Source: an uncultured Verrucomicrobiae bacterium (GTDB taxonomy: Bacteria; Chlamydiota; Chlamydiia; Chlamydiales; Rhabdochlamydiaceae). Taken from it: a stretch of 64,000 nucleotides of DNA. The position numbers and the translations under genes were made by a program. The stretch spans positions 542,129-606,128 of the forward strand of contig CAWDYW010000003.1 in NCBI GenBank assembly GCA_963806855.1, in the 5' to 3' direction. The stretch's first letter is position 1. Every line of letters begins with the position of its first letter. Below the pieces are notes generated by a model. It did no database searches, was not told where the DNA came from, and saw only the letters and a list, made by a program, of their open reading frames with translations. Positions 1 through 64,000 of this stretch are shown here, piece by piece.

Positions 1-127
1 CCAACCTACCCATTTTCTCTTCGAAAAAAGGGTGAGTAGAGCGAGAGGGAGAAGATAGATCCAATGGGGGTAAAGAGCGAAAGCGCAGCCGATGAGGAAA
101 TGGAGTCCCCAAAGTAGCAATGGCGAG

Positions 128-1396
128 CTATCGCTTGCGAGGGAGTTCTTGTTCAATGGAACGGTAAATAAGACGGACACCTCTTTGCCCTGTAACGAAG
201 CAGTAAAACCATTCGACCATTACAGCAAATCGGTTGCGGAATCCGATCAGATAGACGATGTGGATGAAACACCAGGCGAGCCAAGCGAGGAAGCCTGTGA
301 TTTTGAGTTTGCCCATCATGGCGATCGCTTTTTTTGTTCCGATGGTGGCCATGCTCCCCTTGTCGAAATACTTGAAAGGCGAGCGGTCCTCTTTGGGCAC
401 TTGCTTTTTGATGATTTTTGCCACATATTTCCCCTGCTGGATCGCAGTAGGAGCGATTCCGGGCAGCGGCTTGCCATCGTTGTCTTTGGCAAGAGCAGCG
501 TCGCCAATGACGAACACTTCGGGGTGGCCAGGGATCGTGAGATCGGGTTCGACGATAACGCGGCCAGCACGGTCGAGGGGGACGTCGAGGCTTTTGAGGA
601 GGGGAGATGCCTGGTTGCCCGCAGCCCAAATGATGTTGACCGACGGGATGAATTCGTCTTCGATTTGGACCCCTTCTTCGGTGATATTGGTCACTTTTTT
701 CTTAGTGATGACCCGCACGCCCATCTCTTTGAGATCGTTTTCGGCATGGATGCCGAGGCTCTCGGGATACATGGGGAGGATGTGGGGCAATGCTTCGATG
801 AGATAGATCTTTGACCGCTCAGGTTTGATCCGCCGAAAGTTCTTAAACAGCGTTTTGTTAGCGATTTCGGCGATTGCTCCGGCCATTTCAACGCCAGTTG
901 GTCCGCCGCCGATGATGACGAAGTTGAGATATTTTTCGGCCTCAGAGATCAGGTCCATCCGCTCAGCTTTTTCAAAAGAGATCAGCACTTGCTCGCGGAT
1001 TTTTAGGGCATCTTGGATTGTCTTTAAGCCGGGGGCGAGGGGTTCCCATTGGTCATTGCCGAAATAGGAGTGGCGCGCGCCTGTTGCCAGGACTAGATAA
1101 TCGTAGGATATCGTGTCACCATTTTGGAGCACCAACTTTCTCCCTTTGGTGTCGATCTTTTCGACATCACCCATAATCACCGAGGTGTTCTCTTGATGGC
1201 GCAAAATTTCGCGGATCGGAGTGGCGATTTCTCCAGGGGAGAGGGCGGCTGTTGCAACTTGATAAAGAAGAGGTTGGAAGAGATGGTGATTGGTTTTATC
1301 GATGAGGAGGATATCGAGATCAGCTTTTTTCAAAGCTTTTGCAACGGTCAGACCTCCAAAACCGCCTCCGACGATGACCAGTTTGGTGTGGGGCAT
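128..1396 (-). CDS. ndh: type II NADH dehydrogenase (NDH-2, FAD-dependent pyridine nucleotide-disulfide oxidoreductase)
   Basis: ORF 128..1429. It has two dinucleotide-binding motifs, VIVGGGFGG at the N-terminus and VIIGGGPTGVE mid-protein. Met12 (1396) gives the usual short lead-in MPHTKLVIVGGG; 1429 is the alternative start. Confidence 0.85.
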   Translation of the reverse strand: MPHTKLVIVGGGFGGLTVAKALKKADLDILLIDKTNHHLFQPLLYQVATAALSPGEIATPIREILRHQENTSVIMGDVEKIDTKGRKLVLQNGDTISYDYLVLATGARHSYFGNDQWEPLAPGLKTIQDALKIREQVLISFEKAERMDLISEAEKYLNFVIIGGGPTGVEMAGAIAEIANKTLFKNFRRIKPERSKIYLIEALPHILPMYPESLGIHAENDLKEMGVRVITKKKVTNITEEGVQIEDEFIPSVNIIWAAGNQASPLLKSLDVPLDRAGRVIVEPDLTIPGHPEVFVIGDAALAKDNDGKPLPGIAPTAIQQGKYVAKIIKKQVPKEDRSPFKYFDKGSMATIGTKKAIAMMGKLKITGFLAWLAWCFIHIVYLIGFRNRFAVMVEWFYCFVTGQRGVRLIYRSIEQELPRKR

Positions 1397-1465
1397 ACTT
1401 CTCTCTTTTAAAAAACGGTATTCTCCCATAAACTTAACTTAAAGACAATTCATTGGCAAACAGAA

Positions 1466-2428
1466 ATGGTATACGTTGAGGACCTGCTTCGTGAGCATGG
1501 CAAATCTCTTGGGCTCGATCTAATCGTTGGCAATGAGAAATTGAGACGGAAGATTCCCCGGCCAGAGATTCATCGCCCGGGATTAAGCTTAGCCGGCTTC
1601 ATGAAAAAATTTGTCCCGAACCGGCTGCTGGTGTTTGGCAATAGTGAGGTGCTCTATCTCAAAGAATTGCCTGCCGAAATGCAAATCGAGCGGCTCAAAG
1701 CGATTTTGACCGATGCGACGCCTGCAGTGATCGTCGCCGGAAGATATATTATTCCAAAGAAAATCGTCCAAATTTGCCGCGAAAAGAAGATCCCCCTCTT
1801 CAAGACCTCACTTCCTACAACCGAGTTCCTCAGCAAAGCCACCTCGCTGCTCGTCGATGAATTTGCTCCGATGACCACCTGTCACGGCACTTTTATCGAA
1901 GCGTTTGGCCTTGGCGTCCTCATCCAGGGTGATTCCTCGATTGGAAAAAGCGAAGCGGCGCTTGGGCTGATGGAGAAGGGACACCGTTTAATTTCAGACG
2001 ATGTGGTCAAATTGCGTCTGCGAAAAGATTCGACCATCGAGGGGAGCGGACCCGAGCTAAACAAGCACATGATGGAGATTCGGGGCATTGGGATTATCAA
2101 TGTGGCCCACCTCTATGGTGCCGTCTGCGTTCGGGGGTCGAAGAGCCTCGATCTGATCGTGAAGCTGGAAGAGTGGGATGATCAAGCCTTTTATGACCGG
2201 ATCGGTCTCGACGAAAAGTTTATTGAGATGCTTGGAGTAAATATCCCATATCATATACTGCCTGTAAAACCTGGACGAGATGTGGTTTTGTTGATTGAGA
2301 CGATTGTGCTCAACCACCGCTTGAAGTTGATGGGCTACCACTCTGCTCGAGAATTTAATGTGAAATTGTTAGAGACGATTTCGCGCAAACAGAAAGAAAA
2401 AGATCGTGAAGCTATCGCAAAGGGTTAA
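1466..2428 (+). CDS. hprK: HPr kinase/phosphorylase
   Basis: 320 aa. P-loop GDSSIGKSEAAL, then GHRLISDD and MEIRGIGIINV, which is the HprK/P catalytic-domain pattern. It lies directly upstream of ptsH-ptsI. Confidence 0.9.
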   Translation: MVYVEDLLREHGKSLGLDLIVGNEKLRRKIPRPEIHRPGLSLAGFMKKFVPNRLLVFGNSEVLYLKELPAEMQIERLKAILTDATPAVIVAGRYIIPKKIVQICREKKIPLFKTSLPTTEFLSKATSLLVDEFAPMTTCHGTFIEAFGLGVLIQGDSSIGKSEAALGLMEKGHRLISDDVVKLRLRKDSTIEGSGPELNKHMMEIRGIGIINVAHLYGAVCVRGSKSLDLIVKLEEWDDQAFYDRIGLDEKFIEMLGVNIPYHILPVKPGRDVVLLIETIVLNHRLKLMGYHSAREFNVKLLETISRKQKEKDREAIAKG

Positions 2429-2687
2429 AGTCAAGAATGATCTGGGATTGCATGCGCGGCCCGCCACCGTCATCGCCCGCCTGCTGCAAAAGAGCAAATC
2501 TAAGGTCTTATTCACTTTTCATGAGGAAACTATCAACGCTCGTAGTATCATGTCTGTACTGATGCTTGCTGCGAATAAAAACGCGCAAATATTGGTGACG
2601 GTTGAAGGAGATGATGCTCAAGAGACGATGGATAGTCTCGTTGAAGCCTTCAACAATCAGTTTGGGGAACCTGCGAATGAGCCGTGA
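2406..2687 (+). CDS. ptsH: phosphocarrier protein HPr
   Basis: 93 aa with a GTG start overlapping the hprK end. It has the His15 motif GLHARPA and the Ser46-region motif ARSIMSVLML. Confidence 0.85.
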   Translation: MKLSQRVKVKNDLGLHARPATVIARLLQKSKSKVLFTFHEETINARSIMSVLMLAANKNAQILVTVEGDDAQETMDSLVEAFNNQFGEPANEP

Positions 2688-4422
2688 GCCGCGAAAAGAG
2701 ATTTGGATCCAAGGTGTGCCTGTCAGCGAAGGCATTGCGATTGGATCTCCTTTTTTCCTCAAGGCGATCGATGAAGATGTCCCCGATTTTGAAATCACAT
2801 ACAATGAAGTCGATGCCGAAGTGGCTCGCTACCGCAAAGCTCTCTTCTCGAGCAAAGAAGATTTGACCAAACTGCGCCAAGATCTGGTCATGGAGGGTTC
2901 CGACGAGGCGGTCAGCACGATCGAAACCCACATTCAGATGCTCGAAGATCCGATGATCACCACCGATATGGAGGGGAAAATTCGGCAGATGCTCCGCAAT
3001 ACCGAATCGGTATTCCACTCAGTGATCAGAGATTACTCCGACCGCTTTTCCGAGCGGACCGATTCTTTCTTCCAAGAGCGGCTCGTCGACGTGCAAGATG
3101 TCTCCAAACGGATCTTAGGCCATTTGCGGACCAAGCAAAATGGCGGCCTCGGCGATATCCCATCGGGCTCGATTGTCTTTACTCAAGAAGTGGCTCCCTC
3201 TTACACCGCTTCTGCCCATGTAGCCCAGATCAGCGCCTTTGTCACCCATTCAGGTGGGGGGAATTCTCACGCCGCCCTCATCGCCCGCTCCAAAGGGATC
3301 CCTTATGTGGCTGATGTGAACGTTGCTGAAATTGAAAAATTAAACCCTCAAAAGGTGATTGTCGATGCCTATGAAGGAGTGATCATCGTCTCTCCAAGTG
3401 CTGAGACCACTGCCCAATATAGGGAAAAGCAAAAACAGCTAGCGACCCGCTATCAAGTCTTCCTCGATGAAGATCACCTGAATGCCGAAACGATCGACGG
3501 TGTTCGCGTGAAACTCTATGTCAACGTCGGGAACCCAAGCGACCTCGATATTTTCCCTTATCGACATGATGGGGTGGGCCTTTTCCGCACCGAATACCTC
3601 TTTTTGCAGACCAAAGAATTCTATCCTTCAGAGAGGTACCAGCAAGAGGCCTACGCCAACCTCATTGCAAGAATGGATGGGCGTCCGGTTGTCGTCCGGG
3701 CATTCGATTTAGGGGGCGATAAACATCCGAGCCTCTTCCTCGACAGGCAGAAAGAGGCCAATCCGGTCCTCGGCAACCGGGGGATCCGTTATCTACTGCG
3801 CAACCGCGAGCTCTTTAAAATGCAGCTGCGGGCCCTCTTTAGAGCCTCAATCGGCGCCGATGTCCGTCTGCTGCTCCCGCTCATTTCCGATATCAATGAG
3901 CTGCTCACTTCGAAAGAGATCATCGAAGAGGTCAAACAGACGTTGCGACAAGAAGACCCCAACATTCCCGATCTTCTCATCGGTTGCATGATCGAGGTTC
4001 CTTCGGCCGTGATGGTCTGCGACGCGCTGGCAAAAAACTGCGATTTCCTCTCGGTCGGCACCAACGATCTAGTCCAATACACCCTCGGCGTCGATCGAAG
4101 CAACCCGCTAATGAGCGAACTCTACTATCCGACACACCCCAGCGTCCTGCGGATGATCAAAATGGTGATCACCGAAGCCAAGCGCCACGATATCCCCCTC
4201 TCCATTTGCGGCGAGATCGCCTCCAGCACCTTGATTATTCCTCTGCTCTTAGGGCTCGGTGTGCGTGACTTCTCCATCACCCCCCGTTATCTGCCCCCCG
4301 TTAAGCAGACGCTACGCAAATGGACCGTCATCGATGCCTACAAACTCGCCCAGCAGGCCCTGGCCCTGACCGACCCCAAAGAAATCTCCGATCTTCTACT
4401 CGTTTCCCAAAAAAAGCATTAA
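2677..4422 (+). CDS. ptsI: phosphoenolpyruvate-protein phosphotransferase (PTS enzyme I)
   Basis: Phospho-His motif GGGNSHAALIARSKGIPYV and PEP-utilising barrel motif FLSVGTNDLVQY. The start is set at ATG 2677 (MSREPRKEIWIQGVPVSEGIAIG) because the track start at 2602 would overlap most of ptsH. Confidence 0.9.
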   Translation: MSREPRKEIWIQGVPVSEGIAIGSPFFLKAIDEDVPDFEITYNEVDAEVARYRKALFSSKEDLTKLRQDLVMEGSDEAVSTIETHIQMLEDPMITTDMEGKIRQMLRNTESVFHSVIRDYSDRFSERTDSFFQERLVDVQDVSKRILGHLRTKQNGGLGDIPSGSIVFTQEVAPSYTASAHVAQISAFVTHSGGGNSHAALIARSKGIPYVADVNVAEIEKLNPQKVIVDAYEGVIIVSPSAETTAQYREKQKQLATRYQVFLDEDHLNAETIDGVRVKLYVNVGNPSDLDIFPYRHDGVGLFRTEYLFLQTKEFYPSERYQQEAYANLIARMDGRPVVVRAFDLGGDKHPSLFLDRQKEANPVLGNRGIRYLLRNRELFKMQLRALFRASIGADVRLLLPLISDINELLTSKEIIEEVKQTLRQEDPNIPDLLIGCMIEVPSAVMVCDALAKNCDFLSVGTNDLVQYTLGVDRSNPLMSELYYPTHPSVLRMIKMVITEAKRHDIPLSICGEIASSTLIIPLLLGLGVRDFSITPRYLPPVKQTLRKWTVIDAYKLAQQALALTDPKEISDLLLVSQKKH

Positions 4423-4601
4423 ACTCGACTCGATGTAAAAAATTGAGGCCAGAGTTAAGGCCAGGGTCAGGGCCAGAGTCGAAGTAATTCCTTGTTAATT
4501 CTCCACGGTCGAATTTAAAAGTATTCCATTCTTGAATTTTTACTACCAAATATAATGTGACTTGAGCCAGAGGATTGTGGTAGAATACCAGAGAAATAAG
4601 T

Positions 4602-5111
4602 ATGAAGATCCTCATTTTTGGCATCCCAGGCTCTGGAAAATCCGTCCTCGCACGAGAAGTGTCTGAAGCCTTGCATCTTCCTATATTTCACATCGACAAA
4701 CATTTTTTTAAAAAAGGGTGGGTCGAAAGAGATCACGATCATTTTTTAGAAGATGTAAAGTCAGTACTCAAAACAGATAATTGGATTATCGATGGGAATG
4801 GGATGCGAACTTTGGAAATGCGCTACAAAGAAGCCAATATCGCAATCTACTGTAGGCTCCCAAGAGTTTTGTGCTTATATAGAATTTTTTATAGATGGCT
4901 TTCCACCTTAGGGACTCCTAAAGAGGATGGGCCAGAGGGAGCTACCAACTCCATTTCATGGAAGCTCCTTAAATATCTATGGAACTTCCCTGTGAAATAT
5001 AGAGAAAAAATTGAGCAATTAAAAAAACAATATCCAGGGGTAACGTTCCTGGAAATCAGATCAAGAGATACAATGAATCGGATCCAAAATGACTGCCTTG
5101 AAATTGTCTGA
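4602..5111 (+). CDS. P-loop NTPase, adenylate-kinase-like (topology modulation FlaR-like family)
   Basis: 169 aa. N-terminal Walker A motif ILIFGIPGSGKSVLA, and size and layout typical of small AAA/adenylate-kinase-like proteins. The gene is visibly AT-richer than its neighbours. Confidence 0.6.
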   Translation: MKILIFGIPGSGKSVLAREVSEALHLPIFHIDKHFFKKGWVERDHDHFLEDVKSVLKTDNWIIDGNGMRTLEMRYKEANIAIYCRLPRVLCLYRIFYRWLSTLGTPKEDGPEGATNSISWKLLKYLWNFPVKYREKIEQLKKQYPGVTFLEIRSRDTMNRIQNDCLEIV

Positions 5112-5153
5112 TCTACAAGTTCATCAGTTAGATTTTAATGCAAGTTAGATAAC

Positions 5154-5687
5154 ATGAAAGCTAAAATAAGCACAACTCATCTTGAATCACTCACCTGTCC
5201 TCTAAGTCAAGAGATTCAAAAAGAAGCGACCAGGCAATTTGCTATTCTGGCTCAATTTCTCCCAGAACAAAGAAGTGAAAAATGGATCGCTGAACGTATT
5301 GCTTATCAAATTGGCTGGGGACAATTACTGCTATACTGGTATCATACTGGCATCCAAGGAAAAATGCCTCAAATGCCTGGAGATGGCTTTACCAAATGGA
5401 ATTATAAAGCCATTGCGGAGCAATTTTATAAAAAATATTCCTATGATCAAGGCGTGCAACAGGAGAAATGCTTCCAGAATATTATCTCCGAAATTCTTGC
5501 CGTTGTTGAGAACGAATATAGCACAGGGAATTTAGATCATTGTGGGGTATGGCCTTGGTGTACTCTCGCATCTGGTAAAGAATGGCCGCTCAGCAAATGG
5601 GTTCGTGTGAATACTGTCTCGCCCTGGAAAGCGACGTCATCCCTCCTCAAGGAAGGCATGCTGAAAGCCTTACATCTCCCTAAATAA
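5154..5687 (+). CDS. ClbS/DfsB (DUF1706) family four-helix-bundle protein
   Basis: 177 aa. IGWGQLLLYWYH, GFTKWNYKAIAEQFYKKY and VNTVSPWK line up with the ClbS pattern (IGWGELVLHW, GFKWNELGRLAQKFY, FNTASPYK) recalled from E. coli ClbS. Confidence 0.65.
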   Translation: MKAKISTTHLESLTCPLSQEIQKEATRQFAILAQFLPEQRSEKWIAERIAYQIGWGQLLLYWYHTGIQGKMPQMPGDGFTKWNYKAIAEQFYKKYSYDQGVQQEKCFQNIISEILAVVENEYSTGNLDHCGVWPWCTLASGKEWPLSKWVRVNTVSPWKATSSLLKEGMLKALHLPK

Positions 5688-5725
5688 CCGAGGTATTCAC
5701 GGCATAGCTATGGCACAGTCATAAC

Positions 5726-6073
5726 CTAATTAGATGCAAAAAGAAATTCCTGAACGGGATGGCCGCCGATTAGGTGTTCTTGAATGATTCGCTCGAGCAC
5801 AGCGGGGGTGCAGGAGTGGTACCAGATTCCTTCGGGGTAGACGACGGCGATCGGCCCTTGGGTACAGACGCGGAGGCAGCCTACTTTAGAGCGGCAGATC
5901 CCGCCGAGCTCGCTAAGATTGAGCTCTTTTAGCCTTGTCTTGAGATATTCCCAGGACTCGAGCGCGGTCTCTTGATTGCAACACTTTGGCTTGCTAGCAT
6001 CGCAGCATAGAAAAATGTGCCTTTTGACCTGGTTTAAGCCCAATTGTTGGACTTTGTCAGCGAGTGGATCCAT
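5726..6073 (-). CDS. thioredoxin-like [2Fe-2S] ferredoxin family protein
   Basis: 115 aa. Cysteine clusters [14 protein letters not shown] and CLRVCTQGP, followed by VVYPEGIWY, are typical of the (2Fe-2S) ferredoxin-like family. Confidence 0.6.
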
Positions 6074-6378
6074 CAGAGTGAAAAGGGCATGGAACCCATT
6101 AAGCCGCCGAGGTCCTCTTTCTCATCGGTCAATTGGGCTGAGGCATTCTCAAAGGCAGCTTTGATCAGATCTTGCAACCCTTCTATGTCAGATGGATCGA
6201 CACATTCAGGCTTGATCTTGATCTCGACCATCGAGCCCTGTCCATCGAGGACAATTGTGACGAGGCCGTTACCACTCACGCCGGTGATCCGTTTGGTTTG
6301 CATCTCTTCGCGCATCTTTGAATATTGCTCTTGCATTGCGCGCGCTTGCTTTTTCATTTTGGAAAATCCGCTTCCCAT
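6073..6378 (-). CDS. ybaB: YbaB/EbfC family nucleoid-associated protein
   Basis: 101 aa. [20 protein letters not shown], then [20 protein letters not shown]. It lies immediately downstream of dnaX, which is the conserved arrangement. Confidence 0.9.
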
Positions 6379-6388
6379 TACTTTACTC

Positions 6389-7729
6389 CTATTTTACCGA
6401 CCCCTCGAGTTCAACAGCAGCGAACCGGATTAAGGTGTCATATTTGCTGGGATGTTGCTTGGGGGTTTTGGGTTCTTCTTTAATTGGTTCAACGATTTTT
6501 GGTTTTTCTTGAATCGGTTCAATGATTTTTGGTTCTACTTTGATTGATTCAGCAACTTTTGGTTCTACTTTGATCGGTTCGGGGATTTGCTCTACCACTT
6601 CGCCACTTTTCAGCCGCGCTTCGAGTTCGATCAGCCTGCCCACGAGCGATTCGAGCGAAATTTTGCGCAAAGAGCGAGTCAGATCGAGAAGAAGCATTTC
6701 GAGGTGGATCTGCTTGAAGGGGGTCTTTTGCATCGATTGCTGCCACTGGATCAACTTGTCGAGGAGCAGCAAACATTGCTCCTTGGTATAGCCGGAGGCC
6801 CATTTTTTGTAGATGCCACGCGCCGGCTCACCTAGTTGGATAGCCAAGTAGGTGCGGAAATGTTCGAGGAGGCTATCGATGGCCGCGCCGATGTCTTTGC
6901 CCGATTCGTAGAATTCTCGAGCGAGCGCGACGGCGCTCTCGAGATTGTGGGTCTGGATCGTATCGTCGAGTTTGGCAAGCAGATCCTGAGTCAGCAGTCC
7001 AAAGATCGCTCTCACGCCATCAAATGTCAGTTTTGTCTCGCCGGCGCAGATCAGTTGGTCGAGCATCGATTCGGCATCGCGCAGGGAACCTTCAGAGAGG
7101 TGGCTGATTTGGAGCAGCGCCTCGTCTTCGGCAGCGATATCGAGGCTTGTGCAAATGAGCCGAAGTTTTTCTACTAAGGCCTTTTCTGGAATGCGTGTCA
7201 AATTGAAACGCTGGCAGCGGCTGATGATCGTGGGTGGCAGCTTATGGGGCTCGGTGGTGGCGAAGAAAAATTTGACATGCCTGGGGGGCTCTTCCAGGGT
7301 TTTGAGCAGGGCGTTGAAGGCCTCTTTAGTCAGCATGTGCACTTCGTCGATGATGTAGATCTTGTAGGTGCCGCGGTTCGGAGCATAGCCAACTGTTTCA
7401 TTGATTTGCCGGATGTCGTCGATACCCCGGTTGGAGGCGCCGTCGATTTCGATCACATCGAGGCTCCGTCCTTCGGCAATCTCAACGCAGCTGCTACAGG
7501 TGCAGCAAGGCTCAAAGCCCTCTTTGAGCTCTGTGCAGTTGAGGCTTTTGGCAAATAGGCGAGCCAGCGTTGTCTTTCCGCAGCCGCGCGAGCCGCAAAA
7601 GAGATAGGCCTGCCCGATACGCCCCTGTGTGATGGCATTTTTTAACGTGGTGACCGTCGCATCCTGTCCGAATACATCGGAGAACCGCTTTGGCCGAAAC
7701 CTTCTAGGAATGATTTGATATTTTTCCAT
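6389..7729 (-). CDS. dnaX: DNA polymerase III subunit gamma/tau
   Basis: RFRPKRFSDVFGQ, Walker A GSRGCGKTT, zinc module CTCSSC, and DEVHML. The start is set at MEKYQIIPRRF (7729) rather than the track start at 7798. The C-terminal tail is repetitive. Confidence 0.9.
   Translation of the reverse strand: MEKYQIIPRRFRPKRFSDVFGQDATVTTLKNAITQGRIGQAYLFCGSRGCGKTTLARLFAKSLNCTELKEGFEPCCTCSSCVEIAEGRSLDVIEIDGASNRGIDDIRQINETVGYAPNRGTYKIYIIDEVHMLTKEAFNALLKTLEEPPRHVKFFFATTEPHKLPPTIISRCQRFNLTRIPEKALVEKLRLICTSLDIAAEDEALLQISHLSEGSLRDAESMLDQLICAGETKLTFDGVRAIFGLLTQDLLAKLDDTIQTHNLESAVALAREFYESGKDIGAAIDSLLEHFRTYLAIQLGEPARGIYKKWASGYTKEQCLLLLDKLIQWQQSMQKTPFKQIHLEMLLLDLTRSLRKISLESLVGRLIELEARLKSGEVVEQIPEPIKVEPKVAESIKVEPKIIEPIQEKPKIVEPIKEEPKTPKQHPSKYDTLIRFAAVELEGSVK
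6470..6590. repeat. 27-nt tandem repeat (about 4 units) inside the dnaX 3' region
   Basis: Units resembling TTTTGGTTCTACTTTGAT...GGTTC recur with a 27-nt period. They encode the 9-aa periodic tail EPIKVEPKV/AESIKVEPKI/IEPIQEKPKI/VEPIKEEPK. Confidence 0.7.
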
Positions 7730-7815
7730 ACTAAGTTTAAGTATAAAGGAATGGAACTTTTTTCCACAGGTGTGTATATTACTCGGACGATAAAGCAAAA
7801 ATTTGACCTAAGAAT

Positions 7816-9936
7816 ATGAACGTCGGCGAAGAGAAAAAAAGGCTACATTGGAAGGATTGGCTCGGGGATGGCCATTTTGGGAAACGTCTTGCCGTCGCAT
7901 TATTCTTTTTTTTATCTCTGGCCCTGTTTCTGCACTTTAGAGAGGTGCGGATGGAGGTCCTCGAACAGGGGACCATTGCCGATCAGTACATCATCGCCCA
8001 GGTCGATTTTGAATTTGCCGATGAAGATGCGACGCTGGTGATCAGGCAGCAATCGGTACGCGATGTTGGATCGATCTATCGGATCAGCGACAAGCAGCTG
8101 AGGCAGATCCGCTCCGATTTTGGGAGCTATCTGCTCACACGGCAAGATTGGCGCGACAAATTAAAGCAGACCACTTTTGATGAGCTCTACCGGGGGGCCG
8201 ATGCACTAGAAGACGCGCTCGCCGATGCCCGCTTTACCAATCAGCGGACGATTCAAAAGATGAAGGATTATGGCCTCATCACCGATAATTATTACCCATT
8301 TACACCTGAAAATATTCAAGAGCCAGCGATCCTGCCAAACACCTTTTGGCGACAGCTGCGCGACAAGGTCTTCGCTTCGAAAAATGTCAATCCTGAAACA
8401 GCCAGCTTTATTTTGGAGTCGTTTGAGAATCAAACTTGGAATTTGCAGCTCGATGGAGTCTCAGAGCGAAACTTGCGGCAGCTCATCCAAGAAAAAGTTC
8501 CTGTTCAATATACTCAGGTCAATGCGGGCAATCACATCATCGATCCTGGTGAAAAAGTGACGAGTCGTCATCTGGCGATGTTGCAGGCAATGAAAACTGC
8601 CATAGCCAAGCAGCGCAACCTTTTCAGTATTCGGACGATTGTCGGTAGTTTGCTGATGTCGCTCTTGTTTACTACCCTGAGTGTCATTTACTTTAGGATC
8701 AACCACCCTGCCATCCTCAATTCCGTCCGCAAAATGACCCTCCTGGTCACGGTGATCATTTTGACCTTGATCCTTGCCAAATGTTCCGAATATTTCTTGG
8801 TCAATCGGGGAACCTATTTAATTGAATTCTTCCGCTATCCGGTGATTGTCCCCTTTGCTTCGATCTTGATCTTTGTCCTAGTCGGCTCCGAAGTGGCCCT
8901 CTTTGCCTCTGCGTTTTTAGCGATTGTCATTGGGGTGACCCTCGCCATCGACCACGACCGGTTTTTGATCATCAACTTAATTGCCTCATGGGTGACAATT
9001 TTATTTGCCCGCAATATGCACAAGCGGAAAGAGGTCTTCACTGTGCTCGCAAAGGTGTGGCTTACTTGCTTGCCGGTGATCATTGCCTTTAATTTAGCTC
9101 AGAACTTCTTTGTCACGGCTCATATGCTCGAAGATGTGGTCAGCTCGCTCATTTTCATCACGCTGATTGCCGTTCTGGTCATCGGGCTCTTGCCGCTGCT
9201 CGAGTCGGTTTTCCATGTGATGACCGATATGACGCTCATGGAATATATGGACCCCAACAACGAGTTGCTCCGCCGCCTCAGCGTCGAGGCCCCAGGGACC
9301 TATCAACACTGTCTGGTGGTGGGGAATTTAGCGGAGAGTGCCGCTCGGGCGATTGGGGCAAACGGATTATTCTGCCGCGTCGCCACCCTTTATCACGACA
9401 TCGGAAAACTCTTTAACCCCCACTATTTTACCGAAAATCAGCTCGGCGGATTCAATATTCACCAGCTGCTCACCCCTCTCGAATCGACCCAGGTGATCAT
9501 CGCCCACGTCCCAGAAGGGGAGGCTCTGGCTCGCAAGTACCGGCTTCCTCAGAGCTTCATCGACATCATCCGGGAACACCACGGCACAACCCTCGTCTAT
9601 TATTTCTATCACAAACAGCTCCAGCAGATGGGAGGGGATGAATCGAAGGTCGATGAAAAACTCTTCCGCTATCCTGGACCCAAACCCCATACAAAAGAAT
9701 CGGTCATCATCATGCTGGCCGATTCAGTCGAAGCGACATCTCGATCGCTCGATGAGATCACCGAAGAGGCGCTCAATGCGATGGTCGAGAGGCTGGTGAA
9801 GGAAAAAACCGACGACGGCCAGCTCGACGACTGCCAGCTCACTTTTGAGGAACTGGGGATCGTCAAGAAAACCTTAGTGAAAACGCTCGCTATTTCTGGC
9901 CATTTGCGGGTCAAGTATCCCGAGAAGAAGAAGTAG
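7816..9936 (+). CDS. 7TM-HD membrane phosphohydrolase (PgpH/YqfF-like HDIG protein)
   Basis: 706 aa. An N-terminal TM helix plus a soluble domain, then a block of about 7 hydrophobic helices, then a C-terminal HD domain (TLYHDIGK, REHHGTTL). Confidence 0.85.
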   Translation: MNVGEEKKRLHWKDWLGDGHFGKRLAVALFFFLSLALFLHFREVRMEVLEQGTIADQYIIAQVDFEFADEDATLVIRQQSVRDVGSIYRISDKQLRQIRSDFGSYLLTRQDWRDKLKQTTFDELYRGADALEDALADARFTNQRTIQKMKDYGLITDNYYPFTPENIQEPAILPNTFWRQLRDKVFASKNVNPETASFILESFENQTWNLQLDGVSERNLRQLIQEKVPVQYTQVNAGNHIIDPGEKVTSRHLAMLQAMKTAIAKQRNLFSIRTIVGSLLMSLLFTTLSVIYFRINHPAILNSVRKMTLLVTVIILTLILAKCSEYFLVNRGTYLIEFFRYPVIVPFASILIFVLVGSEVALFASAFLAIVIGVTLAIDHDRFLIINLIASWVTILFARNMHKRKEVFTVLAKVWLTCLPVIIAFNLAQNFFVTAHMLEDVVSSLIFITLIAVLVIGLLPLLESVFHVMTDMTLMEYMDPNNELLRRLSVEAPGTYQHCLVVGNLAESAARAIGANGLFCRVATLYHDIGKLFNPHYFTENQLGGFNIHQLLTPLESTQVIIAHVPEGEALARKYRLPQSFIDIIREHHGTTLVYYFYHKQLQQMGGDESKVDEKLFRYPGPKPHTKESVIIMLADSVEATSRSLDEITEEALNAMVERLVKEKTDDGQLDDCQLTFEELGIVKKTLVKTLAISGHLRVKYPEKKK

Positions 9937-10666
9937 GGACACGTTCCGAAATCTGCTTTTTCTCTATCCGTTCGATGACAAAGTCTGGTACCACTCTGGT
10001 AATTAGAATCAGCAGCTTGTATCTCCAATCAAATAGATCAATCTTTTTTCCGGTTTCGATCTGTTTCCAAATATGTTTAGCAGCTACTTCAGCGGTCATA
10101 GTTCGTGAATCTGGCTTTTGAGGATACCCCTTTGCTGCCCGGGGACGGAATTTTGTCTCAATTTGTCCGGGGCAGGAGCAGAGAACTTTGATCCCTGTGT
10201 CGCGCAATTCAGCATTTAAGCCAAGGGAGAAGTATCTAACGAAGGCCTTCGTGGAGTGGTAGACATTGAACAGGGGAGAGTGGATATACCCTGCCGCAGA
10301 AGAAATATTGAGAATGGTCCCTTTTTGGCCCGCATCGACCATCGTTTTGGCTGCGTGAATGGAAATTTCAACAAGCGCCTTGACATTCACCTCAATCATG
10401 TCGAGCTGATCTTGGATCTCCAGATCAACCGTATTGCCATAGAGTCCAAAGCCCGCATTGTTGATGACTAGATCCGGTTTTTTTTCTGTAATGAGTTCCA
10501 ATAATTTTTGTCTGCTGCCCCTCAGATCGATCGGGAGTGTCGAGTCGGTGCGACCTGTCGTGATGACCTCGATCCCTTTTTCCTTTAATAACTTCACTAA
10601 AGCCGCGCCAAGGCCGCCAGTCGCACCTGTCACGAGCGCACATTTAAAAGAGGGCTTCGATTTCAT
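9911..10666 (-). CDS. short-chain dehydrogenase/reductase (SDR), tandem copy 1
   Basis: 251 aa. TGATGGLG, NNAG, and catalytic YHSTK. Its 3' end overlaps the convergent pgpH-like gene by 26 nt. Confidence 0.9.
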   Translation of the reverse strand: MKSKPSFKCALVTGATGGLGAALVKLLKEKGIEVITTGRTDSTLPIDLRGSRQKLLELITEKKPDLVINNAGFGLYGNTVDLEIQDQLDMIEVNVKALVEISIHAAKTMVDAGQKGTILNISSAAGYIHSPLFNVYHSTKAFVRYFSLGLNAELRDTGIKVLCSCPGQIETKFRPRAAKGYPQKPDSRTMTAEVAAKHIWKQIETGKKIDLFDWRYKLLILITRVVPDFVIERIEKKQISERVPTSSSRDT

Positions 10667-10802
10667 CTAAAATCCTTTGAGTTCTTTTAATCCCTATATC
10701 AATTGTGGTGAATTTTAGCTCGTAAATCCCGACATAGACTTTGAGCTTTGGTTCGCTCCTGGCGCAACTTTTCCATTTCCGCACGTCTCAAATCAAACAC
10801 CC
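10667..10802 (-). pseudogene. duplicated 3'-end fragment of the phosphohexomutase gene (duplication scar)
   Basis: 10667-10802 matches 11592-11830 (the 3' end of the intact mutase gene) nearly base for base, apart from an internal deletion of about 100 bp. No ORF is retained. Confidence 0.8.
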
Positions 10803-10862
10803 TAGTGAAAACGCTCGCTATTTCTGGCCATTTGCGCGTGAAGTACCCTGAGAAGAAGAAGT
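10803..10862 (+). pseudogene. duplicated 3'-end fragment of the pgpH-like gene (duplication scar)
   Basis: TAGTGAAAACGCTCGCTATTTCTGGCCATTTGCG.GT.AAGTA.CC.GAGAAGAAGAAGTA repeats 9875-9936, the last 20 codons plus the stop. Confidence 0.8.
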
Positions 10863-11591
10863 AAGTCTCTTAGTCCACATTTTTTTCTCGATCCTTTCAA
10901 CGATTACATCTGGGATCAGCTTGGAAAACACAACCAGTAACTTGTACCGCCAGTCAAATAGCCAAATCCTTTTGCCACTTTCGATCTGCTTCCAAATCGT
11001 GTTTGCAACGAATTCCGTAGACATCGCTCCTAGTTCGGTCTTTTTTTGAGCCCCCTTAGTTGCTCGGAACGCAAATTTGGAGTCGAATCTCCCCGGACAG
11101 GTACACAGGACTTTGATCCCCTGATTGCGCAGCTCTGCATTAAAGCCGAGGGAGAAAGATTTGACGAAGGCTTTTGTAGCGTGATAGACATTGAACATGG
11201 GAGAGTAGAGATAGGCCGATACAGAGGATACGTTGAGAATCGTCCCTTTTTGACCAGCCTTGACCATTGTTTTGGCGGCGTGGATAGAAATTTCAACAAG
11301 CGCCTTGTCATTCACCTCAATCATGTCGAGCTGCTCTTGGATCCCGAGATCAATCGAATTGCCAAGGAAACCAAAGCCTGCATTGTTGATGACTAGATCT
11401 GGTTTTTTTTCTGTAATGAGTTCTAATAATTTTTGTCTGCTGCCTCTCAGATCGATCGGCAGCGCCGAGTCAGTGCGATCTGTCGTGATGATTTCGATCC
11501 CTTTTTCCTTTAATAACTTAACTAAAGCTGCGCCGAGGCCAGTTGTCGCTCCGGTCACGAGTGCACATTTAAAAGAGGGCTTCGATTTCAT
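10818..11591 (-). CDS. short-chain dehydrogenase/reductase (SDR), tandem copy 2
   Basis: 257 aa. TGATTGLG, NNAG, YHATK. The N-terminal roughly 120 residues are nearly identical to copy 1, and the C-terminal half is much more diverged. Confidence 0.9.
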   Translation of the reverse strand: MKSKPSFKCALVTGATTGLGAALVKLLKEKGIEIITTDRTDSALPIDLRGSRQKLLELITEKKPDLVINNAGFGFLGNSIDLGIQEQLDMIEVNDKALVEISIHAAKTMVKAGQKGTILNVSSVSAYLYSPMFNVYHATKAFVKSFSLGFNAELRNQGIKVLCTCPGRFDSKFAFRATKGAQKKTELGAMSTEFVANTIWKQIESGKRIWLFDWRYKLLVVFSKLIPDVIVERIEKKMWTKRLTSSSQGTSRANGQK

Positions 11592-13176
11592 CTAGTATCC
11601 TTTGAGTTCTTCTAATCCCTATATCAATTGTGGTGAATTTTGGCTCGTAAATCCCGACATAGACTTTGAGCTTTGGTTCTGTTCCGGAGGGTCGAATGAT
11701 GATTTTGCTACGATCGTCGAGCTGAAAAAAAATAAGATCTGCCGGATAGGAGATAAACCGCCCTGAAAATGCCTTGGGGAGCTCCTGGCGCAACTTTTCC
11801 ATTTCTGCACGTCTCAAATCAAACACCCTTTGCTCTTCCCAATAAAGTCCATATTTTCGATAGATCTCCTTGAGAAAATCGACAAGTGTTTTTCCGGCGA
11901 CCTTGAGCTCTAGAGCAATGTGGCAGATGAGACAGCTGGCAATGAGCGCATCTTTATCGTGGCAATAGGTGCCGTAAAGGTAGCCATACGACTCTTCTGC
12001 TCCAAATAGGAAATGGTGTTTTTTATCTCCTTCCCACTCTCGCATGAGCTCTCCAATATACTTGAAGCCAGTCAAGACCTTAAAGCAGTCGACTTTGTAA
12101 CGCTCACAGATTGCCGAAAAGAGATCGGTGGAGACGATCGTCGTCACGGCGGCACTGCCAGGTGGCGGCCCCTTTTGGCACAAGAATTCAAGGCAAATGA
12201 CGCCGATCTGATTGCCATTCAAAACCGTCGCGGCTCCCTGATGCATCACCGCTATCGCGACCCTGTCAGCATCGGGATCGGTGGCGATTAAGATGTCTGA
12301 CGCCGTATTTTGGAGTTGCTCTAGGCCCATCTGGAGCGCTTCCCGATTTTCGGGGTTAGGGCTTGCGACAGTGGGAAAATCGCCATCGGGCAAAAGTTGA
12401 TGATCAACCGGATTGATATTGGAAAACCCCCACCGGAGCAGGGCCTTAGGCAGCAATTTAAAAGCAGCTCCATGAAGAGGAGTATAGGTGATCTTCAGCT
12501 GATCTCCGATGTGGTGATTTTCTTTTGGATTGATTTGCAAAGCTTCCAGCGCACTCAGATATTCTTCATCAAATTCCAGATCGAGGACTTGGATGAGGGG
12601 TTCGCTTTCAATTGAGAGCTTGATCTGCTCGAAATCGACCACTTTTTCCATTTCGGCGCTCAAGGCTATCTCCTGGGCTCCGACCACTTGCCCTCCATCG
12701 CTTCCATAGATCTTATAGCCGTTGTAGTTTTTCGGGTTGTGGGAGGCGGTGATCATGATCCCCAGACTGCACCCTTTTTGCCTTACGCCGAAAGAGAGAT
12801 AGGGAGTCGGACGAAACTCGGGCGTCAAATAGACCCCGATTCCATTAGAGGCAAGGACACGGGCAGCTTCTATGGCAAATTCTTTTGAGTTGTGGCGCGT
12901 ATCGTAACTGATGAAGACCCAGTGTCGCTCAAGACGGGGAGGTTGGCGGAGCAGATAGTTGGCGACCCCTTGCGTTGCCAGTTGCACCGTGTAACGGTTG
13001 AGACGGTTTGTCCCCACACCCATCAATGCTCGCAGCCCACCAGTCCCAAAGGAGAGGCGTTGGTGGAAAGCATCGTTTAGATCGGCTGGGGAAAGTTTTC
13101 GAATTTCATCTTTGCTCTCTTGATCGAGGGGACCGTTGAGCCACTTCTGAACCCGTTTTTCTATATCTGGTGTCAT
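11569..13176 (-). CDS. phosphoglucomutase/phosphomannomutase family (alpha-D-phosphohexomutase)
   Basis: 535 aa. Active-site loop GIMITASHNP, metal loop ATDPDADR, and sugar-binding GAEESYGY. Confidence 0.9.
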   Translation of the reverse strand: MTPDIEKRVQKWLNGPLDQESKDEIRKLSPADLNDAFHQRLSFGTGGLRALMGVGTNRLNRYTVQLATQGVANYLLRQPPRLERHWVFISYDTRHNSKEFAIEAARVLASNGIGVYLTPEFRPTPYLSFGVRQKGCSLGIMITASHNPKNYNGYKIYGSDGGQVVGAQEIALSAEMEKVVDFEQIKLSIESEPLIQVLDLEFDEEYLSALEALQINPKENHHIGDQLKITYTPLHGAAFKLLPKALLRWGFSNINPVDHQLLPDGDFPTVASPNPENREALQMGLEQLQNTASDILIATDPDADRVAIAVMHQGAATVLNGNQIGVICLEFLCQKGPPPGSAAVTTIVSTDLFSAICERYKVDCFKVLTGFKYIGELMREWEGDKKHHFLFGAEESYGYLYGTYCHDKDALIASCLICHIALELKVAGKTLVDFLKEIYRKYGLYWEEQRVFDLRRAEMEKLRQELPKAFSGRFISYPADLIFFQLDDRSKIIIRPSGTEPKLKVYVGIYEPKFTTIDIGIRRTQRILDEIEALF

Positions 13177-13219
13177 AATTTGATGGTAGCAAATACATTC
13201 TATTTTGGTTGACCTTTTT

Positions 13220-13286
13220 TCAACGCAAAGACGCCAAGGCGCAAAGACGCAAAAAAATATTTTTTTTCTTTGCGCCTTTGCGTTGA
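13220..13286. repeat. octamer-repeat hairpin (gene-less copy of the ACGCAAAG inverted-arm element)
   Basis: TCAACGCAAAGACGCCAAGGCGCAAAGACGC, an A/T loop, then CTTTGCGCCTTTGCGTTGA. It uses the same arms that flank the GxxExxY gene at 24271-24722. Confidence 0.85.
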
Positions 13287-13287
13287 A

Positions 13288-13689
13288 TTAATCTAAGTTT
13301 TTCAGAATTGTGCTCAGAGGGATGATAGGAGCTTCATCATTGATCCCTTCGCATCGCTGTGCGGTCTCTTCCCAGTCTTCTTTAGTCCTGACATTTTCAC
13401 GCCAGAAGGGAAATGTGCGGCACTGTTTTGGCCTAGATTTGTAGAGGAGACATTTTTTTCCTCGAAGAAAGACGCAGTCGAAAGTTTCAGGGTCTTCTTT
13501 TAGCGAAATTTCCCCTTCGACCAGTCGACAGTATTGTTTCGCAAAGTCTAGCACAGGCATGTCGAGCGCTTTGGCCATCTCGACGATCTCCTCTTCGGTG
13601 ACCCAGACGAAGCCAGGAGATCCGGTGCAGCATCCGCCGCATTCAGTACACTTGAATCGAAGGCCATCTTTATACCATGGTTCTGTCAT
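13288..13689 (-). CDS. YkgJ family cysteine-cluster protein (UPF0153)
   Basis: 133 aa. N-terminal CTECGGCCTG motif and a later C..C pair, typical of the YkgJ/Fe-S-cluster family. Confidence 0.7.
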   Translation of the reverse strand: MTEPWYKDGLRFKCTECGGCCTGSPGFVWVTEEEIVEMAKALDMPVLDFAKQYCRLVEGEISLKEDPETFDCVFLRGKKCLLYKSRPKQCRTFPFWRENVRTKEDWEETAQRCEGINDEAPIIPLSTILKNLD

Positions 13690-13690
13690 A

Positions 13691-13860
13691 AGACCTCTTG
13701 CATAATTTAGGTTCTGTCTATTTTAGGGTTCTTTTGAACCGATTTTCAATTCAAATTGCAGGGGTAATATCGGCCCCAGCATATGACCCCTGCAATTTGA
13801 ATCGAAAATCGGCCAAAATAATCCCGAAAATCGACGAACCCTAAGTTATGCAAGAGGTCT
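13691..13860. repeat. 170-bp near-perfect palindromic element (P1) filling a whole intergenic spacer
   Basis: Outer arms AGACCTCTTGCATAA.TTAGG / CCTAAGTTATGCAAGAGGTCT. Inner arms CCGATTTTCAATTCAAATTGCAGGGG / CCCCTGCAATTTGAATCGAAAATCGG. The loop is 13765-13786. Confidence 0.9.
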
Positions 13861-14716
13861 ATAACGAAAAATCGTGGGTTTCATTTGCTTTCCAACCGCT
13901 GTCATACCGGTAGACAGAGAGCTTTAAGGCTCGGTTCTGTAAATCGAAGAGGTGACATGCTCCATTTTTGATATGGGGGGTCGAGCCCGTATCAGAGAGG
14001 ATTGGCAGACGGTTTGGTCTAAGGTCTGCAACGGTTTGTCGATGGGAGTGGCCATGGAGATAGAGGAAGATATTGGGATATTGGGTCAGGAGATTTTTCA
14101 ATTGTGCTCCTCTGACCAGCTGCTTTTTTTCGACATCATTAAGGAAGAAGGGGAAATGATTGAGAAGGATGATTGGATCGCGCGCTGGGATGGTTTCTAA
14201 AGCCCGTTTGAGATTTTCCTCAGCCTGGGGAGAGAAATAGCCCTGAGAGGAGGAAAGCGAGGTGGCGACAGCTGTATCGAGGGCTACGAGCCAATAACGG
14301 CCCCAGCGCATGTAGGTAACACGGTGATCTTTTAGATTGAGGGGGCAGCTCTGATCATATTGGCTATCAAAAAAGGTATAAAAACTCTTTTTCCGCTCAC
14401 TCGCTTTGGTGTAATGGTCATGATTGCCCGGGATGGTGAAAACTTCAAAGCCTTCCTTTTTCAGTCGCTCGATAAACCGCTTGGCTTTTGTGAATTCCCC
14501 CTTTCTTGAGGTGACCGAGAGATCGCCTGTGATGATCACGTGAGTAACCTGCTCAAGCTTAAAGAGATCGATAAGCTCATTCAGGCGGGAATAGGCAAAA
14601 TCTCTTCTTCGATTAAAAAGAAAATTGAAATTGCCGAGCCATCGTTTAGAAAAAAATTGAAACGGGCTTAGGCAAACCGAGCCAAAGTGCAAATCTGAAA
14701 TATGGGCAAAGCGCAT
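13859..14716 (-). CDS. calcineurin-like metallophosphoesterase
   Basis: 285 aa. Motifs HISDLHFG, ITGDL, GNHD and LHGHSH in canonical order. Confidence 0.85.
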   Translation of the reverse strand: MRFAHISDLHFGSVCLSPFQFFSKRWLGNFNFLFNRRRDFAYSRLNELIDLFKLEQVTHVIITGDLSVTSRKGEFTKAKRFIERLKKEGFEVFTIPGNHDHYTKASERKKSFYTFFDSQYDQSCPLNLKDHRVTYMRWGRYWLVALDTAVATSLSSSQGYFSPQAEENLKRALETIPARDPIILLNHFPFFLNDVEKKQLVRGAQLKNLLTQYPNIFLYLHGHSHRQTVADLRPNRLPILSDTGSTPHIKNGACHLFDLQNRALKLSVYRYDSGWKANETHDFSL

Positions 14717-14724
14717 GGCTACCC

Positions 14725-14733
14725 ATTATACCA
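14725..14733 (-). promoter_or_regulatory. candidate extended -10 element (TGGTATAAT) 8 nt upstream of the phosphoesterase ATG
   Basis: The minus strand reads CTGGTATAATGGGTAGCCATG. It matches TGnTATAAT, and there is no Shine-Dalgarno sequence between it and the ATG, which suggests a leaderless or near-leaderless mRNA. Confidence 0.3.
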
Positions 14734-14739
14734 GAAAAG

Positions 14740-14907
14740 GGCTCGACTTTGTACAATTTTTTGCGGCATCTCTGAGAGAATCGCTGGCAAACTATTCATT
14801 TATTCGCTCATTAATAGTGCCTTCGGCTATGAATTTCGCGAATAAATGAATATTTTGCCGAGCGCTTCCTCTGGATCTGCTTGCTAAAAATTTTACAAAG
14901 TCGAGCC
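14740..14907. repeat. 168-bp near-perfect palindromic element (P2)
   Basis: Outer arms GGCTCGACTTTGTACAATTTTT / AAAAATTTTACAAAGTCGAGCC. Inner arms GGCAAACTATTCATTTATTCGC / GCGAATAAATGAATATTTTGCC. Almost the whole length can pair. Confidence 0.9.
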
Positions 14908-14911
14908 GGGC

Positions 14912-15337
14912 CTATTTTTTTCTCTTGGCAGCTGGCGATTTCGAGGCTCTCTTGTCCATTTTAGAAGTCAGCGCCTTTGCTTTCCCAACAGATTGTTTGA
15001 CAACGGTCTTTTCCCAAACCGCCCCTTCTCGATGCGAATAAGCTGGAGGAGAGCCATGCTGATGGGGCTCAGAGGGACTTGTCCTTTTAGAGACGGCCGC
15101 CTTGCGCTTTGTCTTTTTGATCTCCATCCCCTTGGCCACCTTTTCGACTAAAGGTTCAAGCGCTTTTTTGCTTTTAGTAGGATATTTCTTTAACGATTCG
15201 GCAGTTCGAAGTTTATCGGTGCGTGGCGCTTCCTCAGGTTCTGCATACATCTTCTGCGCTTTTTTCACCTCTTTTGCCTGATTTTTTCTTACTTTTTTAT
15301 CAACTGACTTGCGATTCTTATTCATAATATCCTCCAA
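14912..15337 (-). CDS. hypothetical lysine-rich basic protein
   Basis: 141 aa, rich in K/A/S/P with a basic C-terminal tail (KSPAAKRKK). I recognise no catalytic motif. A histone-like or nucleoid role is only a guess. Confidence 0.5.
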   Translation of the reverse strand: MEDIMNKNRKSVDKKVRKNQAKEVKKAQKMYAEPEEAPRTDKLRTAESLKKYPTKSKKALEPLVEKVAKGMEIKKTKRKAAVSKRTSPSEPHQHGSPPAYSHREGAVWEKTVVKQSVGKAKALTSKMDKRASKSPAAKRKK

Positions 15338-15359
15338 AATATTGATCTTACATCATTGT

Positions 15360-16955
15360 TCAATTCTTTTCCTCAGGCGCTTCACCGATTAGACACTCTG
15401 AGAGGAGAATTACCCCTGCGGAAGAGATTGCAAATTTGAGCCCGTTTTTCACTGTTTTCAGCGGATCGCGAATCCCAGCTTTGAACAGATCTTCCACCTT
15501 TCCTGTGCTTACATTGAACCCGATAGGATCTTTTTGATTTAAAATCTCCTCGAGAAAGAGAGAGCTATCGTAACCGCTATTCGCGACCAGCTTTTTGAAT
15601 GGGGTAGCACAAGCTTCAAAAGTGATCCGTGCACCAACCTCTTCGTCTTTGGTGAGTTTTATCTCTTTTTCAACAGCTTTGCAGGCGCGTAGGAGCGCGA
15701 TCCCACCGCCGACCACAATTCCCTCTTCAATTGCAGAGCGGGTCGAATTGAGGCTATCTTCAAAGACCTGTTTTTTCTGCTTTAGCTCAGTCTCTGTTGT
15801 TGCGCCAACTTTAATCACGGCGACTCCGCCCGAAAGTTTCGCTTTTCGCTCGTCCAATTTGGTTTTGTCATAGGAATTGGTCGTTTTTTCTGCCTCTGCA
15901 ATGATCTGTTTAATCCGTTTCTGGATCGCTTTAGGCTCGCCCGCGCCGCCGATAATGGTCGTACGGTCCTTCGTGATGACAATTTTCTCCGCAGAGCCGA
16001 TCATCGTGTTGTCGACATCTTTCAGAGCGGTTCCTGTCTCTTCTGAGACCAGGGTTGCTCCTGTAAGGATTGCCAGATCTTCTAGCATTGCTTTGCGTCT
16101 GTCGCCAAAACCAGGGGCTTTGACCGCGCAGACCTTCAGTTTGCCGCGGAGCTGGTTGATGACGAGCGTTGAGAGAGCATCTCCTTCAATATCGTCAGCG
16201 ATAATCAGCAGCTCTTGTCCACTTGCTGCAGTTGCTTGCAAGAGGGGAAGGAGTTCTTGGACAGAGCCAATTTTTGCATCGGTAATCAGGATGAGGGGCT
16301 TATTCAATTCGCAGATCATTTTTTCGTGATTAGTGGAGAAATAGGCACTTAAATAACCACGATCAAATTGCATTCCCTCGACCATCTCGATCGTCGTCTC
16401 GACCCCTTTGGCCTCCTCGATCGAAATGACCCCTGTTTTGCCCACCTTCTTAAACGCTTCGGCAATCAGCTTGCCCACCTCTTGAGCACCTGATGCAGAG
16501 GCAATGGCAATCTCTTCGATGTCGCTATCTTGCTTGATCGGCGTCGATTTCTTTTCCAGTTCGGAGACTATGGCTGCCGCTGCCTTTTCCATGCCCCGTT
16601 TGACCAGAATCGGGCTCGTGCCGGAGGCGATATTCTTAATTCCATTATCGACCAGCGCTCCGAGGAGCAAAATGCTCGTTGTTGTCCCATCGCCGCAAGT
16701 CTCTTTCATTTTGGTCGCCATCTCTTTGCCGATGGAAGCGCCCATATTGGCATATTGGTTCTTCAGTACAATGTCTTTCACAATGCTGTTGCCGTCGTTG
16801 GTGATTTGAGGAGCACCCCAGCCGGTGTCAAGGCCAACATAGCGTCCTTTGGGCCCCAGGGTCACGCCGACGACATCGGTCAGTTCCTTGATCCCTTTGC
16901 GTAAGAATTCGCGTGCTTCTTCTTCGAAAATGAGCTCTTTGGCTTTGTCTGACAT
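15360..16955 (-). CDS. groEL: chaperonin GroEL paralog (no adjacent groES, no GGM tail)
   Basis: 531 aa. GPKGRYVGL and CGDGTTTSILL motifs. It ends in EAPEEKN instead of a Gly-Met repeat, as in the extra chlamydial GroEL2/3 copies. Confidence 0.9.
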   Translation of the reverse strand: MSDKAKELIFEEEAREFLRKGIKELTDVVGVTLGPKGRYVGLDTGWGAPQITNDGNSIVKDIVLKNQYANMGASIGKEMATKMKETCGDGTTTSILLLGALVDNGIKNIASGTSPILVKRGMEKAAAAIVSELEKKSTPIKQDSDIEEIAIASASGAQEVGKLIAEAFKKVGKTGVISIEEAKGVETTIEMVEGMQFDRGYLSAYFSTNHEKMICELNKPLILITDAKIGSVQELLPLLQATAASGQELLIIADDIEGDALSTLVINQLRGKLKVCAVKAPGFGDRRKAMLEDLAILTGATLVSEETGTALKDVDNTMIGSAEKIVITKDRTTIIGGAGEPKAIQKRIKQIIAEAEKTTNSYDKTKLDERKAKLSGGVAVIKVGATTETELKQKKQVFEDSLNSTRSAIEEGIVVGGGIALLRACKAVEKEIKLTKDEEVGARITFEACATPFKKLVANSGYDSSLFLEEILNQKDPIGFNVSTGKVEDLFKAGIRDPLKTVKNGLKFAISSAGVILLSECLIGEAPEEKN

Positions 16956-17695
16956 TATTTTTTCTCCTTCATAATTTCATGTAATCCAATCAAAGTGAGG
17001 GCGGGGTCGATCAAGTCGACGATATCACTTAGATCTTGTGCGAGCTGCTCGACGCTGGCTATTAAGCCTCCCGTCGCAATCACCTTCACATCGCTTGGCG
17101 AGGGGGCGAGGCGGCGCATTTCAAAGGTGATGCGCTCCACCGCGCCGAGCAGTCCCCAATAGAGACCGCCTTGGATATGCGTTTCAGTTGTCTTGGCAAT
17201 CGGCGATTCCGGTTTAACGATTTTTACCTCTGGGAGCAGGCTCGTATACTGTGCAAGTGCCTTTGCACCGATATCGACCCCAGGATAAATCGCCCCACCC
17301 AAATAGTGGCCATTGCATGCAGCATAATCGAATGTGACTGCGGTTCCTATATCAACGACAACGCAATCATTCTGCGGGAAATGATATAGCGCGCCGTACA
17401 CATTGGCGATCCGGTCGTGTCCCACTTGCTCTGGCTCATCGACATCTAACACCACTTTGACTTTGGAAAAATCGAGTAAATTGAACGGGAGGTTAAGCTC
17501 ATCAAAGAGTGCTTTCACCTTCGCTTCGCCCTCTCGGTTGACCGAGGAGATCAGCGTCGCATCGCTCTTGACAGAGGAGAGGATCCCCTTTAACTCCGAC
17601 ATATCATAGGGGGTTCGAAATTGAGAGACGACCCTGTCGCCATCAAAAAACGCCCCTTTCAATCTGAAATTGCCTAAATCTAAAACCAAATCCAT
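16955..17695 (-). CDS. coaX: type III pantothenate kinase
   Basis: 246 aa. N-terminal LDLGNFRLK and the ASKHA-fold motifs VVDIGTAVTFD and ATGG. Its stop shares 1 nt with the groEL start. Confidence 0.85.
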   Translation of the reverse strand: MDLVLDLGNFRLKGAFFDGDRVVSQFRTPYDMSELKGILSSVKSDATLISSVNREGEAKVKALFDELNLPFNLLDFSKVKVVLDVDEPEQVGHDRIANVYGALYHFPQNDCVVVDIGTAVTFDYAACNGHYLGGAIYPGVDIGAKALAQYTSLLPEVKIVKPESPIAKTTETHIQGGLYWGLLGAVERITFEMRRLAPSPSDVKVIATGGLIASVEQLAQDLSDIVDLIDPALTLIGLHEIMKEKK

Positions 17696-17705
17696 CGCAG
17701 TGGCA

Positions 17706-18512
17706 TTATAAATCTTCGTCTGAAATCAAGCAAGAATAGACCGCTTTTTTTGGCACACCACGCAATTCTGCAGCCAATTTGATCGCTTCTTGCTTGCTAA
17801 GATCAAATTGTTCTTGGAGCTCATGCACGTGCTCAGCCGGGGATTGTGTGTAATTGATTTTGGCGTGCCCTTCGATGATTAGCACCACTTCGCCGCGAAT
17901 ATTGGCATGTAAAAGCTCTTCGGCTTTGCCCTTCAGGCACTCCTCGTAAATTTTCGTCATCTCGCGCACAACCGCCACCTGATGCTCCGAGCCAAGCTGA
18001 GCGATTTCGCCTAACGTTTTGTGGATACGCTCTGGGCTTTCGAAGAAGATGGTGACACCCGGATAGAAAAGGGCATCGATGAGTGAAGCTTTTCTTTCTG
18101 ATGCCTTCTTCGAGAGGAAACCTAAAAATTGGAACCGATCCATGTTAAATCCCGAAAGGGACAGGGCGACAATCGGAGCGGAAGGACCCGGTAGAGAAGT
18201 GAAGGGGAGATTGTGCTTTCGGCATTGCTCGATCAGCTGTTGCCCTGGATCAGAAATGCCCGGGGTGCCGGCGTCGGAGATGAGCCCGATTTTTTTCCCC
18301 TCTCTCAAATCTGCCACCACAAGCTCCTCGAGTTTTTTTTCGTTGAATTTATGGAAGCTCTTGAGTGGTTTTTCAATCCCGTAGTGTTTGAGTAAGAAAG
18401 CACTTTTTCGCGTATCTTCGCAAAGAATATAGTCGACACTTTTTAAAGTCTCGACAGCTCGAAAAGTAATATCGGAAAGATTGCCGATGGGAGTCGCGAT
18501 TAAATATAACAT
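17706..18512 (-). CDS. rsmI: 16S rRNA (cytidine1402-2'-O)-methyltransferase
   Basis: MLYLIATPIGNLSDITFRA, CEDTR and ISDAGTPGISDPG. The start is moved to 18512 because the longer track ORF (to 18611) runs through the tRNA-Cys gene. Confidence 0.9.
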   Translation of the reverse strand: MLYLIATPIGNLSDITFRAVETLKSVDYILCEDTRKSAFLLKHYGIEKPLKSFHKFNEKKLEELVVADLREGKKIGLISDAGTPGISDPGQQLIEQCRKHNLPFTSLPGPSAPIVALSLSGFNMDRFQFLGFLSKKASERKASLIDALFYPGVTIFFESPERIHKTLGEIAQLGSEHQVAVVREMTKIYEECLKGKAEELLHANIRGEVVLIIEGHAKINYTQSPAEHVHELQEQFDLSKQEAIKLAAELRGVPKKAVYSCLISDEDL

Positions 18513-18523
18513 ATAAGAATTAA

Positions 18524-18595
18524 AGGTGGCACCCAGATTCGAACTGGGGAATGGGAGCTTTGCAGGCTCCTGCCTTACCACTTGGCCATGCCACC
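18524..18595 (-). tRNA. tRNA-Cys (anticodon GCA)
   Basis: The reverse complement folds as a cloverleaf. Acceptor GGTGGCA/TGCCACC, anticodon stem GGAGC/GCTCC with loop CTGCAAA, T arm CCCAG-TTCGAAT-CTGGG, discriminator U. No encoded CCA. Confidence 0.9.
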
Positions 18596-18752
18596 CTAAA
18601 GATGAAATCAAGTATGCGAAAAGTTTGCAAAGAGGTCAAGTTTATCTAATTAAAATATATTTTTTACAGCGATGTTGCCAAAATTGGCTTTAAAAAAATA
18701 TATATAATTTGTATCAGGAAGGAAATAGAGGGCCAACATAGGGGGATACTCA

Positions 18753-19895
18753 ATGAGAAAAGTCGCGCAAACTTTTGCATTAAGTTCAGATAAAGAGCTT
18801 TTTAAACAAATCGCCAACAGCGCAGAAATACAAATTAGTGGAAATAATCCTTGGGATATTCAAGTACATAATGATGCCTTTTATAAGCGGGTGTTAGCAG
18901 ATGGTTCTCTTGGGCTAGGAGAATCCTACATGCTTGGCTGGTGGGATGCAAAATCTTTAGATCAGACGATATTTCAAATTGTTCGTGCAGATCTTGAAAA
19001 AAATATAAAGCCCTCATTGTCAATGTCCTTGGCCTTCATCAAAGCTAAACTTTTCAATTTACAAACCAAATCCGGCAGCATGGAAGTTATCGAGCAGCAC
19101 TATCAATTAGGAAATGATCTGTTCCTGAATATGTTAGATGAATCTTTGGCCTATAGCTGTGGTTATTGGAAAGATGCCAAGACTTTAGACCAGGCGCAAA
19201 AGGCAAAATTTGACCTTATTGCTAGGAAATTGGGTTTCACTAAAGGAATGAAGGTTTTAGATATTGGTTGTGGGTGGGGAGGATTTGCAAAGTATATTTC
19301 AGAAAACTACGGGGTTGAAGTGTTAGCAATTACACTTTCTGAAAATCAAGCAGATTATGCAAAAAAAATCGTCCAACATCTTCCTGTAGAAGTAAAAGTA
19401 CTAGACTATCGGGATGTAAAGGGTCAATTCGATAGAGTTGTTGAAATTGGAATGTTTGAGCATGTAGGGTATAAGAATTATCGCTCGTTCATGGAAATTG
19501 TACATCGCCTTTTAAAAGATGATGGGATGTTAATGCTTCATACGATTGGAAGTAATACTTCTTCTGCCTGTATAGAACCTTTTCTGGAAAAGTACATTTT
19601 CAAAAATGCCCAGCTGCCTTCTATCGCTCAAATTGGGACAGCGATCGAAGGATTATTTGTCATGGAAGATTGGCATAATTTTAGTGTGGATTATGATAAA
19701 ACTCTAATGGAATGGTTCAAGAAGTTTGATCAGAATTGGCCAAAACTGAAAAGTTCCTACCCTGAATCATTTTACCGAATGTGGAAATATTATCTTCTTA
19801 GTTTGGCAGGGGGTTTTCGAGCTAGACATATCCAACTCTGGCAGGTAGTTCTTTCAAAGCAGGGAGTTTTAGGGGGCTATAAAACGGTTAGGTAA
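18753..19895 (+). CDS. cfa: cyclopropane-fatty-acyl-phospholipid synthase family SAM methyltransferase
   Basis: 380 aa. SAM motif VLDIGCGWGGFAKY, then FDRVVEIGMFEHVG, with CFA-synthase-like N- and C-terminal regions. The gene is AT-rich compared with its flanks. Confidence 0.85.
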   Translation: MRKVAQTFALSSDKELFKQIANSAEIQISGNNPWDIQVHNDAFYKRVLADGSLGLGESYMLGWWDAKSLDQTIFQIVRADLEKNIKPSLSMSLAFIKAKLFNLQTKSGSMEVIEQHYQLGNDLFLNMLDESLAYSCGYWKDAKTLDQAQKAKFDLIARKLGFTKGMKVLDIGCGWGGFAKYISENYGVEVLAITLSENQADYAKKIVQHLPVEVKVLDYRDVKGQFDRVVEIGMFEHVGYKNYRSFMEIVHRLLKDDGMLMLHTIGSNTSSACIEPFLEKYIFKNAQLPSIAQIGTAIEGLFVMEDWHNFSVDYDKTLMEWFKKFDQNWPKLKSSYPESFYRMWKYYLLSLAGGFRARHIQLWQVVLSKQGVLGGYKTVR

Positions 19896-19963
19896 TATCA
19901 GCCTCAATATCTTAAGGATTTTTTAGTAGAAAATTAAGAAAAAAAGTGAGACCTTTGGGTTGC

Positions 19964-21286
19964 ATGAAACATAAAGCACTCAAAGAAATTGCTCACATTC
20001 TAGGCCTACAGGTAGACCAAAATCGAACTGTTGCCCATTTTGCTGTCGACAGTAGGCAGATGGAACGTCAAGGTCTTTTCTTCGCCCTCCCAGGAGCCAA
20101 AGCCGATGGTCATTTCTTTTTGAAGGAAGTGGCAGAAAAGGGGGCTCTAGGAGCTGTCGTCTCGAAACATTATTCTGGACCGAGCTTTGGCTTGGAGCTG
20201 ATCAAAGTGCCCGATGTCCTCGAGGCGCTGCACACTTTGGCAAAAAGCGCCTTCAATCTGCGTAAAGAAAAAGTAGTTGGAATCACTGGCTCCATGGGGA
20301 AAACCACTTCGAAAGAGTTTGTGGCGACTCTTCTTGAAGCTAAATATCGAGTTGCGAAGACGCCGGGGAATCACAATACCCAACTTACCCTTCCGCTAAC
20401 CTTGCTCAATTTAGAAGGGGAGTATGATGTGCTCGTCCTCGAAATGGGGATGAACAATCCTGGCGAAATCAAAACGCTCGTGCACATCGCGCCGCCCGAT
20501 TTGGCTCTGCTGACGAGGATTGCGCCGGCCGGGATGACCGATTTTCGAGGGGGACTCGAGGCGATCGCCCACGCCAAAGCTGAAATTTTCTCCCACCCAC
20601 GGACTAAATTTGGAATTGTCAGCTGCCAGGCGGCAAAGTTTAAGCAGGTGCTCTATGGTAGTGGGGTGCCAAAGTGGATTTACGGATGGAAAGAGAACTT
20701 TGAAGATCCCCGAATGGGCGACTTTGTGATGGAAGAAAGAGGAGAGGATGTGGTCATTAATGACAGCCCCCCGATCTCCCTGGCATTTGAGGCTCGCCAT
20801 CTGCGAGAGAATTTTTTAGCGGCGGCAACAGTGGCTAAGGCGATGGGTCTGACTTGGAGCGAAATCAAGAGCCAAGCTCTTCACCTCAAGCCTTTTAAAC
20901 ATCGCTTTGAAAAAATTGAGCGAGATGGTATCACTTTCATCCAAGATTGTTACAACGCAAATCCGGAGTCGATTCTCGCTGCCTTGAAAAATCTCCCCAA
21001 GGCAAAGGGGAAAAAGATCGGAGTATTGGGAGCCATGCCCGATCTAGGGGACCAATCGGCTTTTTTCCATACTCAGGTGGGCAATGCGGCCAAAGAATAT
21101 CTCGATCGGCTGCTCTGTATAGGAGAAGATGCCAAAAATTATGCGGCAGCTTTCTCTAAGGATGCGAAGCATTTTAGCCAACTCGCTGAAATTAAGAAGG
21201 AACTCTTTGCCCTTGCAGAGCCGGGCGATGTAGTGCTCATTAAAGGGGGGAATGGTTTTAAATTATGGCAACTTCTGGAAAATTAA
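19964..21286 (+). CDS. murF: UDP-N-acetylmuramoyl-tripeptide--D-alanyl-D-alanine ligase
   Basis: Mur ligase P-loop GITGSMGKTTSKE, VLEMGMN, and a C-terminal domain. ATG 19964 is preferred; GTG 19946 is the alternative. It is the first gene of the dcw block. Confidence 0.9.
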   Translation: MKHKALKEIAHILGLQVDQNRTVAHFAVDSRQMERQGLFFALPGAKADGHFFLKEVAEKGALGAVVSKHYSGPSFGLELIKVPDVLEALHTLAKSAFNLRKEKVVGITGSMGKTTSKEFVATLLEAKYRVAKTPGNHNTQLTLPLTLLNLEGEYDVLVLEMGMNNPGEIKTLVHIAPPDLALLTRIAPAGMTDFRGGLEAIAHAKAEIFSHPRTKFGIVSCQAAKFKQVLYGSGVPKWIYGWKENFEDPRMGDFVMEERGEDVVINDSPPISLAFEARHLRENFLAAATVAKAMGLTWSEIKSQALHLKPFKHRFEKIERDGITFIQDCYNANPESILAALKNLPKAKGKKIGVLGAMPDLGDQSAFFHTQVGNAAKEYLDRLLCIGEDAKNYAAAFSKDAKHFSQLAEIKKELFALAEPGDVVLIKGGNGFKLWQLLEN

Positions 21287-21287
21287 T

Positions 21288-22436
21288 GTGTTATTGCTTT
21301 TAATTCGCTTTTTGCAAAGTCATTTAGGGATCCACGTCCCGACAGCGTTTTCCTACTCTTCGACTAGGATGCTCTTCGCTGCTATCACCACTCTGCTCAT
21401 CACCATTTTTTTAGGCCCTTACTGCATTCGAAGGCTCTATGAGCTGAAAACCGGCCAATCGATTCGAGTGGAAGATTGCCCGCTCCTAGTGGAACTGCAC
21501 AAGAAAAAGAAAGATACCCCGACGATGGGGGGAATCCTCATCCTTTTTTCGATGCTCGTTGCCCTCATCTTGTGGATGGATCTTACCAGCATCTATACGC
21601 TGATTTTCTTCGTCGGAACTATCTTTTTAGGCCTTGTAGGCGGCTTTGATGATTACTTGAAGATGAAGCATAAAAACTCCAAAGGGCTCAAATCGAGAAA
21701 AAAATTTGCGCTCCAGGTGCTCCTCGCAGCACTTATTGGTGCCTATCTGATCTGGACTCCAGGGTTATTGGAAATGGGAGAATGGTTCAAGGCGCCCAAG
21801 GAATATTTTGGCACCTATTTTCTCCCCTTTATGAAGGGCCCGTTTTTCACCTTGCATGGCCCCCTATTGATTTTGGGACTTTTGTTCACCATTTTTGTCA
21901 TCACCGGTTCTTCTAATGCGGTCAACCTCACAGATGGGTTAGATGGTCTTGCTGCCGGAACGATCACGATGGTCGCCGGCGTGCTTGCGCTCTTTTCCTT
22001 TTTGTCGAACAACCTTGAGGTGGCCCGCTACTTGAATATTCTCTACATCGAAGGCAGTGGAGAGATCGGAGTCTACATGGCGGCGATGCTCGGAGCGAGT
22101 CTTGGATTTTTGTGGTATAACGGCTATCCGGCGCAGGTGTTCATGGGCGACACCGGATCGCTCGCTCTTGGGGGGATTCTCGGGATTGCAGCCGTTTTCT
22201 TAAGACGCGAAGTGCTCCTCGCGTTAATCGGAGGGGTATTTGTGATGGAAGCGCTATCGGTGATTTTGCAAGTGCTTAGCTACCGGTATCGGAATAAAAA
22301 GCGGATCTTTTTATGCGCCCCTCTCCATCACCATTTTGAGTTCAAAGGGTGGCCGGAGACGAAGGTGGTGCTCCGATTTTGGATCATCGCTCTGATTTTA
22401 GGATTAATTGGTATTATCTCAATAAAGATACAATGA
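21288..22436 (+). CDS. mraY: phospho-N-acetylmuramoyl-pentapeptide transferase
   Basis: NAVNLTDGLDGLA, FMGDTGSLALGG and PLHHHFE. GTG 21288 gives an N-terminus collinear with E. coli MraY and abuts the murF stop; the track start at 21252 is the alternative. Confidence 0.9.
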   Translation: MLLLLIRFLQSHLGIHVPTAFSYSSTRMLFAAITTLLITIFLGPYCIRRLYELKTGQSIRVEDCPLLVELHKKKKDTPTMGGILILFSMLVALILWMDLTSIYTLIFFVGTIFLGLVGGFDDYLKMKHKNSKGLKSRKKFALQVLLAALIGAYLIWTPGLLEMGEWFKAPKEYFGTYFLPFMKGPFFTLHGPLLILGLLFTIFVITGSSNAVNLTDGLDGLAAGTITMVAGVLALFSFLSNNLEVARYLNILYIEGSGEIGVYMAAMLGASLGFLWYNGYPAQVFMGDTGSLALGGILGIAAVFLRREVLLALIGGVFVMEALSVILQVLSYRYRNKKRIFLCAPLHHHFEFKGWPETKVVLRFWIIALILGLIGIISIKIQ

Positions 22437-23566
22437 AGGCACTCGTACTTGGACTTGGGATTAGCGGAAATAGCGTAGTGAGATTTCTCGAAAAGAGAGG
22501 ATACACCGTTATTGGTGTCGATGATAAGGTTGCTCCGCAAAATTTCGAAACATTAAAAGGGTTCGACCTCTTTGTCCCTTCTCCAGGTATTCCAAGAAGC
22601 CATCGGCTCTATCAGATGGCTCTGAATGAGAAAATCCCAATTGCAGGTGATGTCGAGCTGGCCCTGCGGGAGTGCAAGCAGCCATGCATAGCAGTAACCG
22701 GGTCGAATGGAAAAACGACGACAGTCAAAATGATCGAGCATTGCCTCAATCTTTCTGGCAAGAGGGCGCGCGCCGTTGGCAACGTAGGCGATCCCATCGC
22801 TGACAATATCGGGGGGGATGAAATTCTCGTCGTCGAATTGAGCTCCTACCAACTTGAGACCCTCGCTGCGAAGGTCTTTGATGTGGGGATCATCCTCAAT
22901 ATTTTCGAAAATCATTTAGACCGTTATGACGATTTTGAGGCCTACTCCAGAGCAAAGGTGCGCCTTGAACATTGCATCAAACCAGATGGCAAGTTCTATG
23001 TTCACAGCTCGGTAGATCCAAATCTCTTCGAGAACCCGTTTGTCGAATTTCGTGGCGACAATAGGGAAGCTGCATTTTTCGCCTGCGCATATTTCGGAGT
23101 CGATCGAAACTCATTCGATTCAGCGCTTTCTTCTTTTGTTAAACCACCTCATCGGATAGAATTTGTCGCTAAAATAGAAGGCATCTCCTACTATAACGAC
23201 AGCAAGGGAACCAATGTGCCGGCCATGATCAAAGCGCTCGAAGTTTTAAATACAGAAGTGGTGCTGATCGCTGGTGGCCAGGATAAAGGACTGAATTTTA
23301 GCCCCCTCTGCGCCTACAAAGATCGCATGTCTTCTGTTGTCGTGTATGGAGAAGCTCGCGAAAAAATTGCGACTGCATTAAAACAGACTGTAGATGTCCA
23401 TGTCGTCGTGACACTGCAAGAAGCGGTGGAATGTGCGAGAAGACTTGTGAAAAAGGACGGGACCGTCCTCTTTTCGCCAGGATGTGCAAGTTTTGATGCA
23501 TTCAAGAATTATGCCGAACGTGGTGAGGCATTTAAAACATACGTTAAAAGTCATTGTAAGGAGTGA
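22433..23566 (+). CDS. murD: UDP-N-acetylmuramoylalanine--D-glutamate ligase
   Basis: MKALVLGLGISGNS Rossmann start and VTGSNGKTTT P-loop. The ATGA overlap with the mraY stop supports a start at 22433. Confidence 0.9.
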   Translation: MKALVLGLGISGNSVVRFLEKRGYTVIGVDDKVAPQNFETLKGFDLFVPSPGIPRSHRLYQMALNEKIPIAGDVELALRECKQPCIAVTGSNGKTTTVKMIEHCLNLSGKRARAVGNVGDPIADNIGGDEILVVELSSYQLETLAAKVFDVGIILNIFENHLDRYDDFEAYSRAKVRLEHCIKPDGKFYVHSSVDPNLFENPFVEFRGDNREAAFFACAYFGVDRNSFDSALSSFVKPPHRIEFVAKIEGISYYNDSKGTNVPAMIKALEVLNTEVVLIAGGQDKGLNFSPLCAYKDRMSSVVVYGEAREKIATALKQTVDVHVVVTLQEAVECARRLVKKDGTVLFSPGCASFDAFKNYAERGEAFKTYVKSHCKE

Positions 23567-23569
23567 AGG

Positions 23570-24247
23570 ATGACCCGCAAAGACACAATCATTATAGCCG
23601 TACTTGTCAACGCAGCCCTTTTAATTGCATTATTCGTCACTGCCATTAAACGTGAAGATAGTCCACAAAGAGAAGAAGAGAAAATCGCTGCTACCATCCA
23701 ACCTATTGCTATTCCAGAGTCTGAGAAAAAAGAGATCAAAGCCGCGCAAGGCGATGAGATCGATCTCGTTTTGAAAGAATTTTCTGAGAAGAAAGCAGAA
23801 GTTGCCGCCACCGAGGAGAGCGCTAAAATCGATTTCGTCAAAGAATTGGAAGCGATCACCAAGAGCGTTAGCGAGCTGCCCCAAGCAGGTGCGGCCCCTT
23901 CAGACGATTTCATCAAAGTCACCGTGAAGAAAGGGGATGTGCTTGAGAAGATCGCCCGCGCCAACCAGAGTTCCGTCGAAGAGATCATCCGAGTCAACCA
24001 GCTGAAAAATTCGATGCTTCAAATTGGCCAAACATTGAAGATCCCTCGCAAGGCCGGAGCGGTAACAGTTGCTAAAGCTGTTGAGAGCGGCGGCGCAGAG
24101 TATTATGTGGTGAAACAGGGAGACAATCCTTGGGCAATCGCAGTGAAAAATCATCTCAAAGTTGACGAACTTCTGAAACTGAATAATTTGACAGAAGAGA
24201 AAGCGCGTCATCTGAAGCCAGGCGATAAGCTCCGTATTAGAAAATAG
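23570..24247 (+). CDS. membrane-anchored protein with two LysM domains (at the NlpD position of the dcw cluster)
   Basis: 225 aa. An N-terminal TM helix, an acidic linker, then two LysM repeats (VTVKKGDVLEKIARAN...LKIP and YVVKQGDNPWAIAVKN...LRI). No M23/LytM metallopeptidase motifs are visible. Confidence 0.8.
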   Translation: MTRKDTIIIAVLVNAALLIALFVTAIKREDSPQREEEKIAATIQPIAIPESEKKEIKAAQGDEIDLVLKEFSEKKAEVAATEESAKIDFVKELEAITKSVSELPQAGAAPSDDFIKVTVKKGDVLEKIARANQSSVEEIIRVNQLKNSMLQIGQTLKIPRKAGAVTVAKAVESGGAEYYVVKQGDNPWAIAVKNHLKVDELLKLNNLTEEKARHLKPGDKLRIRK

Positions 24248-24256
24248 CTTTGTTTG

Positions 24257-24685
24257 ATGAGCACAGATATCAACGCAAAGACGCAAAGTCGCAAAGACGC
24301 GGAGAAAACAGAAAATATACTGGCAAGGCTAATTATTGATGCTGCCGTGGAAGTGCATACTACATTAGGTGGGCCTGGATTGTTAGAGAGCTTATATGAA
24401 GAAGCCTTATTGCAGGAGCTGAAATTAAGAAATATTCCTGTAGAGTCGCAAGTACACTTACCTGTAGTCTACAAAGGATATACCCTTAGAAACCCTTTAA
24501 GACTTGATTTACTTGTAGATCGTAAAGTGATTGTAGAAGTGAAAGCATCTGAGCAAGAGCTCCCCGTTCACAAATCACAGGTGTTGACTTATTTGCGGAT
24601 CACGAAACTAAAATTGGGTTTGCTTCTCAATTTTGGTCAGAAGTATTTGCGTGATGGAATAGAAAGGGTTGTAAATGAACTATAA
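24257..24685 (+). CDS. GxxExxY protein (PD-(D/E)XK nuclease superfamily)
   Basis: GPGLLESLYEEAL fits the GxxExxY signature and LDLLVDRKVIVEVK fits D...ExK. The length of about 140 aa is typical. Residues 6-16 (INAKTQSRKDA) are translated from the left repeat arm. Confidence 0.8.
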   Translation: MSTDINAKTQSRKDAEKTENILARLIIDAAVEVHTTLGGPGLLESLYEEALLQELKLRNIPVESQVHLPVVYKGYTLRNPLRLDLLVDRKVIVEVKASEQELPVHKSQVLTYLRITKLKLGLLLNFGQKYLRDGIERVVNEL

Positions 24686-24722
24686 AAAAATTGCGTCTTT
24701 GCGCCTTTGCGTCTTTGCGTTG
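24271..24722. mobile_element. inverted-arm cassette carrying a GxxExxY nuclease gene (REPtron-like; mobility inferred)
   Basis: The left arm at 24271-24300 and the reverse complement of 24693-24722 match 29/30 (CAACGCAAAGACGCAAAG[T/G]CGCAAAGACGC). The arms enclose a single ORF, and gene-less copies of the arms occur at 13220, 39298 and 46607. Confidence 0.45.
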
Positions 24723-24756
24723 AAAAAGCCTGATCAGTTAACCCCCTCTACCTTCG

Positions 24757-25860
24757 ATGACCAATAAGTACAGCTTAAGCCTTCTAGTGGTGGTCATGCT
24801 CATCTTCTCGGTCGGCATTCTGATGGTGTTTAACACCACGTCGGCCGAGGTGCTCGACAGGTCTCTCGATCGGAGCACCCACTATGCTTTTATCAGGCAG
24901 CTCGTGTATGCCTTCATCGCTACGGGGTGTGCAATTGGCATTTTTTTTCTCGGTTATGAAAACGTCTTGCGCCTATCGGGAGCCTTCCTATTTTTAGGCA
25001 CCATCACTTTAATCCTTGTCTTTGTACCCAAAATTGGGCAGCAGATCAATGGCGCCCATCGATGGATTAACCTTTTTGGCAACTCGCTCCAGCCCTCGGA
25101 ATTTGTCAAAGTGCTCCTGCCGATCTATACAATCCATGCGATTGGCCGCCACAAAGATGGGATGACATTCAAGCCTTTTCTCCGGTTGATTGGCACTCTA
25201 GTTGTTCCGATTGCCCTCATTTTGATCGAGCCTGACAATGGGACGGTGGCGATCATTTTGATGGCCCTCTTAATCCTTTTTATTTTGATGCGGATCCGCT
25301 GGATCTATTGGGTGATTCCACTGTGTGTCTGCATGGTATGTGGAGGGATCGTCGCTTCGAGAATGAGCCACGTCCCTGACCGAATCAAAATCTATTTGAA
25401 CCCTGAGCTCGATTTGCGCGGCAAAGGTCATCAACCCCATCAGGCTCGCATCGCGGCGGGGTCTGGAGGGTTATTCGGCAAGGGAGTCGGGGAGAGTCTT
25501 CAAAAAATGAATTACCTTCCCGAGGCCCGCAGCGATTACATTGCGGCGATCTTTGCTGAGGAATTTGGCTTTCTCGGAGTCCTAGGTTTAATCATGCTTT
25601 ATATCACCCTTGGAGGGCTCGGTTTTACCATTGCGGCCAAGACTACAAAAATTGAGGGTTTCTATTTAGTCGCAATTCTGACATTCTTAATCTGTTTTCA
25701 GGCCTTTTTAAACCTGGGAGTGGTATCGGGTCTGCTACCTAGCAAGGGGACAAATCTTCCTTTCTTTAGTCACGGAGGATCCTCTTTGCTCGTTAACTTC
25801 ATCGTTTTGGGGTTAATTTTAAGTGTGGCCAGACACCAAAAGAAAAGAGCATATGTCTAA
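24757..25860 (+). CDS. ftsW: SEDS family peptidoglycan glycosyltransferase FtsW/RodA
   Basis: 367 aa and polytopic. SEDS motifs QPSEFVK and LPSKGTNLPFFSHGGSSLL. Confidence 0.9.
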   Translation: MTNKYSLSLLVVVMLIFSVGILMVFNTTSAEVLDRSLDRSTHYAFIRQLVYAFIATGCAIGIFFLGYENVLRLSGAFLFLGTITLILVFVPKIGQQINGAHRWINLFGNSLQPSEFVKVLLPIYTIHAIGRHKDGMTFKPFLRLIGTLVVPIALILIEPDNGTVAIILMALLILFILMRIRWIYWVIPLCVCMVCGGIVASRMSHVPDRIKIYLNPELDLRGKGHQPHQARIAAGSGGLFGKGVGESLQKMNYLPEARSDYIAAIFAEEFGFLGVLGLIMLYITLGGLGFTIAAKTTKIEGFYLVAILTFLICFQAFLNLGVVSGLLPSKGTNLPFFSHGGSSLLVNFIVLGLILSVARHQKKRAYV

Positions 25861-26914
25861 AAAAATATTGCTGGCTGTTGGGGGAACCGGTGGGCACCTT
25901 TTCCCTGCCCAAGCACTTGCCCGCGATTTAAAAGAGCTGCGAAGCGAAATCGAGATTCTTTTCGGTGGTGGACGGCTCGGCTCAAATCATTTTTTTCATC
26001 ATTCCCATTTCCCTTTTCGAGAAGTGACCAGCGGCACACCTTTCCGTGGCAAATTGATCAAATCGCTGGTTCAGATCAGCAGGGGCCTTATGGAAAGTCA
26101 CGATCTGATCAAAGAATATTCACCCGATTTGGTGATCGGATTTGGCAGTTTTTATAGTTTTCCTCTCCTAGCGGTCGCTCGGCTGAAGAAGATACCCTAT
26201 ATCTTGGTCGAATCGAATGTGCTCCCGGGGCGTGTCAATAAATTGTTTTCCTCTGGCGCCCTCTTCAACGCAATCCAATATGAGGAGACGGCGACAATTT
26301 TAAAGGGAAAAGCGATCCCGACCAAAATGCCCTTCTGGTCGAAAGAGTTTCATGGGATCCCCCTGGCGCAGGCAGATGCTCGAAAAGGGTATCAGCTCGA
26401 TCCGGAGCTCTTCACTCTTCTTATTTTTGGCGGTTCGCAAGGGGCGGAGGTGATCAACCAGGCGGCAAGCCAGCTGAAGTTGGACATTCCCTTCCAAGTA
26501 CTCCATCTCTGTGGAAGAGATCAGGACGCGGAGAAATTGGCGAGAGCGTATCGGGAGCGGGGAATTTTGGCTGCTGTGAAACATTTTGAAGACAAGATGC
26601 ATCTGGCTTGGCAAGCGGCTGATCTGGCCATCTGTCGCGCTGGAGCGGGGACGATGGCCGAGATGGAGCTATTTAACGTGCCGGCGATTCTGATCCCCTG
26701 GCCCGGGGCTACCGATCGGCATCAACATCTGAATGCCAGGACGATGGAAAATATCGGGGGAGCGGTCCTGCTAGAAGAGAAGGGGATCCATAAGCTTGCA
26801 GATAAAATTCACGTAATATTAGGCGATTTGCCCAAGATGCAAGAGAATTTGAAATTGTATCGGGCAAGGGACATTGACCATTTAGCCCATTTAGTCCTTA
26901 ACTGTTTGGAGTAG
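25853..26914 (+). CDS. murG: undecaprenyldiphospho-muramoylpentapeptide beta-N-acetylglucosaminyltransferase
   Basis: MSKKILLAVGGTGGHLFPA start and a C-terminal GT28 motif CRAGAGTMAEM. The start at 25853 overlaps the ftsW stop. Confidence 0.9.
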   Translation: MSKKILLAVGGTGGHLFPAQALARDLKELRSEIEILFGGGRLGSNHFFHHSHFPFREVTSGTPFRGKLIKSLVQISRGLMESHDLIKEYSPDLVIGFGSFYSFPLLAVARLKKIPYILVESNVLPGRVNKLFSSGALFNAIQYEETATILKGKAIPTKMPFWSKEFHGIPLAQADARKGYQLDPELFTLLIFGGSQGAEVINQAASQLKLDIPFQVLHLCGRDQDAEKLARAYRERGILAAVKHFEDKMHLAWQAADLAICRAGAGTMAEMELFNVPAILIPWPGATDRHQHLNARTMENIGGAVLLEEKGIHKLADKIHVILGDLPKMQENLKLYRARDIDHLAHLVLNCLE

Positions 26915-26919
26915 ACCCC

Positions 26920-28269
26920 ATGAAAAATACCACCCATTTTATTGGAATTGGAGGCGTCGGGATGAGCGCACTGGCACGCATTCTCCTAAAAAAGGGGGAG
27001 AAAGTGAGCGGGAGCGACATCAAAGAGTCGCAGCGAACAAACGAGCTGAAAAAAGAGGGCGCCGAGATTTTTATTGGCCACACCGAAGCGAATATCAAAA
27101 ACGCAAGCGCGATCGTCTTTTCATCCGATATTCCCGATGACAACCCCGAAATGATCTCTGCAAAGCAAAAAGGGATACCCCTTCTTCACCGCTCTGAGAT
27201 GCTCGGCAAACTGGTGATCGGCTATGCGCCGCTCCTCGTCACCGGGACACATGGGAAAACGACCACTTCCTCTCTTCTGGCCCATACCTTAGTGGAGGCC
27301 AATTTTGATCCCTCGTTTGCAGTCGGTGGATATTTAAACAATACTCAAACCAATAGCCGTTTCGGAAGAGGGCAATATTTTGTTGCCGAAGCAGACGAAA
27401 GCGATGGCTCTTTTCTTAACTACCCTGGCTTTGGAGCGATCATCACCAATCTCGAACACGACCACATGAATTACTGGAAAACCGAAAAGGCGCTTGTCGA
27501 GGGATTCCGAAAATTTGCCGAGCACATCAAGTCTAAGCACCACCTTTTCTGGTGCTACGATGATAAGCTGCTAAAGACCTTGAATCTGAAGGGATATAGC
27601 TATGGGTTTAGCGAAGGGGCCGATCTTTTCATTGAGAATTTCCGCCAGGTGCATTGGCATATGAACTTTGATCTGACCTTCGAAGGGAAGCGGTATGAAA
27701 ATATTCAGATTCCTTTGATTGGCGCTCACAATGTGCTCAATGCCGCTGCCGTCTTTGGGCTTGGACTCAAGCTCGATCTCTCCGAAGATCAGCTCCGCAA
27801 GGGGTTTGTCAGCTTCCCTGGAGTAGGAAGGCGGCTGGAGAAAAAGGGGACAGCAGGAACCATCGACATTTACGATGACTATGCCCACCATCCGACCGAA
27901 ATTTTCGCTACGTTGCGGGCGCTTAAAAACGCCAGCCATGGGAAGCGGATCGTCCTCGCCTTCCAGCCCCACCGCTATACTCGAACCAAGTGCTGTTTGG
28001 ATGACTTTGCTGATGCCTTTGAGTATGCCGATGAGGTGGTCATCACAGAAGTCTATGCTGCGCATGAAACCCCTATCCCAGAATTGACCCCTGAAAAAAT
28101 CCTCAAGAGGATCAAAGCAGGTGGGTACAATAAGGTCCGTTTTGTGGAGAGGTCCAACTTACCCAAATTTTTATCCCAGTTTCTCCAACCTAAGGATATT
28201 TTGATCACAATGGGAGCAGGCGATATCACAACTGTCGGGCCTGCTGTCCTCAGTGAGCTAACTGAATGA
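26920..28269 (+). CDS. murC: UDP-N-acetylmuramate--L-alanine ligase (not fused to Ddl)
   Basis: 449 aa. HFIGIGGVGMSALA and VTGTHGKTTTSSLL. The protein ends after the Mur ligase C-terminal domain with no D-Ala-D-Ala ligase extension. Confidence 0.9.
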   Translation: MKNTTHFIGIGGVGMSALARILLKKGEKVSGSDIKESQRTNELKKEGAEIFIGHTEANIKNASAIVFSSDIPDDNPEMISAKQKGIPLLHRSEMLGKLVIGYAPLLVTGTHGKTTTSSLLAHTLVEANFDPSFAVGGYLNNTQTNSRFGRGQYFVAEADESDGSFLNYPGFGAIITNLEHDHMNYWKTEKALVEGFRKFAEHIKSKHHLFWCYDDKLLKTLNLKGYSYGFSEGADLFIENFRQVHWHMNFDLTFEGKRYENIQIPLIGAHNVLNAAAVFGLGLKLDLSEDQLRKGFVSFPGVGRRLEKKGTAGTIDIYDDYAHHPTEIFATLRALKNASHGKRIVLAFQPHRYTRTKCCLDDFADAFEYADEVVITEVYAAHETPIPELTPEKILKRIKAGGYNKVRFVERSNLPKFLSQFLQPKDILITMGAGDITTVGPAVLSELTE

Positions 28270-29156
28270 AAAAGAAATTAACCCTTTCACAGTCTTTACT
28301 CTGGATTGTCGCCTCGGCCATTGCGATCAATGCTGTGGCCTACTGCGGCATCAAAGGGGTCCTTTTGTGGAAAAAGATGCAGGGGATCGACCATCGTGTC
28401 CCAATCCGAGCTATCGTCCAAACTGGACCGCAGCGCGAGGCGCTGAAGACCGCCTATTTAGCAGAGCTGCTCGACCTAGCAGAAGATCAGCCCACTTTAA
28501 GCTCCAATTTTGATGTGAAAGAAGCGGAAAAAAAACTCCGAGAGTCGCCTGTCATTAACGAAGTGCACGTCAAAATTCAAGAGCCCGGCATTCTCTATAT
28601 TGACTATACTACCCGCCAACCGGTCGCTTTCCTTCTAGATTATGAAAATGTGGCCCTCGATAAGGAAGGATATCCCTTTCCAGTCGCCCCCTTCTTCACT
28701 CCTAAAAAACTCCCCGGGATTTATCTGGGAATGGAAGAAGAGTTGCAATGGAACCAGCCGATCGTTGGAGAAAAGCTTCAGCTCGCCTATGCCCTTTTAG
28801 AGCTCATTAACGGCCCGATAGTGGGAGACCTCTTTAATGTAAAACGGATCGATGTCTCAAATGCCTTTGAAATGAGTTATGGAAGACGGGAGATCGTCCT
28901 CTTTGCTCAAGACGAAATCTATAAAACCTATCGAGGCAAAGAGGTGCGCTTCGTCATCCCCCGCATCCTCCGCTTGCCAACGAAAAAATATGCCCAAGAA
29001 TTGGCCAATTATTTGAAGTTTCGAGAGCAGAGGCTAGAGAAAGAACAGCAGGAGCTCAAGGTGACAGACGAAGGGCAAACAGTGGTCCTGTGCCCTATCG
29101 TCACCATCGATCTGAGAATCCCTCAGCTTGCCTTCATTGAGGAAGTGAAGAGGTAA
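28266..29156 (+). CDS. ftsQ: FtsQ-like cell division protein (TM plus POTRA)
   Basis: 296 aa. One N-terminal TM helix and a POTRA-like segment, ILYIDYTTRQPVAFLLDYENVALDKEGYPFP. It sits at the end of the dcw block. Confidence 0.65.
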   Translation: MKKKLTLSQSLLWIVASAIAINAVAYCGIKGVLLWKKMQGIDHRVPIRAIVQTGPQREALKTAYLAELLDLAEDQPTLSSNFDVKEAEKKLRESPVINEVHVKIQEPGILYIDYTTRQPVAFLLDYENVALDKEGYPFPVAPFFTPKKLPGIYLGMEEELQWNQPIVGEKLQLAYALLELINGPIVGDLFNVKRIDVSNAFEMSYGRREIVLFAQDEIYKTYRGKEVRFVIPRILRLPTKKYAQELANYLKFREQRLEKEQQELKVTDEGQTVVLCPIVTIDLRIPQLAFIEEVKR

Positions 29157-29177
29157 CTACAAAGAAGCGAATTCCTT

Positions 29178-30068
29178 TTAATATTTATCTGCGAGAATTA
29201 TCTCATTTTTGTCGTGTACAACTTCAACACCCTTAGTTTTGAGCATAGCGGCTTGAATTTGTTTTTCATCGACTTTTTTAAGATCTTTTGCCAATCGACA
29301 TTTACTTAAGAGCCAGATAAACCATTTTGTCGGGTCAAATTGGTACCAACGGATTCCATTGCGATAATCTCTTGGGAATACGTGGTGAAAATTGTGATAC
29401 CCTTCTCCAAAAGTTAAGAAAGCGGCTAACCAATTGTTCACAGCAGTCTGTTTTTCAGAATAAGGTCTAGACCCAATCGTGTGGGCAAGGGAATTAATAA
29501 AATAGGTGCAGTGATGACAGAGGAGAAGGCGAACTCCATATGCCAAGACAAAAGCGCCTACCATATCGTGAATTAACCAGCCTAAAATCAGCGTAGGGAC
29601 GATATTGGCAATAAACATCAGTTTGATTTCATGCTTATGCTGAAACATCACCAAGGGATTGGCACAAAGATCTTTGACCACCTTTTCATCAATCTCTTTC
29701 GGATCATCAAAAAGCCATAACAGGTGGGCATACCAAAATCCTTTTTTTATCGAATAAGGATCATCATCTGTATCGACATAAGCATGGTGATGGCGATGCT
29801 CAAATGCCCATCTAAGAACGCTATACTGGGCTGCCATACTCCCGAAAAAGAGGATAAAATATTCAATGACTGGATGGACTTTATAGGTGCGATGCGCGTA
29901 GAGCCGATGATATCCCGCTGTAATGGCAAGCATCGTAGCGGCATAGAAAAGGCAACTGGTGAGGATCAAAGCAAAAGATGGGCTTTTCCCCCAAATAAAA
30001 TAAAAAGGCAAACTCAATAAAACAATTAATTGATATGCGATGACAGTATGGCCTGTGGTCCACTTCAT
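29178..30068 (-). CDS. membrane fatty-acid (acyl-CoA/acyl-lipid delta-9 type) desaturase
   Basis: 296 aa. Three histidine boxes, HRLYAHR, HRHHH and HNFHH, with flanking TM helices. The gene is AT-rich. Confidence 0.85.
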   Translation of the reverse strand: MKWTTGHTVIAYQLIVLLSLPFYFIWGKSPSFALILTSCLFYAATMLAITAGYHRLYAHRTYKVHPVIEYFILFFGSMAAQYSVLRWAFEHRHHHAYVDTDDDPYSIKKGFWYAHLLWLFDDPKEIDEKVVKDLCANPLVMFQHKHEIKLMFIANIVPTLILGWLIHDMVGAFVLAYGVRLLLCHHCTYFINSLAHTIGSRPYSEKQTAVNNWLAAFLTFGEGYHNFHHVFPRDYRNGIRWYQFDPTKWFIWLLSKCRLAKDLKKVDEKQIQAAMLKTKGVEVVHDKNEIILADKY

Positions 30069-31288
30069 TTTTTCTCCATTAACGTTGAATAGAGCTTCAG
30101 GTGTTTCATTCGAAATTGATCGAGTGAAAAATCTTGGGCTCTATTTATCCCTTTTTGCATTAGTTCCTTCGACAACTCTCGCGAGGATAAAATTTTCTCA
30201 ATGGCATCAGCTATTTCTAACGGATCTTTAGGATCGACGCAGAGCGCTGCTTCGCCAACAATTTCTTTCGGTGCCGAGCCATTTGAAGTGACAATCGGCG
30301 TCCCGGAGGCCATGGCCTCAAGTAGAGGAATCCCAAACCCTTCATATAGAGAGGGCCATACTAGAACGGATGCCTTTTGAAACAGCCGCGCCTTCTCCGC
30401 CTCTGAGATATATCCGGTAAGAATAATATCATCGCTCAGGTTATACCCCGCGGCGTCCAAAATTGTGGATTTGGACCGCGCCAAAGCCTCGGGGTTTAAC
30501 TGTTGTTCCGAGGGTTGTATTAAATCGATACTACCCTCGGAACAACAGTTGAACCGCGAGAGCTTTCGCGTGGGTCCAAATTCACAATTTTGGACGCCGC
30601 GGGGTATAGTTGGAAGACAATTTGTCCCTTCTTCTTTGCCAGCTAAAATCAGCCGATGGGGATAGCCACGCTTTTTGATGATCCCAAAGGCCTCGATAAT
30701 CCCTTTTAAGTTTTTGCGGGGCTCAAACGATCCGATATAAAATAAAAAGGGCTCTTTCTCCTCATCGATCGTCCGCTCTCTCGGGAGCAGGGCACACGGA
30801 ATCACCGTCACCTTATTCTCAATCTTGGGAAATAACCGGACCAAATCATCGCGTGTCTGCTGACTCACAGCTGCGATCGCCGCCGCCTCATTTAAATAGC
30901 GGGGGAGGAAGTAACTCATTATACAATAGCTCTTCTTTGGAAACAAGTGGGGAAATAAAAGGGGCATTACATCGTGAATTGTCAGGACAAAGGGGGCTTT
31001 TGGCTTTTTCCCATATAAAATTTTTGGTTCAGGGAAGTGCATCAGATCTAGGTCGTTAAAACAGCGGAGGTGGCAAAGAGCGCTTAAGCTTTTGGAGAAG
31101 GGGATCCTAAGCTTTTTTCGAAAATGGTGGTGGGCAACTTTAGGGAAATGGAGATCGGTCGCATTGGGACTATGGTAACAGACAATCCCTTCATTTTTGA
31201 GCGCTTCGATCAGCGTCAAAGTAAAATAGCCAACCCCTCGAATCGTCCCGCAAAGCCCTTCTGTCTCAATTCCGAGTTTCATACCCAT
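30065..31288 (-). CDS. GT4 family glycosyltransferase carrying an in-frame palindromic insertion
   Basis: 407 aa. C-terminal GT4 motif PSLYEGFGIPLLEAMASGTPIV. About 55 atypical residues (TNCLPTIPRGVQNCEFGP...STILDAAGYNL) are encoded by the palindrome at 30442-30608. Confidence 0.85.
   Translation of the reverse strand: MGMKLGIETEGLCGTIRGVGYFTLTLIEALKNEGIVCYHSPNATDLHFPKVAHHHFRKKLRIPFSKSLSALCHLRCFNDLDLMHFPEPKILYGKKPKAPFVLTIHDVMPLLFPHLFPKKSYCIMSYFLPRYLNEAAAIAAVSQQTRDDLVRLFPKIENKVTVIPCALLPRERTIDEEKEPFLFYIGSFEPRKNLKGIIEAFGIIKKRGYPHRLILAGKEEGTNCLPTIPRGVQNCEFGPTRKLSRFNCCSEGSIDLIQPSEQQLNPEALARSKSTILDAAGYNLSDDIILTGYISEAEKARLFQKASVLVWPSLYEGFGIPLLEAMASGTPIVTSNGSAPKEIVGEAALCVDPKDPLEIADAIEKILSSRELSKELMQKGINRAQDFSLDQFRMKHLKLYSTLMEKK
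30442..30608. repeat. 167-bp palindromic element (P3) inside the GT4 coding sequence
   Basis: Perfect outer arms TATACCCCGCGGCGTCCAAAATTGTG / CACAATTTTGGACGCCGCGGGGTATA. Inner arms AACTGTTGTTCCGAGGGT / ACCCTCGGAACAACAGTT. The ORF reads through the element. Confidence 0.9.
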
Positions 31289-31314
31289 AGTATCTTCATA
31301 TCTTTTTTTTAAAT

Positions 31315-31398
31315 CTATACCGAAATTGATTCAAAAATCGGCTTTTGGGAGCTTTCAATCCCGCCCAAAAACCGATTTTTGAATCAATTTTGGTATAG
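31315..31398. repeat. 84-bp palindromic element (P4) in a divergent intergenic region
   Basis: CTATACCGAAATTGATTCAAAAATCGGCTTTTGGG pairs with CCCAAAAACCGATTTTTGAATCAATTTTGGTATAG (35-nt arms, 2 mismatches). The CCGATTTT..TTCAAA core resembles the P1 inner arm. Confidence 0.85.
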
Positions 31399-31457
31399 CT
31401 CCAAAAATTGGAAAAATGGTATGGTTTGCAACTACCCTTTAACCCAGATAGAGAAGT

Positions 31458-31718
31458 ATGAAAGAGTTTTTCGATTATATTGTTAAGAACCTCGTCGATC
31501 AGCCTGATGCTGTTGACATCCAAATTGTCGAAGGCGACAAAGGGACTCTGATTGAAGTGCGCGTCTCTCCTGAAGATGTGGCTAAAGTAGTCGGCAGAAA
31601 GGGTAGAATCATCAATTCACTCCGTACCCTCGCCATCACGGTTGGAGCCCGCTTCGGTCAGCGCGTGCGCCTTGAACTTATCGATAAGGAACCAGCTGCA
31701 AAACTCCAGGACGAGTAA
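31458..31718 (+). CDS. KH-domain RNA-binding protein (YlqC/UPF0109 family)
   Basis: 86 aa. MKEFFDYIVKNLVDQPDAV and the KH GxxG loop VVGRKGRIINSLR. Confidence 0.85.
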   Translation: MKEFFDYIVKNLVDQPDAVDIQIVEGDKGTLIEVRVSPEDVAKVVGRKGRIINSLRTLAITVGARFGQRVRLELIDKEPAAKLQDE

Positions 31719-31753
31719 AAAAAGCCCTGAATTTTTTATAGATTGAAAATCCA

Positions 31754-32119
31754 ATGCCAGCTATCTTGAAAGTCATGGGTATTGGTGTTGAAATTTCCGC
31801 ACAGCAAGAGGGTGATGTCCTAGTCATTAGACTCGATGGACGGCTCGATGCGTCAACGACTCCTGTCGTTGAGAAAAAGCTTGCTAAACTTCTCGAAACT
31901 TCTAAAAAGATGCTGGTCGATTTTACCGATGTCGGTTACTTGAGCAGCGCCGGAATGAGATTGCTCCTTTCAATGACAAAGAAAATGCAGGCAAATGGGG
32001 GGCAAATCGCCTTTTTTGCTATGAGCGAAGATGTTTTGGAAATCATTAGAATGGCCGGTTTTGAGCGGATCTTGAAGATTTTTAACACCAAAAATGAAGC
32101 ATTAAAATCTATTAAATAG
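31754..32119 (+). CDS. STAS-domain anti-sigma-factor antagonist (RsbV-like)
   Basis: 121 aa. LVIRLDGRLDAS...VDFTDVGYLSSAGMRLL contains the conserved phosphorylatable Ser context (SSAG). Confidence 0.8.
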   Translation: MPAILKVMGIGVEISAQQEGDVLVIRLDGRLDASTTPVVEKKLAKLLETSKKMLVDFTDVGYLSSAGMRLLLSMTKKMQANGGQIAFFAMSEDVLEIIRMAGFERILKIFNTKNEALKSIK

Positions 32120-32127
32120 GAGTTGCT

Positions 32128-33153
32128 TTGACTCCGAATACCATTGAAAAACAAGAGCTCGCCAAGCTCCTCGCTCAGATTCCCCTCCCTTTAAAAGAAA
32201 AGATCCAGAGTCGTAGCAAAAAGAAAAAAATCATCGTCATTGCAGGACCAACCGCTGTCGGCAAGACCAAGCACTCACTCGTCATCGCCAAAGCCCTGGG
32301 CGGAGAAATTGTCTCAGCCGACTCGATGCAGGTCTACCGCGGGATGGATATCGGCACTGCTAAAGTAAATAAATTGGAGCGACTCCAAGTACCCCATCAT
32401 CTCATCGATATCCGCGACCTCAGTGAAGGGTTCAACGCGATGGATTTTTACCGTGAGGCGCACAAAGCGATACGGGATATCCTCTTGAGAGGAAAAGTGC
32501 CGATTGTTGTCGGCGGGACGGGCTTTTACATCCATGCCCTGATCTATGGCCCGCCTCAAGGCCCCAGTTCGATCCCTGAGGTGCGGCAAGGTCTTGAAGA
32601 TGAAATGGATAAGCTTGGAGTCGAGGAACTCTATCGCCGTCTTTCGGAGGCCGATCCTGAGTATGCCAAAAGCATCACTGCTGCCGACCGGCACAAGATC
32701 GTCCGCGCGCTCGAAATCATCTCGATTACCAAGAAAAAAGTCTCCGATTTTCCTAAGATGCAAAAAGAGGAGATTCCCTACGATTTCCGCTGCTGGTTCC
32801 TCTATATGCCTAAGGAGGTGCTCTACCCCCATATTGAGATGCGCTGCGATGAGATGATTGCGTCGGGATTGATTGATGAGGTGCGCGACCTTGATGCTAA
32901 AGGACTTAGAAAAAATTCTTCCGCTTCCCAGTCAATCGGCTATCGTCAATGCCTCGATTTCCTCGCCAGCAAAGGAGCCCCCGACGATTTTGAGGAGTTT
33001 GTTGCCACCTTTAAGAGGGCGTCGCGCCGCTATGCTAAGAGGCAATTCACCTGGTTTAAGAGGGAGCCACTCTTCCGCTGGCTCAACGTCCATGGGGTCC
33101 CGCTCGAGAAATCGGTCGAGACGATCATTCAAGATTACGAAATCAGTTTTTAA
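32128..33153 (+). CDS. miaA: tRNA dimethylallyltransferase
   Basis: P-loop IAGPTAVGKT, SADSMQVYRGMDIGTAK, HHLID and GGTGFY. It has a TTG start. Confidence 0.9.
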   Translation: MTPNTIEKQELAKLLAQIPLPLKEKIQSRSKKKKIIVIAGPTAVGKTKHSLVIAKALGGEIVSADSMQVYRGMDIGTAKVNKLERLQVPHHLIDIRDLSEGFNAMDFYREAHKAIRDILLRGKVPIVVGGTGFYIHALIYGPPQGPSSIPEVRQGLEDEMDKLGVEELYRRLSEADPEYAKSITAADRHKIVRALEIISITKKKVSDFPKMQKEEIPYDFRCWFLYMPKEVLYPHIEMRCDEMIASGLIDEVRDLDAKGLRKNSSASQSIGYRQCLDFLASKGAPDDFEEFVATFKRASRRYAKRQFTWFKREPLFRWLNVHGVPLEKSVETIIQDYEISF

Positions 33154-33226
33154 AATAAATATTGCCAATTGAATTTAACTTGTTATTAATATATAATAAA
33201 TAAAGTTAGAATAAAGGAGTATTTAA

Positions 33227-33796
33227 ATGAGTTCATTAATTAGTCAATTAGGCAATTGTGCTTCATGGGCAGTAGGGAATTTGTTCTCTTACGGATCGTA
33301 TGCAGCTTTCAAGGGAATTAGTTTAACTGGGACGGCACTGCAGATTGGAGCAGACTATGGTGCAGAGAATGCCCCGAAAGTTGCAGCTTATGCCGGGGAA
33401 AAATTGAAAGAGGGTTTTCAGTATGCAGCACCTAAAGCATTAACTGGTCTCCAGTATTATGTCGCACCGGTAGTTAAACAATATGGACCTCACATGCTGG
33501 CTGTTGTTGGGGCCATTATTGGGTTAAAAATCTGTATCCGTATGATAAAGGCTGCAGATATAAAGGGAAAGGTCGTATACATTGGTAAATCATTGGAACC
33601 CGTGATTCGTTATGGTGTTATAGCGATAGGTGTTGCTGCGTTTTATAAAGTCGCTCCCAGCCTCATTACAACTCAAAGCGTCGCCGCTGCTGGTTTAGCT
33701 GCATGTACTGGTATCGCAATGCACGCAAGGACACCACGGTACAGAGTCTACGCCATGATTGGAGTCGCACTCACTGCTCACTTTCTTTTAAAGTAG
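33227..33796 (+). CDS. hypothetical membrane protein (Gly/Ala-rich, several hydrophobic helices)
   Basis: 189 aa. AT-rich upstream region with AAAGGAG before the ATG. Hydrophobic segments include MLAVVGAIIGLKI, VIAIGVAAFY and AAAGLAACTGIAM. I recognise no motif. Confidence 0.55.
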   Translation: MSSLISQLGNCASWAVGNLFSYGSYAAFKGISLTGTALQIGADYGAENAPKVAAYAGEKLKEGFQYAAPKALTGLQYYVAPVVKQYGPHMLAVVGAIIGLKICIRMIKAADIKGKVVYIGKSLEPVIRYGVIAIGVAAFYKVAPSLITTQSVAAAGLAACTGIAMHARTPRYRVYAMIGVALTAHFLLK

Positions 33797-33853
33797 GTTG
33801 AGTTTTTGCTCTCGATAAGGTAAAATGGGTGTTTGCTTCTTTAAAGGATCAAT

Positions 33854-35359
33854 ATGGAAAAAATAATAGACGACACCCTTTCTAAACCTGAACAGAAATT
33901 GCGCTCTGCACTCGACAGCATGCGCCAAATTCTCTCATCTGAGAGCACCCCGATCTTTAAAGATTTTTGGGAAGCAAAACGCGTTTGTCTTGAGCTTTTT
34001 AAGGAAAAGATACCTCCTCATGTCCGGACCCTTTATTGGAACGAATATGTTGAGCTCTCTGATGCGATCCGGTCAGTGAAGGCTCTTTTGGATGAGCAAT
34101 CCTCCTTTGCTGAAGAGCAAATCGATTTAGCAGTCGGCGCGGTCGAGAAAGATCTAGAGAATTCTGAATCGACTTTGAATGAAATGGGCGGAATTGAACT
34201 GCCTGCGGAATCGAAGTTTTTGCAACAAAATGGTGCCAAATATATTCGTCTGCAGAAAGAACTCGACCTCTATAACACATTTGCCGGCCGGTTAAACGGA
34301 TTGCGCAAAGAGCTGATGCAGACCGAGATGAGAATTCGCAACAAGAATAAGCTCTTCCAGAAACTGAGCAAACTCGGCGATTTGGTGTTCCCGAAGCGAA
34401 AAGAGGGGATTAAAGTCCTATCAGACCTTTTTGTCGCCGATGTTGAGCGGTTTGTTGCAGGATTTAACTCTGCCAAAGGCCCCTACTTTAATTTGAAAGA
34501 TGAGATCAAGGCGCTCCAAAAATTTGCCAAGCAACTTACGCTTGGGACAGCGGCATTCAATCAGACTCGTGAAAACTTAAGCAGCTGCTGGGATCAGATT
34601 AAGGACAAAGAGGCGCTTCATCGGGAGCAGCGGGCTGAGGAAAAGGAACGGTTTAAGCAGAACTTTGTGGAATTTGCCCCCAAAATCGAGACATTTAAAG
34701 GGGAGTGTGCCGAATTTAAGCTTTCTTCTTCTGGAGCCGATGCGAAGATCGAAGAGCTGGTCGCAGAGATGAAAGCGCTTGGGTTTGGCAATGATGAGAT
34801 CAAAGGGATAAAGAAACAGCTATTCGAAGCGAAAAAAGTCCTCGAAGAGAAAGAAAAGGAAGATCGGAAAAAAGCAGCTGTTGCAGAAGAGTTTGAGAAG
34901 CAGCGACAAGCCAAGACCTATTTGAACCTGCTCGATTCGATTCAAGAAGTGCTCGATCAAGCCGATGCCCTGCCGCTGAATACCCTTGTCGAAAAATGGG
35001 AAGCTTTCTTAAAAGAAGAAAAGACCCTGAAGGTTTCGGGGATGGAGCGAGCGGTGCTTGAAAATCGTCTTGGAAGCATTGCCGACTCTATACAGGAAAA
35101 GAAATGGAAGAGTGCGCTTGAGGGTAGCCCTGAAGAGCTGGTCTCTTCCTTGAATGTGCTTTTAAGCGAGAGGCATAAAGAGAAGCGGAAGTTAAAAGAA
35201 GCGCTAGAGGCCCATCGAAAAATCGTCGGGGGCTCGGGCCTTAGCTTTGAACAATCTCTGCAGTATCAAGAGCTTCTCAGAGAAGAAAAAATACGCCTCG
35301 ATACCATTGAGACAATGGTGGAAGAAATCGAGGAAAAACTATTTGATTTAGAGGGTTAG
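33854..35359 (+). CDS. hypothetical coiled-coil protein (Glu/Lys-rich)
   Basis: 501 aa with long heptad-like E/K/L-rich stretches and no catalytic motifs. Confidence 0.55.
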   Translation: MEKIIDDTLSKPEQKLRSALDSMRQILSSESTPIFKDFWEAKRVCLELFKEKIPPHVRTLYWNEYVELSDAIRSVKALLDEQSSFAEEQIDLAVGAVEKDLENSESTLNEMGGIELPAESKFLQQNGAKYIRLQKELDLYNTFAGRLNGLRKELMQTEMRIRNKNKLFQKLSKLGDLVFPKRKEGIKVLSDLFVADVERFVAGFNSAKGPYFNLKDEIKALQKFAKQLTLGTAAFNQTRENLSSCWDQIKDKEALHREQRAEEKERFKQNFVEFAPKIETFKGECAEFKLSSSGADAKIEELVAEMKALGFGNDEIKGIKKQLFEAKKVLEEKEKEDRKKAAVAEEFEKQRQAKTYLNLLDSIQEVLDQADALPLNTLVEKWEAFLKEEKTLKVSGMERAVLENRLGSIADSIQEKKWKSALEGSPEELVSSLNVLLSERHKEKRKLKEALEAHRKIVGGSGLSFEQSLQYQELLREEKIRLDTIETMVEEIEEKLFDLEG

Positions 35360-36000
35360 TGGAACTCAGTGCATTTGATTTAGATCACACGTTAATCCAG
35401 GGAAATGCCGGATCCCATTTTTGCCGTTTTCTCTATCGGCATAAGGCACTCCCATTTTCGGTTCTCATTCACTCGGTGATTTATAAAATTCGACACCGTT
35501 TTTTTGGGATGTCGCTCTCAGAGCTTCACCACAGCATTTTTAATAAAATTCTCAGAGGGAAACCTTTTGAGCAACTCGAAAAATATATCGATAAATTTGT
35601 CCACGAAATGGTCAACCGCTCGCTTTATCTTCCTGCATTTGCTAGGCTGAAAAGAGCCCAGCAGCTCGGCCACTACACGATGATCCTATCCAATTCCCCC
35701 AGCTTTTTAGTGGGCCGTTTTGCCAAAGCCCTCGGAGTCAACGCCTATTATGCAACCGAATATGGCCTCGATGAGCGAAATTGCTTCGCCAAGATCAAGC
35801 GGATCCTCGAAGGAAAAGATAAGGCAAAGCACATCCTCAAAATCGCCAAAAAATTGGGGATCTTCCTTGAGCAAATCACAGCCTATTCCGATAGCGTCCT
35901 CGATTTAGAATTTCTACAAGTCGCCGGTAAACCCATTGCCGTCAACCCCGATAAAAAGCTGAGAGCGATTTCGATCAAAAATCAGTGGAGCATTATTTGA
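35359..36000 (+). CDS. HAD-IB family hydrolase
   Basis: 213 aa with a GTG start. Motif I FDLDHTL, motif II ILSNS, and a distal K...YSDS motif. Confidence 0.75.
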   Translation: MELSAFDLDHTLIQGNAGSHFCRFLYRHKALPFSVLIHSVIYKIRHRFFGMSLSELHHSIFNKILRGKPFEQLEKYIDKFVHEMVNRSLYLPAFARLKRAQQLGHYTMILSNSPSFLVGRFAKALGVNAYYATEYGLDERNCFAKIKRILEGKDKAKHILKIAKKLGIFLEQITAYSDSVLDLEFLQVAGKPIAVNPDKKLRAISIKNQWSII

Positions 36001-36584
36001 AACATTGGGGTTTTTTTGGTGGGACATTCGATCCTATCCATTTTGGACACCTCAATCTCGCTATTAACCTTCTTGAAATCCATAACCTCGATCATATCTT
36101 CTTTTCGCCGGCCAATTTTTCTCCAACGAAAGAGGAGAGCCTGCCGACAGCCACCGCCAAAGAGCGGTTAGAGATGACAAAGCTGGCGCTCGAAGGGATG
36201 CCCAATTGCTCCCTCCTCCATTTAGAGCTGGATCGAGAGGGCCCCTCTTATACAATCGACACGATAAAAGAGCTGCTCCGCCTACATTCAGGCGTCCAAT
36301 TTCACCTGATCCTCGGAGAAGATGTTTTAGAGGGATTGCCAAGATGGAAACAGGTCGAAGAGCTGCTGACACTCGCCCCCCCCTTCACCGGGACTCGTCC
36401 GGGGGCAAAATTGCCCGAGCTTCCCCTTCCGATCCGCAAATGGGTCGACCAGGGGAAAACCGATATTCCCTCTATGGAGATCAGCAGCACCGAACTTCGG
36501 CAAAGACTGATTCAAAAAAAATATTGCGGCCATCTAATTCCTGCCAAAGTTCTCGACTACATTCATGCTCATAGGTTATACTGA
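35985..36584 (+). CDS. nadD: nicotinate-nucleotide adenylyltransferase
   Basis: FFGGTFDPIHFGHL (the HxGH nucleotidyltransferase motif) and a C-terminal ISSTELRQR motif. Confidence 0.9.
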   Translation: MEHYLKHWGFFGGTFDPIHFGHLNLAINLLEIHNLDHIFFSPANFSPTKEESLPTATAKERLEMTKLALEGMPNCSLLHLELDREGPSYTIDTIKELLRLHSGVQFHLILGEDVLEGLPRWKQVEELLTLAPPFTGTRPGAKLPELPLPIRKWVDQGKTDIPSMEISSTELRQRLIQKKYCGHLIPAKVLDYIHAHRLY

Positions 36585-36590
36585 TCGTTT

Positions 36591-36947
36591 ATGTCAGAAA
36601 ATCAAACTAAATTTTTAACAACTGTTGCCCAAACCATTTATGATAAAAAGGGGATGAACATCCTCGCCATCGATGTGCGCGGGATCTCAAGCCTCACCGA
36701 TTACGTCCTCATCGCCGAGGGGAGTGTCGATCGGCATGTGACCGCTATTGGCCACGCCGTGATCGATGCCCTAAAAAAAGAGGGGGAAAGGCCCTTCCAA
36801 GTCGAAGGGCTGGAGAGCGGAGATTGGGTGGTCATCGATTATCTCCAATACATGGTCCATATCTTTATGCCTGGCTTACGTGAAAAGTACCGTCTCGAAG
36901 AGCTTTTCCGGGATGGGAAAATTATCGATCTTCAAATAAAAATTTGA
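36591..36947 (+). CDS. rsfS: ribosome silencing factor RsfS
   Basis: 118 aa. DYVLIAEGSVDRHV and GDWVVIDYLQYMVHIF. It lies directly after nadD, which is the conserved pairing. Confidence 0.9.
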   Translation: MSENQTKFLTTVAQTIYDKKGMNILAIDVRGISSLTDYVLIAEGSVDRHVTAIGHAVIDALKKEGERPFQVEGLESGDWVVIDYLQYMVHIFMPGLREKYRLEELFRDGKIIDLQIKI

Positions 36948-36961
36948 AAAAACTTGAAACT

Positions 36962-36990
36962 TTGCATTTTTTTGGAAAATAGGCTATAAT
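36962..36990 (+). promoter_or_regulatory. candidate sigma-70-type promoter TTGCAT-17nt-TATAAT upstream of fabF
   Basis: TTGCAT (36962-36967), a 17-nt spacer, then TATAAT (36985-36990). The fabF ATG starts only 10 nt after the -10 element, with no Shine-Dalgarno sequence. Confidence 0.35.
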
Positions 36991-36999
36991 GGTGTCCCT

Positions 37000-38250
37000 A
37001 TGGATAAAAAGAAACGTATTGTTGTTACTGGTATGGGACTCGTCTCATGCTTTGGTTCTGATCTAGACCGCTTCTATCAGTGTTTACTGGAAGGCAAGAG
37101 CGGGATCCGCCCCATTGATACCTTCCCAGTAGAGGAGTACCCTACCCGTTTTGCCGGTTTGGTCACTGACTTCAGTGTCGACGAATATATGGACAAGAAG
37201 CAGGCGCGCCGCGTCGATCCCTATGTCCAATACACGATGGTTGCAGGCAAGCGAGCCCTGGAGCATGCGGGCCTAAAGTCTCTAGATAAACTCGATAAAA
37301 ATAAATGTGGAATTCTGATCGGCTCTGGAATGGGCGGGATGTCGGTCTTTTACGACGGTGTTCAAACAGTTCTAGAAAAGGGATTTAAACGGCTGACTCC
37401 CTTCTTCGTCCCTTATATCATCACCAATATGGGGGGAGCTCTCCTCGCAATTGACACCGGGTTCATGGGGCCCAATTATTCTGTCTCGACTGCCTGCGCG
37501 ACGGCGAACTATTCGATCTATTTAGCCGCAGAGCATATCCGAAAAGGAGTAGCAGATCTGATGGTTTGCGGCGGTTCGGAAGCGGCGGTCATTCCGATCG
37601 GCCTTTCGGGGTTTGTCGCTATTAAAGCCCTCTCGACACGCAACGATGCTCCAGAAAAAGCTTCCCGACCTTGGGACAAAAACCGCGATGGGTTTGTCAT
37701 GGGAGAAGGGGCCGGAGTGCTCGTCCTCGAAAGCCTCGAGCATGCCCTTGCACGCGGAGCGACAATCCTCGCCGAGTATCTCGGTGGAGCGATCTCTTGC
37801 GATGCTTATCATATGACCGATCCTCCTCAAGATGGAAGAGGCGTGAGCCTCAGCATCGAAGAGGCGCTGAAAGATGCCGGAATCCCCAAAGAGCGGGTCA
37901 ATTACATCAATGCTCATGCGACCTCGACGGTTGCTGGCGATGCTGCCGAGGCGACGGCGATCAAAGCGGCATTTAAAGAGCATGCGCCCAAGATCAAGAT
38001 CAATGCGACCAAATCGATGATCGGCCATTGCCTCGGTGCTGCAGCTGGTATTGAAGCAGTCGCCATGATCCAACAGATCCGCAATGGTAAACTCCATCCA
38101 ACAATCAACCTGGAAGATCCTGAAGATTTTATCCAAGATCTCGATGTGGTGCGCCAAGCCGAAGATCATCAAATCGATGTCGCCTTGTCCAATTCATTTG
38201 GATTTGGCGGTCATAATTCCGCTGTCCTCTTCGCTCCTTACCGCCCATGA
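37000..38250 (+). CDS. fabF: beta-ketoacyl-ACP synthase II
   Basis: 416 aa. RIVVTGMGLVS, active-site Cys in VSTACATANYS, and NAHATST and GHCLGAAG His motifs. Confidence 0.95.
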   Translation: MDKKKRIVVTGMGLVSCFGSDLDRFYQCLLEGKSGIRPIDTFPVEEYPTRFAGLVTDFSVDEYMDKKQARRVDPYVQYTMVAGKRALEHAGLKSLDKLDKNKCGILIGSGMGGMSVFYDGVQTVLEKGFKRLTPFFVPYIITNMGGALLAIDTGFMGPNYSVSTACATANYSIYLAAEHIRKGVADLMVCGGSEAAVIPIGLSGFVAIKALSTRNDAPEKASRPWDKNRDGFVMGEGAGVLVLESLEHALARGATILAEYLGGAISCDAYHMTDPPQDGRGVSLSIEEALKDAGIPKERVNYINAHATSTVAGDAAEATAIKAAFKEHAPKIKINATKSMIGHCLGAAAGIEAVAMIQQIRNGKLHPTINLEDPEDFIQDLDVVRQAEDHQIDVALSNSFGFGGHNSAVLFAPYRP

Positions 38251-38663
38251 TAGAAGAATCTTTTGGCATTATCCCACTTCAACCAACCCCAGATGGATGG
38301 CGGGTCTTTCTCATTCAGCATAAGGGTGCGAAGCATTGGGGCTTTCCCAAAGGAAAAAGCAATATCGGGGAAATTCCCCTTGAAAGCGCCGCTCGTGAAC
38401 TTTTCGAAGAGACCGGCCTTCACGTCGAAGAGATCTTGCAAGAAGAGCCCTATGTCGAAGAATATACCTTTATTCGGCGCGGAAAGCATGTGAGAAAAAA
38501 AGTGCTCTATTTTCCAGCTACTGTTTTGGGTGAGCTAAAACTCCAAGAAAATGAGGTTATGGATGGCAAGTGGGTCCCTTTAATCAATGCCGAAAGGCAT
38601 CTAACTTTTGAAGAGTCAAAGAAGATTTGTAAAAAACTGGTTTTTTTTCTATCGAAAGACTAA
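38247..38663 (+). CDS. NUDIX hydrolase
   Basis: 138 aa. Nudix box GKSNIGEIPLESAARELFEETGL. Confidence 0.85.
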   Translation: MIEESFGIIPLQPTPDGWRVFLIQHKGAKHWGFPKGKSNIGEIPLESAARELFEETGLHVEEILQEEPYVEEYTFIRRGKHVRKKVLYFPATVLGELKLQENEVMDGKWVPLINAERHLTFEESKKICKKLVFFLSKD

Positions 38664-38689
38664 GATGGTTCTGAAAAGGGGGTCCTTCT

Positions 38690-39238
38690 ATGGGTTATGC
38701 ACAAACCAGCTTAGTACAAGATCAAAGTTTTTTGAGAAATCTTTTCATCGTACTTGCGACGAGTGTTCTTTTTGGGCTTGTTGCTTGGATTTCGATTCCT
38801 CTGCCATTTACTCCTATTCCGATTGCTTTCACTGGGCAGTTAATTCTTCTAGCCTCGGTTCTCCTAGGTAAGAGGGGAGCCTACGCCACATTTGCCTACC
38901 TTGCACAAGGGGCGATGGGCCTTCCTGTTTTTTCTAACGGTACGGGCGGAATCGGTTGTTTCCTCGGACCTAAAGGCGGTTACCTGATCGGTTTTGCCGT
39001 AGCCTCCTATGCCGTCGCCCTATTCAGCGAAAGAATGAAAGAGAAGAGCTCTAGCAAAACCTTTGGATTGATGCTCGTTGGAAATGCGTTGTTTTATGTC
39101 TTCGGCCTACCTCATCTCGCCTTGATCGTAGGGGCTGAAAATGCGCTCCTATTCGGACTTTATCCCTTCATCGCGACAGATATCCTCAAGTTGATCTTGG
39201 CCCAAAGAGCCTTGAAAGCCTTGAAGTATTTTGGGTAA
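38690..39238 (+). CDS. bioY: biotin transporter BioY
   Basis: 182 aa and polytopic. TPIPIAFTGQ, GPKGGYLIGF and a C-terminal DILKL motif, typical of BioY. Confidence 0.8.
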   Translation: MGYAQTSLVQDQSFLRNLFIVLATSVLFGLVAWISIPLPFTPIPIAFTGQLILLASVLLGKRGAYATFAYLAQGAMGLPVFSNGTGGIGCFLGPKGGYLIGFAVASYAVALFSERMKEKSSSKTFGLMLVGNALFYVFGLPHLALIVGAENALLFGLYPFIATDILKLILAQRALKALKYFG

Positions 39239-39239
39239 A

Positions 39240-39296
39240 TATACCCCGACTCGCCCAAACGTGTGAATGTGGACCGCGCCAAAGCCTCGGGGTATA
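39240..39296. repeat. 57-bp hairpin related to one half of palindrome P3 (P5)
   Basis: TATACCCCGACTCGCCCAAACGTGTGAATGTGGACCGCGCCAAAGCCTCGGGGTATA aligns with 30442-30496 of P3. The GGACCGCGCCAAAGCCTCGGGG block is identical, and the ends pair with each other. Confidence 0.8.
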
Positions 39297-39297
39297 A

Positions 39298-39334
39298 GCG
39301 CAAAGACGCAAAACTAGATTTTTTGCGTCTTGGC
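39298..39334. repeat. short hairpin built from the ACGCAAAG-type repeat
   Basis: GCGCAAAGACGCAAAA-CTAGAT-TTTTGCGTCTTGGC. The arms belong to the same octamer family as 13220, 24271 and 46639. It overlaps the 3' end of the 81-aa ORF. Confidence 0.7.
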
Positions 39335-39559
39335 TTTCGGAGTCCCTTTAAAGACTATGCCGGCTTTCCTATCTTCAGCAGGATTGACAGACCCTTTTGT
39401 ATACCCTTCAATTTTTGCTCCGCCGCGAGCTAGGACCGCTCTTTGTACTACAGCTTTCGTGTCATTGACATTGGTTTTCAATTCGGGTGAGATTCTTTTG
39501 CTTGGCTCGGGGCCTCTTGCTTCTGAACCTCTTCCTGGTGTTACTCCTCGAATTCCCAT
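39314..39559 (-). CDS. hypothetical small protein (81 aa)
   Basis: An ORF with no recognised motif. Its last residues (KAKTQKI) are encoded by the octamer-repeat hairpin. Coding status is uncertain. Confidence 0.35.
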   Translation of the reverse strand: MGIRGVTPGRGSEARGPEPSKRISPELKTNVNDTKAVVQRAVLARGGAKIEGYTKGSVNPAEDRKAGIVFKGTPKAKTQKI

Positions 39560-39645
39560 AGTGCATCTCCTTGTGATGTGCTAATAAACCTGATCATCAA
39601 TATCAGGATATTTTTATACAATCAAAAAATTTACTTTATGAAAAA

Positions 39646-39837
39646 TTAATGTTTCTTCTTTCCCTTTTTGCTTTCTGAACGTAGTAGAAGGGCAATTTGT
39701 TCAATTCGATTGCCGATACTGAGGCTTGTTTTTTTTCCTTTCTCTTTTGTGTGCTGGGTAGCCGTGCGGAGCATCTGAGCGGTTTGCTCGACCATCGCAC
39801 TTAGTGAAAAGGGCTTTCTCTTTTTTGATTTTGTCAT
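39646..39837 (-). CDS. hypothetical small basic protein (63 aa), possibly Hc1-like
   Basis: Lys-rich termini (MTKSKKRK..., ...KKGKKKH) flank a predicted helical core. The resemblance to the chlamydial histone-like Hc1 N-domain is weak and from memory only. Confidence 0.4.
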   Translation of the reverse strand: MTKSKKRKPFSLSAMVEQTAQMLRTATQHTKEKGKKTSLSIGNRIEQIALLLRSESKKGKKKH

Positions 39838-39896
39838 ATCTCTTTCACTTATTCTGTTATAGAAAATAAGTCAAATCATGAGGTAAAATTAGGGGT

Positions 39897-42548
39897 ATGA
39901 AAGACTTGTATTTATACCCCCTCTATTGGTTCACCCGTTTTATTTTTTGGCTCCGTTATCGAATTGAAGTTGTAGGACTCGATAAAATTGTAGAGTCGAA
40001 GAAGAAGGGAATCTTATTTTTGCCCAATCACCCTGCATTAATTGATCCGGTGATGGTCCTTTTTGTGCTTTGGCCAAAGTTTCGACCAAGACCACTGGCT
40101 CTAGAAGAATATTATCAGAGCTTTAAAAGGTTGCTCGACGCTGTCCATGTGGTCGCTATCCCTTCGATGGATACGACGAATAGATGGAAGGCTCTCCAGA
40201 TTGAAAAAGCTAAGCTTAAGATTGCTGACGCTTTAGAGGCCGGGGATAACTTTATGATTTATCCCTCAGGGCGTCTAAAGCGAGAGGCTGAGGAGCGGAT
40301 CGGGGGCGCCTCATTTGTCTTCGATCTTTTACGGATGAGACCCGATAATAACGTTGTACTGGTCCGAACTACGGGGCTTTGGGGCAGCTCGTTTTCCTGC
40401 GCTCCTTCTAAGGAAAGTCCTAGCTTGGAAAAGATGCTTTTTGAAGGGGCTAAGGCTCTGCTCAAAAATGGGATCTTTTTTGCCCCTCGCCGCAAGGTGA
40501 CGATCGAGCTGGAGTTGGCACCAGAGAGTTTCCCTCGAGGCGACAATAAGATGGCTCTCAATAATTGGCTTGAAGATTGGTACAACAAAAATGGGCCTGA
40601 GAAAGAGGTCTATCTTTCTTCTCTTTTTTGGAAACAACAACTGCCCGAGATTAAAGAGGTAAAAGAGGTAAGAGTAAGCCCCATTTCGACGAATGAAAAA
40701 AAGAGACAAGACATTTTAAACTTTTTAGCCGAAAAAACCAATCGACAAGCCTCCGATCTAAAACCAAATATGCACCTTTCGAACGATCTGGGGCTTGATT
40801 CACTCGACATTGGGCAGCTCAATGTCTTCTTAGAAGAACGATTCGATATTACCCCTCCGGAACAGGGACAGCTCCAGACGATAAATGATCTTTTCATCGC
40901 GGCTGAAGGGAAAAAAGAGGAGGAGGTCCAGGGCGCATTAGAGAAAAAATCGAGATGGCCTGAAGAGAACGGGCGCTTAAACTCTCAAATCCCAGATGGG
41001 ACGACGATCCAAGAGGTGTTTTTAAAGTCATGCGACCGGATGAAGGGAGCAGTTGCTTGCGGAGATAGAGTATCGGGGGTTCTGACCTACAAGAGACTCA
41101 AGATGGGAGCGCTGATTCTCTCGATGAAGATCAAGGAGCTGCCCGGTGACAAAATTGGGATTTTGCTTCCCTCATCGGTAGGGGCGTATCTCTCGATTCT
41201 GGCGACGCTGCTCGCAGGCAAAACTCCGGTGATGCTCAACTGGACGACCGGTTTTAAAAATCTCGAATACGCAGTCGAACTTTGCGGGATTAAGACGATC
41301 CTGAGCTCCTATAAGTTTTTAAGCAGAGCTGACAATGTCGATTTGGGCAAGACAGCCGATTTGCTCGTCCTCTTGGAGGAGCTGCGTACAAAGATTTCGC
41401 TTAGAGAAAAGCTGATGGGGCTTTTGTGGAGTTTTCAGTCGGCGGCTAAGCTATTGAAGAAGCTCAATCTTAAAACAAAGGAAGAGGATCCAGGTGTGAT
41501 CATCTTCACAAGCGGAACGGAGACATTGCCAAAAGGGGTACCCTTAAGCCATCGGAATCTGTTATCGAATCAAAGAGCGGCTCTTGAGCGGGTCGAGGTC
41601 ACACCAGATGATGTATTCTATGCGGTTCTTCCTCCCTTCCATTCCTTTGGTTTTTCTGTCACAGGGATGTTGACGTTGCTGGCCGGGATCAAAACCTGTT
41701 ATGCTCCCGATCCTACCAAAAGCCGCTCCATGGCAAGCGATATCTCCGAGTGGAGGGCGACGATTTTTTGCTGTGCACCTAGCTTTATCAAGGCCGTTTT
41801 GCATGTTGCCAAAGATGAGCAGTTAAAAAGCTTGCGCCTCGTTGTCTCAGGAGCAGAGAGGGCGCCGCAAGAGCTTTTCGATAACGTGCGAAAAAGAGGA
41901 ATGGTTCCATTAGAAGGGTATGGAATTTCTGAGTGCAGCCCCGTTGTGACGACCGATATCATCGGGAAACCGCATAAAGGGGTCGGCTATCCGATCACTC
42001 AAGTGGAGCTATGCGTCATCAACCCTGAAAATGGGACTCGATTGCCGCAAGGCCAAGAGGGGGAGATTTGCATTAGCGGGCCAAACGTTTTCAATGGCTA
42101 CTTAGGCATCAAAAAAGATCCCTTTATCACAATAGAGGGGAAGCGATGGTACCGTTCAGGAGACCGGGGATATCTAGAATCCGATGGGGCGCTGATTTTG
42201 ACCGGCAGAATGACTCGCTTTTTCAAAGTTGGCGGAGAAATGGTCAGCCTTGGCGGACTGGAACAGGATCTGCTCGAGATCTGTCATCAGAAAGGCTGGC
42301 TGCCCAGAGCAGCTGAATTGCCGCAACTCGCCGCCGCTGTGAAAGATCGAGAAGGGGAAAAACCGCTTATTGTCCTATTTGCAATCGCTGAGCTCAATCG
42401 AGATGAGCTCAATCGGGCTCTCAGGGATTTGGGACACGGCGCCATTGTGAAGGTTTCTGAAGTGCGCAAGATCGATGCCATTCCTGTGACGGCGACAGGG
42501 AAAGTGCAATACCATGCTTTGGATGAGATGATCAAAAATGGGCCTTAG
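39897..42548 (+). CDS. aas: bifunctional acyltransferase / acyl-ACP synthetase (Aas-like) with embedded carrier domain
   Basis: 883 aa. PlsC motif LPNHPALIDP, phosphopantetheine site DLGLDSLDIGQL, and AMP-binding motifs IIFTSGTETLPKGV, GYGISE and TGKVQY. Confidence 0.85.
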   Translation: MKDLYLYPLYWFTRFIFWLRYRIEVVGLDKIVESKKKGILFLPNHPALIDPVMVLFVLWPKFRPRPLALEEYYQSFKRLLDAVHVVAIPSMDTTNRWKALQIEKAKLKIADALEAGDNFMIYPSGRLKREAEERIGGASFVFDLLRMRPDNNVVLVRTTGLWGSSFSCAPSKESPSLEKMLFEGAKALLKNGIFFAPRRKVTIELELAPESFPRGDNKMALNNWLEDWYNKNGPEKEVYLSSLFWKQQLPEIKEVKEVRVSPISTNEKKRQDILNFLAEKTNRQASDLKPNMHLSNDLGLDSLDIGQLNVFLEERFDITPPEQGQLQTINDLFIAAEGKKEEEVQGALEKKSRWPEENGRLNSQIPDGTTIQEVFLKSCDRMKGAVACGDRVSGVLTYKRLKMGALILSMKIKELPGDKIGILLPSSVGAYLSILATLLAGKTPVMLNWTTGFKNLEYAVELCGIKTILSSYKFLSRADNVDLGKTADLLVLLEELRTKISLREKLMGLLWSFQSAAKLLKKLNLKTKEEDPGVIIFTSGTETLPKGVPLSHRNLLSNQRAALERVEVTPDDVFYAVLPPFHSFGFSVTGMLTLLAGIKTCYAPDPTKSRSMASDISEWRATIFCCAPSFIKAVLHVAKDEQLKSLRLVVSGAERAPQELFDNVRKRGMVPLEGYGISECSPVVTTDIIGKPHKGVGYPITQVELCVINPENGTRLPQGQEGEICISGPNVFNGYLGIKKDPFITIEGKRWYRSGDRGYLESDGALILTGRMTRFFKVGGEMVSLGGLEQDLLEICHQKGWLPRAAELPQLAAAVKDREGEKPLIVLFAIAELNRDELNRALRDLGHGAIVKVSEVRKIDAIPVTATGKVQYHALDEMIKNGP

Positions 42549-42549
42549 G

Positions 42550-42612
42550 CACAAAATCGATCAGATTCCCTTGACTGGGACGGGCAAAGTTCAGTATCGT
42601 ATATTGGATGAG
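42550..42612 (+). pseudogene. orphan copy of an adenylate-forming-enzyme C-terminal motif
   Basis: It translates to HKIDQIPLTGTGKVQYRILDE, compared with the aas tail RKIDAIPVTATGKVQYHALDE. It starts 2 nt after the aas stop, is out of frame, and overlaps the cysS ATG. Confidence 0.6.
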
Positions 42613-44031
42613 ACTATATAACACTGAAACACGTCAAAAAGAGGATATTGTCCCAATCAAGGACAAACAAATCCGGCTATACACTTGTGGCCCAACGGTT
42701 TACAACTATGCCCATATCGGCAATTTCCGCACCTACGTCTTCGAAGATCTGCTCCGCCGCACCCTCAAATATTTTGGATTTCAAGTGATCCAAGTCCAAA
42801 ACATCACCGACATCGATGATAAAACCCTCGCGGGCGCACTCCACGAAAAGAAAAAGTTGAGAGAATACACCGACCCCTATGCTCAAGCTTTTTTCGATGA
42901 CCTCCATACACTCCACATTGAACCGGCCGAGCACTACCCCCATGCGACCGATTATATCCCCCAAATGATCGAGCTGATCCAAAAATTGATCGACAAAGGG
43001 CTCGCCTACCGCGGGGCAGATGAGAGCATCTACTATTCGATCCAAAAGTTCCCCCGTTATGGCCGCCTTTCTCATCTCAATATGGATGAGCTGAGGGCGG
43101 GAGCCTCTCGCCGAGTCGGAACCGATGAATATGACAAAGAAAATGTCTGCCGATTTCGTCCTCTGGAAAGCCTACGACTATCAGCGAGACGGGCAGATCT
43201 TTTGGGAGAGCCCCTTTGGCAAAGGGCGGCCCGGCTGGCATATCGAATGCTCCGCCATGGCCATGAGCCTGCTCGGCGAGACAATCGATATCCACGTCGG
43301 CGGCGTCGACAACATGTTTCCCCACCATGAAAATGAAATCGCCCAATCGGAAGGGTGCACCGGCAAAATGTTTTGTCAAACATTGGCTCCATGCTGAGCA
43401 CCTGCTCGTCGATCACAGAAAAATGTCTAAAAGCCTCGGCAATTTCTACACCCTGCGTGACCTGCTCAAAAAAGGGTATACAGGGACAGAGGTGCGGATG
43501 CTCCTCCTCAGCGCCCACTACCGAACCCAGCTCAACTTCACCATGGAAGGGCTCGACGCCGCTCGGACTACCCTTGAGCGACTGGCCGATTTTGTAGATA
43601 GGCTAAAAGCGATCACCCAGAAGGATGCAGGAGGAGAGATAGAGCCTCTGATTGCCACTACGCGCCAGTCCTTCAAAGATGCGCTCGCCGACGACCTCAA
43701 TATCTCCCAAGCCTTCGCCGCCCTTTTCGAGTTTGTCCGCAAAGTCAACCAGCTCTGCGACAGCAATAAAGTAGGTGGTGAAGAGGCGAAAAAAGCCCTT
43801 GCATTTTTGAAAGAGCTCGACCAGGTGCTCGCCATCATTCCCTTTAAGAGAAAAGAGCTTGAGATACCCGAGGAATTGGTCAAAGCCCTAGAGCAAAGAG
43901 AACAAGCCCGCCTAACTAAAAACTGGGCCGAAGCCGACAAGCAGCGGGCGATCATCACTGCTGCAGGCTATCTGATCGAAGACACCCCCTCTGGCTCCCG
44001 TCTGAAAAAAAATGAATCAAAAAAAGACTAG
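42608..44031 (+). pseudogene. cysS: cysteine--tRNA ligase, reading frame broken twice (pseudogene or sequencing error)
   Basis: Three consecutive ORFs (42608, 43125, 43327) carry HIGN, then DFVLWK...[12 protein letters not shown]...[10 protein letters not shown], then WLH...KMSKSLGNF. The frame changes at an A4 run (43140-43143) and a T4 run (43371-43374). Confidence 0.85.
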
Positions 44032-44263
44032 CAAAGAAGAACTTTACCTTTCCAAACTCTATGAGTTTGCCTCTGCAAAGGGGAATCCACAAGCCGAAGT
44101 CGACCGATATAAGGTGGGCGAAGCCAATGGAGTGAATAATAAAGCGATCGATAACATCGTACAGGTTCTGACCAAAAACGGCCTAATCTGGAAGAGCGAT
44201 GAGAAAATGATCCATCTGACCGATTTCGGGCTTAGATTCGTAAAAGAAAATTTACTGTCTTGA
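44012..44263 (+). CDS. hypothetical small protein (83 aa)
   Basis: The ORF overlaps the cysS stop by 20 nt. It has no recognised motif and is possibly a small helical DNA-binding fold. Confidence 0.4.
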   Translation: MNQKKTSKEELYLSKLYEFASAKGNPQAEVDRYKVGEANGVNNKAIDNIVQVLTKNGLIWKSDEKMIHLTDFGLRFVKENLLS

Positions 44264-44301
44264 ATTTTCATCATCATAGACATTATAGTTGTATAAACTA
44301 G

Positions 44302-46604
<2,303 letters not shown>

Positions 46605-46606
46605 TT

Positions 46607-46708
46607 AAACGCAAAGATGCTTTAGTTGAGGTTTTTTTCAACGCAAAGACGCAGGAAAAAGAAAAAATATTTTTTTTTGCGTCTTTGCGCCTTTGCGTCT
46701 TCGCGTTG
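46607..46708. repeat. octamer-repeat hairpin (gene-less copy) between convergent genes
   Basis: AAACGCAAAGATGC, then TCAACGCAAAGACGC, an A/T loop, and a full 30-nt right arm GCGTCTTTGCGCCTTTGCGTCTTCGCGTTG. It is the same element family as 24271-24722. Confidence 0.85.
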
Positions 46709-46716
46709 AAAATGTC

Positions 46717-47310
46717 TTACTTGACAATCCCGGAAGCTACAAGAGCCTGGTAGTGGGTGGGGTTTTTCTGGGAGAGGAACTCGATCAGTTTGGCTTTGAT
46801 CGGGCGGCCGTAGTCGAGGCCTAATCGCTGGATGAACCTGTTGATCGATTCTTCAGCTTGGGGAATTTTGCTCATGCTGGTCACCATCAGTTCGATTTCG
46901 GCGGTGCGGTAGATGAAATCGTCGAAATAGGCGAGGTCTAAATCGATGGTGAATTCTTCGATCTGATACTTGCGGCGGACGGTTTGGAAGGTGGCGTAAG
47001 GGAAGATTTTCGCATTCACAAGCGCTTTGGTGAGGTCTTTTTCCTTCTCGAGCCCAAGTTTCTGTAGGATTTGCGATTCGTCTGTTACTTCTTCGTAACG
47101 GTCGATCTCTCCCTTCAATCCATTGATGCCCACTTTGAGCTCGAAGCGGCACTCACGCTCGCGGAGCCAGATATCGCTCGTTGTATAACGAAAATCGGAG
47201 GTATCAAAATAGGTATCGGTCAAGATGCGAGAGCCAAGGAATTTCCCCACTCGCTCAATGGCTTTGAGGTCGGCTTCTTTTAGGGCAATCTTCTTTTCTA
47301 CTTCGATCAT
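46717..47310 (-). CDS. CYTH-domain protein (triphosphate tunnel metalloenzyme family)
   Basis: It starts MIEVEKKIAL, which is the ExExK signature of CYTH domains, and has later acidic/basic strand motifs (RFELK, EIELMV). The start is set at 47310. Confidence 0.65.
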   Translation of the reverse strand: MIEVEKKIALKEADLKAIERVGKFLGSRILTDTYFDTSDFRYTTSDIWLRERECRFELKVGINGLKGEIDRYEEVTDESQILQKLGLEKEKDLTKALVNAKIFPYATFQTVRRKYQIEEFTIDLDLAYFDDFIYRTAEIELMVTSMSKIPQAEESINRFIQRLGLDYGRPIKAKLIEFLSQKNPTHYQALVASGIVK

Positions 47311-47405
47311 GCAAAGTATCATAACTGTTTTTGGGATTTTTCCTTGAATATTTTTTTCATTTAGATGTAAAATTTTCGGTATCAAAGCAAAACAGGAGAA
47401 AGCAA

Positions 47406-47858
47406 ATGGCGTATATTGAGTTTAGAGGACAAAAATTTAACTTTGAAGATATAGCACGGTTTTTCAATGGGACACCGAAAGAAGAAAAATCTAAGGAGGT
47501 TGATCCTTCAGAAGAAAAGGTCAGAGAAGATGTAGGGGAATTCTATCTCATTTCTCGCGATTTCTTTACAGTCGACCTCAATGAGTTCACAGATAAATAT
47601 CCGTTCATTTCAGCCGTAGCCGCGTTTGCTCTTGGCTTCTTTGCCTTAATGAACGTGCTTAGTCTTTCTCTTACGAATATTGCGACAGGGGCCTTCTTAG
47701 GAGTCCTCGCTGTGGCCCTAGGTAAGAGCCTTTGGAGAATGGAAAATGTGTTCTCGAGAGTTTGGACCAATGCATTCAATGCAACCAAAGCTCCCGAGGA
47801 ACAAGAGGAAGATGAGCTAGAGCCAGCTCAGCCTGCAAATCCATCAAGAAAGGTTTAA
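47406..47858 (+). CDS. hypothetical membrane protein (two adjacent hydrophobic helices)
   Basis: ATG 47406 is preceded by AGGAGAAAG. It has a central hydrophobic hairpin (ISAVAAFALGFFALMNVLSL...GAFLGVLAVALG) and an acidic tail. Confidence 0.5.
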   Translation: MAYIEFRGQKFNFEDIARFFNGTPKEEKSKEVDPSEEKVREDVGEFYLISRDFFTVDLNEFTDKYPFISAVAAFALGFFALMNVLSLSLTNIATGAFLGVLAVALGKSLWRMENVFSRVWTNAFNATKAPEEQEEDELEPAQPANPSRKV

Positions 47859-50079
47859 AAATAGGTCGTCAAGGGGTCGACATCAACCGAAAGGCGAATG
47901 TCCCCCTTCTTTCCAAATTGGGTCCGAAGGGTCTGCACATGACTCAGGATTTGTTGGACTTTCTCCACTTTGATTAAGCATTGAAAGCGGTAGTTGCCTT
48001 TGATTTTCGAATACCCACAAGGAATTACGGGGTTGATCTCGACGTTCGAGGGCAGGTGATCGATCAGCAGCTGCCGAAATTTCTTACCTTGGGCTTCGCA
48101 GAGGGCCATATCGCTGCCTGAGAAGGAGAATTTGATCAGGTGGGTATAGGGGGGAAGCCGAAGAGCTGGCGCACTTGGATCTCTTCATCATAAAATGCTT
48201 CAAAATCTTGTTTCGCAGCAAAGGCGATAATCGAATGGTCGGGCAATTGGGTCTGGATCACCACTTCGCCTCGGAGTTCGCCTCTGCCTGCCCGGCCGGC
48301 CACCTGGGTGAGGAGCTGGAAGACGTTTTCGCTGGCGCGGAAGTCGGGAATGTTCAGGCTTCCATCGAGGCCGATGACTCCGACGAGGGTGACGAGGGGA
48401 AAGTGGAGCCCTTTGGCTATCATTTGTGTTCCGATCAAGACATCGGCTTTTCCCGACCGAAATTCTTTAAAGATCTTTTCATGGCTCCCTTTGTGGCGGG
48501 TGGTATCGGCATCAAGGCGTAAGGTCCGGATGGTTGGGAAGAGGGCATGAAGGGCTCTTTCGACCATTTCGGTTCCTGCCCCTTTGAATTTCAGGGGACC
48601 GTCGGCATGGCACTCGGGGCAGCTGGAGGGAGGGGCTTGCCTGAAGTCGCACAGGTGGCAGGCGAGGATTTTTTCGCCGAGGTGATAGGTGAGGCTCAGC
48701 TCGCAGTGGGGGCAGCCGACGACATAGGAGCAAAGAGGGCACTGGGCTGCGGTGTGATAGCCCCGCCGATTGAGGAAGAGGAGGGTTTGCTCTCCTTTCT
48801 CTAGCCGCTTTTTGATGCCGGTGAGCAGATGATCGGAGAAGAGGGTGAACCCTTTATTTTTTTCAAATTCATGGCGCATGTCGACCACTTTTACATCTGG
48901 TAAAACCGCTTTGTCGGCCCTTTGAAGGAGTTTGTGCAACTGGTATTTGCCATTCATGGCGTTAAAGTAGCTTTCAAGGCACGGCGTTGCGCTGCCGAGG
49001 ATGACAGGACACTTGGTCAATTGCCCGCGGAGGACGGCTACATCGCGCGCATGGTACTTGGGGGTTTCATCGCTCTGCTTGTAGGAGGCCTCATGCTCTT
49101 CATCGACGATGATCATCCCTAGGTGGGGGACTGGGCTAAAGATGGCTGATCTAGCGCCGATCACAATGGTTGCCAGGCCGCTCCGAATTTTATGCCAGGC
49201 ATCAAACCTCTCGCCGCTAGAGAGGCGGTGGTGCAAGATGGCGATTTTTTCCCCGCCGAATCGTCCTTTAAATCGCTCGATGGTCTGCGAGGTGAGGGCA
49301 ATCTCGGGGACGAGGTAGATGATCCCTTTCCCTTGCTTGAGAACCTCGTCGATCGCCTGCAAGTAGACTTCGGTTTTGCCGCTGCCTGTCACTCCATGGA
49401 TCAGGTGGGTTTGGAAGGTGCCGCAGGTGCTTAGAATCGCCTCGAGGGTCTGTTTTTGCTCGGGGTTGAGGTTTTTTCTCTTGGTGGGGAAAAATTCATG
49501 TTCAAAAATCGGCGATCGATCGACCCGCACCTCTTGTACTTGGAGGATTTGGTGAGCTTGAAGGGTTTTGATCGGGCTTTGGGAGACGCCGCTTTTCTCT
49601 AGGATTTCGCTCAAAAAAAGGCCTTTGGGAGATTCGAGAAGCTGATCGAGTACTTTGGCTTGCGCGGGGTGTTTGAGCCGCAATTCTTCGCACAGTACCC
49701 TCATTTTTTCTTGGGAAAGGAGCGGTTTGACGAAGCATTGGGTCTTGTGTTTGCTCTTTTCATCGCGAAGGGATGGGGTCAGGATGGTCTTGAGCACTTT
49801 GCTAAGTGGCGCGCTATAGTATTTTGCGATCCAGCTAGCCAATTTAAATAGCTCTGGAGAAATCAGCGGCTCTTCGCTCAAAAGCTCGCAGAGCGATTTA
49901 ACCGAGGAGAAGGGGCTGTGGTTTTTTAGGGCCAAAATTGTCCCTTTGGCCGTTTTGCCGCGCAGGGGAACGAGTACCCGCATTCCGACTTTCAGATGCT
50001 CCATGCCGCTTGGGACAGCGTAATCGAGCGCTCCTTCAATCGAGCTATCTAGGATGACTTCGGCGAAAGATGATTGCAT
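47855..50079 (-). pseudogene. priA: primosomal protein N' (PriA helicase), one frameshift near the C-terminus (pseudogene or sequencing error)
   Basis: Walker A GVTGSGKTEVY, DEEH box IVDEEHE, and a Cys4 zinc module. The 647-aa ORF stops after FGFPPIPT. Adding one C to the C6 run (48149-48154) restores FGFPPYTHLIKF and joins it to ORF 47855..48109. Confidence 0.85.
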
Positions 50080-50573
50080 ATTGTGGACCAGAGCAGTTTT
50101 TTCTGCTCGGTATTGTTCTGATATGTGGCAATAGATTCAAGGAGAATTTTCCTTTTCGCGGGCACCTCTCGCTGAGAAATGACCAGTTCAAATTGATCCC
50201 AGTTTTCCACATCACCCTGAATCATTTTGACTGGGCAATGGTGTTTTTCAATGGCATTTTTTAGGTTTTTAAGGAAAGGGAGATCCTCTTGGTTTGCGAC
50301 GACTATCGCCACGCATCTCAGCACGGGGATCGCTGGAATCAGCTGTAGATGGGGCAAATGCTTTCTGATTTTGTCAAGCAGGGAGGGGAGCTCTTTTTTC
50401 GGTGCGGCGGCTACGGGCGATGGGGGCTGTTTCGGTGCTGGCACAGGAGCAGAAGCAGAAGCTTTGGCTCTGATGATGACCGGTTTTACTGGCGGCGGCG
50501 TGGGTGTGACCTTGAGATCCTGCCGCAAAAAGGAGAGGGTGTCGGAGACTAATTGGACAAGATCAGCATTCAT
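50049..50573 (-). CDS. hypothetical protein with Pro/Ala-rich linker
   Basis: An ORF in an operon-like overlap with priA and the upstream ORF. It contains a PTPPPVKP...APVPAPKQPPSP linker and no recognised motif. Confidence 0.45.
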   Translation of the reverse strand: MNADLVQLVSDTLSFLRQDLKVTPTPPPVKPVIIRAKASASAPVPAPKQPPSPVAAAPKKELPSLLDKIRKHLPHLQLIPAIPVLRCVAIVVANQEDLPFLKNLKNAIEKHHCPVKMIQGDVENWDQFELVISQREVPAKRKILLESIATYQNNTEQKKLLWSTICNHLSPKSS

Positions 50574-51180
50574 GATTGGATAGCAACCGTTCAATTTCGG
50601 GAATCAAGGCATTGAATCCTCGATTTTTAAACTCTCGTTGCATCAATTCAGCAAGCGCCCCGAGCCCTTGTGGAGCCATTTTTTTTAAGAGGCTGGTCAA
50701 TTTGCAAGGAGAAGCGAGCTCGTCGATCTCATCCTTGTGCTTCAATAAAAACAGGAGCAGGTGTTCGCTTTGATTGCACCCGATCAAGAAAGGCTCAAGC
50801 AGAGTGTAGAGGAGATTGAGATCGTCAAGCAGATCGCTCTTGCAAATGGGTTCATTTTTTAGTTTCTGCGCGGTCACTTTAGTGAGGATCTCGCTTAAGC
50901 AGATGCGGAATGATGCGATCTCATCTTGAAAATCGGCGAATGCATAGGGCAAGAGCTCGGCATGTTCGCTGATTTTGTTGAGACAACCCACTTCGTAGGA
51001 CCAGTCGTAAGGGAAAAAACAGGCGGGGCTGGAGAAGACAAATTCCAACGGATGATCTTTTTTGTCGGCATCCATCGCATGGAAAAGTTCCGAGAGGATG
51101 AATTGGAGCAGCAGTGGCTGATTGTATCCAACCGTTTTGATCGAGAGGGGGGAGTAAAGGTAAATGTCTGAATATGGCAT
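50563..51180 (-). CDS. hypothetical protein
   Basis: A 205-aa ORF on the same strand as the priA block and overlapping it. No recognised motif. Confidence 0.45.
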   Translation of the reverse strand: MPYSDIYLYSPLSIKTVGYNQPLLLQFILSELFHAMDADKKDHPLEFVFSSPACFFPYDWSYEVGCLNKISEHAELLPYAFADFQDEIASFRICLSEILTKVTAQKLKNEPICKSDLLDDLNLLYTLLEPFLIGCNQSEHLLLFLLKHKDEIDELASPCKLTSLLKKMAPQGLGALAELMQREFKNRGFNALIPEIERLLSNHEC

Positions 51181-51206
51181 ATTTCCTACTAAATCAAAGA
51201 GTCCAA

Positions 51207-52130
51207 TTATTTACCAGAAAAGAGCGCATCGAGATAGGCCTCCTTGTCAAATGGGATCAGATCGTCGATTTTTTCGCCAACGCCAACCCACTGAACCGGG
51301 ATGCCCAATTTTTTATAAATGCTCAGTGCGATTCCCCCCTTCGCCGATCCGTCGAGTTTGGCCAGGATGATGCCAGTCAGCGGTGTGAACGAATGGAAGA
51401 CTTCGGCCTGGTCGACCGCATTTTGCCCCGTCGTCGCATCGAGAACAAGGAGGGTTTGATGGGGCGCATCGGGGACCACTTTTTGAATCACCCGCTGCAC
51501 CTTTTCCAGTTCTCGCATCAGGTCCGTTTTGTTTTGCAGCCGCCCAGCCGTGTCGATGAGGAGGGTGTCGATCCCGCGCGCTTTGGCTGCTGAGACCGCA
51601 TCGAACGCCACTGCCGCCGGATCGCCGCCAGGTGTCGATTTGATGATGGGGATCCCGAGCCGCTGGGCCCAAGTAGCAAGTTGGTCGATCGCAGCCGCCC
51701 GGAAAGTATCTCCCGCCGCGAGCATGACGTTTTGCCCATCTTCCTTGAGGATATTCGCGAGTTTGGCGATGCTGGTCGTTTTGCCGCTCCCATTGACCCC
51801 AACGATCAAAATGACCTGGGGATTTCCTTTTTTGGGCAGGACTTTTGGGGGAACTTCCATCATCTCTAGGCAGATGCTGCGGAGGAAAGAGAGGATCTCT
51901 TCGGTTGTCGCTTCCCGATTTTTTTTCAGGAAGAGTTTGGTTTCAGCTACAAGCTCTTCGGCGCAAGCGGTTCCGAGATCCGCCTCATAGAAGATTTGCT
52001 CGAGTGAATCGAAGGTCTCCTCATTGAATGGCTTCTGGAAAAGGGTCATGATCCGTCCCGAAATCAGGGAGCGGGTCTTCGTGAGGGCCTGGCGGATCTT
52101 AGAGAAACGGTCTTTTAAAAACTTAAACAT
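51207..52130 (-). CDS. ftsY: signal recognition particle receptor FtsY
   Basis: NG domain motifs GVNGSGKTTSIAKLA, DTAGR and AKLDGSAKGG. The start is set at MFKFLKDRF (52130); the longer track ORF would run into the divergent sucC gene. Confidence 0.9.
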   Translation of the reverse strand: MFKFLKDRFSKIRQALTKTRSLISGRIMTLFQKPFNEETFDSLEQIFYEADLGTACAEELVAETKLFLKKNREATTEEILSFLRSICLEMMEVPPKVLPKKGNPQVILIVGVNGSGKTTSIAKLANILKEDGQNVMLAAGDTFRAAAIDQLATWAQRLGIPIIKSTPGGDPAAVAFDAVSAAKARGIDTLLIDTAGRLQNKTDLMRELEKVQRVIQKVVPDAPHQTLLVLDATTGQNAVDQAEVFHSFTPLTGIILAKLDGSAKGGIALSIYKKLGIPVQWVGVGEKIDDLIPFDKEAYLDALFSGK

Positions 52131-52188
52131 ATGATGGCTTGCGAAAAGCAATTCTATCAGATATAGAGATTGAAAAGAAGGAAAACCA

Positions 52189-53349
52189 ATGAATACCCAC
52201 GAGTACCAAGCCAAAGAGATTTTGATGGAATATGGGATCCCTATCCCCGATTTCGGCGTCGCTTCGAATGACAATGAGGTCGATGGGGTGATCGATGACC
52301 TGGATCTGACCGAGGCGGTCATCAAAATTCAGGTCCACGCCGGAGGACGAGGCAAAGGTGGGGGAGTGAAATTTGCCAAGAGCCCGAAAGAGATCAGAGA
52401 GATCTCTGCTAAGCTGCTCGGAATGAAACTAGTCAATAACCAAACAGGTCCTCAAGGAGTGATCGCCCATCAGGTGCTCATTTCGCGGCCTGCCGAGATC
52501 AAAAAAGAGTACTATATTGGGGCCATCATCGACCGAGAGCGGGCCCGTCCCGTGCTGATCGCCTCGCCCGAAGGAGGGATGGAGATCGAAGAGATCGCCG
52601 CGAAGACTCCAGAGAAGATATTGACGCTGCCCATTGGGCTCGATGGTTCGCTTAAGCCCTACCATGCTCTGCGGCTGACCAATTTCATGGGCTGGAAAAA
52701 AGATCAGGCGAAGATGGGGAGAAAAATCGCTCAGGGACTCGCCAAGGCATTCATCGAGACCGACGCCTCGCTGCTGGAAATCAATCCGCTGATCACCACG
52801 CCGCAAGGGGAGCTTTATGCCCTCGATGCCAAACTCTCAGTCGACGACAATGCTCTGTTTCGACAACAAGAGATCGCCTCCTTCTACGATCCGACTCAAG
52901 TTTCAAAGAGCGAAGTGGCCGCCAAGCAGTTCGATTTGGCCTATATCGCTCTCGACGGCAATATCGGCTGCATGGTCAATGGGGCTGGGCTGGCGATGGC
53001 GACGATGGACATTATCCACTACTATGGGGGCCATCCTGCCAACTTCCTCGACGTCGGCGGAGGCGCATCGAAAGAAAAGGTCGCCGAAGGGTTTAAAATC
53101 ATCCTCTCCGATCCGAAAGTGAAAGCGATCTTGGTCAACATCTTTGGCGGGATCATGGACTGTGCCGTGCTGGCCGAAGGGATCATCGCCGCCGCGCGCG
53201 ATTTTGCAATCAAAGTGCCCCTCGTCGTGCGGATGGAGGGGACCAACGTCGATCAGGGGAGAAAGCTCTTGCGAGATTCAGGATTGGCGATCCTTGCTGC
53301 GACCGGGCTGGCAGATGCTGCTGAAAAAGTTGTAGCGGCGGGGAAATAG
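52189..53349 (+). CDS. sucC: succinate--CoA ligase subunit beta
   Basis: [12 protein letters not shown] start, an ATP-grasp domain, and C-terminal NIFGGIMDC. Confidence 0.95.
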
Positions 53350-53350
53350 A

Positions 53351-54235
53351 ATGTCGATTCTCATTGGAAAGAAAACCAAAATCATCACTCAGGGACTCAC
53401 CGGGCAAGCAGGCCGCTTCCACACCGAACAGTCGATGGCTTATGGCTCCCATTTTGTCGGGGGCGTCACTCCGGGCAAAGGGGGCGAGAGCGTCTTGGAT
53501 CTGCCCATTTTCGACACCGTCTATGAGGCCAAAAAACAGACCCACTGCAACGCCTCGCTGATTTTTGTTCCAGCTCCTTTTGCCGCCGATGCGATTTTAG
53601 AGGCAGAAGATGCGGGAGTCGAGTTGATCGTCTGCATCACGGAAGGGATTCCAGTGCGCGATATGCTCGAAGTGAGCCGGGTGATGAGCATGAGCAAAAC
53701 CTCCCGCTTGATTGGCCCAAATTGTCCTGGCGTGATTACGGTCGGAGAATGTAAAATGGGGATCATGCCTGGTTACATTCACAAAAAAGGGAAAGTGGGG
53801 ATCGTTTCTAAGTCGGGAACACTGACTTACGAAGCTGTTTGGCAGACATCAGAAATGGGCCTGGGACAGACCACCTGCGTCGGAATCGGCGGCGACCCGC
53901 TCAATGGAACCGACTTCATCGATGTGCTCGAACTCTTCGAGAAGGATCCCGAAACCAAAGCGATATTGCTCATCGGGGAAATCGGCGGCAGCGCTGAAGA
54001 GCAGGCTGCAGAGTGGATCAAAAAAAATGGAACCAAACCGGTGGCTGCCTTCATCGCCGGCGTCACCGCACCTCCAGGAAGAAGAATGGGACATGCTGGA
54101 GCGATTGTCTCTGGTGGCCAAGGGACCGCGCAAGGAAAAATGGAAGCGCTCAAAAAAGCGGGCGTCGTCGTCGCTGAGTCTCCAGCCGATATGGGTCTCG
54201 CGATGCAAAAAGCGATCGAAAGGTTCAAAAAATGA
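53351..54235 (+). CDS. sucD: succinate--CoA ligase subunit alpha
   Basis: [22 protein letters not shown] and the phosphohistidine loop [10 protein letters not shown]. Confidence 0.95.
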
Positions 54236-55374
54236 TCCATATTCCTGGGAAGATTCCCATTACTATCCATTTTCTTTTTTGGATCACAGCGGCGCTCATC
54301 GGCTTCCTCAATAGCGGCACCTGGCTTGGCACGCTGATTTGGATCTTCGTCATTTTGGTCTCCGTCCTCATTCACGAAATGGGACACGCCACTACTGCTG
54401 TTTTCTTCGGACTGCAACCCCGTATTGAACTCGTTGCGCTCGGAGGACTCACCTACCACCAAGGGGATCGACTTCCCTTCTGGAAACAGTTTTTCATCGT
54501 ACTTAATGGCCCCGTCTTTGGCTTTCTCCTCTTTCTCGTCGCCTGGGGATTGTTGAAGTTTGTCGCTTTACCAGTGGGCGTATTTAGCAGCGCCGTCAAC
54601 CTCTTCTTCTGGGTTAACCTTATTTGGACCGTCTTAAATCTCATTCCGGTGATGCCACTCGACGGAGGACAGCTCTTGCGCATCGTCATGGAGTCTTTCT
54701 TCGGCGCAAAGGGCTTCCGCTATAGCCTCGTGATCGGAATGGTGATCGCCGGCGTGATTAGCCTCACCTTTTTTCTCTACCAGCAATTTTTAATCGGCGC
54801 CCTCTTCTTTCTCTTCGCCTTTCAGAGTTGGGATATGTTCCGCCGCCTCAAATTGCTCTCCAATGAAGACCGAAGCGACCGCTTCAAAGCTGCCCTCGGA
54901 GAAGCTGAACGGAATTTGCAGGAAGGAGAGAAGGATAAAGCCCTCTTTGCTTTCGAGCGGATCCGCAATGAAGCCAAGCAGGGGATGATCCATATGCTTG
55001 CGACCCAATATGTCGCCTTTCTTAAATACGATCTTGGCAAAGTCAAAGATGCCTACGATCTGCTCCTGCCCTTGCGCTCGGAGATATCACCTGAATCACT
55101 CTGCCTCTTGCACAAGGCGGCCTATGAGGTGGGCGATTACTTCCTAGTCGAACAGATCGGGCCAGACTGCTTCCAACTCCTTCCGAGCAAAGAGATTGCC
55201 CTCCGTAATGCCCTCGCCTGCGCCATGCAAGGAAAGGCCAAGCCGGCCGTCGGATGGCTAGAAACCTCATTCCAAGAGGGGCTCGAGGATATCCCCACCC
55301 TGGTCAAAGGGAAGGAATTCGATCCTATTCGGGAATCCACTTATTTCCAGCAATTTATGAAGAACCATTCATAA
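54232..55374 (+). CDS. M50 family site-2 metalloprotease with a C-terminal helical-repeat domain
   Basis: HEMGH in a TM helix, [11 protein letters not shown], and a soluble C-terminal half of about 170 aa. Confidence 0.8.
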
Positions 55375-55464
55375 ATAGATCCCACAAGTCAGGACGACGT
55401 GAACGTTAGCGTTTGCGGTGCTTCCCCGACTCTGTGGTAAATTAATTTATATCAACGCTATAAC

Positions 55465-55493
55465 TTGAGCATAATCCTAAAATTTGGTAAAAT
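55465..55493 (+). promoter_or_regulatory. candidate promoter TTGAGC-17nt-TAAAAT for the small-membrane-protein cluster
   Basis: The hexamers are spaced 17 nt apart, followed by the Shine-Dalgarno-like TAAGAGGGA 6 nt before ATG 55518. A degraded copy of the same stretch recurs at 57016-57044. Confidence 0.35.
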
Positions 55494-55517
55494 ATTTAGA
55501 TACCTAAGAGGGATATA

Positions 55518-55934
55518 ATGAGTGATTTAAATAATTTTAATATCATGAGGGCCGGACAACTCATGGGGGCCATTGTGGCATCCGAAGGGCTGTATGATCT
55601 TTACACCTCTACTCAAAAGACACATCCAGTTCAAAAAAAAATGTTACAAAAAAAGGGCTTCGACAATTTAGTCGGAGGAGCCATTGCTTCGGCCCTTTTC
55701 TCCCTAGTTCCCCTCAGGATCAATCATTTTCCCACAGCCATCCAACCCTTTCTCACAAAGAATTTGAAACTCTTCCTCCCTTGCGCGGGCGCAATGATGC
55801 TCGCCTATGGTGTGGAGCAAGTGTATAAGGCCTCTCAAGAGAGAGATGAATTTACGAAAGCAAAACTTACCAAAGAAGGGTTTGGTCAAGCCGTCTTTGG
55901 CAGTGCAGCTCTCATCGCCCGCGTCTGGAGCTAA
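55518..55934 (+). CDS. hypothetical small membrane protein (family A)
   Basis: 138 aa with two hydrophobic segments. Truncated copies of its 5' and 3' ends recur downstream at 56441-56482 and 57069-57185. Confidence 0.55.
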   Translation: MSDLNNFNIMRAGQLMGAIVASEGLYDLYTSTQKTHPVQKKMLQKKGFDNLVGGAIASALFSLVPLRINHFPTAIQPFLTKNLKLFLPCAGAMMLAYGVEQVYKASQERDEFTKAKLTKEGFGQAVFGSAALIARVWS

Positions 55935-55937
55935 TCC

Positions 55938-56330
55938 ATGTTAGGTAGAGAGATAGATGCGTATTATGTTAGCGGTTCCATCTGTACTATGCTCGCTCTC
56001 TACAACTTCATCGGCTTTTGTAACTACAATGGTCCTCTAGATCGCCGAATGGTAATGGGCCACAGAGGCGTGCTATTCACATTTCTTGGTAGTGTATGTG
56101 CATTGGAACCAAAATTCGGTGTTGTAAGCCTTATTAAACAAGCAGCAATAAGATTTTGGCTTTCACCGACAAATATGACAGTTCTTGCTATAGGGGGGGT
56201 GACTGATGTTTATTATTATCACTCTTACAATTCAAGAGATCGACTTGGGACTATCATCACATTAATGCTCGCTTCTGCAATGTCAGCCACACAATTAGCA
56301 TTATTTATCTTAACTAATGAAAACTCATGA
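55938..56330 (+). CDS. hypothetical four-helix small membrane protein (family B, copy 1)
   Basis: 130 aa. It shares LEPK.G..SL.KQAAIRFWLSPTN and TQLALFILTN with copies 2 and 3. Confidence 0.6.
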   Translation: MLGREIDAYYVSGSICTMLALYNFIGFCNYNGPLDRRMVMGHRGVLFTFLGSVCALEPKFGVVSLIKQAAIRFWLSPTNMTVLAIGGVTDVYYYHSYNSRDRLGTIITLMLASAMSATQLALFILTNENS

Positions 56331-56482
56331 TTGAAATAAACGATATCGCATCCTCCGTAGGTGCAGGATTTTTAAATTGGGGAGTCTACGATTGTGTAGA
56401 CGGTAAAGGGGTAAAAAGAGGGGTGCTCCAGCTCGCAGTTGCTGTCGTAGCTCTCATCGCCGCATCTGGAGCTAACCTATGA
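56327..56482 (+). pseudogene. chimeric remnant: 5' part of family C gene joined to the 3' end of the family A gene
   Basis: MIEINDIASSVGAGFLNWGVYDCVDGKGVKRGVLQLAVAV matches the start of 57571..58101. The tail LIAASGANL derives from the family A 3' end. ATGA overlaps are kept at both ends. Confidence 0.7.
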
Positions 56483-56895
56483 TGTCCACGGGACAGACAA
56501 ATGCGTATTATCTTGCAAATGCGTATTATCTTGCTGGTGGAGTCTGTTATACATTCGGTCTCGTGGAGATCCTCGGCTCTTATTACTCTAGCGGTTCTCT
56601 AGACAGCCGAAAGGAAATGTTCTACAGAGGCATGCTATTCACACTTCTGGGTAGTGTATGTGTATTGGAACCAAAAACCGGTATTGCGAGCCTTGTTAAA
56701 CAAGCAGCTATAAGATTTTGGCTTTTACCGTCAAATGCGACAGTCCTCATTTTGGCAGGTGTGATCTCCCTTCATCACCATGCGCGCTCTGGCACTCCGA
56801 GAGGACTACTCATGCCTTTCCTCTTATTGTGGTTCGGTTCCACAATGGCAGTCACACAATTAGCATTATTCATCTTAACTAATAAAAATGTATGA
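56479..56895 (+). CDS. hypothetical four-helix small membrane protein (family B, copy 2)
   Basis: 138 aa. Its C-terminal roughly 100 residues are nearly identical to copy 3. It contains a perfect 18-bp tandem duplication (NAYYLA twice). Confidence 0.6.
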   Translation: MMSTGQTNAYYLANAYYLAGGVCYTFGLVEILGSYYSSGSLDSRKEMFYRGMLFTLLGSVCVLEPKTGIASLVKQAAIRFWLLPSNATVLILAGVISLHHHARSGTPRGLLMPFLLLWFGSTMAVTQLALFILTNKNV

Positions 56896-57014
56896 TTGAA
56901 ATAAACGATATCGCAGCCTCCGTAGCTGCAGGATTTTTAAATTGGGGCGTCAAGGAATTCGACCCCATTCGGGACTCCACTTATTTCCAGCAATTTATGA
57001 AGAACCATTCATAA
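56892..57014 (+). pseudogene. chimeric remnant: first 20 codons of family C fused in-frame to the last 20 codons of the M50 protease gene
   Basis: MIEINDIAASVAAGFLNWGV + [20 protein letters not shown]. The second half repeats 55312-55374 nearly exactly. Confidence 0.75.
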
Positions 57015-57068
57015 GTTGAGCATAATCCTAAAATTTGCCACAATGATACAATCTCTATATGGATTGTA

Positions 57069-57185
57069 ATGAGTGATTTAAATAATTTTAATTTCATGAA
57101 GGCCGGACAACTCATGGGGGCCATTCTGGCATCTGATTTGGCAGCGCGGCTCTCATCGCCTGGGTCTGGAGCTCATCCATGTTAG
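57069..57185 (+). pseudogene. internally deleted, frameshifted remnant of the family A gene
   Basis: MSDLNNFNFMKAGQLMGAILAS matches the family A start. It then jumps to family A 3'-end DNA out of frame. It is preceded by a shortened copy of the 55375-55517 spacer. Confidence 0.75.
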
Positions 57186-57574
57186 ACAGACTAGAGAGAA
57201 ATGCGTATTATCTTGGCGGTTCAATCTTTATACTCGGTCTCTACAACCTCATCAGCTCTTATTACCCTGACACTCCTCTAGATCGCCGAAAGGTAATGTT
57301 CCAGAGAGGCATAGGATTCACACTTCTGGGTTGTGTATGTGTATTGGAACCAAAAACCGGTATTGCGAGCCTTGTTAAACAAGCAGCTATAAGATTTTGG
57401 CTTTCACCGACAAATGCGACAGTCCTCATTTTGGCAGGTGTGATCAGCCTTCGTCATTATGCGCGCTCTGGAAATCCGAGAGGACTACTCGGGCCTTTCC
57501 TCGTATTGTGGTTCGGTTCCGTATTGGCAGTCACACAATTAGCATTATTAATTTTAACTAATAAAAACTTATGA
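57179..57574 (+). CDS. hypothetical four-helix small membrane protein (family B, copy 3)
   Basis: 131 aa and a paralog of 55938 and 56479. ATGA overlap with the following gene. Confidence 0.6.
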   Translation: MLDRLERNAYYLGGSIFILGLYNLISSYYPDTPLDRRKVMFQRGIGFTLLGCVCVLEPKTGIASLVKQAAIRFWLSPTNATVLILAGVISLRHYARSGNPRGLLGPFLVLWFGSVLAVTQLALLILTNKNL

Positions 57575-58101
57575 TTGAAATAAACGATATCGCATCCTCC
57601 ATAGGGGCAGGATTTTTAAATTGGGGAGTCTACGATTGTGTAGACGGTAAAGGGGTAAAAAGAGGGGTGCTCAAGCTCGCAGTTGCTGTCGCAGCCATTG
57701 CCATCAGAGTCGGGATGAGTCCACAATCTCCAGAGTTCATCTTACGAGATCTACAAATCCTCGGCGTGACAACAGCTGTCTGCTCTGTAATTTCTGCGAT
57801 AGGTGACACATATGGCGGCCGACTTGGCAGAGCTGCACTGAAACTAGGCGTTGCCGTAGGAGCAGTCACTGGCTTACAACTCACCGTTTTCCCACAAGAA
57901 GAGGTGATGAGCAACTTGCTTACCCTTACGAAAATTGGAGGCTATGTCAGCGCAGCTATGCTGTCCATTTGGAGCGCGCAGCAGCTTTATAAAGGCTACA
58001 GGGGCGATGATGTCGATCTTCTCAAGGGGGGAATTGTGACCGGTATTCTCATCGCCCCGTCGCTTGGGATGTCACTCGGCATTCGAGCCATCGGTTATTG
58101 A
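57571..58101 (+). CDS. hypothetical Gly/Ala-rich membrane protein (family C, intact copy)
   Basis: 176 aa with several hydrophobic Gly/Ala helices. Its first 20-40 codons are duplicated twice upstream. Confidence 0.55.
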   Translation: MIEINDIASSIGAGFLNWGVYDCVDGKGVKRGVLKLAVAVAAIAIRVGMSPQSPEFILRDLQILGVTTAVCSVISAIGDTYGGRLGRAALKLGVAVGAVTGLQLTVFPQEEVMSNLLTLTKIGGYVSAAMLSIWSAQQLYKGYRGDDVDLLKGGIVTGILIAPSLGMSLGIRAIGY

Positions 58102-58102
58102 A

Positions 58103-60301
58103 TTAATATCCGATCAGCTCTTCGACCAATTTCAGAAACTCTTTCCCAAAATCCTTTTTCTCGAATAGAACGCTTGGTTTTTGGTTGCGCCGATCGAAGG
58201 CCTCTTTGATGAGAGGGAGGAGCCGCTCTTTATTTTTCACAGCACTATCCTGGAACGGGTTGGTGCTGCCTGACTGCGGTTTAAAGCGAGATCCCATGTT
58301 GGCTTGGATGCAGAATTCCATGTTAAACACCTCCCAGTCCATCAGCGCGAAGGGGGCGTGGAAGATCATCGGCAGGCCGCTGGCGAGCGCTTCGTTGGTC
58401 GTGCAGCCTTCCGGCTGAGTGAGGAGGCCATCGGCGATGCTCATCAGCAGTGCTTGGTCGTCGACGGCGCCGATCGCATGCATGTGGAGCCGTGGATTGG
58501 TCGGCAGGGCGTTGATCCGGAAGCGCATGTCTCGATTGTCTTGCACTTTTTGATCGCCGCAGAGGCAGATGATGTGCAGATCCCCTTCGGTCAGCTCTGA
58601 AATGTCGAGGGCGGTGAGGGAGGCCAAGATGGCAGCATATTTTTCGGTGGCGCGGCCGGCGATTCCGCCGATGATGACGAGCAGGACCCGATCGTTTGGC
58701 CCGATGCCAAACTCCCGCCGCAGCTCGCTCTTTTCGGCCTCTGTGGGGAGCTGATTAAAGCTGGAGCGAACAGGGAACCCGGTGATGGAGATTTTGTCGC
58801 TCGGGATCCGATTCTCGATCTTGGTACGCATTTCGGGAGTGTCATAGGCGAGGGTCATCCGCCATTTGGGGTAGCTGAGGTCGCACGAGTGGCCGTTCAT
58901 CCCTTTGGTGAAAAAGGCGGTGTCGAGCTCGGTCGTCACCATGAGCAAGGGAAGGTTGAGCTCTTTGGCGACGTTGAGGAACATCGCATTTAAGCAAGGG
59001 AAGCAGCTGATCAGCATGTCGGGGTGCTGCTTGAGCACTTCGAGACGGATCTGCTTTTCTATGCTCTCTTGTTGCATCATCAAGAAGAAGGGGCCGACCG
59101 AGGTGAGCAGCTTGACCCATTCAAATTCTTCATTGCGGACCAAGTGGTTGTAGAGCCTCTCCTGAGAAAAATTAAAGAGCATCCTCTTGAAAACGTCGGT
59201 AGAAGCGAGGGTATCTTCCAATGTATTGGCCACCTGGATGTGATAGCGCCCCTTTGCATATTCGCTCATCGCCTTTGTGACATTCAAATGGCTCCGGCCG
59301 CCGCCACAGGTGAAAATCAGCAGGCTACTTTGAGCCGTTTTCTTATGCGTATAAAAGGGTTTGATCTGGGTCAGATCCATGAGCCTAGTCTTTTCATCCC
59401 AGCACAATCCAATTTCTTCGCTAAATTGGCAGCTGCAGCAGAGGTGGACTTCGACCGGTTCCTTCAGAAGGGCCGATTTGAGCAAAGCATAGCCGTTGTT
59501 GATCTCTTGGAATTTCCCGCGGAATTTGCCTAAAATCGCCGCTTTGAATACTTCTGAGAAGGGAGAGAGGATGTTTTCGTGGAGCAATTTCCCCAGCTGC
59601 TTATGGAACGGGACAATCTCGGTTTCGAAATAGCTGAGTTGCATCTCCAGATTTTCCGGATCGAGGGTATCAGAGACAGGATGGGTCTGGATGGCCTTTA
59701 AAATATCCTCTAGCGTCTCTTCCCAAATGAGCAATTGCTCGAAGCTCGCGCAGATCCGATTCCAATACTCCAAACTGCTGTCGCTCTTTTCGATCAGCTC
59801 ATCGAGCAGCAGCGCCTCACACGGATCGAGCTTAAACCCTTTTTCCTTCTTCGCTAGCCCCAGACTGCGGCGCATCTGCGTTCCAAAGTTGCTTTCATCG
59901 ATTTGCAGAGCGAGCGGAGGGCGATCGAGGCCCAAAGAGCAGAGCCAATTGCAAACAGCCGCTTCCATCGTCCGCAGAGCCACCTCCCTTTTCAAGTGGG
60001 GAGAATCGTCATTTTTGAGGTAGTTCTCCAGCTTTTTTTCCAGCTCAATGGAGATATGTTGCTGGTCCCGATCTTCCGACATCCGTAAACTAAGCTGCAG
60101 CTCCAAATAGCGGTAGACCAGATCGACCTCTTTCTGCTGGAGCAGTTGACTTAAGCGTCGGTATTCTCGCTCAGAGAGCCACGTCGCCTTCAAATCCTCG
60201 AGGAAATCCTCAGTCTGCTGGCGGAGCTGATCGCTTGGTCTCGACGAGCGAGTCCAGTGGGACAAAAGTTGATCGGATGCATCTCTCAGTTGAAAAACCA
60301 T
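58103..60301 (-). CDS. GT28/MGDG-synthase-like glycosyltransferase with a roughly 330-aa N-terminal helical extension
   Basis: 732 aa. The C-terminal half has LIFTCGGGRSHLNV (GGxGH-type loop), ICLCGDQ, and LLTQPEGCTTNEALASGLPMI (GT-B C-domain motif). The N-terminal third has no recognised motif. Confidence 0.65.
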   Translation of the reverse strand: MVFQLRDASDQLLSHWTRSSRPSDQLRQQTEDFLEDLKATWLSEREYRRLSQLLQQKEVDLVYRYLELQLSLRMSEDRDQQHISIELEKKLENYLKNDDSPHLKREVALRTMEAAVCNWLCSLGLDRPPLALQIDESNFGTQMRRSLGLAKKEKGFKLDPCEALLLDELIEKSDSSLEYWNRICASFEQLLIWEETLEDILKAIQTHPVSDTLDPENLEMQLSYFETEIVPFHKQLGKLLHENILSPFSEVFKAAILGKFRGKFQEINNGYALLKSALLKEPVEVHLCCSCQFSEEIGLCWDEKTRLMDLTQIKPFYTHKKTAQSSLLIFTCGGGRSHLNVTKAMSEYAKGRYHIQVANTLEDTLASTDVFKRMLFNFSQERLYNHLVRNEEFEWVKLLTSVGPFFLMMQQESIEKQIRLEVLKQHPDMLISCFPCLNAMFLNVAKELNLPLLMVTTELDTAFFTKGMNGHSCDLSYPKWRMTLAYDTPEMRTKIENRIPSDKISITGFPVRSSFNQLPTEAEKSELRREFGIGPNDRVLLVIIGGIAGRATEKYAAILASLTALDISELTEGDLHIICLCGDQKVQDNRDMRFRINALPTNPRLHMHAIGAVDDQALLMSIADGLLTQPEGCTTNEALASGLPMIFHAPFALMDWEVFNMEFCIQANMGSRFKPQSGSTNPFQDSAVKNKERLLPLIKEAFDRRNQKPSVLFEKKDFGKEFLKLVEELIGY

Positions 60302-60351
60302 GTTATGGAAGATAGCTCATAGGAGCCGTTTTTGCAATACTAAACCGAAGC

Positions 60352-60386
60352 AAAAGAAATTCTGCTCATTTTTACATGGGCAGAAT
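60352..60386 (-). terminator. candidate intrinsic terminator after the six-helix membrane protein gene
   Basis: The minus strand has the stem ATTCTGC/GCAGAAT (7 bp, 14-nt loop) followed by TTCTTTT, starting 8 nt after the stop codon. Confidence 0.4.
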
Positions 60387-60393
60387 CTTGTTG

Positions 60394-61122
60394 TTAATTG
60401 GTCTTTTGGACCATTGAATACAGCGTCTCTTTGCCGAACTTATAGAGAACGGCGAAGAATCCCACAGCGCGCGCTTTATACAGCGCACCCCAATAGCTCT
60501 GGCGAAGGCTGAAAGTCAGCCCCTTCTGCCAACGGGTCACCGCAGTATTGGCCGGATGTCCGATAAGGCTGCCAAGTGCACCAGCCGTAGATGCGACTGC
60601 ATATTCAGCACCCTTGTTATCTACGCCCTTCTCTTTCAGCTTAGAAGCTAAGAGATCGGCCACGCTTAAGCCTCCAACGAAGGCCGTTTCTTGCAGCGTA
60701 ATGGCAAGCCCCTGCTTGAGAGAAAATTTGCGTAGAGATTCCATCGGCAGCATATTTATGGATTTGCCATTAAAGATCGCCACGAATGGAGAAGACACTG
60801 CGCCGACGATTGCCGAACTGACCAACTTTGAGCTTAAGGTTTGCTCTTTAGCATCTCCTAATAAGAGAGACTCGACCCCATTCTGGGCAAGCATTTGCGC
60901 TCCAACGAGCGTGCCGGTAGAGCGCATAGCGCCTAGTCCTTCTTTTAGCCCCTCTTTTAGAGTCACTTTTCGAGCTTGTAGCCCTTGTTGCCGTTCGCTT
61001 TTGGCGATGAAATCCCTAAAAGGGAGAACGATCGCCCCCGCAGCCGCAACGGGTGGTGCTAAATAGGGCATGAGCATAGCCAAAGGCCCTGGTGCATTTG
61101 GTGTAACAGATGATGTAGACAT
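60394..61122 (-). CDS. hypothetical six-helix membrane protein with threefold internal repeat (mitochondrial-carrier-like?)
   Basis: 242 aa with three units of about 80 aa, each holding two helices. The odd helices end in LPFRDFIAKSERQ, SPFVAIFNGKS and HPANTAVTRWQ. The third unit continues SYWGALYKARAVGFFAVLYKFGKE. Confidence 0.5.
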   Translation of the reverse strand: MSTSSVTPNAPGPLAMLMPYLAPPVAAAGAIVLPFRDFIAKSERQQGLQARKVTLKEGLKEGLGAMRSTGTLVGAQMLAQNGVESLLLGDAKEQTLSSKLVSSAIVGAVSSPFVAIFNGKSINMLPMESLRKFSLKQGLAITLQETAFVGGLSVADLLASKLKEKGVDNKGAEYAVASTAGALGSLIGHPANTAVTRWQKGLTFSLRQSYWGALYKARAVGFFAVLYKFGKETLYSMVQKTN

Positions 61123-61324
61123 AATAAATCCTTTTGTTTTTATTTACAGTTTAATTTTGAACGGAAATGGATGGGAAAAATTATCTGTTAATTCGCCTGT
61201 TGGCGAATAATAAATGCAAAAGAAATTGCGATGCGTGCAAGAGTTGCCGCATTAAAGCTGTCACAAAAAAGCTGATGTTTCGAACATTCTGCTTTCATGC
61301 GATTGATTATAACAAAAAGTGAAA

Positions 61325-62596
61325 CTATTTTGCAAGATTAATTGTTAATAATTCATCCCAGTGGGTAGTAAAGCGAGCTGAAGTATGGGAGCGGCGCATT
61401 TTCCACGGTTTTTCGATCCCTTCGGCGGCAAATTGAAGGGCGTTTCTCCCATAGGCCTCGTTGATTTGGTCGAGCACCTCCATCGCGCGGCTCCGATCGG
61501 GAGAAGAGTGGAAGAGATCGGGCTGGTGGAAACTCTTGAGGGAGAGATCATTGAGGATGACCCCCACTTTTTTATAGCTGTAGCCGGGGAGAAAAATCGA
61601 CTCGAGCCCTTTTTTGCTCACGGAAATTAAGTCGGGAGTATAGTCAGTAGGCTCGGGCAGCGAGAGGGTGGCGCTATTGGAGTAGCGATTTTCGATGAAA
61701 GGCGAGGTGGTCAAGTAGACGGTAAGATACCTGGCACAGAGCCCTTGCTGGCGCAATTTTTCGGCTGCACGGGCGGTGTAGTTGGAGATGGCCTCTTGCA
61801 GCTGGGGGAGGGTGGTCACGGGGGTCCCAAAAGAGCGGGAGCAGGTGATGCTCTTATTGGGGGCTTCGACCTCGTCGAGCGGCAAGCAGGAGATCCCGCG
61901 CAATTCGAGCGCTGTTTTGAGCAGCACAACGGAAAAGCGCTTCTGGATCCAGCTGTCGGGGCTATTTTTGAATTGGAGCGGAGTGAAAATGGCATGCTCT
62001 CTAAGACGCCTTGACAAGTTGCGGCCGATGCCCCAGATGTCATCGAGCGGAAAGTGGGCGAGCGTTTCATCGATTAGCTTCGGATCCTCGAGCAGGTAGA
62101 CCCCATTTTGCTTCTCATCTTTTTTGGCGATGTGGTTGGCCACTTTTGCTAAAGTTTTAGTCGGGGCGATGCCGACAGAGACCGGGATCCCTGTCCAGCG
62201 CAAGACTGTTTGCCGGATCTTTTGTGCGAGGGAGAGTGGATCATCGGTGGCAATCGAGAGAAAGGCCTCGTCGATCGAATAGATTTCAAAATCGGCAGAA
62301 AATTGCTGGAGCACCTGCATGACCCGCTGCGAGATATCTCCATAAAGGGTGAAATTGGAAGAGTAGACGAAGACGCCCCGATCTTTGAACAACTTGTCGT
62401 ATTCGAAGGCCGGGGCCCCCATCGGAATGCCCAATTTTTTCGCCTCTTTTGAGCGGGCGACGACGCAGCCGTCGTTGCTGGAGAGGACGACGACCGGTTT
62501 GCCCCACAATTTGGGATTGAAGACCCGTTCGCATGAGACGAAGAACGAGTTGCAATCGATTAAAAATAGGTGTTCATCGCGCTTTGTGGATGACAT
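61325..62596 (-). CDS. umuC: Y-family DNA polymerase (UmuC-like, Pol V catalytic subunit)
   Basis: [33 protein letters not shown] and YSIDEAFL. It lies downstream of, and overlaps, a UmuD-like gene. The start is set at 62596. Confidence 0.85.
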
Positions 62597-62999
62597 AAGT
62601 GACGACTCCCCAAACTTGAAAATCTGCTCCATCATTGACTGCAATGGGGAAAAAGTTCTTGTTTTCCGCTGCCAATAGGAGCTGATCGCCCCGTTTTAAA
62701 ATCCGTTTCACAGTGAATTCTCCATTCAAGACGGCGACGATGATATCCCGATTTTTTGGCTCGAGCGACCGGTCGACAACGAGCACATCGCCCGAGTGGA
62801 TGTTCGCATCGCGCATCGACTCGCCCTGGACCCGGACAAAAAAGGTGGCAGCCGGATGAGCGACCAGCAGATGGTTGAGGTCGAGATCGTCCAAGTAGCC
62901 TTCAGCCGGAGAGGGGAATCCAGCTGGGATTTGATTGACGAACAGAGGGAGCGGCACACCGAGTGTGGCCTTATGGATTTTAAGCTTCATAAGGCTCAT
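62574..62999 (-). CDS. umuD: UmuD-like S24 self-cleaving peptidase
   Basis: 141 aa. Cleavage-site context [12 protein letters not shown], catalytic Ser in VQGESMRD, and Lys in EFTVKR. Confidence 0.85.
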
Positions 63000-63070
63000 T
63001 CTAGCGATTGGGAAAATGGTGTGGTAGAGAAAAGAAAATTTGATTATTCTTCTTATAAAGGAGTTAAAAA

Positions 63071-63503
63071 ATGATTAAATATCCTCTTTTTTTTGAAGTC
63101 AGCGCCAACTCTATAAGCGGAGTGAGTACTCTTTTTGAAGGGAATGCGCTCAATTTTCCCACCATCCACTGCGCCATCCCGACCGAGTTTAATGGGCCGG
63201 GCGGAGGCTATTCGCCAGAGGAGCTTTTTTCTCTCGCGGTCCTCTCTTGCGTGATCGCCACTTTTAAGGTCTTTGCTGAGCGGTCGAAATTACATTTCGA
63301 AACGATCAAGCGCCACTGCCAAATTGACGATTGATCGAAATCCACAGGGTATACCTGAGTTAAAAAAGCTCGACATGAAGTTCACATTATCTGGGGTGCA
63401 GGATCAGGCAAAGGCTAAGGTTCTTTTGGCAGAGTCGGAAAAATATTGTCTCGTTTCCAATGCGGTCAAGTCAGAAAAGACCTATGAGTATGCCTTCGTT
63501 TGA
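63071..63503 (+). pseudogene. OsmC/Ohr family protein, one frameshift (pseudogene or sequencing error)
   Basis: ORF 63071 carries GPGGGYSPEELFSLAVLSCV, and ORF 63273 carries the C-terminal EKYCLVSNAV motif. The frame changes near 63308. Confidence 0.75.
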
Positions 63504-63925
63504 GCATGCTTGGGCTGTTGCACAGGAGCGCTTGAAAAAGAGGCCTGGGCATAGCGGGCGACGTTGAAGGCGAGCACACCCCAGAAGATTTTTTCTGGGG
63601 AATAATAATTAGTCAAATAGCTACAGGCAAAGGGGGCAACCATCGATGGAATGCCCTGGAATGTCAATCTGCTCAAAAATCCTAAATAAGCTTGTCCCAT
63701 TGGATATCCGAGATAGTCGGAAGTGTACCAGACAGCAGCGGAAGCGGCGGTAAGGCTTGCCCCTTTGATCATCCATCCAGGAGTAGCAGCTGGCAGATAT
63801 TGGCGAGCTTTCTGCTCGATTTTGGAATTGAGCGCGGAATTGGCCGCAGTTGCGATCATGCTCGGAACCATCGACCAAAGAACGCCAGGAATCGCCATGA
63901 TTTTGCCTGGAATCTGCGGTTGCAA
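63482..63925 (-). CDS. hypothetical membrane protein
   Basis: A 147-aa ORF with several hydrophobic segments and no recognised motif. The start is uncertain; Met10 at 63898 is possible. Confidence 0.45.
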   Translation of the reverse strand: MQPQIPGKIMAIPGVLWSMVPSMIATAANSALNSKIEQKARQYLPAATPGWMIKGASLTAASAAVWYTSDYLGYPMGQAYLGFLSRLTFQGIPSMVAPFACSYLTNYYSPEKIFWGVLAFNVARYAQASFSSAPVQQPKHAQTKAYS

Positions 63926-64000
63926 TCGGATAAACCCTTTCCCATTGCCAATAACAAAGGCTCACTCCGAGCAGCCCTATGCCCAGTGTCGGTGTGTCGA

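What the first reader, a model, noticed from the sequence alone, without database searches (positions are those of the whole stretch)
24254..24730. GxxExxY (PD-(D/E)XK) nuclease gene bracketed by 30-bp inverted octamer-repeat arms inside the dcw cluster: a REPtron-like cassette
Seen: 24271-24300 (CAACGCAAAGACGCAAAGTCGCAAAGACGC) and the reverse complement of 24693-24722 (CAACGCAAAGACGCAAAGGCGCAAAGACGC) match 29/30. Each arm is a run of ACGCAAAG octamers. The only thing between the arms is a roughly 140-aa ORF with GPGLLESLYE (GxxExxY) and an intact D...EVK nuclease motif. The left arm is itself translated (INAKTQSRKDA), and the right arm starts 8 nt after the stop codon. The cassette splits the LysM-gene/ftsW junction of an otherwise tightly packed dcw operon. 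Gene-less hairpins made from the same arms sit at 13220, 39298 and 46607. Established analogy: in REPtrons, a RAYT transposase gene is flanked by inverted REP sequences, and solo REPs are dispersed through the genome. Inference: here a different nuclease fold occupies the same architecture. The nuclease may spread or maintain the hairpin family, or the hairpin loop may be its insertion target. I do not know of this having been described for GxxExxY proteins.
Basis: partly seen in the sequence, partly recalled or inferred. Interest (0 to 1): 0.8.

Follow-up and report, generated by a model that had tools for sequence, protein, structure and literature searches.

The report
Palindrome-bounded GxxExxY nuclease gene cassette
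A 0.5-kb unit, a small nuclease gene enclosed by two inverted arms made of repeated 8-base units, was inserted whole into a cell-division operon of a Chlamydia-like bacterium; the same gene-plus-arms design recurs across bacterial phyla alongside many gene-less hairpin copies, which points to a widespread mobile-element family I could not find described.

Summary
Arms 24270-24300 and 24693-24723 are 30/31 complementary and built from ACGCAAAG-type octamers. They enclose only a 142-aa GxxExxY / PD-(D/E)XK ORF (PF13366, E 2.5e-38).

The ~509-bp block is an insertion. Three more distant Chlamydiota relatives have LysM and ftsW overlapping (TAATG/TGATG) with no hairpin. A closer relative carries the cassette, arms included, at the same junction. 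It has diverged like its neighbours (81.7% aa; dN/dS 0.08, as MurC), and its arms are far more conserved than neutral sites.

The design is family-wide. 49 of 71 GxxExxY loci from metagenomes have flanking inverted arms of tandem 8-9-nt units (CRCNRAG), against 0 of 68 control positions. Arm-only hairpins occur in many phyla and outnumber gene-bearing copies. In this genome they match the cassette's arm 32/33 and are present or absent among close relatives.

The REPtron analogy is partly supported: the logic fits, but the enzyme is not a RAYT, nuclease action on the arms is untested, and the hairpin-loop-target idea fails at this locus. The closest described architecture is the ORF-bearing 23S rRNA intervening sequence. 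No description of this family-wide pattern was found in the searched literature.

The parts
24248..24756 (+). Whole inserted block (~509 bp): leader, left arm, ORF, right arm and spacer
   Evidence: It is absent from the LysM|ftsW junction of L127, L128 and L129/L130, where the LysM stop overlaps the ftsW ATG. It is present in syntenic L124.
24257..24685 (+). GxxExxY / PD-(D/E)XK nuclease gene (142 aa; alternative TTG start at 24254)
   Evidence: PF13366 E 2.5e-38 and TIGR04256 E 1.2e-39. dN/dS 0.078 against the L124 ortholog. AF2 model pLDDT 86; best fold matches are Cas4 SSO0001 and lambda exonuclease.
24270..24300 (+). Left arm: TCA + ACGCAAAG ACGCAAAG TCGCAAAG ACGC, with a degenerate 4th unit to 24304. 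It is translated as NAKTQSRKDA.
   Evidence: It is 29/31 identical to the L124 arm, and dS over aa 1-16 is 0.29 against 1.75 in the gene body.
24693..24723 (+). Right arm: GCGTCTTTGCGCCTTTGCGTCTTTGCGTTGA, non-coding, starting 7 nt after the stop
   Evidence: It is 28/31 identical to the L124 arm although dS is saturated. It pairs with the left arm in the RNA MFE and centroid folds.
24724..24756 (+). 33-nt spacer between the right arm and the ftsW ATG. It is part of the inserted block.
   Evidence: No counterpart exists in the empty junctions.
13220..13286 (.). Solo (gene-less) hairpin with the same arms: four units on the left and two on the right, with an A/T-rich loop
   Evidence: DNA fold -24.9 kcal/mol, z -6.5. 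Its arm is 32/33 identical to the cassette right arm. It is not terminator-like.
46638..46709 (.). Solo hairpin with the same arms, lying between the convergent LysRS and CYTH genes
   Evidence: z -4.6. Arm 32/33 identical to the cassette arm. Absent from the same junction in L216 and L217; a left arm is present there in L218.
46605..46620 (+). Partial arm (TTAAACGCAAAGATGC) directly after the LysRS stop. It is probably the remnant of an older hairpin.
   Evidence: In L218 an arm starts at the same position, directly after the TAA.
39298..39334 (.). Short two-unit mini-hairpin (GCGCAAAGACGCAAAA...TTTTGCGTCTTGGC). Its membership is uncertain.
   Evidence: z -4.3. No counterpart at the equivalent place in L218.

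Best explanation
SHOWN:
- The feature is a compact palindrome-bounded gene cassette. A ~125-aa-core GxxExxY PD-(D/E)XK nuclease gene sits in the 'loop' between two inverted arms. The arms are built of tandem 8-9-nt units (consensus CRCNRAG+N) and end in TT[C/A/T]A[A/C]C[G/A]C.
- The cassette entered the LysM|ftsW stop/start overlap of the dcw operon as one ~509-bp unit, in an ancestor of this Chlamydiota lineage.
- It lies in the operon's orientation and has no promoter-like or terminator-like site of its own.
- It has since been inherited vertically, with purifying selection on both the protein and the arm sequences.
- The same design is the rule across the GxxExxY family in several phyla.
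- Gene-less hairpins with the same arms are much more numerous. In this genome they share the cassette's arm variant, and they are gained or lost between close relatives.

INFERRED (most likely mechanism): the nuclease recognises and cuts DNA at its own kind of arm, either the hairpin or cruciform or the tandem units near the conserved terminus. This would promote copying of arm-bounded DNA to new sites. The gene-bearing cassette would then be the autonomous partner and the solo hairpins its non-autonomous dependants, as with a RAYT and its REPINs or a transposon and its MITEs.

INFERRED: in the operon transcript the ~31-bp stem makes the insert an IVS-like module that RNase III could cleave. 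The hairpin is flanked by a T-run 5' and an A-run 3', so it does not terminate transcription. Together these would let an essential operon tolerate the insertion.
For: - Whole-unit insertion against clean empty sites.
- Orthologous cassette with arms in L124. Flanking proteins are 82-92% identical and the cassette protein 81.7%; dN/dS 0.078 against MurC 0.075, with dS ~1.4-1.7.
- Arms are 28-29/31 conserved although neutral sites are saturated.
- Catalytic D84, E94 and K96 and the GxxExxY residues are invariant.
- Family-wide arms: 49/71 loci against 0/68 positional controls and none of 30 shuffles per locus. Distant genes from Bacteroides, Bernardetia, Sphingomonas, Schlesneria and Gemmatirosa have arms with other unit sequences.
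- In loci picked by arm sequence alone, the only ORF cargo found was GxxExxY (L104, and decayed L012). About 60 others are solo hairpins.
- The window's solo arms are 32/33 identical to the cassette arm, while arms from other genomes average 26/33.
- The solo at 46638 is absent in L216 and L217 and present in L218. L217 has a solo at another site.
- Cassettes are co-oriented with neighbours: 48/60 upstream, 56/65 downstream, and 0/42 opposed to both.
- No promoter or terminator signal.
- The RNA fold pairs the arms, z -3.25.
- Precedents: REPIN-RAYT systems combine a vertically inherited single-copy enzyme with dispersed palindromic dependants. The Coxiella IVS has an ORF between 28-bp inverted repeats that contain tandem heptamers and are cut by RNase III (PMC4990558).
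Against: - Nothing shows that the protein is an active nuclease or that it binds or cuts the arms.
- Arm unit type follows protein relatedness only weakly: 0.44 same-type at >=65% identity against ~0.32 expected.
- At this locus the cassette has been immobile over a long period (dS >1.4).
- Left/right complementarity is not kept by compensatory changes: 30/31 in the window but 26/31 in L124. Across 60 loci, 16% of positions are mismatched, with no G-U bias for either strand. This gives no positive support for a conserved RNA or DNA stem beyond plain conservation.
- No convincing target-site duplication.
- A 125-aa nuclease alone cannot carry out strand transfer, so host repair or another factor would be needed.
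- I could not test whether genomes with solo hairpins always encode a GxxExxY gene.
- Solo loops are heterogeneous and do not look like simple deletion derivatives.
Confidence: 0.45

Rival explanations
1. IVS-like RNA module with an unrelated cargo. The arms work only in RNA. They form a long stem in the read-through operon transcript that RNase III cleaves, which separates the insert from host mRNA and controls expression of the ORF. The nuclease has its own function unconnected to the arms, such as repair, defence or addiction. Spread is by general recombination or HGT.
For: - The arms pair as a ~31-bp stem enclosing the ORF in the MFE and centroid folds.
- The cassette has no promoter or terminator and is co-oriented with its neighbours.
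- The described Coxiella 23S IVS has the same layout, has tandem heptamers in its arm, and is cut by RNase III within the stem (PMC4990558).
- Long vertical persistence with dN/dS 0.08 fits a protein the host keeps.
Against: - Mismatches between arms show no bias towards G-U wobble on the sense strand: 78 sense-compatible, 92 antisense-compatible, 171 transversions.
- Solo hairpins occur between convergent genes and upstream of genes, where no ORF needs processing.
- It does not explain why solos multiply and share the cassette's arm variant.
- It does not explain why GxxExxY specifically is the cargo.
Confidence: 0.25
2. Domesticated or ordinary host gene with relic arms. The cassette was mobile once but is now a fixed chromosomal gene with a cellular role. 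The solo hairpins are an independent, host-maintained repeat family (REP-like regulatory or structural hairpins) that merely shares ancestry with the arms.
For: - Vertical inheritance at the same junction, with divergence equal to neighbouring housekeeping genes and strong purifying selection.
- Absent from phages and viral contigs, and very rare on plasmids (7 of 72,556, all non-mobilizable).
Against: - Arms remain under nucleotide-level constraint, not decaying: 28-29/31 identical against saturated dS.
- The family shows empty-site polymorphism and sits at different chromosomal sites in every genome examined.
- PMC3424549 reports 'multiple transfers, mixed clades' for PF13366.
- Solos are polymorphic among close relatives.
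Confidence: 0.15
3. Free-standing homing endonuclease. The nuclease cuts the empty target site in cassette-free genomes, not the arms. The cassette is then copied in by double-strand-break repair after DNA transfer. The arms would be incidental or regulatory.
For: - A small nuclease gene is inserted precisely between two conserved genes, with intact empty sites in relatives. This is the classic picture for intronless homing.
Against: - Cassettes sit at unrelated junctions in different genomes (dnaJ-hydrolase/Fic, MTHFR/DoxX, fabD/fabG, radA and others), with no common target.
- It does not explain the conserved arms or the solo hairpins.
- The family is often multi-locus per metagenome, with short contigs breaking at the arms.
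Confidence: 0.1

Closest known systems
REPIN-RAYT systems (REPtrons)
   Same: - A single-copy enzyme gene is bracketed by inverted copies of a repeat.
- Many gene-less palindromic copies are dispersed in the same genome.
- The enzyme is vertically inherited and kept under selection.
- Solos vary between close relatives.
   Different: - The enzyme here is a ~125-aa Cas4/lambda-exonuclease-like PD-(D/E)XK domain, not an HUH Y1 transposase.
- The arms are runs of tandem 8-9-mers rather than a single REP palindrome.
- The gene sits inside one split hairpin.
- The family spans many phyla and is often multi-copy.
- No activity on the repeats has been shown.
ORF-bearing 23S rRNA intervening sequences (Coxiella, Leptospira; S23p ORF)
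   Same: - A ~0.4-0.5-kb insert carries one small ORF between ~28-31-bp terminal inverted repeats.
- It is transcribed as part of a host transcript.
- The 5' arm holds a variable number of tandem 7-mers (GACAGAT) (PMC4990558).
- Its origin as a mobile element has been proposed but remains unexplained.
   Different: - The host site here is an mRNA operon junction, not an rRNA helix.
- The cargo is a nuclease under strong purifying selection, whereas Coxiella S23p is decaying and probably untranslated.
- RNase III processing has not been tested here.
- I did not test whether S23p-type genes outside rRNA use the same arms.
MITEs and their parent transposons (e.g. Correia/NEMIS, Rickettsia palindromic elements)
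   Same: - Short hairpin-forming elements have terminal inverted repeats.
- They are scattered in intergenic DNA, are present or absent between relatives, and outnumber a longer gene-bearing form.
   Different: - No recognised transposase (DDE, Y1 or serine) is present.
- No clear target-site duplication.
- Solo loops are heterogeneous rather than deletion derivatives of the gene.
Free-standing homing endonuclease genes
   Same: - A small nuclease gene is inserted exactly between conserved genes.
- Relatives keep an intact empty site.
   Different: - No common target site across loci.
- The cassette has conserved inverted arms and gene-less copies, which homing endonuclease genes lack.
Integron gene cassettes (attC)
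   Same: - A promoterless ORF is co-oriented with host transcription.
- It is associated with a hairpin-forming imperfect palindrome.
   Different: - The palindrome is split around the ORF rather than following it.
- The termini do not fit the attC core sites (RYYYAAC / GTTRRRY) consistently. This was judged by inspection.
- There is no integrase and no cassette array.

Membership tests
GxxExxY / PDDEXK_3 (TIGR04256, PF13366) | Whole-protein HMM score above the curated cut-off | tested here: met
   PF13366 scores 131.5 bits against a cut-off of 22. TIGR04256 scores 135.3 bits against a cut-off of 35.
GxxExxY / PDDEXK_3 (TIGR04256, PF13366) | GxxExxY motif and PD-(D/E)XK catalytic D...ExK | tested here: met
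   G41/E44/Y47 and D84/E94/K96 are present. G41, E44, D84, E94 and K96 are invariant in 27 homologs, and Y47 is conserved in >=90%.
PD-(D/E)XK nuclease fold | alpha-beta-beta-beta-alpha-beta core resembling solved nucleases | tested here: met
   AF2 model pLDDT 86. The best PDB matches are Cas4 SSO0001 4ic1 (E 5.5e-4, TM 0.46-0.54), lambda exonuclease and LHK-exo. The TM values are only moderate.
REPtron (REP/REPIN-RAYT) | Enzyme is a RAYT (HUH Y1 transposase, IS200/IS605-like) | tested here: not met
   The only Pfam/NCBIfam hit is PDDEXK_3/GxxExxY.
REPtron (REP/REPIN-RAYT) | Enzyme gene flanked by the repeat in inverted orientation | tested here: met
   Arms are 30/31 complementary. 49/71 family members have such arms, against 0/68 controls.
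REPtron (REP/REPIN-RAYT) | Same repeat dispersed gene-less through the genome | tested here: inconclusive
   There are two strong solos and one weak solo in the 64-kb window, with arms 32/33 identical to the cassette's. The whole genome was not available for counting.
REPtron (REP/REPIN-RAYT) | Enzyme mobilises the repeats | not testable with these tools
   This needs biochemistry or a genome-wide co-occurrence census.
23S rRNA intervening sequence (IVS) | Located in a helix of the 23S rRNA gene | tested here: not met
   The cassette lies between the LysM gene and ftsW. No rRNA was found in 13-47.5 kb by Rfam.
23S rRNA intervening sequence (IVS) | ORF enclosed by terminal inverted repeats that form a long stem in the host transcript | tested here: met
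   The RNA fold pairs the arms in the MFE and centroid structures. Compare PMC4990558.
23S rRNA intervening sequence (IVS) | Excised by RNase III | not testable with these tools
MITE / TIR transposon | Terminal inverted repeats plus target-site duplication | tested here: inconclusive
   The inverted repeats are clear. The only candidate duplication is an imperfect TT[T/C]GATGA flanking the block in the window, and only ATGA in L124. That overlaps obligatory start codons.
Intrinsic (Rho-independent) terminator | GC-rich stem followed by a U-run | tested here: not met
   No terminator-like call at the cassette or the solos on either strand. The hairpins carry a T-run 5' and an A-run 3'.
Known RNA families (Rfam 15) | Match to any covariance model | tested here: not met
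   Only a tRNA and one chance miRNA hit in 13000-47500 at E<=1.

The most novel reading that the evidence does not exclude
GxxExxY cassettes and their solo hairpins form a pan-bacterial class of DNA replicators driven by a minimal PD-(D/E)XK nuclease. This would be a second, independent invention of REPIN-RAYT logic. The long-unexplained ORF-bearing rRNA intervening sequences, whose arms also contain tandem short repeats, would belong to the same superfamily of palindrome-bounded cassettes. That would assign a function to a family of more than 16,000 50%-identity clusters now listed as 'unknown'.
Probability: 0.35. Interest if true: 0.85.

Novelty: new variant of a known kind. Interest (0 to 1): 0.7.

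Why it matters
GxxExxY/PDDEXK_3 is a very large family: 16,390 clusters at 50% identity. It has no assigned function, and only a handful of papers in the searched library mention it at all.

This work shows that its genes are, as a rule, packaged between inverted tandem-repeat arms, that they insert as units into housekeeping operons, and that they coexist with far more numerous gene-less hairpins. That turns 'unknown nuclease' into a concrete, testable hypothesis: the nuclease acts on its own arms.

It would also explain a class of hairpin repeats found in many phyla, which break metagenome assemblies and produce spurious ORFs. It offers a second system beside REPIN-RAYT for studying long-lived intragenomic replicators. 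And it gives a lead on the origin of rRNA intervening sequences, which is still open.

Tried and rejected
- **Rfam** (evalue mode, 34.5 kb): no family for the hairpins.
- **PDB by sequence:** nothing.
- **PHROGs and PADLOC:** PHROGs gave nothing; PADLOC gave only weak Cas4-core hits.
- **Phages, IMG/VR viral contigs, plasmids:** no relatives in phages or viral contigs; 7 of 72,556 plasmids, all non-mobilizable. Phages and plasmids are therefore not supported as the vehicle.
- **Holliday-junction-resolvase idea** (cruciform cutting by an Hjc-like enzyme): the fold search gives Cas4/lambda-exonuclease-like matches instead.
- **Hairpin loop as the insertion target for the gene:** rejected at this locus by the empty sites. 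Nested hairpins elsewhere (L016, L003) keep it open for solos.
- **Intrinsic terminator reading:** rejected.
- **attC-like and DnaA-box-like readings of the arms:** considered by eye and dropped because the core motifs do not fit consistently.
- **RNA-stem covariation:** no G-U bias.
- **Protein clade versus arm unit type:** only a weak association.
- **Solo hairpins as deletion derivatives of the cassette:** the 46638 loop resembles the cassette's 5' inner sequence, but it is A-rich low-complexity sequence, and loops in other genomes are unrelated.
- **Solos inside ORFs:** the open-frame test is unreliable in high-GC genomes and was discarded.
- **Other cargo families between arms:** none found. 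The real proteins were ordinary genes lying between two separate hairpins.
- Cluster look-up gave no organism names.
- **Chance level of the genome scan:** a 15-mer with one degenerate base is expected ~2,000 times by chance in 596 Gb, so single matches were not counted unless the octamer run continued.
Full report
**1. The observation**

The repeat finder returns arms at 24270-24300 and 24693-24723, 31 nt long, 97% complementary and 392 nt apart. The right arm is three in-register copies of TTGCGYCTTTGCG spaced 8 nt apart. A two-octamer probe (ACGCAAAGACGCAAAG, up to 2 mismatches) hits 12 times in the window against 0.03 expected, and no shuffle reached 12.

The only ORF between the arms is 24257-24685 (142 aa). 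It matches PF13366 PDDEXK_3 (E 2.5e-38) and TIGR04256 GxxExxY (E 1.2e-39). No paralog lies elsewhere in the window.

The context is an mraY-murD-LysM-[cassette]-ftsW-murG-murC cluster. FtsW and LysRS homologs are labelled Chlamydiae/Chlamydiota by their sources. Window G+C is 48.3%.

Solo hairpins at 13220-13286 and 46638-46709 are strong. The one at 39298-39334 is a short two-unit version.

**2. The cassette is an insertion, and an old one**

A protein 82% identical (P0002) lies at the same LysM-ftsW junction in a syntenic relative, L124. Between the two organisms the protein identities are:
- MraY 83.7%
- LysM 84.9%
- FtsW 91.7%
- MurC 81.9%
- GxxExxY protein 81.7%

dN/dS is 0.078 for the cassette gene and 0.075 for MurC, with dS about 1.4-1.7. 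The cassette was therefore already present in the common ancestor and encodes a protein under ordinary purifying selection.

The arms are much better conserved than neutral sites. The left arm is 29/31 identical, and the non-coding right arm is 28/31 identical. dS over the arm-encoding codons is 0.29 against 1.75 in the gene body. The changes that did occur are not compensatory: complementarity is 30/31 in the window and 26/31 in L124.

In three more distant relatives (FtsW 80%, 77% and 71% identical: L127, L128, L129/L130) the LysM stop overlaps the ftsW start (TGATG/TAATG), with no spacer and no hairpin. About 509 bp (24248-24756) therefore arrived as one unit, comprising a short leader with the ATG, the left arm, the gene, the right arm and a 33-nt spacer. 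The arms came with the gene. The gene did not drop into a resident hairpin.

I found no convincing target-site duplication. An imperfect TT[T/C]GATGA flanks the block in the window, but only ATGA does in L124, and both overlap start codons.

**3. The design is a property of the family**

The 31 sequences I fetched from the top 120 homologs (66-84% identical, from many contigs) almost all carry the arm translation (NAKTQSRKDAEK and variants) at the N-terminus. At the DNA level, L121, L122 and L123 show the same layout at three unrelated housekeeping junctions.

Distant homologs (39-50% identical) have the same layout with different unit sequences:
- Bacteroides finegoldii: TTCACCACAGAGGACGCAGAGG.../...CCTCTGTGTCCTCTGTGGTGAA
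- Bernardetia: ACACAGAG units
- Sphingomonas, between fabD and fabG: ACGCGAAG units
- Schlesneria: ACACGGAT units
- Gemmatirosa: CCGCAGAGG units, here as two complete hairpins either side of the gene
- L104: degenerate CGCAAAG arms, with the ATG after the arm

In 80 metagenome loci encoding relatives 43-73% identical, 49 of 71 testable loci have a flanking inverted repeat scoring at least 12 and beating all 30 shuffles. None of 68 control positions offset by 1.3 kb does. Several of the remainder have strong direct repeats of arms, meaning complete hairpins on both sides.

Units fit CRCNRAG (CGCAGAG, CGCAAAG, CGCGGAG, CACGGAG, CACAAAG, CACAGAG and others), and termini fit TT[C/A/T]A[A/C]C[G/A]C.

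Cassettes are co-oriented with their neighbours: 48/60 upstream, 56/65 downstream, both sides 32/42, and never opposed to both. No promoter-like or terminator-like site accompanies the cassette here.

The family comprises 16,390 50%-identity clusters at E<=1e-3. It is absent from phage and viral collections and nearly absent from plasmids.

**4. Gene-less hairpins**

About 2,000 chance hits are expected for such a pattern, so I counted only matches where the octamer run continues. That holds for 80 of 130 matches, which chance does not give.

These come from Sorangium, Thioalkalivibrio, Geomonas, Trichlorobacter, Planctomycetota, Acidobacteriota, Verrucomicrobiota, Chloroflexota and others. 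Nearly all are hairpins of 65-200 nt without a gene. Only L104 (intact) and L012 (decayed) carry an ORF, and it is GxxExxY in both. L073 and L080 carry non-coding cargo.

A search for any other ORF family between periodic arms across all ~215 loci found none. The few real proteins (CN-hydrolase, VTT/DedA, altronate dehydratase) are ordinary genes between two separate hairpins.

In the window, the two strong solos have arms 32/33 identical to the cassette's right arm. Arms from other genomes, although pre-selected to share the first 15 nt, average 26/33, and only 3 of 129 reach 32.

The solo at 46638-46709 is itself an insertion. Relatives L216 (LysRS 89%) and L217 (78%) have a 15-18-nt spacer between the same two convergent genes, with identical protein C-termini. 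L218 (90%) has an arm starting directly after the LysRS stop, where its contig ends. L217 has a solo of this type at a different place.

The solos fold strongly as single strands (z -6.5, -4.6). They carry a T-run 5' and an A-run 3', the reverse of a terminator, and are not called as terminators on either strand.

**5. The protein**

The AF2 model (pLDDT 86; only one of the five models was confident) has the PD-(D/E)XK core. Its best solved-structure matches are Cas4 SSO0001, lambda exonuclease and LHK-exo, at TM about 0.45-0.54. PADLOC gives weak Cas4-core hits. D84, E94 and K96 are invariant. The arm-encoded residues 6-16 fall in the lower-confidence N-terminal part of the model (mean pLDDT 50-73 over residues 1-20). 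In other clades the arm lies upstream of the ATG, so translation of the arm is incidental.

**6. How it most likely works**

Shown:
- A unit insertion into a tight operon junction.
- Vertical persistence with selection on both gene and arms.
- A family-wide gene-plus-arms design.
- More numerous gene-less copies that share the local arm variant and turn over between relatives.

Inferred, at about 45% confidence: the nuclease acts on arm DNA, and the cassette stands to the solos as a RAYT stands to its REPINs. REPIN-RAYT systems are described as single-copy, vertically inherited enzymes with dependent palindromic repeats.

Layered on this, the 31-bp stem predicted in the operon transcript parallels the ORF-bearing 23S rRNA intervening sequence of Coxiella. 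That element is 428 nt long, has 28-bp terminal inverted repeats cut by RNase III, and has two or three tandem GACAGAT heptamers in its 5' arm (PMC4990558). That paper cites the older proposal that such IVSs were mobile elements whose ORF served mobility.

Against the main inference:
- No activity data exist.
- Coupling between arm type and protein clade is weak.
- There is no compensatory or wobble pattern between the arms.
- No target-site duplication was found.
- Solo loops are heterogeneous.

The rivals are an RNA-only IVS-like module with unrelated cargo (0.25), a domesticated gene with relic arms (0.15), and a homing endonuclease acting on empty sites (0.10).

**7. Novelty**

Full-text searches for GxxExxY, PF13366, PDDEXK_3 and TIGR04256 return five papers, none about this architecture. 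PMC3424549 lists the family as function 'Unknown' with 'multiple transfers'. Ten arm sequences return nothing relevant. Rfam has no model.

I therefore rate this a new variant of a known kind. It shares REPIN-RAYT, MITE and IVS logic, but uses a different enzyme fold and a distinctive tandem-unit arm. The insertion-target idea is refuted at this locus, and the mobilising role of the nuclease remains untested.

Noticed in passing
L016:790-1030; L003:560-1260: Nested hairpins. In L016 a complete CGCGGAG-type hairpin sits in the loop of a CACAGAG-type hairpin. L003 (Acidobacteriota) shows at least three nested layers of different arm types. This could mean hairpin centres are preferred targets, or simply safe sites.
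   Followed up: partly
L135:2276-2945 (Gemmatirosa kalamazoonensis plasmid 1): A GxxExxY gene that looks frameshifted is flanked by two complete CCGCAGAGG-type hairpins (2276-2360 and 2870-2945), rather than by the two halves of one.
   Followed up: partly
L133:2440-2960 (Fusobacteria bacterium ZRK30 plasmid): This GxxExxY gene is flanked by a direct repeat (CAGATTTAATCCGTGTACCTAT), not an inverted one.
   Followed up: no
window 44311-46604: Lysine-tRNA ligase appears as two overlapping ORFs in different frames (44311-46059 and 45966-46604). Homologs, including a 100%-identical Logan protein, are single 764-aa proteins. This is probably a frameshift or a one-base assembly error in the window.
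   Followed up: no
proteins P0361-P0364, P0367, P0371 and others: Many of the best family representatives are 263-295 aa with two matched stretches. These are tandem double GxxExxY proteins, or read-through of adjacent cassettes.
   Followed up: no
L002:7688-8000, L026:3868-4100, L066 (one Planctomycetota MAG, JBFWYD01): In this genome a CGCAAAG-type left arm is followed by a longer composite repeat (...CTTCGAGGGCGGGAAAGA... twice) that recurs at three loci.
   Followed up: no
L110:5745-6970: Runs of the 7-mer CCTCAGT in inverted orientation flank a 400-aa altronate/galactarate dehydratase gene. These are probably two separate hairpin halves of yet another unit type.
   Followed up: partly
window 24270-24300 and 24693-24723; arms of the CGCAAAG and CACAGAG types in general: On the sense strand the left arm contains no T and the right arm no A, so no stop codon is possible in any of the six frames. 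ACACGGATGA-type arms do not share this property.
   Followed up: no
L125:4119-5696 (GCA_945861315.1): A close homolog (P0005, 81% identical) also follows a LysM-domain gene, but in a different neighbourhood (pheT ... recO). The same contig has a CACAGAG-type solo hairpin at 8204-8310.
   Followed up: no
L161:382-1290: A metagenome contig has arms 33/33 identical to the window cassette's right arm, although its GxxExxY protein is only ~54% identical. A 121-aa signal-peptide-like ORF with no Pfam hit lies between further arms next to it.
   Followed up: partly
window 18524-18595 (-): A tRNA gene (Rfam RF00005, 64.5 bits).
   Followed up: no

Follow-up and report, generated by a model that had tools for sequence, protein, structure and literature searches.

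Correia elements (CREE/NEMIS) of Neisseria measure about 105-155 bp, carry 26-bp terminal inverted repeats, duplicate TA, fall into long and short (internally deleted) classes and form long RNA stems; the great majority of them lie between genes, and they influence promoters and the processing of mRNA. The Rickettsia palindromic elements (RPE-1 and related families; Ogata et al. 2000/2002) are described as palindromic repeats lying in frame inside genes (PMC10969869, PMC3184786, PMC1458961), and a single genome, that of R. bellii, carries 526 RPE copies, of which 53 are genic (PMC1458961; review PMC10969869). In-frame insertions of MITEs have also been documented outside Rickettsia, namely for the QMITEs of Coxiella (PMC5896051) and for ERIC/YPAL of enterobacteria, BOX of the pneumococcus and the MITEs of Anabaena (PMC3184786, PMC10969869). 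Two QMITE families, QMITE1 and QMITE2, are known from Coxiella burnetii, with direct repeats of 7-11 nt for QMITE2 (PMC5896051).

The window analysed here, a stretch of 64,000 nucleotides, contains a gene for a GT4 glycosyltransferase with a palindromic segment inside its coding sequence. This segment most likely represents one copy of a mobile palindromic element, MITE-like and non-autonomous and from a family of environmental chlamydiae of a Parachlamydiales-like lineage, that landed in frame in a surface-loop linker of the GT4 enzyme and left the host gene intact, with the encoded peptide as a passenger. The features of the locus are collected in Table 1.

Table 1. Coordinates, strands and supporting evidence of the features in the window
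Feature	Position	Strand	Evidence
Host gene, GT4 (GT-B fold) glycosyltransferase, 407 aa, bearing the insertion	30065..31288	-	ORF list, Pfam, AF2, Foldseek
Palindromic element including the flanking TA on each side, 167 nt	30442..30608	- (family sense = gene's strand)	Fold and arms; orientation from nhmmer and family alignment
Putative element proper, 163 nt, obtained by taking off one TA as target-site duplication	30444..30606	-	165-nt difference to L001, TA flanks, BPL_N empty site
TA, putative target-site duplication, gene-proximal 5' side	30607..30608	.	Ortholog and family alignments, empty site
TA, putative target-site duplication, 3' side in gene orientation	30442..30443	.	Ortholog and family alignments, empty site
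55 inserted codons, I228-Y282 (IPRGVQNCEFGPTRKLSRFNCCSEGSIDLIQPSEQQLNPEALARSKSTILDAAGY)	30443..30607	-	Ortholog alignment
Inner core module B (GGACCGCGCCAAAGCCTCGGGGTT, plus strand), conserved across three element families	30473..30496	.	Family comparison
Inner core module A (AACCGCGAGAGCTTTCGCGTGGGTCC, plus strand), imperfect complement of module B; asymmetry conserved across families	30552..30577	.	Family comparison
Apical GTAT-N7-ATAC hairpin, conserved across families	30517..30531	.	Inverted-repeat search, family comparison
Mirror ORF, 66 aa, opposite strand; by-product of the palindrome, no gene	30465..30665	+	ORF list; antisense phase 2 stop-free in genic copies
57-nt short form (TATACCCCGA...TCGGGGTATA), intergenic, just past a stop codon	39240..39296	+	nhmmer E = 1.4e-7

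A reading of the sequence alone (hereafter the sequence-only reading) had described a 167-bp palindrome inserted in frame in the GT4 gene, and this description stands: the whole segment forms one near-perfect hairpin with 73 predicted pairs, its RNA minimum free energy on the gene sense strand is -126.9 kcal/mol as against -51 for shuffled sequences (z = -17.2), its DNA fold reaches z = -17.8, and the frame stays open through the entire palindrome, with neither a frameshift nor a stop. The perfect 26-nt outer arms that it reported were recovered at 30442-30467 and 30583-30608 (2 matches versus 0 expected, with 0 in 100 shuffles) and reach 36 nt at 97% complementarity. The inner arms are present as well, but they had been put at 18-19 nt around a 17-nt loop and in fact extend over 33 nt at 91% complementarity around an apical loop of 7 nt. 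The mirror ORF that had been attributed to the palindrome does appear in the ORF list as such a by-product. The terminal inverted repeats, of about 26 nt (TACCCCGCGSCGTCMAAAATTGTG...), are conserved in five full-length copies; the element, 163-167 nt long, holds no transposase gene, and its sole open frames encode the 55-aa peptide, which has no family match. Terminal inverted repeats, small size without a transposase gene and dispersed copies at non-homologous loci are generic features of MITEs, and all three are found here. No transposase or IS with matching ends was found in the window, nor were further copies of the arms detected in its 64 kb. An intrinsic terminator was considered for the hairpin and rejected, because no T-run follows it.

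Comparison with orthologs demonstrates that the GT4 segment is an insertion and not an ancestral part of the gene. The insert lies between ...GKEEGTNCLPT and NLSDDIILTGYIS, and ortholog alignment, which the sequence-only reading had proposed as a check of its estimate of roughly 55 residues interrupting the C-terminal Rossmann domain, delimits it cleanly at exactly 55 codons. The closest relative retrieved by protein search (P0002) has 352 aa, 55 fewer than the window protein, and is encoded on a syntenic contig (L001) that shares with the window a KH-domain gene, a STAS gene, miaA, a fatty-acid desaturase gene, an ftsQ-like gene and murC as neighbours. The two GT4 genes are 94.5% identical at the nucleotide level, and the gene on L001 lacks exactly 165 nt. 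Window and contig are colinear over about 8 kb, in which the sole large indels are the GT4 element and a second lineage-specific palindromic element situated 28 nt upstream of the GT4 start codon. Ten further orthologs, with 54-77% identity when the insert is left out, all lack the segment; distant orthologs carrying it without palindromic DNA, which had been named in advance as an observation that would speak against an insertion, were not found, the segment being absent from both the closest syntenic and the more distant orthologs. The insertion point falls where the alignment is most variable and gapped, after beta2 (HRLILAGKEEG) and before beta3 (DIILTGYIS) in the C-terminal Rossmann domain.

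Copies of the element also occur outside the window. A terminal-pattern scan with one genome per species yielded three, all in the MAG Parachlamydiales bacterium SW_40: L002, a full-length copy overlapping the last codons of an FMN-reductase-like gene at its 3' end; L003 (190-246), a short form of 57 nt nearly identical to that of the window; and L004, a partial copy nested in another palindrome. Full-length copies were likewise found on three metagenome contigs (L005, L006 and L021). When cluster representatives were searched exhaustively, two small ORFs with full-length copies emerged on a 1.45-Mb contig, together with a DUF6603 protein (P0245) with the element two codons ahead of its stop, in the C-terminal tail. 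A six-frame peptide search recovered the insert peptide in a HAMP/class 3 adenylate cyclase (P0121), within the N-terminal sensor region upstream of HAMP, and in a BPL_N-domain protein (P0123). In searches of viral contigs and of a plasmid collection the element had no match. One apparent further in-frame host (P0122) proved to be a gene-call artefact, in which the element occupies the intergenic space of tandem OMP genes and one of its own GTG triplets was taken as start. About 10 copies are known so far across several assemblies, at unrelated loci both inside coding sequences (the GT4, BPL_N, cyclase and DUF6603 genes) and outside them, at intergenic sites of several assemblies, so that the earlier claim of a repeat family is upheld; the host-gene homologs and the copies come from Parachlamydiales- or Chlamydiae-labelled assemblies. 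The half-copy that had been reported downstream in the window (39240-39296) is real, but judging from its sequence it is a dispersed deletion derivative of 57 nt and not a fragment: it has its own 10-nt terminal inverted repeats and corresponds to the long form deleted between two CGGGGT direct repeats, and the flanks of the short forms in the window and in L003 are non-homologous, so the two loci are not orthologous.

The four unrelated proteins that bear the element in frame (GT4, BPL_N, cyclase and DUF6603) all carry it in the same orientation and codon phase, with the 55-residue insert reading x-IPR...GY-x in each and the flanking TA spanning codon positions 3|1 in four of four. TA is found on both sides in most copies. 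One empty site is provided by the BPL_N gene: P0123, which probably derives from the same genome as the window GT4, exceeds its closest homolog P0124, a protein from the L001 sample, by exactly 55 aa, and the other homologs listed also lack the insert. In the DNA encoding P0124 (L020, ...ATT TCT AAT TCT...) a single TA is located exactly at the S|N junction (TCT|AAT), which fits a TA duplication in which TC-TA-[163 nt]-TA-AT encodes S-IP...GY-N. The GT4 locus itself gives no clean empty site with TA because the L001 sequence there has diverged, reading TCCGG where the TA-duplication model predicts ACTAA. These alignments are best described by an element of 163 nt with a TA duplication of 2 nt, which together give 165 nt, a description formally equivalent, from sequence, to a 165-nt element inserted into T^A.

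A mechanism suggested by these features is that the 163-nt element, putatively mobilised in trans by a transposase, inserts at TA and duplicates it, as would suit an enzyme of the IS630/Tc1-mariner type, thereby adding 165 nt; since this sum corresponds to 55 codons, the frame would never be shifted. In the genic copies two of the six combinations of orientation and phase (sense phase 1 and antisense phase 2) are stop-free, and in the mostly intergenic L002 copy all six contain a stop. Because only two of six combinations lack stops, survival inside genes would be limited to the permissive phase and orientation, and the recurrent frame is most simply explained as a survivorship filter. Genic insertions would accordingly be expected to persist only if the TA spans codon positions 3|1, the orientation is permissive and the recipient site is a tolerant surface loop; in GT4 the landing site would be the variable beta2-beta3 linker of the C-terminal Rossmann domain, and the insert may be translated as a largely disordered 55-residue loop. 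One tryptic peptide predicted from it is LSRFNCCSEGSIDLIQPSEQQLNPEALAR.

The host gene encodes a recognisable GT4 enzyme. Pfam identifies Glyco_transf_4 in the N-terminal half and Glycos_transf_1 (1.3e-35) as two stretches, the best of which resumes at residue 275, near the end of the insert, and both glutamates of the EX7E motif (E316 and E324) are invariant in the ortholog alignment; together with the GT-B fold, these two domains and this motif place the protein in family GT4. The AlphaFold2 model, built from a 55-sequence alignment, is a confident GT-B structure (pLDDT 86.5, pTM 0.86), to which the nearest structures retrieved by Foldseek are GT4 enzymes such as GlgM, MshA and BshA. Residues 229-263, all within the insert, are the only ones under pLDDT 50, and a weakly supported helix (266-276, pLDDT about 60) follows inside the insert. 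In the model the insert thus appears as a loop of low confidence that links two strands in the C-terminal Rossmann domain, in agreement with the surface-loop position whose modelling had been recommended earlier. The same arrangement is seen in the BPL_N host, whose fold is confidently predicted (pLDDT 87.2) and whose insert is a low-confidence segment between strands 143-149 and 207-213, at the turn of a beta-hairpin.

The GT4 gene is under purifying selection, and the element-bearing branch shows no sign of relaxed constraint or faster protein evolution, which is at odds with the non-expressed pseudogene named in the sequence-only reading as the other observation that would count against it. 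Relative to the L001 gene, the gene as a whole has a dN/dS of 0.15, with 0.16 for the part upstream of the insert and 0.14 for the part downstream, values that lie inside the span of 0.02-0.25 seen in neighbouring genes, and with outgroups 2 amino-acid changes map to the window branch versus 12 to the sister branch; these tests integrate over the whole divergence, and a very recent insertion would leave no signal in them yet. It is rather improbable, given these data, that the mobile insertion has silenced or crippled the gene, through an mRNA stem of about 80 bp that is cut by RNase III or stalls ribosomes and through disruption of the promoter region by the second palindrome, with the ORF intact only because both events are recent (a pseudogene in waiting). 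Such a stem, implied by the highly stable sense-strand hairpin, could indeed serve as an RNase III substrate or a translation block, as Correia-element stems in Neisseria mRNAs are RNase III substrates; the second palindrome does lie immediately upstream of the gene; and both insertions are relatively young, as both palindromes are absent from the sister at dS of about 0.17. However, neither a frameshift nor a stop has accumulated, the low dN/dS holds on both halves of the gene, and few amino-acid changes fall on the element branch. That the three other hosts hold the element in this same open frame suggests that survivorship was filtered at the level of translated products. Nor is the GT4 copy brand new, because divergence between its two arms has already lowered their self-complement identity to 87.6%.

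With regard to the peptide itself, no selection was detected among the genic copies, where pN/pS is 1.1-1.7, and searches with it gave nothing in NCBIfam at E <= 1 and nothing meaningful in Pfam. Across the five full-length copies, double compensatory changes have occurred in 15 of the 73 stem pairs, with one G-U pair only. The neutrality of the peptide, together with compensatory changes that are almost all Watson-Crick, indicates that the constraint acts on the DNA palindrome and that the peptide is a passenger. It is very unlikely that the insert has been exapted, either with its second half (NPEALARSKSTILDAAGY) forming the helix that normally joins beta2 and beta3 and that has been shortened in this clade, or with the loop as a new interaction surface. 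The AF2 helix within the insert would fit the former possibility, as would the observation that the clade of the window protein, P0002 and P0003 lacks about 5-8 linker-helix residues present in more distant orthologs. Against this, the confidence of the helix is low, P0002 and P0003 persist without any insert, the peptide evolves neutrally, and the same peptide occurs in unrelated contexts, namely the beta-hairpin turn of BPL_N, a sensor domain and a C-terminal tail. An intein or a group I/II intron was also considered and rejected, given that the insert contains no such Pfam or NCBIfam domain and has no Rfam hit even at the permissive threshold.

More distant relatives were encountered in a metagenome scan with an inner 20-mer, which returned ten low-GC contigs with palindromic elements of similar length that differ in their termini (CTAGTACACCATCGC... 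or TAATACCAATCGC...) and stems; three other hits (L010, L011 and L018) were discarded as chance 20-mer matches in contigs of 66-70% GC. What these relatives have in common with the window element is the asymmetric inner module and the apical GTAT-N7-ATAC hairpin. None of them lies within an ORF spanning the whole element, and their orientation relative to flanking genes is mixed. In ordinary MITEs the ends are conserved and the interior drifts, whereas here the reverse applies, with three families sharing the interior and not the termini. A speculative and rather improbable extension is that they constitute a wider superfamily of modular palindromic elements, with unrelated termini and stems joined to a common asymmetric module (GGACC..CGCGAAAGCTCTCGSGGTT / AACCCCGAGGCTTTGGCGCGGTCCAA) and apical hairpin. 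This would imply a protein or machinery that reads the internal module, such as a host factor or a transposase that binds hairpins and acts on single-stranded DNA, and the frame-neutral 165-nt design would then be an evolved property for colonising coding sequence in gene-dense intracellular genomes.

The same features bear on whether the hairpin might be a functional structured RNA, regulatory or processing-related, that overlaps coding sequence and is not selfish DNA, which we regard as highly improbable. Helices covary between conserved asymmetric internal loops, the apical loop is common to the three families, and all five full-length copies are co-oriented with local transcription. Nevertheless, three of these five orientations are forced by coding, the related metagenome family shows mixed orientation, the single G-U pair stands against 15 Watson-Crick double changes, and a search of Rfam at gathering and permissive thresholds gave no family match, returning only sub-threshold miRNA-precursor-like hairpins. 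Finally, a fold-back chimera in one genome assembly can be dismissed as exceedingly improbable: amplification or long-read artefacts can create palindromes and the GT4 with the insertion was found in a single assembly, but the same 167-nt sequence recurs with family-specific substitutions in other genes and in assemblies produced independently by separate projects, and with exactly 55 codons in a recurrent phase.

A mobile palindromic element that survives in genes when it is translatable would have several implications. The chlamydial case would extend selfish palindromes in protein genes from Rickettsia and scattered other examples to another phylum, unrelated to the first, of bacteria that are obligate intracellular and associated with amoebae, and it lends support to the view that selection in reduced, gene-dense genomes favours mobile elements of translatable length and frame. 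Its matched empty sites, the models of two host folds and the strict design of 55 codons also make it an unusually clean case, and the filled and empty alleles of GT4 and BPL_N represent natural experiments on the tolerance of 55-residue loop insertions. For genome annotation, such elements inflate protein lengths, split domain hits and yield spurious small ORFs in chlamydial MAGs (P0122, P0243 and P0244).

Taken at the level of sequence, the element appears to represent a new MITE-like family in Chlamydiota that behaves like the RPEs, with no detectable similarity to curated families or to Rfam, and the phenomenon itself is already known. In the literature searched, no report of MITEs or palindromic elements was found for Chlamydiae, Parachlamydia, Protochlamydia, Simkania or Waddlia, which agrees with the sequence-only reading, to which no equivalent in this lineage was known; in-frame MITEs are, however, documented beyond Rickettsia, and the case is less unprecedented than that reading implied. 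Its analogy with RPEs captured the in-frame behaviour well, four proteins sharing one frame. Like RPEs, the chlamydial element is a dispersed palindromic repeat of about 100-170 bp in an obligate intracellular bacterium, is found both between genes and in frame in unrelated housekeeping genes, and encodes a conserved peptide in one recurrent frame at positions that fit the fold of the host protein. The analogy is one of function and not of sequence, as the searches revealed no similarity to any curated family, and the peptide has no homology to an RPE family in Pfam or, at E <= 1, in NCBIfam, which we take to include the TIGRFAM RPE1 domain model. The hosts belong to Chlamydiota instead of Alphaproteobacteria, the chlamydial element has the 26-nt terminal inverted repeats and the TA flanks that are characteristic of MITEs, and about 10 copies are known across assemblies, compared with hundreds per Rickettsia genome.

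In architecture, and in architecture only, the element most resembles the Correia elements of Neisseria, to which it corresponds in size, in the length of the terminal inverted repeats, in the TA flanks and in the coexistence of long and short forms, whereas the host lineage differs. QMITEs, ERIC/YPAL, BOX and the Anabaena MITEs are similar in that they overlap ORFs, sometimes in frame in the middle of a gene and sometimes extending or replacing the C-terminus (PMC5896051, PMC3184786, PMC10969869), as do the copy in the C-terminal tail of the DUF6603 protein and that at the 3' end of the FMN-reductase-like gene, and several of the bacteria bearing these MITEs are intracellular. Their sequences, sizes and direct repeats differ from those of the chlamydial element, and the in-frame mid-gene cases among them are mostly hypothetical proteins, whereas the chlamydial hosts are well-defined enzymes with confident folds.

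The GT4 glycosyltransferase gene is associated with a second palindrome, which lies 28 nt upstream of its start codon and is unrelated to the in-frame GT4 element, yet likewise has TA+TACC termini (Table). Since this 82-nt palindrome is absent from the syntenic sister locus L001, palindromes have inserted at this gene twice in a lineage-specific manner, in the promoter/5' region as well as in the coding sequence. At one flank of each insertion, a few bases differ from L001 far above the background of ~6%: ACTAA versus TCCGG beside the GT4 element (window 30609-30613), and GGAGC versus CGG beside the upstream palindrome (window 31398-31405). This excess divergence at both palindromes may be a footprint left by insertion or may reflect a rapidly evolving variable linker.

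Palindromic elements and hairpin motifs of the window and of metagenome contigs
Element	Location	Length	Sequence or arms
Second palindromic element	window 31316-31397	82 nt	TATACCGAAATTGATTC...GAATCAATTTTGGTATA
Intergenic palindromic element	window 13691-13860	about 168-170 nt	80-nt arms at 83%
Intergenic palindromic element	window 14740-14907	about 168-170 nt	25-nt + 22-nt arms
Repeated GC-rich hairpin motif	window 13219-13287, 39300-39335, 46635-46712		CGCAAAGACGCAAAA ... TTTTTGCGTCTTTGCG
CTAGTACACC family	metagenome contigs L015, L009, L014, L016, L017, L019, L007		
Further family	metagenome contig L013		

MITE-like hairpins of similar length are unusually abundant in the window, and the two intergenic palindromes of this kind do not resemble the GT4 element in sequence. 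The GC-rich hairpin motif, which looks terminator-like, occurs at no fewer than three intergenic sites in the window, with one copy directly after the 57-nt short form of the GT4 element.

Further arrangements were found on other contigs. At L004 (1000-1130), a locus of MAG SW_40, a different palindrome (aacctgagttttggtttacttgc ... gcaagtaaacccaaaactcaggtt) apparently harbours a short-form copy in its loop, suggesting that nested insertions occur among hairpin elements. Another strong hairpin, with sub-threshold Rfam miRNA-precursor matches, is located at the end of metagenome contig L005 (3446-3546) and is probably yet another palindromic element. On metagenome contig L006, an element copy is positioned between the first and second of three tandem paralogous, Legionella_OMP-like outer-membrane-protein genes (8966-12391), the second of which (P0122) was extended into the element by the gene caller via a GTG start.

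What the CTAGTACACC family and the L013 element share with the window element is limited to the asymmetric inner module and the GTAT-N7-ATAC apical loop; they have different stems and termini. In L014, arm-to-arm conversion has made the 5' module exactly complementary to the 3' module.
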